A stretch of DNA of 61,961 nucleotides, filler included, from Globobulimina sp. (taxonomy: Eukaryota): the NCBI GenBank assembly GCA_003354225.1. It is 19 parts of 19 records of this genome, joined end to end, with 100 filler letters (N's around TTAATTAATTAA, not from the genome) between each part and the next. Parts side by side here need not be neighbours in the genome. Positions count along the whole stretch, not along the records: positions 13,072 to 16,238 come from PIVH01003523.1; 18 more parts are not named here. One strand, given 5' to 3'. Within the stretch, counting starts at the first letter, position 1. Each line of letters begins with the position of its first letter. The translations under genes were made by a program, and so were the position numbers. The notes beneath the pieces are model-generated. The model worked only from the letters and a program-made list of their open reading frames with translations. It was not told the DNA's origin and did no database searches. Of this stretch, positions 1-61,961 are shown one piece after another.

Positions 1-2
1 TC

Positions 3-3000
3 GCTTCGTCGTCGTCCTCATTCTGTGGCCAATTCGGTTCGATTTATTTTTTCGGCAATCCTTTGTCTTCAACGCAGATCAATCAGTTATACTCATTTGG
101 GGCAAATTATATGATCAAACCAGAAATTGTAAAACAATCAAATCCAAATTGGATATTAAATACATTTACGAATAATAACAATAGCAATAAGAATAACAAT
201 AACAACACACCAATCTCTATGGAAACCAGTGCGTCAACCATAGAAATTGAGATATTTCAAAATTTGATGATGGCTTTTCATCCCTTAGCCACTGAGATAT
301 CAAACAAACTCTGTTTAAATGTGGGTTGCTCCATTTATTTACACGGAAAAATCCATGGCGATGTAGAAATATTCAAAACAAAAGATGTACGAAATATATT
401 TCATTGTAGCATTGGTGGTTTATTGTCGTTATTTCCATTATTAACCTCATCCGATTGCAATGATGAAATCATATGTTTAGTATTTGATATATTGGCGCAA
501 TTGTTACATTTTAGTATCTCGAATCAAATCCAAATCCAAAGATCGTCCGCTATTCCAATACTTGGCTATTTATTGCAACAAATGGCATCAAAGTATATCA
601 CAGAAAAGGTTTTAACATCAATCCACAATTTCACCTCTCATTTGTCCTGGTTACAACACGAAGATATTATAAATAGTAAGTGTTCAGGCGCCGGCAATGA
701 GGATTGCATATTATTCAGTCATTTGCCACCATCTTTGTCCTCATCTATGCTCTTCAACCAATTGAGAGCAAATATGGACGCGTGCCACTACGATGACAAC
801 TGTTTGTTTAATCAGTCTGTAAATTATCTCATACTTAATTTTAAAATATGGACAGATTCAAACGAAAAGGTTGAAAACGAATTAGTTCAAATATTAACCA
901 TTTGGTGCAAAAATGAGCCAAAATACATGTACCAACTAATTAGTATAGATTTCCTATTAACTGATATCTTAAGCCACTATTCCTATAAAAATAGAAAAAA
1001 GAAAAAAAACATAGCCTGGCTATGGAATATAAGACAATATTACTTTAACATTCTAATCTATTTAATTCAAAACAATTTGATTGTTGACAAAAACCGGCAT
1101 CATTCCTCGTCATTGCAGCACATCGACTTATTGCTCCAAATGGCGGTGGAATTAACGGATCCGTTGCAATGTAGTGACATGATGGAAATACTCGTATCTT
1201 TAATTCATACCAATCATAATCATAATCACCACAGTCCGAATAGTCCGAATAGTAATAAATTATCGCAATTTTTGTTTTCAAAAAAAACAGATTCACATCG
1301 AAAACAGGAAAACGATTTGATTATAAATTATTTATTGAAAAAGAATTGTATTAAACTATTTGGTGTATTATTTCGCGAACAATGTGTGTTTGGTGGTGAT
1401 TTTTTGCAAGTTTGTTGTTTGCATTTAATAAACAAATTAAATTTATGTGTGTGTGGCGAAGAAAAAGAAGAAGAAAAGGAAGAATTGATTGTGTCATTGG
1501 TATCAGCATTCATAGAGAAAGAGAAGGAAATCCCTCTCGTGACATACCATTCATTTTTGGAGTTAATTCTGGCTCTCCCTCCGGGCTCAATTGGTGTTAA
1601 ACATGGCACTGAGTTTTACGTAAAAAAACATGAATTAATTCAATCAAAGCATTATATTGGCCATTTACAATCGAGTTTAATTAAATACCCGCAGGCATTC
1701 ATACAGTTATTGCGCTGTAATAATAGTAAAATAATGAAATCTGTGTTGCAGGATTTTGTGTCGTTATTGGCCGCATCGCGCCATTGCAAAGAGAATGCGT
1801 CGGCAATTGTGGCATCGCGCGGATTTCAAGAACCTTTTATAAAATTGATAGATTTTTGTAATATAAATTTACAGTCCGGCACCGATTCATTATCATGGTA
1901 CGGCGAAACCTGTTTAGATTTATTACTGCAATATTCATTGTTATATGATAATAGGGGATGGAAAATATTACGCGACACATTCAGAATTATGCGCTATTAT
2001 TGTCAACACAGCAAAATATCACTAATATATTGTGTTATATCGCAATGTTATTTATTTATACGTATTTTAAAACGATTATCTTCTTTAATTCACCAACACC
2101 AACATCTACCTAAAACGGATACGGATTTGGATGCTGATACGGATGCATTTGACACAAATATTGTGATTGTGAATTTAGTCCGTTGTCTGGAACTGATTGA
2201 AATTATAATATATGAGTTACCGCCGGGATTATTCTCGTATAAAATTGATGATTGGGTCCTAATGGAAGACGAAGAAAAGGAAAAAGAAGAAAACGAAGAA
2301 AAAGAAGACGAATTGGAAGACGAATTGGAAGACGAAGAAGAAGAAGAGGAGAAACAAGAAATTGAGAGTTGTGTGATGGACGAGATCTGGATTTTATTAT
2401 GTAGCTCAATATTGAGTGTAATGGAATCGATCCCAAAAATTAACCTCTCGCCGTGCCTATTTAGTGACACCATATCGAGTCCGCCCTTAAAAAGCGGCTC
2501 GCCATTCCGGGTCTTATTACGCTTATTATTGTCATGTTTAGAAAGGAATATTGAATCGGAGATATCCATGGCGTCCATCCAATCATTAATACAAAAGGCA
2601 TTGCAATTTCTAACGTGTCAGCAACATCCCTCCATCAAATATATTGCATCGCTGTCATTTGTAGTTCGCAGATTTCACGGCCAAGAAATAAATAATCAAT
2701 TTATCATATTTCTAATTAAATCATTGCATGACATCTATGATATTTGCAAGAACTCGAAATCCAAACATCATTTATTGAAATTAATTCAATTTGTTATTGC
2801 GTCGCGCGAACCAATCAGTTTCATTCCGATCGAAATGTTTAATGTTCTGAATGACAAAAATGTATACCTGACCTGCAAAATAAACAACGGTGAAATGTTT
2901 GCCTCCATCATTGACCAGGCCAAAAATGACAAATTAACCCATTTGGCGATACCAATTACATCAAAACTATTGTCTTTATCTCCGGCTGTAAGCAGTGTAA

Positions 3001-3168
3001 AAAGTGGTGATATGGGATTCAAATTAAATACATTGCGATTAAAATTTACTGCAAATAATGTTTTGCAAAATAAACGCATCGAAATGATGATAATGGAGCG
3101 TGTCGACAGTGATATTAAAGCAACGATGAAATTTATTGCAAACTTAAATTTTATAAATTTTGAAAAAG
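3..3168 (+). CDS. BEACH-domain family (neurobeachin/LRBA/NBEAL-like) protein, internal N-terminal part, partial at both ends
   Basis: Frame is open from base 3. FCGQFGSIYFFGNPLSSTQINQLYSFG resembles the end of the ConA-like domain; SIGGLLSLFPLL and LILNFKIW resemble the following helical region of BEACH proteins. The BEACH domain itself is not in the contig. Confidence 0.7.
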
Positions 3169-3268
3169 NNNNNNNNNNNNNNNNNNNNNNNNNNNNNNNN
3201 NNNNNNNNNNNNTTAATTAATTAANNNNNNNNNNNNNNNNNNNNNNNNNNNNNNNNNNNNNNNNNNNN
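3169..3268. other. Artificial contig spacer (first of 18)
   Basis: N-run + TTAATTAATTAA (stops in all six frames) + N-run. Contigs: 1-3168, 3269-6436, 6537-9704, 9805-12971, 13072-16238, 16339-19505, 19606-22772, 22873-26039, 26140-29305, 29406-32571, 32672-35837, 35938-39103, 39204-42369, 42470-45635, 45736-48901, 49002-52166, 52267-55431, 55532-58696, 58797-61961. Confidence 0.99.
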
Positions 3269-3296
3269 AGGGCAACCTTTCGTGCAGATTCCATTA

Positions 3297-3629
3297 CTAC
3301 AATAATTCAGTCAACAGTGTAGCTGCTAATCCCAAAGCAGGAGCAAGGAGGGCAGGCAAGAAACCTCCTTTCTGAACAAACAGTCTACGTTTAGTGTTCA
3401 ATGGCACCTTTTTATCCACCAACTCTCTGAGCACCTTTTTATATCTACCTAACCCCTTCTTCTGTTTTGGACCAAGTTTGACTGTTCCTGCTAGAATATT
3501 GTCGATTACTTCGCAGAGACAGAGGATTAGATCATTGGTTCCTGATTCTATTATAGCTTTTCTTTGCTTAGAATTGGCTTTTTTAAGTACGTGTAAAAAA
3601 TTCAAGTTACGTTTTAATCTGGCAGACAT
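3297..3629 (-). CDS. Polinton/adintovirus small basic protein with GG|F protease site and amphipathic tail (putative membrane-lytic/core protein)
   Basis: MSARLKRNLNFLHVLKKA...LCEVIDNILAG...QKGGFLPALLAPALGLAATLL. The next ORF (MESARKVA..., ATG at 3294) follows directly and is cut by the contig end. Confidence 0.7.
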   Translation of the reverse strand: MSARLKRNLNFLHVLKKANSKQRKAIIESGTNDLILCLCEVIDNILAGTVKLGPKQKKGLGRYKKVLRELVDKKVPLNTKRRLFVQKGGFLPALLAPALGLAATLLTELL

Positions 3630-3684
3630 TTTTATTTTAACAATAACACTACAACAATTTATTATATCTTGTTTAAAAGAGTAT

Positions 3685-4059
3685 TTATATATCAAGAGTA
3701 TTCAACATTTCTGCAAAGGGTCCAACATGTCCAATATCTATTTGACTAACGGTTTTCATTTTGTCTTCCACAGGTACTACTTTGAGTTCACACATGGTTC
3801 CATTTTCTTTTTTGATATTTAACACCACTTCATAGTCAGATCTGACATTAATCACAATGTCATCTTCTGTGTCCCATTTATTTTTAACCATTAGAGAATT
3901 CATTTTTTCTTTCAAACGGGGAAAGTTTTCAATAGGGAGAAACACATATCTGTATCTCTTGCTTTCTCCAGAAAAAGGTTTCTGCTGCATGTGCAGATAA
4001 CTTTGCCCATTGAATTTGCTTATCCAACAGGAAATCTGATTTGATTTATCGCACACCAT
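3685..4059 (-). CDS. Hypothetical viral protein, weak PC4-like ssDNA-binding resemblance
   Basis: ISKFNGQSYLHM...YVFLPIENFPRLKE loosely resembles the PC4 strand/helix pattern. First ATG at 4059. Confidence 0.35.
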   Translation of the reverse strand: MVCDKSNQISCWISKFNGQSYLHMQQKPFSGESKRYRYVFLPIENFPRLKEKMNSLMVKNKWDTEDDIVINVRSDYEVVLNIKKENGTMCELKVVPVEDKMKTVSQIDIGHVGPFAEMLNTLDI

Positions 4060-4239
4060 GATTGATGAGAGGGGGAGCAACCGCACAAGTCAGCGCAAAA
4101 TTGAACAATGACTTTGCAGGCTACCCTATCTTATAAAGGTCATACTCTTTGCTGATTGGTCAGAATTCTCTTCTAAAGACACGCTTACTGGCAGTGTGTG
4201 GTGATCTTAACTGTGTGTTGTTTACTTATTGCATAACAA

Positions 4240-4749
4240 ATGGATACTCGACAGTTGGGTCGATTATGCAGAATGGATGCTCATATAAACCCCGTTTTCC
4301 AAGGAGTATTCCCTTGTGATTGTCTCCCCAATAAACAAGTCTATCCCGCAGCATACATTGCCAATACCGAGGGAAAAGCTAAACCTGGAACACATTGGAT
4401 AGCGATGTTTGTTGATCATGAAGGCAATGGCGACTATTTTGATAGTTATGGGAGACCTCCTACAACCATATTCAAATCTTATTTAGACAAACAATGTTTG
4501 CAATGGCAGTATAATGGTAAACAACTGCAAACATCACTAACTTCAACTTGTGGCCAGTACTGCGTTTTCTTTCTGCATCAGCGATGTAAGGGCAATACGA
4601 TGAACCAGATTATAAAACTGTTTGATGATGATACAGTGAAAAACGATCGTAGGGTTACAAAATTTATTAATGAAAAGTATAAAGTGAATACTAAAATGAT
4701 TGACATTCCATATGTTGTTGATCAAATATCTAAAGTTATAGAAAAATAA
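4240..4749 (+). CDS. Adenain-like (C5 family) cysteine maturation protease
   Basis: GVFPCD, IANT..PGTHW, YFDSYG and LQ...STCGQYC give the catalytic His-Asp-Gln-Cys set. AATAAA overlaps the stop codon. Confidence 0.92.
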   Translation: MDTRQLGRLCRMDAHINPVFQGVFPCDCLPNKQVYPAAYIANTEGKAKPGTHWIAMFVDHEGNGDYFDSYGRPPTTIFKSYLDKQCLQWQYNGKQLQTSLTSTCGQYCVFFLHQRCKGNTMNQIIKLFDDDTVKNDRRVTKFINEKYKVNTKMIDIPYVVDQISKVIEK

Positions 4750-4889
4750 ATATTACAAACATATCTGTATAGTTGGACATTCAGGGTTTTCAGCCATTTC
4801 TTGATGTTGAGGGTTAGAGTTTCTGTTTAGTACATAATAGTTTTTCTCCTGAATCGTACTTGGTCTTTGATGAAATGACAAAAAATATA

Positions 4890-5249
4890 CTAATTATTGT
4901 CATGATCATAACAGATGGTGAACAAATCATTGCCTATATTATTGACATTCAATAAAAATTGACAAAACTTAAGCTGCATATTTTTATCATTTTGAATAGT
5001 TTTGAGTAAATGGTCATAATTCTTTGTATGTGTTTTACTCTTTAGCGTCTCATGTAGTTGTTGTATATCGATTCTTTCCAGAGCTTCTTGGAGACAGTAA
5101 TAAATTTTCATACCGTAGCCCATCAAACAAAATTCATGTTCGGTTTGGGATAGATAGCCATAAATACATCCTATACAATGTTCCCTGATAATTAGGGGTA
5201 GTGGTAGAACTTCTCTCAATGCTTCAAAAAAACTAGAGTGATCTGACAT
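4890..5249 (-). CDS. Hypothetical Polinton-associated protein with C-x2-C...SQ-x2-H-x2-C motif
   Basis: EHCIGCIYGYLSQTEHEFCLM is a possible Zn-binding motif; 119-aa ORF. Confidence 0.5.
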   Translation of the reverse strand: MSDHSSFFEALREVLPLPLIIREHCIGCIYGYLSQTEHEFCLMGYGMKIYYCLQEALERIDIQQLHETLKSKTHTKNYDHLLKTIQNDKNMQLKFCQFLLNVNNIGNDLFTICYDHDNN

Positions 5250-5366
5250 TTTCGTGGTGAGACTAAAACTCCGGCTTTGTTTATAATACTGAGTTGTCTA
5301 CATAGGAGCCTTGCATTCAATTTTTGTCATTGTTTGTTGTGTCTTGTTACTGAGTTGCGGTTTATT

Positions 5367-6083
5367 ATGGCTTCTGCTCTTGATACTTTCTTAGATATGT
5401 TTGAATATGGAGGCGAAGATAATATGATGGCCTGGGCTGAACCTATTGCGGTGGAAACTCCTGAAACTGTGCCTATATCTGAGGGGAATAAACAATTGAA
5501 AAAGGTGAATGAAATGATTATTACTGAAAACCCCAAGACAAAAGATGTTATTGTGCCTGAATTGAATGAGAAGGAAGGAAAAACTGTAAAGAAACAAAAG
5601 AAAAATACTGTAACACTATCATCCGAAACTCCAAGTGTTACTATACCTGAATTGAAAGAGAAGAAATCAAAAAGTGTTCAAGAAAAGAAAAAGGAACCAA
5701 TCCCATCAAACCGAACTCCGAAAAACAGGGAAGGAAGAAAGCGTAAACAAATTAAACCGAGCAAATTGGAACCAAAACAAAAGAAACTTGGACAAACAGA
5801 AACCAAGAAACAAACTCCCATAGAAGATGAATTTATGGTGTTCAAGTACTGTCTACCAGAAATACCAAAGGAAAAGGTTAAATTGGACAAACCACCAGGC
5901 ATCCTATTTCCACAAATCACTCATACTGCATACATGTGTGAAAATTGTTGGCGAAAAACCAAGAAGATACCTGCCATAACAACAGGTGATTGCATGAAAA
6001 TAACTATATCATTGTGTAATGACTGTGTAGGGCTTAACACCCAAATGGTGTCTCTCTATACACATGCTTTATGTGGCAAATAG
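5367..6083 (+). CDS. Hypothetical Lys/Glu-rich protein with C-terminal CxxC..CxxC motif
   Basis: First ATG at 5367. Internal repeat V(I/T)(V/I)PELxEK, then MCENC and LCNDC; AATAAA downstream. Confidence 0.55.
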   Translation: MASALDTFLDMFEYGGEDNMMAWAEPIAVETPETVPISEGNKQLKKVNEMIITENPKTKDVIVPELNEKEGKTVKKQKKNTVTLSSETPSVTIPELKEKKSKSVQEKKKEPIPSNRTPKNREGRKRKQIKPSKLEPKQKKLGQTETKKQTPIEDEFMVFKYCLPEIPKEKVKLDKPPGILFPQITHTAYMCENCWRKTKKIPAITTGDCMKITISLCNDCVGLNTQMVSLYTHALCGK

Positions 6084-6601
6084 AATATGTACCATTTTAA
6101 TATAGAAATAAACTTGAAGCTATATAATCTGAGTTTTTGCTTTTCATACATACAACATGTGCTGTCCGCTCACATTATGACAAATTTTTATTATACGGTA
6201 AACAATTTTTCACAAAACAACTCAATCGCTATATTTTTCCATAGTGTCAGTGTATGAACCATTTTCATTGGCATATATGTAAGGTATATTATCACAACTA
6301 ATGTCGGGTTTACTTCCGCCACAATTCAGATCATTATAGTAATTATTAATGTAATACTTGGGCCCCATGGTAATCCTTTGCATTACATAGTATTTTCCTC
6401 GTAATTTCACTTCCATTTCTGCTGCAACTGTAACGANNNNNNNNNNNNNNNNNNNNNNNNNNNNNNNNNNNNNNNNNNNNTTAATTAATTAANNNNNNNN
6501 NNNNNNNNNNNNNNNNNNNNNNNNNNNNNNNNNNNNTGAAGCTCGATGTCACCAAATCCAAAACTGTGATTAAACAAGATTATCCTTCTCATCATCAACA
6601 A

Positions 6602-9181
6602 ATGATGATATCTGTTGTAATATTGTATATAATATCACCTGGTTCGATTATATTAATAAATTTCTTTATAATTATGTTATACTCCATATATCTCATGCAA
6701 AATATCAATAAAAATAACAGTTACCTCGCAAACAACACTCACATGCACCAGCGGAGAAGCATGCACCTACGATTGCGGCACCTACGATTGTCAAAATGCC
6801 ATCATTCGCGCAGAGGATGCAACATCATTAAGCGTCACAAACTGCGGTGTTGTTTCCAAATACTGTGAAGGGCTCAATATTTATTGCCCACTATATAACG
6901 CTTTTGGAGATTCACAAAATACCTGCAATGTATCAGGTGTTGCTTCAAACACTATAAAAAACGTAGAAATCTTCGCCCAGAATGCATGGTATGATGTATT
7001 CGTAGATAACGCATTGGAGCTAATAGCTGCCAGCGGCGGCTCTATAATGCATTGTGGCGCAGACACACTTACATATTCATGCAAATTCGGGGCGGGAGGT
7101 GCGGATAATAATCAGTGTGCTGCCGCAGAAGCAGACAAAACCTGTGATAGCTTTATAATGACCAGATTTCCGACTACAAATCCTACGACAAACCCATCCA
7201 TGCAACCGTCAATGAGTCCCACTCGAAATCCAATACAGGCAGTGGTATTAAGTTGCGTTGCCAACGAAAATTGCGCATTCGATTGCAATGTTGACGACTG
7301 TCGATTGGCCACTATCCGCGCTGAAATAGCATCGACTTTAACCGTAACTAACTGTGGTAAGCAAGCAAATAATTGCGATGATTTAACTGTGTATTGTCCT
7401 CAATATAATGCACAAATACATGCTGCAGGTAAGTAACAACAAAATTGTTCACTAAATGAGATTATGTTTGTTTTTACATAATATTTAGAAACAAAAGCAT
7501 ACAATACGTTTTTCATAATTTTATGCACCTAAAAGTGTAACAACACGTGTTATATGTTCTTGTTTCAAACGTAAATTATCATTAATTGCAGGAATTTGTT
7601 GTATTCCATACTGTTAATCATGTTTTATAAATATATTGAAAAAATAATAAATATGTATGTCACTTCAGGTACCTGTGTTATCAATGGCGGTTCCAACAAT
7701 CCAGTCAGTAATTTGCATATCTTTGCTCAGGATGGATTCTATGATGTTGATGTATTGACTAATATAGATTTAGTATCAGGCAGTGGCACACAAATGCATT
7801 GTGGCGGTGACGCAGACACAAATGCATATACTTGCAATTTTGGTGCTGGTGGTCTTGACAATGATGTATGTGAAACAAGTGCAGCTGACAAAACCTGTGA
7901 GACTTATCAAATGACATTGAATCCAACATCAAATCCCACATATTATCCCACCGCAATACCAACCACAAATCCATCAACAAATCCAACCTCAAATCCTACA
8001 TTTAATCCAACCGCAATTCCAACCGCAAATCCTACATTTAATCCCACCGCAATACCGACTGCAACCACAGCACCTCCAACATTTGAACCAACTATCAATC
8101 CAACAATTTATCCTAGCACCAATCCAACAAAAATGCCAAGCACAAATCCCACAATCACTCCAACCCAAAATCCCAGCACCTCTCCATCCGTCCATCCGTC
8201 CTCTGTTCCATCAATAAGTCCAACACGAAGACCAACAATGGAGCAGGAATTCGAAGAGAGCACAACCTCAAATACATCCGATGGAGATGAACAAGGTACT
8301 ATTTATCATATATTCCAATCACATTTGCATCGCAACACATTCACGCAGGCGTACAGAGTGGCAGTGGTCCACAAAATGGCTTTGTCATTCCATTAGTTGT
8401 GGCTTTGAGCATTGTAGCAGTCATATTTTTTTTGGGCGCAGCGTATTGGATCGTAGTTAAGAAACGGAAATTGGAGGAAGAGTATGGTGCGGAATTCAGA
8501 AGAGCTGCTTCAGAAATGATTGAGATGGAAATGGTGTGTCATACCATCCCCGCGGATAACTTGTCGCGTCCTCCTACAGCGAGCACGCAACCAAAGCAAC
8601 AGAGGCCGCCGCGGACTGTGACTATGAGCGGCGAGCATATGGAGTATAATGAAGTGTATGGGTCGCCGCGTGAAGCTGTCGTCCCTGTGGAGGAGGAGAA
8701 TGAGAATGGGTACGCGTTTGGGTTTGACGCTGGGAATGAGGAGAATGAAAATCGTCGCTTATTTTATCAGGCGCAGTTTATGCAAATGATGATGGAGGAC
8801 CAACAGCAACAGGCGTACTTATTGCGGCTGGATACAGTGCAACGGAGACAATATATACAGTATCAAACGAATTTATATTTGGCGAGAGTGGAGGATATGG
8901 CCAGAAAGAAAACATTACCTATTTATGATGACGCTGCTGCGCCAGAGACAGATGCGGAGGAAGGCACAAGCGATGAGAGTGTGGAAGGAGAGGTGGTGGA
9001 GACTATGAGAGGCGACATTGGTGACATGCTGTTGGATTTGGATATGGATGAATCTGTGGATAATATACAAGCGAATGTGGATGAATCTGACCATGAAGAG
9101 AGTGATCAAAGTATTCTTGCGACGATCGAGAATACGAAAGGGATGATTGTCGATTTGGAACCTGATTCGTGTTTTGATTGA
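6602..9181 (+). CDS. Type I membrane surface protein: signal peptide, two tandem Cys-rich domains, PT-repeat stalk, TM helix, acidic tail
   Basis: Exons 6602-6641, 6721-7428, 7669-8295 and 8349-9181 join in frame via phase-1 GT-AG introns. Duplicated MHCG..T..Y.C.FGAGG.DN..C...ADKTC module, NPT/PT repeats, TM LVVALSIVAVIFFLGAAYWIVV. Confidence 0.8.
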
Positions 9182-9365
9182 CACTGTTAAATGTTAGTGT
9201 AAATAGTATGCTTTTTTTCGATGTGGTTAGAAAATTATAATATATAATGACTTTGTAATTTTGATTATAATTTTTGTTAGATAACTTATTGAACTCTACA
9301 CTGGAAGTACAAGGTCGTAAAATATTATCCTTGCACTTGTTTTATTTATAAAGTTTTTATAATAA

Positions 9366-9704
9366 ATGGGCAACACTTCGGCAATTGAAGGGGCAATTCC
9401 GCACTGGGATGAAACGGACTGGAATTCGTTAATTGATGGTTACATCAGAAAACATCAAAAACATAATGACATTCTTGCCAACCGAATTCCAAAGACATTA
9501 AACAAAATAATATACAATTATTCTTATCAAATTGCAATGAAATTTGTTACAAATTTGGTATTTGCAACATGGATAACCGAACCTATGACATTCATTGATG
9601 ATGTAACTGTTGAATATGTCAATCCACGTATTGCTGCTACATGTTTATTATGCAATTATCCAATCACAGCTGATATGTGCAATGAATTTATGTTTGAAGG
9701 AGCT
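9366..9704 (+). CDS. Hypothetical protein with N-terminal GYIR..IP motif, 3' partial
   Basis: MGNTS (possible myristoylation site), then LIDGYIRKH...RIPKTLNKIIYNY. Confidence 0.55.
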
Positions 9705-10273
9705 NNNNNNNNNNNNNNNNNNNNNNNNNNNNNNNNNNNNNNNNNNNNTTAATTAATTAANNNNNNNNNNNNNNNNNNNNNNNNNNNNNNNNNNNNNNNN
9801 NNNNTCATCAGGAGTTTTAAGGGGGTTGTTTCAAAGACTTGTGATTAAGAATATTTCCTATAGAAATGATCCTGTACAAGTATTTCCTTAAAGAATAATA
9901 TTTTCTCATTTGCTAACTCCACTCTCATGCCATTCCCATCAAATATCTATAAATTCCATGCAAACCAATTCCATTTATGGTACGGTATTATATCCAATTC
10001 AATTCCAATCACAAATAACTAACTCACTGAATGCTGCTCCATCTGTCAGATGTAATCTATTCTGTGTGTTTCAGTTTCAGTGTTGAGTGTGCCATGACTG
10101 CCATGCTCAGATCAGATGATCGAATTTAATGTTTGACTGTTTTGTTTTTGAGTAAAAAATAAATGATTCCCTAAATGTTGCTGAAATGTACGTACACAAA
10201 TTTATGGATAATGCCCGGCCCGGCCTGTGATGTCTGCAAATTGTTGATGCAAAAAAAAAAATAAACTTTGTGT

Positions 10274-10478
10274 TGACTCAGATAGGATTCAAACCTATAT
10301 CTATGTGGACTGTACCAACAACATTTGGTTATGTATTATATTTAAGGTGTTGGTAAACAAATTGCTTTTAAACTTGGTTACGTTTTATCATATTGAGAAA
10401 AGGTTGGTTGTTGGGGGGACACAGCCGAAGCTGCAGACACACGCTCTATCAAATATTAATTAATTGAGCTACTGAGTC
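10274..10478 (-). ncRNA. tRNA-like RNA with 121-nt structured insert in the anticodon loop (copy A; nominal anticodon GCA)
   Basis: Acceptor GACTCAG/CTGAGTC+A, D-stem GCTC/GAGC (19-nt loop ending GATA), stem TGTG/CACA, T-arm ATAGG-TTTGAAT-CCTAT. T10 run at 10260-10251 downstream. Confidence 0.85.
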
Positions 10479-10650
10479 TTGTATATTGCTTGTGCTTAAC
10501 ATAATTATTGATGCGCTATATATGTTGCTATCGAATGGCACACAAATATTTATGGTATGCTACTGGTACATTCTCAGTACACAATAGATTTCAATGGAAA
10601 GAATGTTTTGAAGTGGCAAGCAGTTAATATATAATAATTATAGGTATTAT

Positions 10651-12379
10651 TCAGTTGTCTATATGTTTAATGTTCTTTGCGTTTCTTTCTTCAAACATCA
10701 ATTGAGCATCTTTTCCAATAAACAAATAAATCCACAACGAAATAACAACAAAACATGTAAAAGATGGCAAATATGCATAATATACCGCCGTTCTATTAGT
10801 GTCAATATGCGTTACTGATCCACTCCAAATAAATCCAGTCAATGCGGGTCCAATTGCTCTGACCAAAGCAGCCCATGTTTGTGCCATTCCATTTGCTCTC
10901 CCAACACAACTATTTGGCACTGAGTTATTGACCCAGCACATCGAAGCAACAAATATTATGCTCACAAAGCAAACTGCTGCCATAGAATTAATAAAAGCCA
11001 ATGTCAATGCTATAACTTCTGCGTTATCACTGCCCAGAATACCAAACTCATTAATTGTGGTAAATATGCTCGGCATTTGAAACATCACCACACACATTAC
11101 AACAGCGCAAATTATGCACATTGGGCGAAAGCTAAATCGTTTGAAAAACCACGGTTGAATAAAATATGTAAATACTAATAAACAGCCACCTGAGAAGGCC
11201 GTGCAATATCCAATCAATTGAGAGGAAAAACTCAATGCTTGCGCCATATAAACCGGATTCATTTCTTGATACATCATAAAAGCCATAACCAACAACGTAT
11301 ATATCACCAAACCATGGCACAATGTGGTGCCAAATACTAAAGCAAACACAGTTGAATATTCTTCAATAGTTTGCTTATCATTATCCTTTAAATCAGCCAT
11401 CAATAATCCTTGCCGTTCAGCGCTGGCTTCTGATCTCGAATAAGCTGTCAATGAATTATGAATGCCATCACCTGGACAGACCTCAACAACTGCCAGTTTT
11501 GCTGGATATTAATGTACAACATAACAAAAGCTATAAATATATAACAAATTAAAATATAAAAAAACATATTCCGAAATACGTACATAATTCTACAGCATCC
11601 ATTGATTTTGGATAACTGTCAAGAGTGTCAATCATCATTTTATCCGAAATCACAGAATGATAATCATCGCGGTCTGCATCGGACAGCTTAAATTGCTTAA
11701 AAGTTAACTTTTCGTCGCGAATAAATATCAATGTCCAAACTAATGCATTGCCGCTGATAAAAGCACCGATAACACATGGCAGCAAAAACGGATATTCATG
11801 GTCAAAGATCCAAAATTTGAATATGCCGACAGTTGGTATGTATTCATCATCAGATACATCGACATCATGTGTTTCTATAAATATGCCGCCACACATTGCT
11901 CCCAGCACAGACCCAAAACCGTAGGATATTGCTAATGTGCTGAAGGCCCAGGCTCTGTTGCTGCCATCTGTGACATCGGCGAGGTACGCTTTGATTACAC
12001 CCAGATTGCCATTAAAAAAGCCACCGATACAGCGGGCACCAATTGCCATGACAAAGCTTGTGGATAATCCAAAAGAGAGAATTGCGATGGTACTGAATAC
12101 CAAACCAATTAGCAATGATATACGACGTCCCCATTTATCAGAGGCTAATCCCCAGGCATAGCAACATAGAAATTGACAAAAACAGAAGCTGGCATTCAGA
12201 ATTGATGTATAAATGCCTAACAATTCAGGCCTAATTCCGAAATCCCGCACCATGAATACAACCATTGGTAACAGCACCGTTATTTGATACGCTTCGTTTA
12301 ATTGCACAAAAAAAACTGCCCATAATTTTTCATCTGTTAAAAGAGGTTTTTTTACACTTTTCGTTGACAGTGTTGACAT
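10651..12379 (-). CDS. MFS transporter (ZIF/MFSD10/TetA-like)
   Basis: MFS motif A (WGLASDKWGRR), GGFFNGNLGVIKAYLADVTD and GRANGMAQ. GT-AG intron 11583-11502 joins the two ORFs in frame. Confidence 0.9.
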
Positions 12380-12482
12380 TGTTGACAGTATGAGACTTTT
12401 TTAATCTTTTCAGATATATTTTAATTATATTAGAAATTATGTGATTGCTTGCTTTTCTTGAAATAAACTTTGTTACTAAAAC

Positions 12483-12971
12483 ATGCTGTCAACTCAATCT
12501 TCACCACGTCATGAATTGTATCAACGATTTCCATTATCCTCGGCTCGATCATCAAACTCAAGCAACAATACAATATGTGCATGCACTCAACGAAGAGTAA
12601 TTATTTGTGTGCTACTTTCGTGGTTAATTTTAACTGTAATCACATATCAAAAAGTTTACAATGTAAATATACTCCGCTCATCGCGTAAAAAAGGAGCAAT
12701 ACCTCAACACCACAGTGATGCACTTCATTTATATGGACATTTAGATGAAAAAATAAAAGAACAGCAACAGAAACTAAAAGCGCTTGGCATCGATATCAAT
12801 AATTTACAAAAAGATCCTTTGAGTCTTATCAAAATAAAAAAACAACAAACCACAACCACAAAGAAACCTGAATTCCCCAAATACTTTGGTTATGTTTTGA
12901 TTCGAAAAATGCAGGCCATGGGTGCCTTTGGTTTTAGAGGTTTTTACGAAAAGAAAACCCATTTTCTGCAA
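12483..12971 (+). CDS. Type II membrane protein, 3' partial
   Basis: Short cytoplasmic N-terminus, one TM ([17 protein letters not shown]), then a stem region. Confidence 0.5.
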
Positions 12972-13147
12972 NNNNNNNNNNNNNNNNNNNNNNNNNNNNN
13001 NNNNNNNNNNNNNNNTTAATTAATTAANNNNNNNNNNNNNNNNNNNNNNNNNNNNNNNNNNNNNNNNNNNNCAAGGCAAATAAAAGCGTATCGAGATCAG
13101 CTCCAAAAAAAGAAAAGAAACACAAAGAAAAGGAAAACAAACAGAAA

Positions 13148-14674
13148 ATGCATCCCTTTGCTGCCTTAATATTAATTTTGTTGTCGCCATTTTCGATGCG
13201 CATATTGATAATGATTTGCTCCGTATTGAGTGGTCTGGTCTTTTTGTATGGCGTCAACGACGAAACTCACAGATCCGACATATTCACGACGTGGGCCACT
13301 GGCTTCGAAATATCGCGCCATCATTATCTAATTATTTGCTATGGCCTCTCCATTCTATTGATCATAATCTCGCTCGTCTTCTTAATCCGTTTCATCTCTC
13401 AATTATCCTATTTGCAGTCCAGTGGCCATGCCTCGTATTACAAAGCAAACAAAAAGAAAGACAGCAAAAAGAATAGTTATGATATGGACGTGAATGCATT
13501 TCTAAAATTTGCCAATCGGCGTTTGAGCGATGAGAGGAATATCAATTTGCAAATTGGCCGCAATGAAAGGAGTCGCAGAGCCAACAGAGAGTATACGTTA
13601 TCAACGGTGGATTCTTCGGAGCGGCTCACTGGGACTTCCTCACTGGACTTTACCTTTGAAATCGATGAGGAACCGGAAGAGGAACAGCCAGCTATTCGAC
13701 CGCCAGAGGAGCAGCCAGTTGTGGTGGAAGAATATAAAAAGAGGAAAATTGATATGTCATTATTGGCGCATATCTGGTTTCGAATGCCGTATGACAAATA
13801 TTTCCGAATCACCTGCAGTATCTTATCGATTATGATCATATTGCAAACGATCTCGATATCTCCAAATGTGTTGACTGAAACCTATCGGCGGATAATGCTA
13901 CTTATCACGTTTTGCAATGTGTTGATATTGCTACGTATTACGTGGTCGTCGTCGTTTATGATTTGCTGGCAATTCAGCGAAAGTTTGAGGAATCACTTAG
14001 TATTTCCACAGATGTTTTTGCTGTCTTATTTGTTGGGGATATTGTCGACAAACATTGGCGTAATTTATATGATACTGCGGATATATTATTTGCATCCTAA
14101 TGATTATGAAAAGGAAAAGTTTTCAGATTCCACTGGCGATAATAATATAATGTCGCTAAATTGCTCATATTACGAATGTTTTAACTCAATTATTATGATG
14201 GCGACATGGTGGCCGATATCCATACTAATAAATAATGAAAATGCACGCTTTATGGATAGATATAGGAAATATAATGGATCGGTGAGTGATGATAATGTTG
14301 GTAGTAATGATAAATTATTTATTTGTCCATCACCGACTTTCTCGTCGCCAACAACGACTGAAACACAACCAACATTAACATATAATTTAATTGCATTGCA
14401 AAATAGACAGTATTATGCGTCATATTTGTATAGCCATCATAATAAAAATATGCATAAGATCTGTGGCTTTGTGTTCAAATCACATTTTCCATGGATTAAT
14501 AGCATTGACGGTGCGAGGCCATTGATACCGATATTGTTTCTATTGTTGTTGGTGTCTATCGAGATTGGATTGATTCAATGGGATAATTGTTTAAGTAGTT
14601 CCCGATTGTTACTGAGTTGTACTGTTATCTTTCTTGTTGCGTCAAGAGGCATATTGTTGATTGTATCAATTTAA
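13148..14674 (+). CDS. Multi-pass membrane protein of unknown function, probably 5' partial
   Basis: 508-aa ORF with many hydrophobic segments. Confidence 0.6.
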   Translation: MHPFAALILILLSPFSMRILIMICSVLSGLVFLYGVNDETHRSDIFTTWATGFEISRHHYLIICYGLSILLIIISLVFLIRFISQLSYLQSSGHASYYKANKKKDSKKNSYDMDVNAFLKFANRRLSDERNINLQIGRNERSRRANREYTLSTVDSSERLTGTSSLDFTFEIDEEPEEEQPAIRPPEEQPVVVEEYKKRKIDMSLLAHIWFRMPYDKYFRITCSILSIMIILQTISISPNVLTETYRRIMLLITFCNVLILLRITWSSSFMICWQFSESLRNHLVFPQMFLLSYLLGILSTNIGVIYMILRIYYLHPNDYEKEKFSDSTGDNNIMSLNCSYYECFNSIIMMATWWPISILINNENARFMDRYRKYNGSVSDDNVGSNDKLFICPSPTFSSPTTTETQPTLTYNLIALQNRQYYASYLYSHHNKNMHKICGFVFKSHFPWINSIDGARPLIPILFLLLLVSIEIGLIQWDNCLSSSRLLLSCTVIFLVASRGILLIVSI

Positions 14675-14817
14675 TACTAACTTGACACTGGCGTATTTTG
14701 CAAGGGTATATAATAAATTGTGTAAATATTTTATCAAAAAAAACGCCTATAAAACGTTTTATTTTTAACGAACCTAAGCCTCCAAACTTTAAGTAACGCA
14801 ACAAAATTTCACAGTTC

Positions 14818-16238
14818 ATGTCAAACAACGAAATAATTAATATTCAAGTAGGCAAAGGCGGAATTAACGTTGGACTTTTATTTTGGCGGCAAATATTGCA
14901 GGAACATGCTCTTGGTCTGGATGGTGTATTTCGTGGAAATCGATTAGATCCAGACAATGAACTGCGTCTTGATAGAATAAATTCATATTTTTATGAAAAA
15001 GGGCGCGGAGTCTTAGCGACTGGTTATATTCGGCAATCTATCGAATCAAAATATAAATCATTGGCCTATATACCATCAGATATTAAAAAACTTTGTAAAC
15101 AGTATATTGGTTCATTCAACGCAGGACATTATGTCCCCAGATCAATATTTATCGATTGCGATCCCAAACAGATTGATTCCATTCGAATGTCACATTTGCG
15201 AAATGTATTTACTTCAAACAACTTTATTGTTGGACAAGGCGGGAATGGCAATAATTGGGCAATGGGCTATCACAGTAAACACATTCTGCAGCAAATTATG
15301 AACAATGTCCGATTTGAGGCTGAAAACTGTGATTATCTGCAAGGATTCCAGCTGGTTCATAGCATTGGCGGTGGTACCGGCAGTGGATTAACATCCAATT
15401 TATTAGCTTCATTAAAAGATAATTATCCACATACAATAAATCAGACATTCACAATATATCCATCACCAAAAGTGTCAAGTTTTGTGGTTGAAGCGTACAA
15501 TGCAACATTGTCAATAAACAAATTGATACAATATGCGGATCAAACTTTTGTAATCGACAATGAAGCAGTTTTTAATATTTGTCATAATGTTTTGAAACAA
15601 AGAGAGCCGACCTATGATGATTTAAATTGGATTGTATCGAATGGAATGAGTGGAAGTACAGCATCCTATCGGTTTGCAGGTGGAATGAATTCGACATTGC
15701 GACGGTTTGGTATAAATATGGTATCGTTTCCGAGATTGCATTTCTTGCTCTTATCTCATGCTCCACTGTATGCTGCAGGACAGGGACACAAACAAAAGCT
15801 GACTGTGCAAGAATTGACTGATCAAATATGGTCATCCCGCAATTTCTTTGCAAACATCAAGCCTGAGGATGGCAAATATTTATCAGTTTCAACTGCGTAT
15901 AGAGGATGTATATCAACTCCAGAATATGACGATGAGAGTGCGAAAATTATGCAGAAAATGGCAGATGACTTCGTAGTATGGATTCCAAATAATATTAAAC
16001 CATCAATTTATTCAATACCACCTCCGAATATATGCATGACAGCGAATTTGATTGGAAACACGAGTGCTATCAAAGGCGTATTGCAAAGGATATCAGCACA
16101 GTTTGCGCAAATGTTTAAAAGGAAGGCATTTTTGCATTTTTATATGAAGATAGGAATGGAAATGCAGGAGTTTCAAGATGCTGATAAAAATGTGCGAAAT
16201 TTGGTGACTGAATATCAGGATAAACAGGATATTGTGGT
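14818..16238 (+). CDS. Divergent beta2-tubulin-like protein with internal GYIR-motif insertion
   Basis: GGGTGSG, PSPKVS, FPRLHF, QELTDQIWSSRNF, RISAQFAQMFKRKAFLH and EFQDADKNVR match the foraminiferal type-2 beta-tubulin pattern. Insertion at about 15010-15105. Confidence 0.93.
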
Positions 16239-16887
16239 NNNNNNNNNNNNNNNNNNNNNNNNNNNNNNNNNNNNNNNNNNNNTTAATTAATTAANNNNNN
16301 NNNNNNNNNNNNNNNNNNNNNNNNNNNNNNNNNNNNNNTGTGTCTACAATATTTTTTTGCCTTTTTTAATATTATATTAAGTTTTATACATTTGGTTCAC
16401 TAGCTATAGCTTTGTGTTGAGTTTGTTATAACTTTGATTAATATAAATATATAATTGTTTTGGTGGTGTTGGCTTCCAGAAGAGGCTAATTTTCGAACAG
16501 TATATAAACGGTGAAGTTTTATAAACGACGTTTCGGCAAAATGATGCCTTTTTCAAGTTTAGTTGAATTAAAGTGTAAAAAGTTTTTGATGTAAACAAAA
16601 ACAAAACACAGTAAGTTTATCCAAATGCAATAAAAATAAAAATGGAGAATATTGATAAGAGAGATAAAAAGATGATAATGGATTGGAGCTAATAGAAAGT
16701 ATGGATATATGTACTAATATACGTAAAACCAAAAAACCAAATAAAAAACCAAATAAAAGATATACGTAAAACCAAAAAACCAAAAAACCAAATATGTGTT
16801 GGTTCAGTGCAATTTGGTGAGTTTATATACTTATTTGTTTAATATCAAATGTTCACAGAAAGAGTTATGCAGCGGGTCAGTGTCAGC

Positions 16888-16959
16888 GGGTCAGTGGTCT
16901 AGTGGTATGATTCTCGTTTCGGGTGCGAGAGGCCGCGAGTTCGATTCTCGCCTGACCCC
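16888..16959 (+). tRNA. tRNA-Pro(CGG)
   Basis: GGGTCAG/CTGACCC acceptor, D-arm with AGTGGT loop, CTCGT-TTCGGGT-GCGAG anticodon arm, GCGAG-TTCGATT-CTCGC T-arm, C73, T-runs downstream. Confidence 0.96.
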
Positions 16960-16995
16960 CTACTGTATAGAATTTTTGTTTTGATAAAATATATC

Positions 16996-18348
16996 TCATA
17001 CATCTGCGGCAATGTCAATGTAATCAGTGATTAGGTCTCTAACACAATGATCAGCCTCAACAAATTCCATCTCATCCATTCCTTCGCCTTTATACCAATG
17101 CAAAAACGCTTTACGCTTAAACATCTTAGCAAATTGAGATGATATTCTTTTGAAAACAGTTCCTATCGAAGTGCTATTTGTAATCATTGCTACGCTCTGT
17201 TTTATGTTTAATACTGGTTTCCTTACAAAAGTAGATATAACTTCGTTTTCTGTCACAATTGGAATATCCTCAACCTTTATAGCACCGACATTTCCGTCAC
17301 TTCTATGCAACACAATTGTGGATAAATTGACGCAGTCATTATTATAATATGAATATGACCGATGTTGAGGTTCAAATAATTTGTGTACCAAATCCAATGT
17401 GTCCAGATTAGATATTTCATTTGGTGCAATGTTTCCATTTCGATCATAAAACGGTGCTCTGGAACTTGTAAAATATTTCAATTTCGGACGTTTCACCATT
17501 TCATTGAGAAACAATCTCACTGTAAATCCATAAGAATCGTTATAACGAAACAATGACATAATATCATTTACCATTTGATTTGCAATGAAATTGAGGTCTA
17601 CGAAACGCGTTTGCTTGATTTTAAATTGATAATAAGCCAAATTATATAAAGCTTCATTGTCAAAAACAAAAGTACCATCACAAAAATCATTCATTTTATT
17701 CACTGACAAAATAGCATTGTACGGCACAGTGATTTGTCCGCCAGTTTTTGGAGAAGGAAATACGGAGAAACTCATTATATCCAAATGAGGGAAATTAGAT
17801 TTGATTTGTTCCATTAACAATGTCCCCATTCCCGATCCCGTGCCACCGCCCATTGCATGAAATATTTGTATACCTTGCGGTGCTCCGTATGATTCAATCT
17901 CGTTTCTGAATGCATCCATACATTCTTCCATCAGTTCAGCACCTTCGGTGTAATGCCCTTTTGCCCAATTATAGCCAGTTCCGCTTGCACCAAATATGAA
18001 ATTATGCGGATTGCAAATGTTGATGAATGGAGACTGTTTAATAATGTCCAAAGTGCCTGATTCTAAGTCAATTTGTATAGCTCTTGCCGTGATACAGGTT
18101 TTTGATGATGATCGTATGCATGAATTGGTGATGGATTTACTGTCTGTCGCGTATTCATCCATTATGGATTCAAAAAAGAGTGTATTCATTGCGTTGCCGC
18201 ATTGTCCCAATGCGATACTGATGATACAATTTGCGTCATAAAATTGAATACAAAGTTGAATGATGGGGTCAGGGATGGTTTGTGACAATGATTTCTGTAT
18301 AAAACGACAGTATCCGGACACAACCAGATGTACAGTACAAAGTGACAT
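16996..18348 (-). CDS. Divergent beta2-tubulin-like protein with N-terminal GYxR-motif extension
   Basis: GQCGN, DLESGT, FGASGTGYNWAKGHYTEGAEL, GGGTGSG and RISSQFAKMFKRKAFLHWYKGEGMDEMEF are present. The middle region is strongly diverged and there is no acidic tail. Confidence 0.92.
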   Translation of the reverse strand: MSLCTVHLVVSGYCRFIQKSLSQTIPDPIIQLCIQFYDANCIISIALGQCGNAMNTLFFESIMDEYATDSKSITNSCIRSSSKTCITARAIQIDLESGTLDIIKQSPFINICNPHNFIFGASGTGYNWAKGHYTEGAELMEECMDAFRNEIESYGAPQGIQIFHAMGGGTGSGMGTLLMEQIKSNFPHLDIMSFSVFPSPKTGGQITVPYNAILSVNKMNDFCDGTFVFDNEALYNLAYYQFKIKQTRFVDLNFIANQMVNDIMSLFRYNDSYGFTVRLFLNEMVKRPKLKYFTSSRAPFYDRNGNIAPNEISNLDTLDLVHKLFEPQHRSYSYYNNDCVNLSTIVLHRSDGNVGAIKVEDIPIVTENEVISTFVRKPVLNIKQSVAMITNSTSIGTVFKRISSQFAKMFKRKAFLHWYKGEGMDEMEFVEADHCVRDLITDYIDIAADV

Positions 18349-18419
18349 GTTTAATTCCAGAAATAAGGAGAAAGACCAGCAAAAAAACAAAACATACAAC
18401 GTTCACACAAATACATTAA

Positions 18420-19079
18420 TTATATTTTATCCAACATTTTATCTGCATTTCCTGAGAAATATGCTTTTAAATATTGAGTAAAATCAAAGTCAGCCGGTAT
18501 TACAATGCTCGCCAATCCTTTGTCCACTTTGTCGCTTCTTTCAATCATTTTTTGTCTCTCCATTTCTTTTCTTGTTAAACCAATATATTTTTTTTGCTTT
18601 AAAAACTCCTGATTATCACATTCGATTTGCTGAATTAACCATTCATGATACGATGTACATTCATTGTCAACTAATTGTGTCCATTTTTGTGGTGCAATCT
18701 GTGCCAAATTCGGTATGCCATAATTACTTTGGATAGCAAATGGATTAAAACGTGTTTCAGCGTAATCTCTTTCTGTCGGCCTTTTTAATGCTAACCATTG
18801 ATAATACGAATCAATTTGTAAATTTTGTGCTTTTTCCTGTTTTTCTTTATATTTTGTGATAACAGCATCAAATTCTTGTTTTATTTCAGCAGATAACCAC
18901 TGATCATTGACACCAATGCGAATATTACTTGTTATTAATTCAATTATATCTTCATATTCTTTTTTGTTGTTATTTATAAATGGCATCATTGATTTGAATA
19001 ATTTTAATATATAATATCTCTCAATGCCAATATCATTCGTATTATCCAAATATTTTGCCAACCACTGATGATATGACAA
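18420..19079 (-). CDS. Hypothetical protein with repeated SY(H/Y)(Q/E)WL motif
   Basis: 219-aa ORF containing SYHQWL, SYYQWL and SYHEWL; start uncertain. Confidence 0.45.
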   Translation of the reverse strand: MSYHQWLAKYLDNTNDIGIERYYILKLFKSMMPFINNNKKEYEDIIELITSNIRIGVNDQWLSAEIKQEFDAVITKYKEKQEKAQNLQIDSYYQWLALKRPTERDYAETRFNPFAIQSNYGIPNLAQIAPQKWTQLVDNECTSYHEWLIQQIECDNQEFLKQKKYIGLTRKEMERQKMIERSDKVDKGLASIVIPADFDFTQYLKAYFSGNADKMLDKI

Positions 19080-19283
19080 TACATTACATAATAAATTGCA
19101 ATGTCCAAAGGAATATCGACAATTTTATATTAGGTTTTGGAGTTACGGTTATTTTGCCTAAATGTGGAGTTAGGAAACTCTGAGAATATGTTTTGTTTTT
19201 TTTTGTGTGTTTGTTTGTCTGTGTTTTGATATGTTTAATTTTTCTCTGCATTACTTTTTGTTTGCAGCTGAAAATTACTATGT

Positions 19284-19505
19284 TTACGATGACTCATTCC
19301 CGCCAAACACAATTATTTGCTTTGCTGCTTCGAGAGATATTATTCCTTCGCCCCGAATTGTATCATATTGCGGGCCATTCTGCATTTTATGCAATTTAAC
19401 ACTCAATAAAATGTTATATAAACATACCTCGACAAAACAGTGTGAGGCAGCATCCCATGTCAAATGTGTGCATTTTGTGTGGGATCCGCCAATTATATGA
19501 AGTCG
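19284..19505 (-). CDS. 3' end of possible Kelch-like gene
   Basis: RLHIIGGSHTKCTH...FVE|GTATGT..TGCAG|NGPQ...IIVFGGNESS*, with GG motifs. Confidence 0.35.
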   Translation of the reverse strand, partial: RLHIIGGSHTKCTHLTWDAASHCFVEVCLYNILLSVKLHKMQNGPQYDTIRGEGIISLEAAKQIIVFGGNESS

Positions 19506-20030
19506 NNNNNNNNNNNNNNNNNNNNNNNNNNNNNNNNNNNNNNNNNNNNTTAATTAATTAANNNNNNNNNNNNNNNNNNNNNNNNNNNNNNNNNNNNNNN
19601 NNNNNAATAATAAAGAAGATACCTTATGTATTGACAGATTGTAATCTAAATTATTGTTCGGACATATTTTTTTTAGATGTTTTGCTTTTTGTTTTTGTGC
19701 TTTTTTCTTCTTTCGTTTTGATTTTGAGCCAGATTTATAAGAAATTTTGTTTATCGGAACAACCAGCATATCAATGGAGTGAATGGACACTAGTATTTTA
19801 TCCAAATTCGGTAATATCGAGGCCAAAACGGGTCATCAATCACCAGTGTTTTCTGTGTTTTTTGGGATTTAAAACGGCTGTTTAAGAATTGTTATTACAA
19901 AACGGCTGTTTAATTGGAATGAAATACGGCACAAAAGAAATGGAAACATACAGTGCTAAAAGTAATATTAAAACCAAAGACGTTTATGTTGTCTGAAGTA
20001 GTTGTGTGAAATTTGAAAACTCAGACAAGA

Positions 20031-21216
20031 CTATTTTTTCTTTTTTGGATTGTGTATTCTCATATGATTATGTAATTTATATCCAGCATCAAATTCTTTG
20101 TTACATTTTGAGCATGAATATATTTTATTTTTCGTATGTGTTCGAACATGATCTTTCCAACCATGCCGTTGTTTAAATTTCCTGTTACAAAATTTACAAA
20201 TAAAGGGCGACTCTCCAGTATGAACTCTTCGATGTTCCTCCCAGTTTGCTTTCCGACCGAATTTTTTATTACAATACTCGCAAATGTATGCGTTATCTGT
20301 ATGAATCTTTGAATGCGAACGAAAATTACATAAATGTTTATATCGTTTACCGCACGTTAAGCATTCAAATGGTTTATCATCATTCGAAACTATTTTCTTT
20401 TTCCTTTTCTTCTTTTCCACTCTCTGTTTTTTATCATCTCCATTCTCATTAATTATATTGGTTACATTGGGCATATTTTGTAGCGATATGTTTGGTGCAT
20501 TCACCATATTATTTACACAATTTGTAACATGGGCCGCGGTCGGAATTATTGTATTATTCGAGATTGCTGCACTTGAATGATATGGAAATAGTTGCTATGT
20601 ACACAAAATTTAAACAATGTATACAACAAAGTATGGGTCGGATTTGTAGCCAAATCAACCAAACTTGTGAGGAGCTAAATTGATTACAATTTGTATTGTA
20701 ATTGCTAGAAAACATAAATCGATTACGATCGAAGTTATTGTTGTTATTATTATTATGATTGGAACCAAATGGCTGTACATAACTATTGTTATTGGTATTG
20801 AACGCATTGAAAATATCGCGCTGTACATTGGGCTCAATGAGCTCATTATTATTATGTAGATTATTTTGTAAATATGGATAATTTGCGTGTTGGTTTATTT
20901 GTGGAACTAACGAAGTGATTATGCCTTGTTGTTGCATGATTGATGGATGTATTTGTTGTTGATCAGCTTTTATATGGATGGTGTTATCATAATTATTGTT
21001 TGAAGTATATGAGATTGTGTCTGTTGGTGATACAGTGTTTGGATTCAGTGCATGGATTATTTCATCTTGAACTCGATTATTATCATAACAGTAAAAGTAT
21101 GGCGGTAATGTTGGTTGTTGTGGTTGTTGATGATGGTATGCTTGCAATTGATATTGTTGATATGAATCGTTTTGATTCAATGATGACATTTGTGATGTTT
21201 CTGATTTAATTGCCAT
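20031..21216 (-). CDS. C2H2 zinc-finger transcription factor (4 fingers, Q/N-rich N-terminus)
   Basis: Four CxxC...HxxxH fingers with an HTGESPF linker. Phase-0 intron 20664-20595 joins the two ORFs. Confidence 0.9.
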
Positions 21217-21334
21217 ACATTTGTCTGCCGTTCTTTATATGTCGCAAATCAATCGCCAAATCGATCGTTCTCACTTTAGATTGAAAAAGCAGAGTTCAGT
21301 GAAAAAAAGACACAAAAACACAATCGCAATATGC

Positions 21335-22772
21335 ATGGTGCGTGAAATTGTGAATATCAATGTTGGGAATTGTGGCAGTTGGATTGGTCATGATTTTTGG
21401 AATACAATCAGCACAGAACATAATTTGGATAAAAACGGAAATTGTACATTTTTCGATGATACTATAATGGATAAAATCGATGTATATTTCAATGAATCTT
21501 GCACTCAATCTCAAAAATACGAACCCCGCACAATATTTATTGATTTAGAAGCAAGCACATTGGACACAATTACAGCATCATCCATCAGTAACTTGTTCAA
21601 ACCCGATAATTTCAATTGTTTCAGCAACAATGCCACAGCGCATTTATTTCCAAATGGATATTACCATCAAAGCGCAGATACATTGGACACAATCAAAGAT
21701 TGCATAAATCATGAACTAGAACGTTGTGATTGTTTGCAAGGATGGCAACTTATGCACTCATTGGGTGGCGGTACTGGCTCAGGTTTAGGGACAAAAATTA
21801 TGACATATTTAAGGGATTTCTGGCCTGATAAAATAAATTCAACTTATTGTATATTCCCAAACTCTCAAAGCGACGCTCCAGAGCCATATAATGTGATATT
21901 AGCAATGAATCAAATCATTGAAAATTGCGATTATGTAATGATTTTCGACAATGATTCGTTATGGAATATTACAAAAAATATGTTAAAACAGGAAAAAGCA
22001 AGCTTTGCTGATTTAAATTGGTTAATTTCATTGGCGATGAGCGGCGTTACGTCTCCGTTGAGATTTAGAGGCAATTACAATGACACACTGTTGAAAATGT
22101 GTGTGGATTTAACACCATTTCCCAGGTTGCATTTTTTTGTTTGTTCACATGGCCCTTTTTTTAATATCAAACAAGGGGACAAATTGAAGTTATCTGCACA
22201 TGACGTTACCAATCAAATATGGTCAAAAAACAATTGTTTGGCCAATATTGATCCAGCAGATGGCAAATATTTGAGCAGCATATGTATATATCGACGGGAT
22301 TTAGTGGATTTAGAACTGAATTATAAAATCATTCATTCATTTATAAGAGAGAGTGAATTGGAGAATAGAAAGGTTTCAATGGATATTATAAACTTATTGT
22401 TGAAATATTTTACCTTTGGAAACAACAAAGGTGTTTTGCCAGACTATGGGGAAATATTTAAGAGCAAAGAGAGAGCCTGCAAAGATTTTGTGGCGTGGAT
22501 TCCAAATACGCATAAAACATCATTTATTGAGATTGCACCAAATACAACTTCGCTAAGTGGCACATTGATTGCTTCCACAACATCGATCGCATGTTTTTTA
22601 AAACGAATATTGAATGAATTTGAAACGTTGTTCAGTCAACAAAAGCAGCTTCATTTATATTTGAATGCAGGAATGGATGATATTGAATTTTTGGAATCTG
22701 GAGCAAATGTTAGAGATTTGATGGCTGAATATAATGATAGACAGTCAGTTAGGCAGTTATGCCGGCATTGGT
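21335..22772 (+). CDS. Divergent beta2-tubulin-like protein with insertion after strand S8
   Basis: MVREIV start, GGGTGSG, PFPRLHFF, DGKYLS and DFVAWIPN. Insert KIIHSFIRES...VSMDIINLLLKYF at 22325-22411. 3' end cut by the spacer. Confidence 0.92.
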
Positions 22773-23442
22773 NNNNNNNNNNNNNNNNNNNNNNNNNNNN
22801 NNNNNNNNNNNNNNNNTTAATTAATTAANNNNNNNNNNNNNNNNNNNNNNNNNNNNNNNNNNNNNNNNNNNNGAATGGCACAATTTTTCTTGATTTGGAT
22901 GGTAATTCCATATTGGAAAATAATTAAATTGTATTATACGCCCGCGGCTGCAGTGATTGGTGCGTTATTAAATTCGTGTTTTGGTAAATGTTTAAAGAAT
23001 ATATCACCAAAAGGAGCGACCGTCAATGTAAATAGTAAAGGCGCACAAAATAATGTGCCATCCATTGTATCCAGTATTCAACAACAAGATGGACAGCAAA
23101 CTGGTTATCCAAAACTTGAGTAAGTTTATTTTTTATTGTTTTTGCCCGTTTTTAATTATTATTGGACCTAAATACGTATTTTGTGATAAGTATATAATTT
23201 GTAGATTAATTATTAGACCTAAATACACCTAAATCCTTGCACTTTTCTCAAGTTTTCACAGAAAATCATTGCTGTGATCTAGTCAATGCGTGCAAGCATA
23301 GAGCACAGTCATTACATCATTGACATGCAAAAAAAGAATGAATTGATGGAACCTAAGAGATAAAACACAATAAACACTAAATAAACTCATAACTAATTAT
23401 GTATATAAACAACCACAAAGCATACAAACACTTTTCTACATT

Positions 23443-24387
23443 TCATTGATATCCCCTCTTAAAAATAGAAGCAAACTGATACAATCGATAAAATTGCCAG
23501 GCACAAATCGCCCACATAATTAGGAAAAAAATGGCCCACATATTGGTAAATCCATATTTATACATAATGTAGATCTCAATCACAACATCAACGACGATAT
23601 AAATGGTTAATAACAAGAACGAGACAGGAACGCAATTATACATTCCATATAAACCAAAACAAGCCGCAAAAAAACCAAATAAAAAAACCAATGTCGATAT
23701 CAGCCATAAAGAATATCCGGTAAAAATATAATAGCTTAACCCACTATAATAAAAACCATAGCCACACAAAATAATTAATAAAAACATAAAAATATGTAAA
23801 TATGTCCAATATGAACAACACCACGTTTGTTGAGCGCGTAATTGTGCTTTAAACGCTTCCTTACAATCTAAACCGCCGCCTGCTCCGCCACCATATGGTG
23901 CTGCCACGACTTGCACGCTCACTGTACAAAATGGACACGGTTCGTGTTAAAAACAACGGCGTTGTTAAAAGTATATACATAGCCAAAGGAAATGATATAT
24001 AATGCTCAATTTTGTGCTGATATTAATGGTACGAATTAAATGTTGCAGCATATATCATTTCCGTTGGTTACTGTGACAAATGAAGGGGGATGAACTTGGT
24101 TGGTTAGGATTGGAAGCACCGCACCCCGAGCATTGAGAGGCATTGCTGTCATTTGCCAATGTACAACGACTGCATTGCCATTTGAGCGAACTTGTTGATG
24201 TCACCTGTTGCATTTGGACATTATTTGGATTTGCATTGTAATAAGTTGGATATGCGTTATTTGCATTCTGTGGTCGGTATGGTGGGGCTGCTTCGTGATC
24301 TGTTTGGTGGGTTTGATGCGTTGTGCAAGTAATTTGAGTGTGGGGATACTTGTGTTTACCTGAAGCTGCATCATCTCTGTACGCCAT
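23443..24387 (-). CDS. RanBP2-type zinc finger plus four-TM membrane protein
   Basis: WQCSRCTLANDSNASQCSGCGASNP in exon 1. Phase-1 acceptor TACAG at 23922 leads into a 4-TM exon. The exact donor is uncertain. Confidence 0.65.
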
Positions 24388-24506
24388 TGTTTTTGTTCAG
24401 TCAATTTTTTATATTTATCTATAAAGTTTTTTTTTAGTTAGCACTTATCAGCAACAATACGACGGATATGACAGCGCATTGATATCAGATGAATAATTAT
24501 GTATAA

Positions 24507-26039
24507 TTACAAGAATAAAAAAAATGAATATTGACAAAAACAAATAAAAAATAAAATGAAACAATGTTTCTGTGTCATTTGAGAGAGATATTTTATCATA
24601 GCTTCACAGGCAAGAAATTGTTTGGTTAATAATATCGAATAAAACGTTATCATATAATATAGAAAATCGACAATAATACTCACGGTAAGCCACGTTATTG
24701 CATCGAGGTATATATTATTGACATCATCATCGAAATAAGCATTGAAATAGTTTTTATTCAACACAATTAATAATACACATAATGCCATACAACCCGTTAT
24801 TATCGACGCATAAAACCGTACCATCAAATCGATGCATATTCTATCTCTCCAGACCCTTTTATTTGAGCCATCTCTGACACACGAATACAACCAAAAATTA
24901 AAGCTATTTTGCATACGGTTATGAAATAACCAATTTATACACATTTCGCTTACATTATAATACAATTTAGAAATTTTTAGATTAGTTTCAAACATTTCAC
25001 TGAAAATATGAAATATTGAAATGAATATAAATTGTAATTGATAATTATCGCTTGAATGTATATTGACTTTGAACATAACAAACCATCTGAATTTATGTCA
25101 TAATTAACACATAAAAAAATAGTACAAACGTTCCATTTTTTTGAGCTGAAAGTGTTTTTTATGTTGTTTGTCGACGCAATGTTGACAAAATCAATGCAGT
25201 GACGCAAAAAATAGAACATTTGGTATATACCTAAACCAAATCCAATATAAAATACTGCAAAACCATTCCATTAACAATTCCGTTGATATGTAGTGCTGAT
25301 TATTATTCCTCAACGCACGAATTCTATCAATTAAATGTGCATAATATTTCATAATCCATTTAAACAAAACACACAGAACCAAAAACTGCAAGTAATAATT
25401 CAATAAATTAAAGTGTTTCTCATTATAATTATGCTGCCTATCAATAATCGAATGACTCCATACTCGAAATTCTAAAAAATACCAAAAAATAACACTTAAA
25501 TGAACCAATAAGAAAGACATAGATTGCCGCAATGGCTTTGCTTGTCTGTCAATGACTAAATCGGCATTTTCATCGATGAGTAACTGTTGATTCATATCAT
25601 CAGAATCTGTATAATTTGTCGATTTATGCTTTTTGAGACTTAATATCATTTCCATTGTTTCTTCCGAGTCGTTTCTATACTTTCTGGCAACAAATGAAAA
25701 ATACCAAATTATGAAGCATAAAATTGGTAAAATGGTTGGAATGCAAACAAAGCTTAAAAATTGAAACCAGTCCCAAGTATTTTGAAAATATTTTGAGTCA
25801 ATTTCTGAGTCAAAATCAAATATAAAATCGTTGTTAAAAACTTGTGTTAATATAAATGCGCTCGTTATTAATATCGTGATTATAATGGTAAATATCGTAC
25901 ATTTTTTACACATTTTTTTTACAAAATTTCTTTTTTTGTGTGATATGGTGGTTGGGGTTAAAAAATAATGTAGAAATTCATCAGATTGATGCATATTTTG
26001 CAAGATAAATGTTATTAAAATTGCCCATAACGTACACGT
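24507..26039 (-). CDS. Multi-pass membrane protein, 5' partial
   Basis: Two hydrophobic ORFs joined by a phase-2 intron at about 25230-25087 (AG|GTATAT ... TCAG|A TGG TTT). Confidence 0.6.
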
Positions 26040-26139
26040 NNNNNNNNNNNNNNNNNNNNNNNNNNNNNNNNNNNNNNNNNNNNTTAATTAATTAANNNNN
26101 NNNNNNNNNNNNNNNNNNNNNNNNNNNNNNNNNNNNNNN

Positions 26140-27008
26140 GAATATGTTGAGCTGGCTGAACTTGAGCAGACTCAGCAAATATTGCTTAATTTTATCAACC
26201 GATTTTTATTGACTTAAGGAAATATCTGTGATTTCAGGGCGTACTTTTTGCCAACTATATTGAGGGTTTTTTTGTGGTGGAACTACGAAGGTTATGTTGG
26301 ATGTATCAATCTCATTTTGTGTTTTATAGCGTATGTTTGAATATAAACCATCATTTATTGATTGGTATGTAATATTTCTGCTAAACGTATAATGCATATC
26401 CAACTGCATATTACTTTGACCTTTTATCCATATGGAGGAAAATTAAATGTTTGTAAATTTGTATATAGGCTTATAATTATTGATTATTATATACCTGAAC
26501 AATAATAAACGTCACCAAATGTCACATTGTATATGGTATCACCTGTTTGCGCTGCACACTGTGGACATTCTACATTTATCGTATAATTGCCTCCATTCTG
26601 TCTGGCTTCGTTTAAAATTACTTTCCAATCGCCATTCATATCAGATTTCGCAGAGAACGTATTGTTATAATTACCATCCATTTGTGTGACAGTTACTGAT
26701 ATGTCACTGTTTGCTGTATCACATGCACCATATACTGCACTTAAATATGGCTCTCTTTGTAGTACTGTATTATTACCAAAAACACCACTAAATACGGCAC
26801 CGGATATTGCTGCACGAAATTGTGTTAACATTTCATCGGATAATCTTCGTCGTTCATAGTTCTCTAATAATTCATTTGGATTATTCTCTTGTTGCCATTT
26901 GATGGCTTCTTCAGCTAAAAATTTAGGTTTGTTGTTATTATCCGCAATATGGGAACCATTTGCGGTCAATAAAAATAATATCGATATTGTAATGGCTACA
27001 ATAGACAT
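26140..27008 (-). CDS. Secreted sialate O-acetylesterase-like (SGNH) protein, 3' partial
   Basis: Signal peptide, VFGNNTVLQREP, GDWKVIL and NVTFGDVYYCSG|QSNM, with intron 26494-26421 splitting the catalytic GQSN motif. Confidence 0.88.
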
Positions 27009-27224
27009 GTAATGGAAGGTTTTTTCACTTGCAAAAAAAAGATTAAACAACTTCAATGTCCGGACATAAAACACGGATTTAACTGTTCGTGAATGAATTA
27101 ATAAACGCTTAACACAATTAACAACACACAAAACCACACGCAAAAATCTGCAAAAAATAGTGAAATGCTGCAGATAAACGACTTGAATTATATTAGCAAA
27201 ATAAAAATTATTCAATGAATATTA

Positions 27225-29138
27225 TCATTCAAACGTAGACTGAGCCGGATATCTGTTTCGAACATAATTTCTAAATTGATATCCATATACATTTATCATT
27301 AACTTATATGTTTCAACCATAGCATCGTCAAATAATGATAAAAAAGCATGATATGATTCAAATTTATCCATACCATCTTTTCTTGCCACATCTAATATTG
27401 ACTCCAATTTTTGTTGCACTCCATGTGATATATTTATCTATGTCAAAATTAAAAATATTACATATAACAAAAATGCAGCAAACATATAAAACAAAACCTG
27501 TGAGGGAGCAAAACAGGAAACAAACTGATCGTATATTTCCTGACAAATATCAAATAATGGATTTCTGCACAACAAAATACCATACTGCTCCTCTGCATAT
27601 TTATTATCTGATCCATTGATACAATCTTGTATAATTTTGCCATATTCGTCATAGATATTTTGCAAATACATAAAATCAAAACGATTCAATGTTAATTTTT
27701 CATCAGCTTCATCGCTAATTGCTGCCAACGGAAAATCAAATGAAGTCGGAACTGGCGTACTTATATCATGCCGTTCATGCGAACTTATATCAGTTTCGCC
27801 ACTTTGCAAATTAACTTCAAATGCAGGCAAACGCGGTAATACACAGATTGCAAATGATTGCGAAGCTCGATCAGAATGTGATAATACGCCATTATTATCA
27901 TTGGATCTGTTCGGACAGATTGCGGGTGACTTCATTGTCAGCAGTGACCATTCATGTTTCTGTTTAAGTTTCAGCACAATTTGATAAAATATACTCACTC
28001 TTTCTACAAACAGCAAATTTTCAGAAGCAAAGCAAAAACGCAAATAATCTGAAAATATGGAATGATTTAATTTATTTTTGCTTAAAAATTGAAATAAAGA
28101 TTTATTGATAAATATTGAATTTGATACAACTTCGTTTTCATCTCTCACTATCTCCAAATTATTTTTGTCCGATTTTTTCTTGGGAGATGACGGATGATTT
28201 TCGAATATTTTGCCGTCGATCTCATTTTGATATTGTTCGATATCTAATGTGCTTTCAGAGTGAACCAACAGAAACAACGGAATATATAAAATAACCAATC
28301 CTTCAAAATGCAGCACAAAGAAGCTCGAATATTGCAGCACGGTTAAAGATGGCAGTAATGTTTGCAGTGTCATTTGAATTAACAATGCAAATAAAATGGC
28401 ATAACACTCGTATAAACATCCGATGCCTTACAGTAAATATTAGCAGTTACAAATATATGTGAAATGGAAACAGACCTTACCTTCTTCAACTTTTTTATGT
28501 TTGATATTTATAATGGAAGCAATAATTAATAGCCATAGTATAAGATATATGATATTGATACGGGTGTTGATGATATGTGAGAGTGCAGTTATTGTGTGTG
28601 ATAAATATAGCATTGTGGAAGAAATAGATACGAAACATATAATAGTTATCGCTAATTTGCTTCGATATAAATCCTGAATGACACCAAGTTTCCTATAAAA
28701 TAAGTGGGATACGGTGCTAATTGTAGTTCGTGGCGAGTCTGGATGCATATGGTTTGATTTATTTTTAATACTACTACGCTGAGAAAGCATTTTTAATGCA
28801 AGCGCTGGTTCTAACGATTCCCATTTTAAATAGATGAGGTTGATACGATAGAGGACCAATCCTGAGATCACAAAGCTTAATGACAGGTTAATGTATGTTA
28901 TATGATAATTGATTGTATCGCTGGATATACCAATATCATGCAGCCAGCATTCGATTAACGATAATGTTTGAGCAATGAACATGATATAAAATACTATGTA
29001 TGATATGTTCGGAAATCTATTTCTAATTAAAAAATGACCGCTGAATTGATGCCATTTGATCAGTGCGTATATGTAAATGGGTAATGTCACAATCCAAGAG
29101 GATAATTTTAGAATGTTACCAGTGTGGCTGTGACCCAT
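27225..29138 (-). CDS. Multi-TM (7TM-like) protein with C-terminal RGS domain
   Basis: Hydrophobic N-terminal exons, then RGS motifs FSDYLRFCFASENLLF, EIYDQFV and LFDDAMVETYKLM, spread over three exons. Confidence 0.75.
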
Positions 29139-29532
29139 TAAGAAAAGATGTATGATGACTAGTTCACTTCAAAGTTGTAAAGCTACGTACAAGCAAAGTT
29201 ATAACTGTTTAATCTATAATATGCATCAATGGGGATGGTAATTGTGAAATTCACTCGGGATAATGGTAATTTATGGAAATTTAATTCAAATAAATAAACA
29301 AAACANNNNNNNNNNNNNNNNNNNNNNNNNNNNNNNNNNNNNNNNNNNNTTAATTAATTAANNNNNNNNNNNNNNNNNNNNNNNNNNNNNNNNNNNNNNN
29401 NNNNNTGTAGACATCTCACAGATTATTGCATTTTTAACACGATGTATTAGTAATATTAATTAGTGTGAAAAAACCTTTCTGTAAACTCCCAATAGTTCGC
29501 TATTGTGCAGTTCTGATTTTAAGCTTATTAAT

Positions 29533-31209
29533 ATGAATCCAATTGATGTTACCCAATGGTTAAAAGAAACTAAAATCGGTGAAAAAGCAGGAACATTGAT
29601 AAAAGAAAGAGATGTTGCAATTGAAGAACTGCTTGAATTTAATGCTGATGATTTAAAGACATTTGCAGAAGATTTAAAATTGGACGCACTCGCAAAGAAC
29701 AGATTTATTAAATCCATTACAAAGTTACAAGCAAAAAACAATGCATCCACATCATTCACCCCATCATTAACAACAAATTTTAGCCCGAAACAACATGTCA
29801 TTGTATCACCAGCAGAGCATAATGCCATTGTTAAATTATATGAAAAATATGATAAATCGTCGTCATTATCCAATTCAATCCATTCTTGTATTCATAGCTT
29901 AAATGAATCAGAAAAATTTGCAAATAATGAAATAGAAAAGCATATAAATGCATTAATTCAAAAACTTAAAAATATTCAAACATTATCTTTAACAAAAATT
30001 GATGAAATGGTAAAGCATAAAAAACAGATATTATCACAACAATTAGATACGATTCAGAATTATGTCAACATTGTGGATGATGGAAAGAATAAATATGATA
30101 AATATATAAAACAAGGTATTAATAATATTGATATTGCTATGAAACAACGCAAAAAAATAATATTAAAAATGGCAAAAGATATATTGTATAAAGATGGAGT
30201 TTCAATGTCAATGCTTACAGCGGCAAATATGAAATTTGATACAGCAAAACATAATGAATCATTACATAAACTATTTGATGTGATGCAAATAAGGGATTGT
30301 GACGAACCGCAATGTGTTAAAATACAGATTTATAAAGTATCGGATGGAACGGTTCAAGTACAATATTCCTTGCATAATGATGATATTATTGGCGCTAAAA
30401 AAATATTAGAAATTGTATTGGAATATGCTGTTTTGCATAAATCATATTCAAAACGAAAGAAAATCCAAATGAAAAAAAAGAATGGCAGTGATAGTGAGAG
30501 TGATACTGACAGCGATGAAGAAAGCGGTGATAGCGACAGTGATAAGATTGATGACATGAATATTGATGAAGAAATTGATGATATTGACATTAATTCGTTG
30601 AAATGGAATGAGAATAGCGGGAAAATTAAATATAAAAAACATAAGAAGCGAAATAAATATAAATTGCAAGGTTTAAAAGAAAACCGAGCATATTTAATGA
30701 GAATGAGAGCTCGGAACTCGTCGGGATATGGTGCATATTCGCAGATTATTTCTGTTTTAACTCCAAAATCTGAGATAAAATTTGATAAATATGATCCTCG
30801 ATATATTGCTATTTCAAAGAAGGGGAAAAAAGTAAGAACAAATAATAATTCATGCACTTATGTTTCAGTGTTTTGTTCAAAAGGATTTAGCTCAGGAATA
30901 AAAAAATGGAAAATCAAAATTATTTCACGAAAACATGGCAGCACCGAACAAGTTGGTGTTGTCCAAAATATATTTGAAGGACAAGCATGTTATAGCAAAC
31001 AGATAAGTACTTGTGGCGGCATTGCATGCGGTACGGGGCTAAAAAATAATGATGTAATTGAAACTATATTAGACTTTAAAAAGGGAAACGTCACATTTCT
31101 AAAGAATAATAATCGCCTCAAAACACAGAATATCGTAAAAGGTGTAAAATATTATCCATGTATCCAAACTTGTGCTTGTGCAAATCAAGTGTTTGAAGTT
31201 GTAAAATGA
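29533..31209 (+). CDS. SAM-like / coiled-coil / FN3 / SPRY(B30.2) protein
   Basis: DVTQWLKE...IEELLEFNADDL (SAM-like), LQGLKENRAYLMRMRARNSSGYGAYS (FN3), GFSSGIKKWKIKI..VGV..DVIETILDF..YYPCI (SPRY). Confidence 0.75.
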   Translation: MNPIDVTQWLKETKIGEKAGTLIKERDVAIEELLEFNADDLKTFAEDLKLDALAKNRFIKSITKLQAKNNASTSFTPSLTTNFSPKQHVIVSPAEHNAIVKLYEKYDKSSSLSNSIHSCIHSLNESEKFANNEIEKHINALIQKLKNIQTLSLTKIDEMVKHKKQILSQQLDTIQNYVNIVDDGKNKYDKYIKQGINNIDIAMKQRKKIILKMAKDILYKDGVSMSMLTAANMKFDTAKHNESLHKLFDVMQIRDCDEPQCVKIQIYKVSDGTVQVQYSLHNDDIIGAKKILEIVLEYAVLHKSYSKRKKIQMKKKNGSDSESDTDSDEESGDSDSDKIDDMNIDEEIDDIDINSLKWNENSGKIKYKKHKKRNKYKLQGLKENRAYLMRMRARNSSGYGAYSQIISVLTPKSEIKFDKYDPRYIAISKKGKKVRTNNNSCTYVSVFCSKGFSSGIKKWKIKIISRKHGSTEQVGVVQNIFEGQACYSKQISTCGGIACGTGLKNNDVIETILDFKKGNVTFLKNNNRLKTQNIVKGVKYYPCIQTCACANQVFEVVK

Positions 31210-31316
31210 TTAAATTCTTTTTTGGTTTAATATTCTTTATCTTCAAAACTTAAAAATTTAGCATACCAACAAAATTAAAACTAAAATTACAAGTTAAAAT
31301 ATTTTACATTTTATGA

Positions 31317-32571
31317 TTATTGATTTAATTGATCCAATAATAGTTGCGGATCAGTCATAACATATTTCATTAATTCTTCATCATTATGAGCAAACAATGT
31401 GCCTTTTATAATATGCATTTTTTGTTTTTTATGCAGAAAATGGCTTTGTACAATTGCAGGAATGGCAAAAAATACAATCTTTGCACCATTTTTGGTCTTG
31501 GAGCCAGTCCACAAATCATGTTTATCCTTTTCATTATAAAAATATTCATTCTCTTCATGTTCCACAAACATCCGAAATGAAGACGGATAAAATGTTAATT
31601 CGGGTTTGGTTAAAATCATAATCCAACAAATCTCGCAGCATTTGAAAATATAATCTTTCATACCTTTCTCAAATTTATTTCCTAAAAACCTCCAATTTTT
31701 ATATTTATTCTCACCGCAAATGCTCACAAATATGTCATCAATTACTTTATTTTTGTCATACACATTTATTCCATACACATTTTCCATTTCATTATACAAA
31801 TACTCTTCCCATTGTTGCTGGAGCTGTGGATGAATCATAACAGCTGCAATCTCGCCGGAACTTTGTTTTTTATTTCCTGAAATATTCAGTTGTTTGCCGA
31901 CAATCTCACAAATCTTTACTTTCCTCGACAACATAAACGAATAACACAACATCAGCAAATCAAATAAAAATTCATAGCCAACTCTATCCATTAATAGCTC
32001 AAATCGTGTCTTTGTGTCAGTTTCCTCATTCAATACTTTATCAAAATCATCTTTTGAATCACTTTCATCAGATTCCTCTTCATCATCTAAGTCATCATAC
32101 ATTTCACATAACTCATCCACAATGTCGTGGTGCATATTTTTAAACGTTTGTTGTCGACATGGCGATAGTTTCTTATTTGAGAAATCTTCTTCTTTAATAA
32201 AATTGCTCTCAATGCCTTTGCCCATCGTTGTTTGCCGCAATTGATCCTCTAATTTATTGTTCTGTTTCTTTATGCCTTTAATTTCCGAACGAAGTTGTTT
32301 TATGTCCAACGATTCTTTGCCATCCTCCGAGTCTGGACTCTGTTTACTTTCCTCCTTCAATTTATCCAACTTTTTTTTATATTTTATTTTCTCACTCTCT
32401 AACTCTGTACATTCGCTTTCTAAATTCATGCATTTCGTTTTATATTTTTCTTTCGTTTCCATTAATGTTATTTTCTCATATTCTAAGTCGCAGCATTTTG
32501 TTTCTAAATTACTGCATTTCGTTTGATATTCTTCCGTTGTTTTTGCAGATTTTATTTTCTCGTTTTCAAAA
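31317..32571 (-). CDS. Coiled-coil protein with MIEAP/SPATA18-like C-terminal domain, 5' partial
   Basis: Repeated KYKTKCxNLE coiled coil; YIFKCCEICWIMILTKPEL resembles the MIEAP-type domain. Confidence 0.5.
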
Positions 32572-32671
32572 NNNNNNNNNNNNNNNNNNNNNNNNNNNNN
32601 NNNNNNNNNNNNNNNTTAATTAATTAANNNNNNNNNNNNNNNNNNNNNNNNNNNNNNNNNNNNNNNNNNNN

Positions 32672-33505
32672 AATGAAACCATGTTTAAATTAAATTCAAT
32701 TATTAAAATGGAGGAAGAATTAAGGTATAATTTCTGTTTCTGATCGGTTGAATATTTTATTTTAATTGAAATAAATCAAATGTATATAAATAAAAGGCGA
32801 AAACAGATGGATTCACTTCGTTTACGAGAGGAAGTTGAAAATGATTTGAAATTAATTCAAGAACAAAATGTGAAAATAAAAGTAAAAATCGAGAGCGCGA
32901 AGCCTGAGATAGAAAAGGCGAGATTGGCAGTATCAAAAATAAAAAACGAAGAATTGAATGAAATTAAAGCACTAAAAAGCCCACCAAAAATCATTGAATT
33001 TGCAATGACGGCGGTTGCGATTATTTTAGGCAATGAGATAAAAACATGGAGAGATGTACAGAAAATATTATCATATCGGTTTAAACCAAATATTCTTAAT
33101 TTTGACGGGAAAAATATGCTTCGATCACATCGTTGTAAAGTACAAACAGAGTATCTCAGCAAAAAAGAATTTAATTACCAACGAGTGAATGAAGGGAGTA
33201 AAGTTTGTGGCTGTATGGTTTTATGGGTGAATTCACAAATAAATTATAGCACCGCTTTGGACGATGTTGTTATTTTAGAAGAGCAGGTTAAAAAATTAAA
33301 AAAACAAAATAAACATAAATTAAAATTAGCGCAGCAATACGAACAAATTGTAAAAGAACTGACGATTTCAATTGAAAAATATGAACAAGAATGTCAGGAC
33401 ATGGTAGCTAACATTATTGATGATACTGATCGGGAATTAAAAAAGCATGAAAAGAAATTAAATCCAATTAATTCCAAATTTTTTGATATGTTGAATATTT
33501 GTTAA
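32672..33505 (+). CDS. Dynein heavy-chain stalk/microtubule-binding-domain protein ending after the stalk, 5' partial
   Basis: AKPEIEKARLAVSKIKNEELNEIKALKSPPKIIEFAMTAVAIILG...W and SKVCGCMVLWVNSQINYS match the dynein MTBD. Intron at about 32726-32797. Confidence 0.8.
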
Positions 33506-33677
33506 AAGTGCACTTTTTATGCGTGTTGTTTTTGTAAATTTGTACAGAATTTTAGTTGGTTGATTGTATAAATTCACCGATTCGGATTTGTCATTTTGTC
33601 AGCTACATTTTTCAAAGCCGCAAAGCTAAACAGTTTTCCACTCACTTCCTTCATTTTTCCATTTTTGCAAATATTGC

Positions 33678-57461: not shown

Positions 57462-58688
57462 ATGCAGATGATGATGACATTGACATTTTATTTTGTACTA
57501 TCATTATTAATTACAACCACAATGGGTTCATGCGGCTACATAGAATATATCGACGGCACTTATTTTCCGTTAGATGGTTGTATTAGTTATATGGGAATTT
57601 CATTATCATTCACATGCTCAAATCAACAACCTGTTATGATAGACTATTCAGAAGCAGACTGCCAAGGAATACCACTTCAGAACCCACTATACGGTTATTA
57701 TAATTATCAGTGCAATTCATCTGAAATATGTGATTATGTACAATATGGCATGTATCCAGCAGACATAAATGGAATTGATTGTAGCTCAATTGGTGACGCA
57801 CCGATTTCATTTCAAGTATTAATAAACCATTGTTATTATGACAGAACGAAAGGTAAATTCAGAATGGACACCTGTACAGATACCATTTACAATAATTTTT
57901 ATTATGACGATGACAAATGCAGTGGAGTACTTTCCAGGGCTGAGAGTTTACAAATAATCGACGAATGTAATCATGGATCAACGAATCAATACACCACTGT
58001 TCAAGAATGCACTGCTCCAATGAACCATATTTCCAATGAATGTGGGTACGTTCAACGGAAAAGAAGTTATTTGATTGAGCCATTGGACGAATGTATAACC
58101 AGTACTGCCCTATCTTTTTTATTGACATGTAATGGTTCTACGCCATTCGTATATTATTGGCATGATAATAGCTGTGGTGACTTTGCAACTGCTGATGGTA
58201 ATTTCGGTGTAGCTGCAGCATCATTCTCGTGTTCAACAAATAAATGTAGTCAAGCTACACTACAAACATACCCAACAAACAACTGTCAGACAATTACTCC
58301 CGATGTTGTATCCACATCAAGAACATATATCACAAATACATGTTTCAATTGGTTTGATTCAAACAATACGATGCTGTCAGAGATATATCATTGTTTTCAA
58401 GACCGTAATGGACAAACATGGCTATACGGTGTTGGTTATAATAAGCCGGATTGTGATGGTTCTGATGGTAGCTTTATTATAGTCAATTATACAGATCAAT
58501 GTGTGTTGACTGACACCAGTCGTTACATTATTCAATGTGATAATGTGTCGTTAACTGCTGCACCAACCGCATCACCAACAGCACCGATACGTGTCACCAC
58601 AACTTCCACATTAACAACCACTGCAGAATCAACAATATCCACTATACACACCACATCATTTGGAACAAGTCAAGCAATTGATAATTAA
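57462..58688 (+). CDS. Secreted/surface Cys-rich repeat protein with Thr-rich stalk
   Basis: Signal peptide, duplicated CGY....PLD.CI....S...TC module, APTASPT stalk; may continue past the contig end. Confidence 0.7.
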   Translation: MQMMMTLTFYFVLSLLITTTMGSCGYIEYIDGTYFPLDGCISYMGISLSFTCSNQQPVMIDYSEADCQGIPLQNPLYGYYNYQCNSSEICDYVQYGMYPADINGIDCSSIGDAPISFQVLINHCYYDRTKGKFRMDTCTDTIYNNFYYDDDKCSGVLSRAESLQIIDECNHGSTNQYTTVQECTAPMNHISNECGYVQRKRSYLIEPLDECITSTALSFLLTCNGSTPFVYYWHDNSCGDFATADGNFGVAAASFSCSTNKCSQATLQTYPTNNCQTITPDVVSTSRTYITNTCFNWFDSNNTMLSEIYHCFQDRNGQTWLYGVGYNKPDCDGSDGSFIIVNYTDQCVLTDTSRYIIQCDNVSLTAAPTASPTAPIRVTTTSTLTTTAESTISTIHTTSFGTSQAIDN

Positions 58689-58806
58689 GGGTTGTGNNNN
58701 NNNNNNNNNNNNNNNNNNNNNNNNNNNNNNNNNNNNNNNNTTAATTAATTAANNNNNNNNNNNNNNNNNNNNNNNNNNNNNNNNNNNNNNNNNNNNAAAA
58801 TCCTGA

Positions 58807-60037
58807 ATGACAATACATACAAATATTAACAATCCGCCGCAAATCAATAGTAATAATGGTATGGATATGGCAGAGTCGTGCGAAGAGTCTGATTTTTCAA
58901 CGCATGGATCCATGTCTAATGAGTCAGAATGCGGCGAAATGCCAAAGGTATGTTATTTTATACTGCGAGATATGTTATATTCTGCAGCGAAAACATTGTG
59001 AGCCAGGCTAGTAAAGCTAATTTTCGATCGCTTTTGGATAAAATCATGCCGATTTTACCACCGAAACGCAAGAAAGTAACAAAGAAAGGCAGTGCGAGAG
59101 CGGGGGAATCGTTTAAATGTACGCAATGTTGCAAAGTGTTTGATTGTAAACGAGGATTAAGGGATCATCTACGCAATAAACATAGTCACATATTTCAATG
59201 TTATCTTTGTGACAAAGGGTTTAAAACACAGAACCATTTAAAGACTCATATGATTCATAAGCATAGGATTCAATGTATTGTGCAGACACAGTCTCAAGTG
59301 AGCCATGTTGAAGAGAAGCCATTTAAAGTGTGTACTAAAAAAAAAACTTTGAACTTGAAACATTTCCTAATTTTGCATTTTGTTTTTTAAAGTGTGGGAA
59401 ATGTGGCAAGAAATTCAAATCGTTGGGTTACTTGCATGGGCATATGGATCGGATGCATGTTTCTGAAGAAAATAAGAAATTGAGCTTAGATAAACATGTA
59501 ACAAAAAGGCCATATAAATGTAGATATTGTAATCGCAAATTTACATTGAAACCACAGGCAAGAAAACACGAAAAAAAGATGCATTGCAATGACATGTTCA
59601 CTCAGAGACCCAAAGACAAACATTGTCCTAAAAAACCGTTAACGTCATACTTTTTATATTGTCGACGAGTGAGAGGGTCGATGATAAAGCGGGATCCTGG
59701 AAGGAATATGACGGAGGTTTCCAAGGACATTGGTAGGCGATGGAGAGCTTTGAGTGATACGGAAAGGCGAAAGTATCAAACTGAGGCAAATAACTCCTTC
59801 AAGAAATATCAAGTAACCTTGACTCGATATAAACAAACGAGGAAATACAAGAAATATGAAAAGAAATTGGCAAAATGGCAGAGCGAATGTAGTGGCAGGA
59901 AACGGAAACAACTTAGAAAATTAAAAAAGGAAAGTGCCCGCCTTGAGAAAATGTTGCAAGCTAAAAATGAGGACAATGATAGCGATTCTAGATCTGATTC
60001 AGATTTGATGTCTGGCAGTAGTTCCAGTTCTGATTGA
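58807..60037 (+). CDS. C2H2 zinc-finger plus HMG-box protein
   Basis: Four CxxC..H..H fingers over several exons (donor AAG|GTATGT at 58948), then HMG box PKKPLTSYFLY...MTEVSKDIGRRWRALSDTERRKY. Confidence 0.85.
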
Positions 60038-60301
60038 ATTTAAATGCAGTTTTTATATATATTTCTCCAATGTTAAAACTAATATTTCAGCTCGAGGATC
60101 CCCACTGGTTGACATTTGTACCATATTTTATGATCACATCATTGAACTGCGAACAGCTATATATATATGTTTGTTTATTCAGCGTCAGAAAATGTTGAAT
60201 TGTGTTTTTATTTTGGAAGCTAAAAATATTAGAAAAAGTTCTGACGCTCATTCTATCAAACATTTTACAAACAATAATTGTAGTTTTGTTTTACAAAAAA
60301 A

Positions 60302-61889
60302 TCAATCACAACGATACCCCATCCGATTACAATAACTCTTAACCTTTTCGCGTGTAACCTTCCTCTGCGCCAACTGCCGTATCTCCATTCGTTCATAATC
60401 CACAAACACTTTCTCGTACTCTTTCAACTCAAAATGATGTTTAAAACATGGCTTTGTATAACATAAATATCCGCCAATTTTGCAATCCACACAATCGGCC
60501 ATATTGCCGTCAGACATCTTCTCCTCAAATTCATTCAATATCTGATCGCAATCCAAGTTCTCGGCGGGTTCCCAGTTCGCTTCCTTCAAATCGTAGCCAC
60601 TCCATTCCACCAAATAATACACCAACTTGTTACCATCCTTCTCGCCAAACAATACCTTCTTTGAATGTATTTTACAAACATCAAAATCTGTGTCGATGTC
60701 CTTTTCCTCCTCTTCCTCCTCATCCTCTTCCTCTTCATCATCATTATAATTATCTAAGTCCTGCACAAATTGTTTTAGGTATGAAAATTCCGCATTTTTG
60801 CTCGCAATGAATGGCGTAGAGGCGGACAATTTGAACCTTTCATGCTTTTTCCATTCATACATATGTTTGGAACATATCCTATGACTCTGATACCACCGTT
60901 TACTTATATTATAATCAAGGTTTTATATTCATTTTGCAGACAGGTTGCAACATCAAACGGAATCTCCAAAATACAAAACCTTGGCAACGTACGTACCTTA
61001 CTCTCGTCCCGCAATATCGGCACCAATGCCGAGGCGTTTTATGCAATCCCGTACCTCCACAATACGCACTCCATTGGGTGTTGCCACACAAATATTTCAC
61101 TTTATGTTTCACGCATTTCTACACAAACAAAAATGTATAAATTGCAGTCGTTTTCGAACTTGAGGTAGTTAGACCACTTAACATCAAATAAACGCTTCTT
61201 TTCGGCATTCATACTGTCGGCGAAATTGATGGATGTGAGCCGGATGGGTCTCATTGGCGCTTCGTCCGAAAATGTATCCATTTCGCCACAGGAATCGCTA
61301 AAATCTTCCACCAGTCGCATTTTTTTATGCGAATTGGAGTTTGCTATGGCCAGAGGTATCCGTTTTCGTTTTCGTTTGTGCGAATGTGACGGTGATGGCA
61401 TGTACGAACTCGATAAATCACTGTCGGAATCTGAACATGTATCGAGTTCCATACATTGTTCTTGAATGTATCGCTCCGAAAGAGGTCCATTGCAATTCCT
61501 TAATAGATTTATATTGTTTTATATATTCATGATGGTGTATGAAATAAGTACCTTTTATTATGTTTGTGGTTTCTATGTGCCGTTAAACCGCGATATCCAT
61601 CAAACTGTTTGTCGCATTGCGAGCAATATCCGGCCTCTTTGCAGGTATCAGAATATTTATATTTTTTCAGTGGCGTTAATGCATTGTCATTATCATTGTG
61701 TATATCTTGCGGTGTTATAGCAGCAGGGGATGGATCCGGAGTGTATGCGGTGGGAAATGCATCGGGTTCAGATGTATAATTATCATTATTATTCGGTTTG
61801 GGATTCAGTGTGGAAATGGATGGGATATCGGCATCGAAGGGTAGTAGCCACGACAATCGCTTATCGGTGAAATCTACACAAAAATCCAT
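60302..61889 (-). CDS. Chromodomain protein with zinc-finger motifs, possibly degenerate
   Basis: C2H2 finger CSQCDKQF..HRNHKH, then HWCRYCGTRVR, chromodomain YYLVEWSGYDLKEANWEPAENL and CVDC..YLC..PCFKHH. Exon joins around 60900-60990 do not restore the frame cleanly. Confidence 0.6.
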
Positions 61890-61961
61890 ACGTTCTGTAT
61901 GTAGAAAATTTCAATTTCAGTTTGAAAATGAATCATACTCAAAAAATATAAAAATAGATTG

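Follow-up and report, generated by a model that had tools for sequence, protein, structure and literature searches.

Two loci in a genomic stretch of Globobulimina sp. (61,961 nt in all, hereafter the window) show a tRNA cloverleaf interrupted by a long structured insert, which raises the question of whether they are tRNA genes with unusual introns or genes for some other RNA built on a tRNA frame. The window is gene-dense, with a GC content of 33%, and its genes include those for tubulins, Sec8, a BEACH protein and further proteins of eukaryotes. One of them, for a divergent beta-tubulin-like protein (14818-16290), was closest to foraminiferal transcripts (Nonionella, Bolivina and Ammonia, 50-62% identity), and an 82-nt GT..AG intron in the gene neighbouring the first locus is skipped by RNA-derived contigs (joint 11501 to 11584). 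A structural scan of the whole window returned the two loci (copies A and B), an ordinary tRNA-Pro at 16888 and one spurious match within coding sequence. Copies A and B are most likely nuclear tRNA-type genes of a foraminifer; most likely, too, copy A is one of a multi-copy tRNA-Cys(GCA)-type family, to which copy B, of tRNA-Arg(ACG) type, is related. The parts of copy A are as follows.

10478-10274, minus strand: the whole gene, a complete cloverleaf with the insert between positions 37 and 38
10431..10478, minus strand: 5' exon of 48 nt, with acceptor strand GACTCAG, D arm, anticodon-stem strand and loop C-U-GCA-G
10465-10447, minus strand: D-loop of 19 nt, which accounts for the 48-nt 5' exon
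10310..10430, minus strand: insert of 121 nt, a putative intron at the canonical 37/38 site
10421..10434, minus strand: hairpin P1, GCAGC-TTCG-GCTGT, with a UUCG cap (pair probability 0.94-0.95 in a constrained fold)
10407..10414, minus strand: 5' strand of P2, CCAACAAC, the closing stem of the insert
10315..10322, minus strand: 3' strand of P2, GTTGTTGG, the partner of CCAACAAC
10356..10378, minus strand: mid-insert hairpin of variable sequence, ACCAAGTT / loop / AATTTGTT, helix 6 of the five-copy alignment
10322..10339, minus strand: block ATAATACA..AACCAAATG, adjoining P2, whose core ATACA + AAYC(M)AATG is present in six of six copies
10274..10309, minus strand: 3' exon of 36 nt, with U38, CCACA, acceptor strand CTGAGTC and A73
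10251..10261, minus strand: run of 11 T, 13 nt past copy A, a putative Pol III terminator

Copy B comprises the following parts.

50705-50939, plus strand: the whole gene, a complete cloverleaf with the insert between positions 37 and 38
50705..50740, plus strand: 5' exon of 36 nt, with anticodon ACG and a 7-nt D-loop
50741..50903, plus strand: insert of 163 nt, a putative intron at 37/38
50737-50750, plus strand: hairpin P1, ACGAT-TTCG-GTCGT, a UUCG hairpin that pairs with the anticodon
50764-50770 with 50891-50897, plus strand: P2, CCTGCAT / ATGCAGG, the closing stem
about 50795-50862, plus strand: a long extra hairpin region inside the insert
50904..50939, plus strand: 3' exon of 36 nt, with T arm GTAGG-TTTGAAT-CCTAC and A73
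50946..50953, plus strand: run of 8 T, 7 nt past copy B, a putative Pol III terminator

Four more copies of the A type (L010, L012, L013 and L014, on contigs of 773-2051 nt with 30-32% GC) were found by scanning a prokaryote genome collection with the pattern of the 5' half, and their contigs are filed under a bacterial bin. We take these contigs to be eukaryotic DNA misplaced in the bacterial bin, because sibling small contigs of the same record bear ordinary eukaryote-type tRNA genes and U3. One loose end of run X1 is identical to part of the L012 intron, and X1 also matches the window's single-copy gene with 0 mismatches (by eye), so the paralogues co-occur with the organism of the window. 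Two further matches to the 5' half in bacterial records (L011 and L015) are presumed to be due to chance and stand outside the alignment. No relative of copy B was found in G001. A metagenome scan with the insert pattern gave one match (L001), a coding-like sequence without a tRNA frame and thus a chance match, and a permissive structural scan of the small contigs brought up the genes already known and otherwise noise. Among viral contigs, the 5'-half pattern had 0 matches and the 3'-half pattern had eight, for which ARAGORN called an ordinary tRNA over the match in three cases (Ala, Ala and Thr) and none in five; none of the eight has an insert, so the T-arm word by itself is not specific to the family. 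The sample consists of six sequences in all, five of which are close paralogues, and this weakens the case for tRNA genes.

The tRNA frame is well preserved among these copies. Stems of 7, 4, 5 and 5 pairs are maintained by compensating changes across A, B and the paralogues; between A and B, pairs have changed on both sides at 3/7 positions of the acceptor stem, 1/4 of the D stem, 1/4 of the anticodon stem and 1/5 of the T stem. The conserved bases U8, A14, G18, U33, G53, U54, U55, A58 and C61 are present. In copy A the variable loop is TAGAT and the T arm ATAGG-TTTGAAT-CCTAT, and the 5' exon is the same in all five Cys-type copies except for the length of its D-loop. In all six copies A19 and U56 replace G19 and C56, which are found in the tRNA-Pro of the window and in the ordinary tRNAs of the small contigs; judged from the sequences, A19-U56 looks like a compensated elbow pair. 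A mismatch between positions 31 and 39 (U-C or U-U), likewise present in six of six copies, counts against a tRNA reading.

When the insert was treated as an intron, the Rfam tRNA model scored 41.6 bits for L013, 41.5 for L012 and 35.6 for L014 (gathering threshold 29) and gave no match for L010. ARAGORN with introns allowed reported a tRNA-Cys(gca), its intron 127 nt long, in L012 and nothing in L010, L013 and L014; in the paralogues that they recognise, both programs take the insert as a tRNA intron. The copies of the window were recognised neither by Rfam at the gathering threshold nor by ARAGORN with introns, which counts against a tRNA reading. At a relaxed Rfam threshold, copy A reached 18.3 bits over its 3' part only and copy B had no tRNA match. 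After excision of the insert in silico, ARAGORN at the 95% setting called copy B as tRNA-Arg(ACG) of 72 nt, while copy A was not called.

The sequence-only reading had correctly recorded a D-loop of 19 nt in A against 7 nt in B and A73 in both, and had taken the large D-loop and A73 as arguments against use in translation. Cys tRNAs need U73 as discriminator. Copy A has A73 instead, and the five Cys-type copies have A, A, A, T and G at this position (U73 in 1/5); like the D-loops of 16-19 nt in two copies, this counts against a tRNA reading. An individual copy such as A, which combines A73 with a D-loop of 19 nt, may be a weak member of the family or take no part in translation, and to this extent the argument stands: copy A may translate poorly. 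As a family trait it does not hold, the oversized D-loop being a length polymorphism (9, 9, 12, 16 and 19 nt in the five Cys-type copies, by AT-rich expansion), and three of the four further copies reach the Rfam tRNA threshold. AT-rich contigs of the same record carry ordinary tRNA genes, among them Asn-GTT with an 11-nt canonical intron, so tRNA splicing is expected in the lineage.

The relationship between A and B was apparent in the exons as well as in the insert. The insert lies exactly at 37/38 in both, and the hairpin shifts with the anticodon (GCAGC/GCTGT vs ACGAT/GTCGT). By our own count, the exons are about 74% identical and share the rare A19-U56 together with the T arm. Such identity exceeds the expectation for unrelated acceptor types. 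Because of this high exon identity, the comparison suggests that a whole intron-bearing gene may have been duplicated, after which the anticodon shifted and the first bases of the intron changed in step.

Besides the internal boxes, elements upstream and downstream of the genes bear on how they might be transcribed.

10548..10557, minus strand: TACCATAAAT, a candidate promoter element 70-79 nt upstream of the first base of A
10516..10523, minus strand: TATA-like ATATATAG, 24 nt past TACCATAAAT and about 38-45 nt before A, conserved in five copies
50633..50642, plus strand: TCCCATAAAT, 63-72 nt before B, of matching strand and distance
50668..50680, plus strand: TATA-like TATAAATATATAT, 25 nt past TCCCATAAAT, upstream of B
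9805..9889, minus strand: 5' domain of a U3 snoRNA gene, with A'/A boxes and UGAUGA, broken off at the N mask at 9804

The genes have an A box (TAGCTCAA..) and a B box (GGTTTGAATCC, which fits 10/11 positions of the B-box consensus), and every copy is followed by a T-run; as far as sequence can tell, the three elements of a Pol III gene are in place. U56 weakens the textbook B box, which counts against a tRNA reading. A block of 21 nt that includes the word TACCATAAAT does not vary among 5/5 A-type copies (the adjacent flank is 59-72% identical), and the word recurs upstream of the U3 gene (9982-9973). In the window the upstream word has 15 matches at <=1 mismatch, among them TCCCATAAAT before B. 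An upstream (T/C)CCATAAAT plus TATA arrangement is common to A, B and U3, while the (T/C)CCATAAAT element is absent upstream of the canonical tRNA-Pro at 16888. Housekeeping tRNA genes do not usually have an upstream element of snRNA type, which counts against a plain tRNA reading.

The U3 gene of the window was identified with the model ACEA_U3 (24.8 bits at E 0.0066, the match being cut short on its 3' side); complete U3 genes scored 29.8 bits in L013, 28.1 in L012 and 26.8 in L014, all under the gathering threshold. U3 lies on the same strand and about 385-396 nt downstream of each Cys-type gene (385 for A). In the window, copy A and U3 occur as one single unit with protein-coding genes on either side; near copy B, neither U3 nor any Rfam match was found.

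Taken together, we consider it somewhat more probable than the contrary that these loci are Pol III tRNA genes of a foraminifer, a Cys-GCA family and an Arg-ACG gene, with extra-long structured putative introns; the family is most likely expressed and multi-copy. Under this explanation, Pol III would start about 25-40 nt past the TATA-like box that lies behind (T/C)CCATAAAT and would run from the A box across the intron and on through the B box until the T-run ends transcription. The ends would then be trimmed, and the L-shaped body would be held by A19-U56 instead of G19-C56. The intact body would position the tRNA splicing endonuclease, which would cut after 37 and before 38 by distance. The first ~30 nt of the intron (UUCG hairpin, GUSUC and C-run), together with P2, may pack the long intron as a compact side domain, and the middle of the intron would drift freely save for keeping a hairpin.

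To what extent the insert itself is conserved was examined by pairing, by covariation and by alignment. In P1, intron bases 6-10 are the pairing partners of the anticodon, base 37 (G37 in A) and the first base of the intron, and in both A and B the hairpin is followed by GTC. Between A and B, P1 has 2 double and 2 single changes among its 5 pairs, and P2 has double changes in 3/7 comparable pairs. Folding of B alone by thermodynamics did not reproduce its P1. In the five-copy alignment, 92.5% of the P2 cells are paired; the 3' strand GTTGTTGG also has an alternative partner, TACCAACA, available within the insert. RNAalifold on the five-copy alignment gave a rod-like fold and no cloverleaf, so the structure was set by hand instead; in this author-built structure 95.6% of the cells pair, which was equalled in 5/500 shuffles. 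The mid-insert hairpin (helix 6) has 8 pairs, of which none is invariant and 3 have changed on both sides, with 84.6% of cells paired, a modest support that is partly circular, as the helix was itself taken from the RNAalifold fold of these five copies.

The hairpins, closing stems and ordered motifs of A and B had all been given with correct strings and coordinates by the sequence-only reading, and its view of a tRNA-framed RNA gene with a structured insert was supported, as were the hairpin and the closing stem, which covary between A and B. Its functional proposals fared less well. Both inserts contain, in the same order, TCAATATG, 8 nt, TAACCAA, AATTTG, ATAATACA and AACCAA, and the collinear chain of words shared by A and B was equalled by few dinucleotide-preserving shuffles (1/2000 for k=5, 1/2000 for k=6 and 2/2000 for k=7). 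Taken singly, the motifs were not significant in the window: GGTTTGAATCC at <=1 mismatch had 2 matches, which 39/100 shuffles equalled, and the N8 pattern at <=2 mismatches also had 2, equalled by 17/100. TTCGG, GT(G/T)TC, TTTG, ATACA, AAYC(M)AATG and the closing stem are common to 6/6 copies, while TCAATATG, the 8-nt spacer, the first TAACCAA and AATTTG occur only in A and B (2/6). The sequence-only reading had named the loss of motifs or of regular spacing in a larger alignment as its refutation, and this came about for the 5' module, the fixed spacing and the Sm-like site: TCAATATG-N8-TAACCAA and AATTTG were each found in 0/4 further copies.

The 8-nt segment of fixed spacing had been proposed as a guide, AATTTG as loosely resembling an Sm/Lsm site and the paired AATA..AACCAA modules as a bipartite protein-binding layout. 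The 5' module is missing in 4/4 further copies, and the middle of the insert is 49% identical against 53-72% in the flanks, which argues against the guide. AATTTG, present in 2/6 copies, is reduced to TTTG elsewhere, and the TTTG core is the 3' strand of the covarying A-type hairpin, which is at odds with an Sm/Lsm site. The hairpin at 10356..10378 includes the second TAACCAA and the AATTTG of the earlier description; because TAACCAA and AATTTG form the two strands of a compensating hairpin in the A type, a guide and an Sm-like single-stranded site are both unlikely. The bipartite layout found no support.

Mean pairwise identity among the five Cys-type copies is 0.96-1.00 in the 5' exon and 0.53-0.72 in the flanks. 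Along the intron it is 0.91 for bases 1-30, 0.49 for the middle, 0.79 for bases 73-116 and 0.56 for the last 5, and a 30-nt block inside the intron is identical in 3 copies. The 3' exon varies at positions 39, 57 and 73 alone. Inserts of the Cys type measure 117-129 nt, that of B 163 nt. As judged from these values, the profile is the one expected if selection acts on the tRNA body and on the folding ends of the intron and not on its middle.

The same profile can be read in another way, in which the tRNA body is mainly a scaffold for transcription and processing. What the gene delivers would then be the excised insert, a stable, perhaps circular (tricRNA-like) structured RNA whose core is conserved and whose hairpin varies, transcribed from snRNA-type promoters as U3 is. 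We regard this explanation as unlikely, though it accounts for several observations. The intron ends and the 30-nt block of three copies are conserved beyond the flanks, the pairing of the variable hairpin is preserved by compensating changes, N73 is unconstrained and the D-loops are sloppy, the upstream element is held in common with U3, RNA-derived contigs lie on the insert, and the inserts of A and B have more words in a common order than chance would give. However, the middle of the insert, where a guide or a specific site would be expected to sit, is no better conserved (0.49) than the flank, the 5' module is gone from 4/4 further copies, and the best-conserved part is the exons, anticodon loop included. 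The insert matches no known RNA family: Rfam at E <=10 gave nothing credible and no snoRNA family in A or B, no Box C/D or H/ACA layout conserved across copies was found in the inserts, and the CUGA words of L012 and L013 align to ATAA elsewhere. The run contigs, which could scarcely reveal a back-splice or circular junction, showed none. Extended to its full form, this explanation would make the loci foraminiferal tRNA-shaped Pol III cassettes with snRNA-type promoters, from which the endonuclease frees structured, possibly circular RNAs of 120-160 nt, a proposal that we likewise hold to be doubtful. Their core would be the UUCG hairpin, the closing stem and AUACA..AAYCAAUG, plus a fast-changing hairpin; the RNAs would act in the nucleolus or on other RNAs, and the joined exons would be a by-product or secondary product.

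Both the splice sites and the RNA-derived sequences bear on whether the insert is removed. Neither a clean bulge-helix-bulge nor a pair between position 32 and the intron at the expected register was found in A and B (constrained fold, by eye), which counts against a tRNA reading; with the register fixed by B, C32 stands opposite C at the third-last intron base in both copies. Copy A has a shifted CUG/CAG helix (probability 0.71-0.80), which is not kept in L010, L012 and L013. The 5' splice site lies within helix P1, 1 base off the UUCG loop. Pairing around the splice sites is described as no prerequisite for the eukaryotic splicing enzyme in the part of the source cited here (PMC4090602).

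The neighbouring mRNA is present in its spliced form in runs X2, X6 and X7, and these runs therefore include RNA-derived sequence. Contigs of X2 span 10229-10440, with fragments that stop against adapter at positions 10277 and 10304 of the 3' exon, and an 83-nt contig of X7 lies entirely inside the insert (10324-10406). These contigs give no ends, strand or level, and X2 cover is nil at 10017-10228 and 10547-10652 and scant at 10441-10546, gaps in cover and contig depths carrying no weight here. No exon-exon joint was found in the contigs of these three RNA-bearing runs or among the joints listed for four runs, which is weak evidence against splicing as short modified tRNAs are seldom assembled.

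These observations leave room for a third explanation, to which we give only a small chance: the insert is retained, and the product is a tRNA-like non-coding RNA of 200-235 nt with an expanded anticodon arm. An exon-exon joint that is not seen, a 5' splice site inside P1 and one base from the UUCG loop, the absence of a clean bulge-helix-bulge and the X2 fragment ends at 10277 and 10304, by which some RNA has 3' exon sequence, would all agree with it. Against it, the insert is placed precisely at 37/38 for two anticodons, its first bases changing with them, which is the classical pattern of a pre-tRNA, and its length (117-163 nt) and middle sequence vary freely.

The copies might also be decaying tRNA pseudogenes or a tRNA-derived repeat, or only promoter-bearing companions of small-RNA genes, which we judge improbable. 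Multiplicity speaks for this: run X1 has 79 contigs over 3.2 kb, 29 of them at 90-95% identity and with variant joints, and its contig-depth sums are 453-893 for the element and about 6.5 for the neighbouring gene, a hint of many copies and not a copy number. The Cys-type gene and U3 share a common unit of at least 850 bp. Because the two ends of L014 adjoin in L012 and L013, the contigs suggest that such units may be arranged head-to-tail with a length of about 2.1 kb. D-loop expansion resembling a microsatellite and the free N73 point the same way, and a companion role has a parallel in Leishmania, where transcription of U2 is directed from within tRNA-like and tRNA-Ala genes according to the text cited (PMC4950102). 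However, decay would be uniform, and the contrast between exons at 96-100% and flanks at 53-72% identity disfavours plain decay. Unlike in a SINE, the insert stands between two tRNA halves that pair in a 7-bp acceptor stem, a 3' acceptor strand and a terminator follow it, and the copies share at least 850 bp, U3 gene included. Copy B is solitary, without U3 or a nearby Rfam match, and has kept the architecture. Companion genes of trypanosomatids are divergent and about 95 bp away. Here the layout differs: the tRNA gene precedes U3 by 385-396 nt, and both are read from one strand.

Four other candidates were rejected: a telomerase-RNA-like template (the C/A-rich runs are multi-copy, unlike between copies and inside a tRNA), a vault RNA (the D and T stems covary, as in a true cloverleaf), a MITE (the terminal inverted repeats are not the same in A and B, and they covary as an RNA stem does) and a second intron in the D-loop (the segment is AU-only, without bulge-helix-bulge and polymorphic in length).

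If the loci are working Cys and Arg tRNA genes, as we favour, they would extend the length range of eukaryotic tRNA introns, and they would combine an elbow held by A19-U56, not G19-C56, with an snRNA-like upstream element and a repeat unit shared with U3. Standard tRNA finders miss such genes, which is relevant to the annotation of rhizarian genomes. Should the intron be a stable product, the loci would be a natural tRNA-cassette system for stable intron RNAs and of higher interest. For Rhizaria and Foraminifera, a search of the main text of papers brought up no account of tRNA introns that are long or share motifs.

Comparison with known systems places the loci closest to established tRNA biology in some respects and apart from it in others. 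They resemble the yeast and human genes with introns at 37/38 (Sen/TSEN) in the site of the insert, the pairing of intron with anticodon, the intact mature domain, the internal A and B boxes and the oligo-T terminator. Canonical eukaryotic tRNA introns measure 6-133 nt, and a ruler mechanism and this same layout are described for them, in the portion cited (PMC4090602); against that range, the Cys-type introns (117-129 nt) are at the top and that of B (163 nt) is beyond it. Unlike canonical intron-bearing tRNA genes, those described here have the A19-U56 elbow, the 31/39 mismatch, a shared snRNA-like upstream element and a common intron architecture in two acceptor types. The upstream element invites comparison with vertebrate tRNA-Sec, which requires extragenic promoters resembling those of U6 as stated in the text cited (PMC2943599): in both cases a tRNA-shaped gene stands behind an upstream element and a TATA box shared with a gene of the snRNA class, although the anticodons here are those of Cys and Arg, and the promoter role of (T/C)CCATAAAT is read from conservation only.

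Metazoan tRNA splicing yields stable circular RNAs, as reported in the section cited (PMC4536317). Like animal tricRNAs, the present inserts are long structured introns in tRNA genes with RNA-derived contigs on the intron; unlike them, they have no recognised bulge-helix-bulge-like motif, showed no circular junction in the assembled contigs and belong to a rhizarian protist. Entamoeba has 25 array units of up to five tRNA genes each, some with 5S RNA, in the account cited (PMC2652664), which parallels the occurrence of tRNA genes in repeated units with another small-RNA gene. Here, in contrast, the partner is U3, the tandem layout is deduced from contig ends and the copy in the window is single. 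In the Thermoproteales, introns have spread between different tRNA genes (Fujishima et al. 2010, as cited in the relevant part of PMC4090602), and there too related introns occur in tRNA genes of differing acceptor identity. That case relies on the bulge-helix-bulge, which was not found in our copies, and the exons of A and B are also alike, so whole-gene duplication is as likely as intron transfer. If A and B are working tRNA genes, they would provide a second case, and a non-archaeal one, of related introns across tRNA identities.

Every Cys-type tRNA gene, namely the long-intron gene in the window (10478-10274, minus strand) and its paralogues on short AT-rich contigs L010, L012, L013 and L014, was found to be followed by a U3 snoRNA gene on the same strand, 385-396 nt downstream. 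The word TACCATAAAT occurs upstream of the U3 snoRNA gene (window 9982-9973) as it does at the Cys-type tRNA genes. The Rfam scores for U3 are 24.8-29.8 bits (window, L012, L013 and L014), under the gathering threshold because the 3' domain fails to align.

U3 snoRNA genes:
Window 9805-9889, minus strand, continuing into an N mask
L013, 813-930, plus strand
L012, 513-635, minus strand
L014, 45-161, minus strand

The mask that cuts the U3 gene beside the window's Cys-type tRNA gene is one of 36 stretches of 44 N in the window, which come in 18 pairs spaced about 3266 bases apart, the first at 3169.

The DNA separating the tRNA gene from U3 (window 10110-10249, both strands) contains blocks almost identical across all copies, such as a 21-nt word directly after the tRNA terminator and another block, some 45 nt long, with its end near window 10110. 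A weak box C/D match (SNORD5, 16.9 bits, E 3.7) was obtained at 10110-10189 on the plus strand. The region may be a further small-RNA gene or the U3 promoter.

G001, the record holding the paralogues, is filed as a bacterial bin and includes many short contigs of 29-38% GC (loci L010, L012-L014, L025 and L042-L056). On these contigs lie U3, members of the long-intron tRNA family and tRNA genes of eukaryotic type, one of which has an 11-nt intron. These short low-GC contigs are probably mis-binned eukaryotic host DNA.

Degenerate or odd tRNA-like sequences were also detected (L046 541-610, L047 9-78, L053 1-68, L050 480-563, L052 388-471 and L054 541-614), with short D-loops lacking GG, 8-nt anticodon loops and, in one Val-like gene, an 8-nt insert and a T arm like that of the Arg-ACG-type copy at window 50705-50939. 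The organism may have additional unusual tRNA-derived families. At tRNA-Pro(CGG) (window 16873-16896), the initial 9 bases of the gene are repeated 15 nt upstream (GGGTCAGTG .. GGGTCAGTG).

Among the neighbouring protein-coding genes, an MFS transporter gene contains an 82-nt GT..AG intron; contigs of three sequencing runs skip it, and one contig from a fourth run reads through it. The window also contains three divergent genes of the tubulin family, all within 8 kb of one another.

Features in protein-coding genes of the window:
Window 11502-11583, minus strand, spliceosomal intron
Window 14818-16290, plus strand, tubulin-family gene
Window 16996-18399, minus strand, tubulin-family gene
Window 21221-22828, plus strand, tubulin-family gene

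The tubulin-family gene at 14818-16290 is nearest to foraminiferal beta-tubulin-like transcripts, with 50-62% identity.

What the first reader, a model, noticed from the sequence alone, without database searches (positions are those of the whole stretch)
14818..16238. Degenerate beta2-tubulins carrying a SOCS/F-box-like 'GYIR..IP' motif, inserted at three different positions
SEEN: three tubulins on three separate contigs each have an extra ~30-aa segment. It lies in the H1-S2 loop here (15010-15105, VLATGYIRQSIESKYKSLAYIPSDIKKLCKQY), at the N-terminus of 16996-18348 (LVVSGYCRF..TIPDPIIQLCIQFY), and after S8 in 21335-22772 (IIHSFIRES..VSMDIINLLLKYF, a weaker match). The same motif begins non-tubulin ORFs at 9366 and 55123. 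This copy keeps GGGTGSG but has GQCGNQ changed to GKGGIN and NxDLRK changed to NSTLRR. KNOWN: Foraminifera have a divergent beta2-tubulin; helix-linker-(L/I)P-helix motifs attached to varied binding domains are how SOCS-box and F-box cullin adaptors are built. INFERENCE: tubulin folds were recruited independently several times as substrate-recognition modules or decoys of a cullin-RING ligase, perhaps controlling tubulin turnover in reticulopodia. Three such genes in 19 contigs implies a large expansion.
Basis: partly seen in the sequence, partly recalled or inferred. Interest (0 to 1): 0.78.

Follow-up and report, generated by a model that had tools for sequence, protein, structure and literature searches.

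The report
Portable helical box inside foraminiferal tubulins
Three divergent beta-tubulin genes of a foraminiferan carry a roughly 33-residue helical module that foraminifera also attach to kelch, SPRY, kinesin, small-GTPase and ubiquitin-conjugating proteins, which points to a shared but still unidentified docking partner.

Summary
The window is 19 short contigs, and three of them each carry an intact, divergent beta-tubulin gene with an extra segment.

In two genes the segment is a clear copy of one module: an H1-S2 loop insert at 15007-15120, and an N-terminal copy at 18348-18226. They score 40 and 46 bits against a profile that contains no window sequence. The third insert (22328-22411) is only a weak, degenerate match. 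It is not significant window-wide, but 4 of 5000 shuffles reach its score.

The module (GYIR ... IIPxxIxxLCxxFY, 2-3 helices) defines a family of at least 164 protein clusters. Every named source is a foraminiferan. It is mostly N-terminal to kelch-like propellers and SPRY, and it also lies inside Arf, Ras and G-alpha domains and before kinesin motors and E2 enzymes.

Tubulins with the same insert at the same site occur in Nonionella stella and Bolivina argentea protein sets, and there the insert is conserved at least as well as the tubulin body.

No test showed homology to SOCS or F-box. The cullin link is untested, because partner proteins and the complex predictor were unavailable. My best reading is a lineage-specific portable docking box. 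I found no description of it in Pfam, in solved structures or in the papers searched.

The parts
14818..16238 (+). Divergent beta-tubulin gene 1. Its 3' end is cut by the contig end. The T1 loop reads GKGGIN, GGGTGSG is kept, and T7 reads NSTLRR.
   Evidence: Pfam Tubulin 1.4e-52 and Tubulin_C 2.4e-23. The 60 best solved-structure hits shown are all beta-tubulin. It is 62% identical to a Nonionella stella protein, P0006.
15007..15120 (+). GYIR-IP box inserted in the H1-S2 loop of tubulin 1.
   Evidence: It scores 40.1 bits against a profile with no window rows. The same insert lies at the same site in P0006, P0027, P0096 and P0124. AlphaFold gives helices at 69-78 and 87-97, with block-mean pLDDT 52-61 over residues 61-100.
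16996..18348 (-). Highly divergent beta-tubulin gene 2, with the box fused to its N-terminus.
   Evidence: Pfam Tubulin 1.6e-44. Solved-structure hits are beta-tubulin, with query 42 aligned to beta 4. It is sister to P0243 with support 99.
18226..18348 (-). GYIR-IP box at the N-terminus of tubulin 2 (residues 1-41).
   Evidence: 46.4 bits; envelope.
21335..22772 (+). Divergent beta-tubulin gene 3. Its 3' end is cut by the contig end. It carries about 42 extra residues between beta positions 320 and 329.
   Evidence: Pfam Tubulin 2.2e-46. The alignment to solved beta-tubulin splits into two pieces.
22328..22411 (+). Possible degenerate GYIR-IP box after S8 of tubulin 3. G, Y and P are replaced.
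   Evidence: Window-wide E is 1.9, not significant. Tested alone it scores 8.0 bits, reached by 4 of 5000 shuffles.
9366..9704 (+). ORF cut by the contig end. It has an MG... start, a box at 9408-9527 and an unknown downstream domain.
   Evidence: 31.2 bits. Pfam finds nothing above noise. A relative, P0252, appears among the carriers.
55123..55431 (+). ORF cut by the contig end: box at 55123-55236 followed by the start of a SPRY domain.
   Evidence: 51.2 bits. It is 81% identical to P0121 (Globobulimina turgida, 209 aa, precomputed Pfam SPRY) and 74% to P0122.

Best explanation
THE MODULE. The extra segment is a copy of a foraminifera-specific module of about 33 residues. It runs: a short hydrophobic lead-in, GYIR opening a helix, a loop ending in IIP, and a second helix of pattern IxxLCxxFY.

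HOW I THINK IT WORKS. I read it as a self-contained docking box. Its invariant Arg, Gly and Pro and its many exposed hydrophobic positions bind one common partner (a hub). This tethers many different host proteins to the same complex or place. The two helices presumably fold back on each other, which would bring the two ends together. That would let the box be spliced into surface loops as well as onto termini.

IN THE TUBULINS. The box was captured at the N-terminus and in the H1-S2 loop, and perhaps a third time after S8. The carriers are old, selected, divergent beta-like paralogues. Six of the 8 H1-S2-type carriers have lost Gln11 of the T1 loop.

INFERENCE. The H1-S2 loop faces the microtubule lumen. 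The box of that class would therefore be reachable from the cytoplasm only in unpolymerised tubulin or in open polymers. Those forms would be the ones coupled to the hub.

SHOWN VERSUS INFERRED. Shown: the family, its hosts, its conservation and its positions. Inferred: docking, the existence of a hub, and the consequence for polymer state.
For: - Family size: 164 proteins at E<=1e-3 among 1.84 billion representatives.
- Local rescoring: 154 of 158 rescored proteins carry 158 copies; 101 are N-terminal, 49 internal and 8 C-terminal.
- Conservation across 162 aligned copies in hosts of unrelated fold: G 95%, Y 85%, R 93%, I 92%, P 97%, C 79%, F/Y 95%. The constraint therefore comes from the box itself, not from the host.
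- Hydrophobicity: 16 of the 33 consensus positions are hydrophobic. I judge that more than a two-helix unit buries on its own.
- Pfam hosts among the 146 carriers scanned: tubulin 6, kelch 4, Arf 2, G-alpha 2, Ras 1, kinesin 2, E2 2, TLDc 2, SPRY 2, and one each of Ank, EF-hand, PPIase and helicase.
- The box lies inside the Ras, Arf and G-alpha domains.
- Source organisms: 18 of the 30 proteins looked up carry names, and all 18 are Foraminifera; 12 are unnamed.
- Conservation in the tubulins: the insert is 75% identical against 61% for the rest of the protein (P0006), 62 against 53 (P0027) and 50 against 51 (P0096).
- A close relative's contigs differ from gene 1 at 22 synonymous and 11 non-synonymous sites.
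- T1 loop: Gln11 is replaced in 6 of 8 H1-S2-type carriers and kept in all 9 N-terminal-type carriers.
- The motif-only AlphaFold model has helices at 3-7, 10-19 and 27-39, pLDDT 73.
- Literature: the H1-S2 loop protrudes from the inner microtubule surface, and it tolerates GFP11 with 16-residue linkers without loss of function (PMC11361732, passages).
Against: - No partner is known and no binding was tested. The complex predictor was unavailable.
- The box has no detectable relative among Pfam families or solved structures, so 'docking' rests on sequence logic alone.
- AlphaFold confidence for the insert within the tubulin is low, with block-mean pLDDT 52-61.
- The host list is biased towards tubulin, because 9 of the 12 rows of the query profile came from tubulins.
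- Many carriers are fragments from short contigs, so the N-terminal/internal counts are approximate.
- Expression of the window's own genes is not shown.
Confidence: 0.55

Rival explanations
1. The box is the receptor box of a cullin-RING ligase, a functional analogue of the F-box, SOCS/BC box or DCAF helix-loop-helix. It would bind a Skp1-, Elongin C- or DDB1-like adaptor. Kelch, SPRY and Ank carriers would be ordinary substrate receptors. Tubulin, kinesin and GTPase carriers would be fold-based receptors or decoys that bring their binding partners to the ligase. This is a special case of the docking reading.
For: - The largest carrier group is box plus kelch-like propeller: 20 and 10 of the 154 carriers fall in two clusters, with a kelch lead from the Atlas at 0.89.
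- SPRY (6 carriers), Ank and TLDc also occur.
- 101 of 158 copies are N-terminal.
- E2 enzymes carry the box (P0184, P0244).
- The layout, helix then loop then (I/L)P then helix ending in an aromatic residue, resembles the Cul5-box half of a SOCS box. That comparison is recalled from memory, not computed.
- Large lineage-specific expansions are typical of receptor-box families (recalled).
Against: - No Pfam F-box or SOCS_box hit on the 12 motif pieces or on the 146 carriers.
- No F-box or SOCS protein appears among 177,635 solved-structure sequences at E<=10.
- There is no informative fold match.
- SOCS boxes are C-terminal, whereas this box is mostly N-terminal or internal.
- I could not fit the BC-box spacing (recalled) to the first helix, by eye.
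- Insertion inside GTPase and tubulin folds is not a habit of known receptor boxes.
- The H1-S2 copy would sit in the microtubule lumen, out of a ligase's reach.
Confidence: 0.2
2. The box binds itself. On soluble hosts it would be an oligomerisation unit. On tubulin it would act as a built-in inner protein whose copies contact each other across subunits on the luminal face. That would change lateral contacts and favour the helical filaments or paracrystals peculiar to foraminifera.
For: - The hydrophobic surface is larger than a two-helix unit needs.
- The H1-S2 loop is luminal and takes part in lateral contacts (PMC11361732, passages; the lateral-contact role is recalled).
- Foraminiferal microtubules convert to helical filaments that keep their lateral contacts (PMC4990898, start of abstract in the search listing).
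Against: - This does not explain why E2, PPIase, kelch or SPRY proteins should need the same unit.
- The homodimer prediction could not be run.
- The invariant Arg, Gly and Pro suggest a specific partner rather than a generic bundle.
Confidence: 0.12
3. The segments are not part of the mature proteins, or the genes are decaying. Either they are unrecognised introns or the genes are neutral copies.
For: - No RNA run holding the window's own gene was listed.
- The nucleotide-binding loops are degenerate: T1 in gene 1, T3 in gene 3 and T7 in all three.
Against: - All three ORFs are open over 450-479 residues, and the inserts are in frame.
- No joint skipping the insert was seen in the 4 runs laid.
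- The insert is kept at the same site in N. stella and B. argentea proteins, and it is conserved at least as well as the rest of the protein.
- Differences from a close relative run 22 synonymous to 11 non-synonymous.
Confidence: 0.03

Closest known systems
F-box (Pfam PF00646/PF12937), the Skp1-binding box of SCF substrate receptors
   Same: It is a short helical box, usually N-terminal. It is followed by kelch, SPRY, Ank or other binding domains, and it forms large lineage-specific families. A hydrophobic residue plus Pro opens a helix with i, i+3/4, i+7 hydrophobic spacing (recalled).
   Different: No Pfam or solved-structure sequence match was found. Here the Pro precedes the last helix, not the first. 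The box is about 33 rather than 40-50 residues and has no conserved Trp. It also occurs inside tubulin and GTPase folds.
SOCS box (BC box plus Cul5 box, PF07525)
   Same: It has a helix, loop, (L/I)P, helix layout of about 35-40 residues ending in aromatic residues. Its partners include Ank, SPRY and a small GTPase, as in ASB, SPSB and Rab40 (recalled).
   Different: The SOCS box is C-terminal, whereas this box is mostly N-terminal or internal. I could not fit the BC-box spacing by eye. No profile match was found. Elongin B/C binding was not tested.
DCAF helix-loop-helix / H-box that docks receptors on DDB1
   Same: It is a helix-loop-helix lying N-terminal to a beta-propeller (recalled).
Divergent beta2-tubulin of Retaria (Habura 2005 and Hou 2013, as cited in PMC5455982; passages seen)
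   Same: These are lineage-specific, fast-evolving beta-tubulin paralogues of Foraminifera that are thought to be neofunctionalised.
   Different: In the passages I read, the papers describe substitutions and rate shifts, not an inserted module. 'Insertion' occurs 0 times in PMC4990898 and 3 times in PMC5455982, never about tubulin. Whether the window's genes belong to beta2 was not tested.
Engineered tags in the tubulin H1-S2 loop (GFP11-i, His tags; PMC11361732)
   Same: An insertion of tens of residues at this loop is compatible with folding and microtubule assembly. The loop faces the lumen.
   Different: Those are artificial tags. Here a natural, conserved module occupies the site, in paralogues whose nucleotide-binding loops are altered.

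Membership tests
beta-tubulin | Tubulin/FtsZ GTPase domain plus the tubulin C-terminal domain | tested here: met
   the Tubulin domain is well above the cut-off in all three genes. Tubulin_C is above the cut-off in genes 1 and 3, and below it in gene 2 (23.8 against 26.6 bits).
beta-tubulin | Closer to beta-tubulin than to other tubulin classes | tested here: met
   The 60 best solved-structure hits shown for each gene are all beta-tubulin.
beta-tubulin | Canonical nucleotide-binding loops: T1 GQCGNQ, T4 GGGTGSG, T7 NxDLRK | tested here: not met
   T4 is kept in all three genes. T1 is GKGGIN in gene 1 and partly kept in genes 2 and 3. T7 is altered in all three. They are members of the fold and family but not canonical subunits.
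Retarian beta2-tubulin subclass | Groups with reference beta2 sequences in a tree | not tested
   No labelled beta1/beta2 references were in hand. The tree holds only unnamed or foraminiferal sequences.
SOCS box | Match to the SOCS_box profile or to SOCS-box proteins of known structure | tested here: not met
   No Pfam hit on the motif pieces or on 146 carriers. Profile searches of solved-structure sequences gave only chance hits at E about 1.
SOCS box | C-terminal position in the protein | tested here: not met
   8 of 158 copies are C-terminal, 101 N-terminal and 49 internal.
SOCS box | Binds Elongin B/C and Cul5 or Cul2 | not testable with these tools
   No foraminiferal Elongin or cullin sequence could be obtained, and the complex predictor was unavailable.
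F-box | Match to the F-box profiles or to F-box proteins of known structure | tested here: not met
   none.
F-box | Fold like a solved F-box | tested here: inconclusive
   The motif-only model gave 0 Foldseek hits. The best VIA Z was 2.9, on unrelated helices. A 41-residue model is too small for these searches.
F-box | N-terminal box followed by a substrate-binding domain | tested here: met
   101 of 158 copies are N-terminal. Kelch-like, SPRY, Ank and TLDc domains lie downstream.
F-box | Binds Skp1 | not testable with these tools
GYIR-IP box (family proposed here) | Significant match to the profile built from carriers outside the window | tested here: met
   Scores of 40.1, 46.4, 31.2 and 51.2 bits for the four clear copies. 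The third tubulin's insert fails window-wide (E 1.9) but beats 4996 of 5000 shuffles.

The most novel reading that the evidence does not exclude
Foraminifera run a hub system of their own, possibly a cullin-type ligase with a new receptor box. Its receptors would include whole cytoskeletal and signalling folds. Tubulin-fold, kinesin-fold and GTPase-fold paralogues carrying the GYIR-IP box would act as adaptors or decoys. They would couple soluble tubulin, microtubule ends or GTPase effectors to the hub. This would give the cell a dedicated control layer for the very fast assembly and disassembly of reticulopodial microtubules.
Probability: 0.2. Interest if true: 0.9.

Novelty: new variant of a known kind. 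Interest (0 to 1): 0.7.

Why it matters
Tubulin is among the most constrained eukaryotic proteins, and natural modular insertions into it are not something I could find described.

Here one short module is placed at two or three sites in beta-tubulin. It is also placed inside Arf, Ras and G-alpha folds, and in front of kinesin motors and E2 enzymes, across several foraminiferal genera.

That makes a concrete, testable handle on how these cells organise their unusual microtubule system. Finding what the box binds would link many unannotated foraminiferal proteins at once.

It is also a clean natural example of one mini-domain tolerated in loops of several unrelated folds. That is of interest for protein evolution and engineering.

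Tried and rejected
- WHOLE GENOME. None is held, so a genome-wide census and the size of the tubulin expansion could not be obtained.
- EARLIER FINDINGS.
- COMPLEX PREDICTION. I asked for two copies of the box, to test self-association. The queue was full on repeated tries. The job was accepted, then lost, and the tool was then declared unavailable. No result either way.
- CULLIN ADAPTOR BINDING. No Skp1, Elongin or cullin sequence could be obtained, so adaptor binding was not tried.
- RNA EVIDENCE. No RNA holder was listed. Four runs were laid. There were no joints and no indels. Contigs of X1 cover 14813-15137 across the insert. X6 and X7, whose RNA status is only a guess, come from a relative 90-99% alike and cover the flanks and the last bases of the insert. 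That is too little to call expression.
- PROTEIN ATLAS. The search on the box gave no usable hit. On one carrier (P0146) it gave kelch leads at 0.89, which are leads only.
- FOLD SEARCHES of the motif model. Foldseek gave 0 hits. VIA found 432 chains at Z>=2, the best at 2.9, on unrelated helices.
- WORD-INDEX SEARCH with the motif profile. It returned mostly the training rows: 11 proteins at E<=10 among 5161 candidates.
- AU TESTS.
- LITERATURE. The Reticulomyxa genome paper is not held. Searches for the motif string, for foraminifera with kelch, F-box or SOCS, and for tubulin insertions turned up no description of the box. That covers only the open-access library searched, and no supplements were read.
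- IQ-motif or calmodulin-binding reading. I considered it and dropped it for lack of any test.
- Recent mobile DNA element. I considered it and dropped it, because the four window copies are only about 24-32% identical at the protein level.
Full report
WHAT THE WINDOW IS.
It is not one locus. It is 19 contigs of 3165-3168 bp joined by spacers of 44 N, 12 bases and 44 N. The genes are eukaryotic, intron-poor and densely packed.

The closest relatives of its proteins are foraminiferal. The first tubulin is 62% identical to a Nonionella stella protein. The SPRY ORF at 55123 is 81% identical to a Globobulimina turgida protein. No whole genome is held for the window.

THE OBSERVATION.
Three contigs each carry one tubulin ORF, and there is no fourth in the window. 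The copies are only 32-33% identical to one another. For each gene, the 60 best solved-structure hits shown are all beta-tubulin. Those alignments place the extra segments as follows.
- Gene 1: before beta residue 57, in the H1-S2 loop.
- Gene 2: before beta residue 4, at the N-terminus.
- Gene 3: between beta residues 320 and 329, after S8.

Gene 1 has GKGGIN for GQCGNQ, NSTLRR for NxDLRK, and keeps GGGTGSG.

A simple pattern scan finds the motif exactly four times: in genes 1 and 2, and at the start of the ORFs at 9366 and 55123.

IS IT MORE THAN CHANCE?
I built a profile from 12 copies and ran it over 1.84 billion representative proteins. It returned 164 proteins at E<=1e-3.

From the copies found in those proteins I built a second profile that contains no window sequence. 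Against the six-frame translation of the window it scores the four copies at 51.2, 46.4, 40.1 and 31.2 bits. The next best piece scores 6.4 bits.

The third tubulin's insert scores 4.6 bits (E 1.9), which is not significant in that search. It does align over the whole motif in register. When the 60-residue insert is tested alone, only 4 of 5000 shuffles reach its 8.0 bits. I take it as a probable degenerate copy, not as proof.

WHAT THE MODULE IS.
Across 162 aligned copies the conserved positions are G 95%, Y 85% (F 10%), I 77%, R 93%, then I 92%, P 97%, I 79%, L/I 91%, C 79%, F/Y 95% and Y 67%. In short: LLVxGYIRxIQ, a variable loop, then IIPxxIxxLCxxFY.

AlphaFold on the motif alone, with 54 aligned copies, gives helices at 3-7, 10-19 and 27-39 with pLDDT 73. 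Within tubulin 1 it gives helices at 69-78 and 87-97, with block-mean pLDDT 52-61 across the insert.

Sixteen of the 33 consensus positions are hydrophobic.

WHERE IT OCCURS.
Of 158 proteins rescored locally, 154 carry 158 copies. Of these, 101 start within 25 residues of the N-terminus, 49 are internal and 8 are C-terminal. Many proteins are fragments, so these counts are rough.

Pfam found a family in 34 of the 146 proteins scanned:
- tubulin 6, kelch 4, Arf 2, G-alpha 2, Ras 1, kinesin 2, E2 (UQ_con) 2, TLDc 2, SPRY 2;
- Ank, EF-hand, rotamase and Helicase_C, 1 each;
- three weak hits;
- four repeat or low-complexity proteins. I treat these as false positives; exactly four of the 158 rescored proteins failed the local rescoring.

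Clustering the proteins with the motif masked gives these groups:
- a kelch group of 20;
- tubulins, 14;
- a group of about 400-residue proteins, 10, with faint kelch signals;
- SPRY, 6;
- 78 singletons.

The tubulin share is inflated, because 9 of the 12 rows of the query profile came from tubulins.

In P0260 the box lies between the NKxD and SAx motifs of a Rab-like GTPase. In P0218 it follows strand 4 of an Arf. In P0254 it lies inside G-alpha. In P0224 it sits directly before a kinesin motor, and in P0244 before an E2 core.

Of 30 proteins looked up, 18 carry names. All 18 are Foraminifera: Bolivina argentea, Nonionella stella and Globobulimina turgida. The other 12 are unnamed.

THE TUBULIN CARRIERS.
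The H1-S2 insert is present at the same site in two N. stella proteins, one B. argentea protein and several unnamed ones. The N-terminal form is present in two N. stella proteins, one B. argentea protein and several unnamed ones.

With the motif cut out of the alignment, the tree shows:
- the H1-S2 carriers form one clade (SH-aLRT 92);
- the window's N-terminal carrier pairs with P0243 (99) on long branches;
- P0057 and P0101 pair (99);
- the rest is unresolved.

AU tests reject neither a single clade of the six N-terminal carriers (p 0.565) nor a single clade of all 11 carriers (p 0.47). So there were at least two placements in tubulin, three if the third insert is real. The tree cannot say how many gene lineages acquired the box.

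The insert is conserved at least as well as the rest of the protein: 75 against 61%, 62 against 53%, and 50 against 51%.

Contigs of a close relative differ from gene 1 at 22 synonymous and 11 non-synonymous sites. This is a crude count, but it points to purifying selection.

Gln11 of the T1 loop is replaced in 6 of 8 H1-S2-type carriers. It is kept in all 9 N-terminal-type carriers, the window's included.

ARE THE INSERTS IN THE mRNA?
I have no direct RNA evidence for the window's genes. Indirectly, public sequence data for N. stella and B. argentea are polyA mRNA libraries (PMC8153729, passages). Proteins of those species retain the inserts. That the EukProt records derive from those libraries is my recollection, not a tool result.

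IS IT A SOCS BOX OR AN F-BOX?
No test that I could run says so.
- Pfam: nothing on the 12 motif pieces or on the 146 carriers.
- Profile against all solved-structure sequences: one chance hit each at E about 1, a TOR1 peptide and a PTS component.
- Foldseek: 0 hits. VIA best Z 2.9, on unrelated helices.

These tests are weak for so short a module.

The architecture does resemble cullin substrate receptors: an N-terminal box followed by kelch, SPRY or Ank. The second half of the box recalls a Cul5 box; that comparison is recalled, not computed.

Against the cullin reading:
- the box is rarely C-terminal;
- it sits inside globular folds;
- its hosts include E2, PPIase, helicase, kinesin and GTPases.

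MECHANISM I COMMIT TO.
I read the module as a portable docking box that ties its hosts to one common partner. The basis is threefold: identical constraints on the box in unrelated hosts, a hydrophobic surface too large for a two-helix unit, and invariant Arg, Gly and Pro.

For the tubulins there is a structural consequence. The H1-S2 loop protrudes from the inner surface of the microtubule, and it tolerates GFP11 with 16-residue linkers on both sides without loss of function (PMC11361732, passages). An H1-S2 carrier could therefore still assemble. Its box would then be luminal, and reachable from the cytoplasm only in free dimers or open polymers such as the helical filaments of foraminifera (PMC4990898, start of abstract in the listing).

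From the recalled 3-2-1-4-5-6 strand order of the tubulin/FtsZ nucleotide-binding domain, the start of S1 and the start of S2 are neighbours. The N-terminal and H1-S2 placements may therefore present the box at nearly the same spot. I could not measure this, because model coordinates are not exposed.

What the hub is remains open. I give about 0.2 to a cullin-type adaptor, 0.12 to self-association and 0.03 to an artefact or decay.

NOVELTY.
The box has no Pfam family and no solved relative. I found no description in the open-access papers searched. The passages I read on retarian beta2-tubulin do not mention inserted modules. The Reticulomyxa genome paper and all supplements were not seen.

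Noticed in passing
window 3169-3268 and every later junction: Contigs are joined by 44 N, 12 bases and 44 N. ORFs running into the spacer end in ...LIN and then a stop, so the 12 bases appear to be a stop-codon spacer. This is an artefact of how the window was built, not biology. The contigs also run in descending length order (3168 down to 3165 bp).
   Followed up: partly
window 39457-41758 (-): An elongation factor 2/G-like gene appears as two ORFs. The GTP_EFTU part is at 40946-41758, and the EFG_III/IV/C part is at 39457-40320. About 600 bp separate them, which may be an intron or a frameshift.
   Followed up: no
window 10651-12379 (-): An MFS transporter is split over two adjacent ORFs, probably by an intron.
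   Followed up: no
window 43698-45494: Two convergent sulfotransferase genes (Sulfotransfer_4, E 1e-41 and 4e-52) lie on one contig.
   Followed up: no
window 55534-57378 (+): There is a penicillin-amidase family ORF (E 6.7e-89), a family better known from bacteria. It could be a transfer or a contaminant contig.
   Followed up: no
window 47196-48113 (-): An ORF with a MAC/perforin domain (E 2e-07).
   Followed up: no
window 9366-9704 (+); also P0255: Some N-terminal box carriers start with MGN..., a pattern compatible with N-myristoylation. That would place those carriers on membranes.
   Followed up: no
carriers listed: Directly after the box, many N-terminal carriers have a short, strongly hydrophobic stretch. 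It is probably the first strand of the kelch-like propeller, and it may form a unit with the box.
   Followed up: no
P0195, P0206, P0240, P0258: Four proteins carry two copies of the box each.
   Followed up: no
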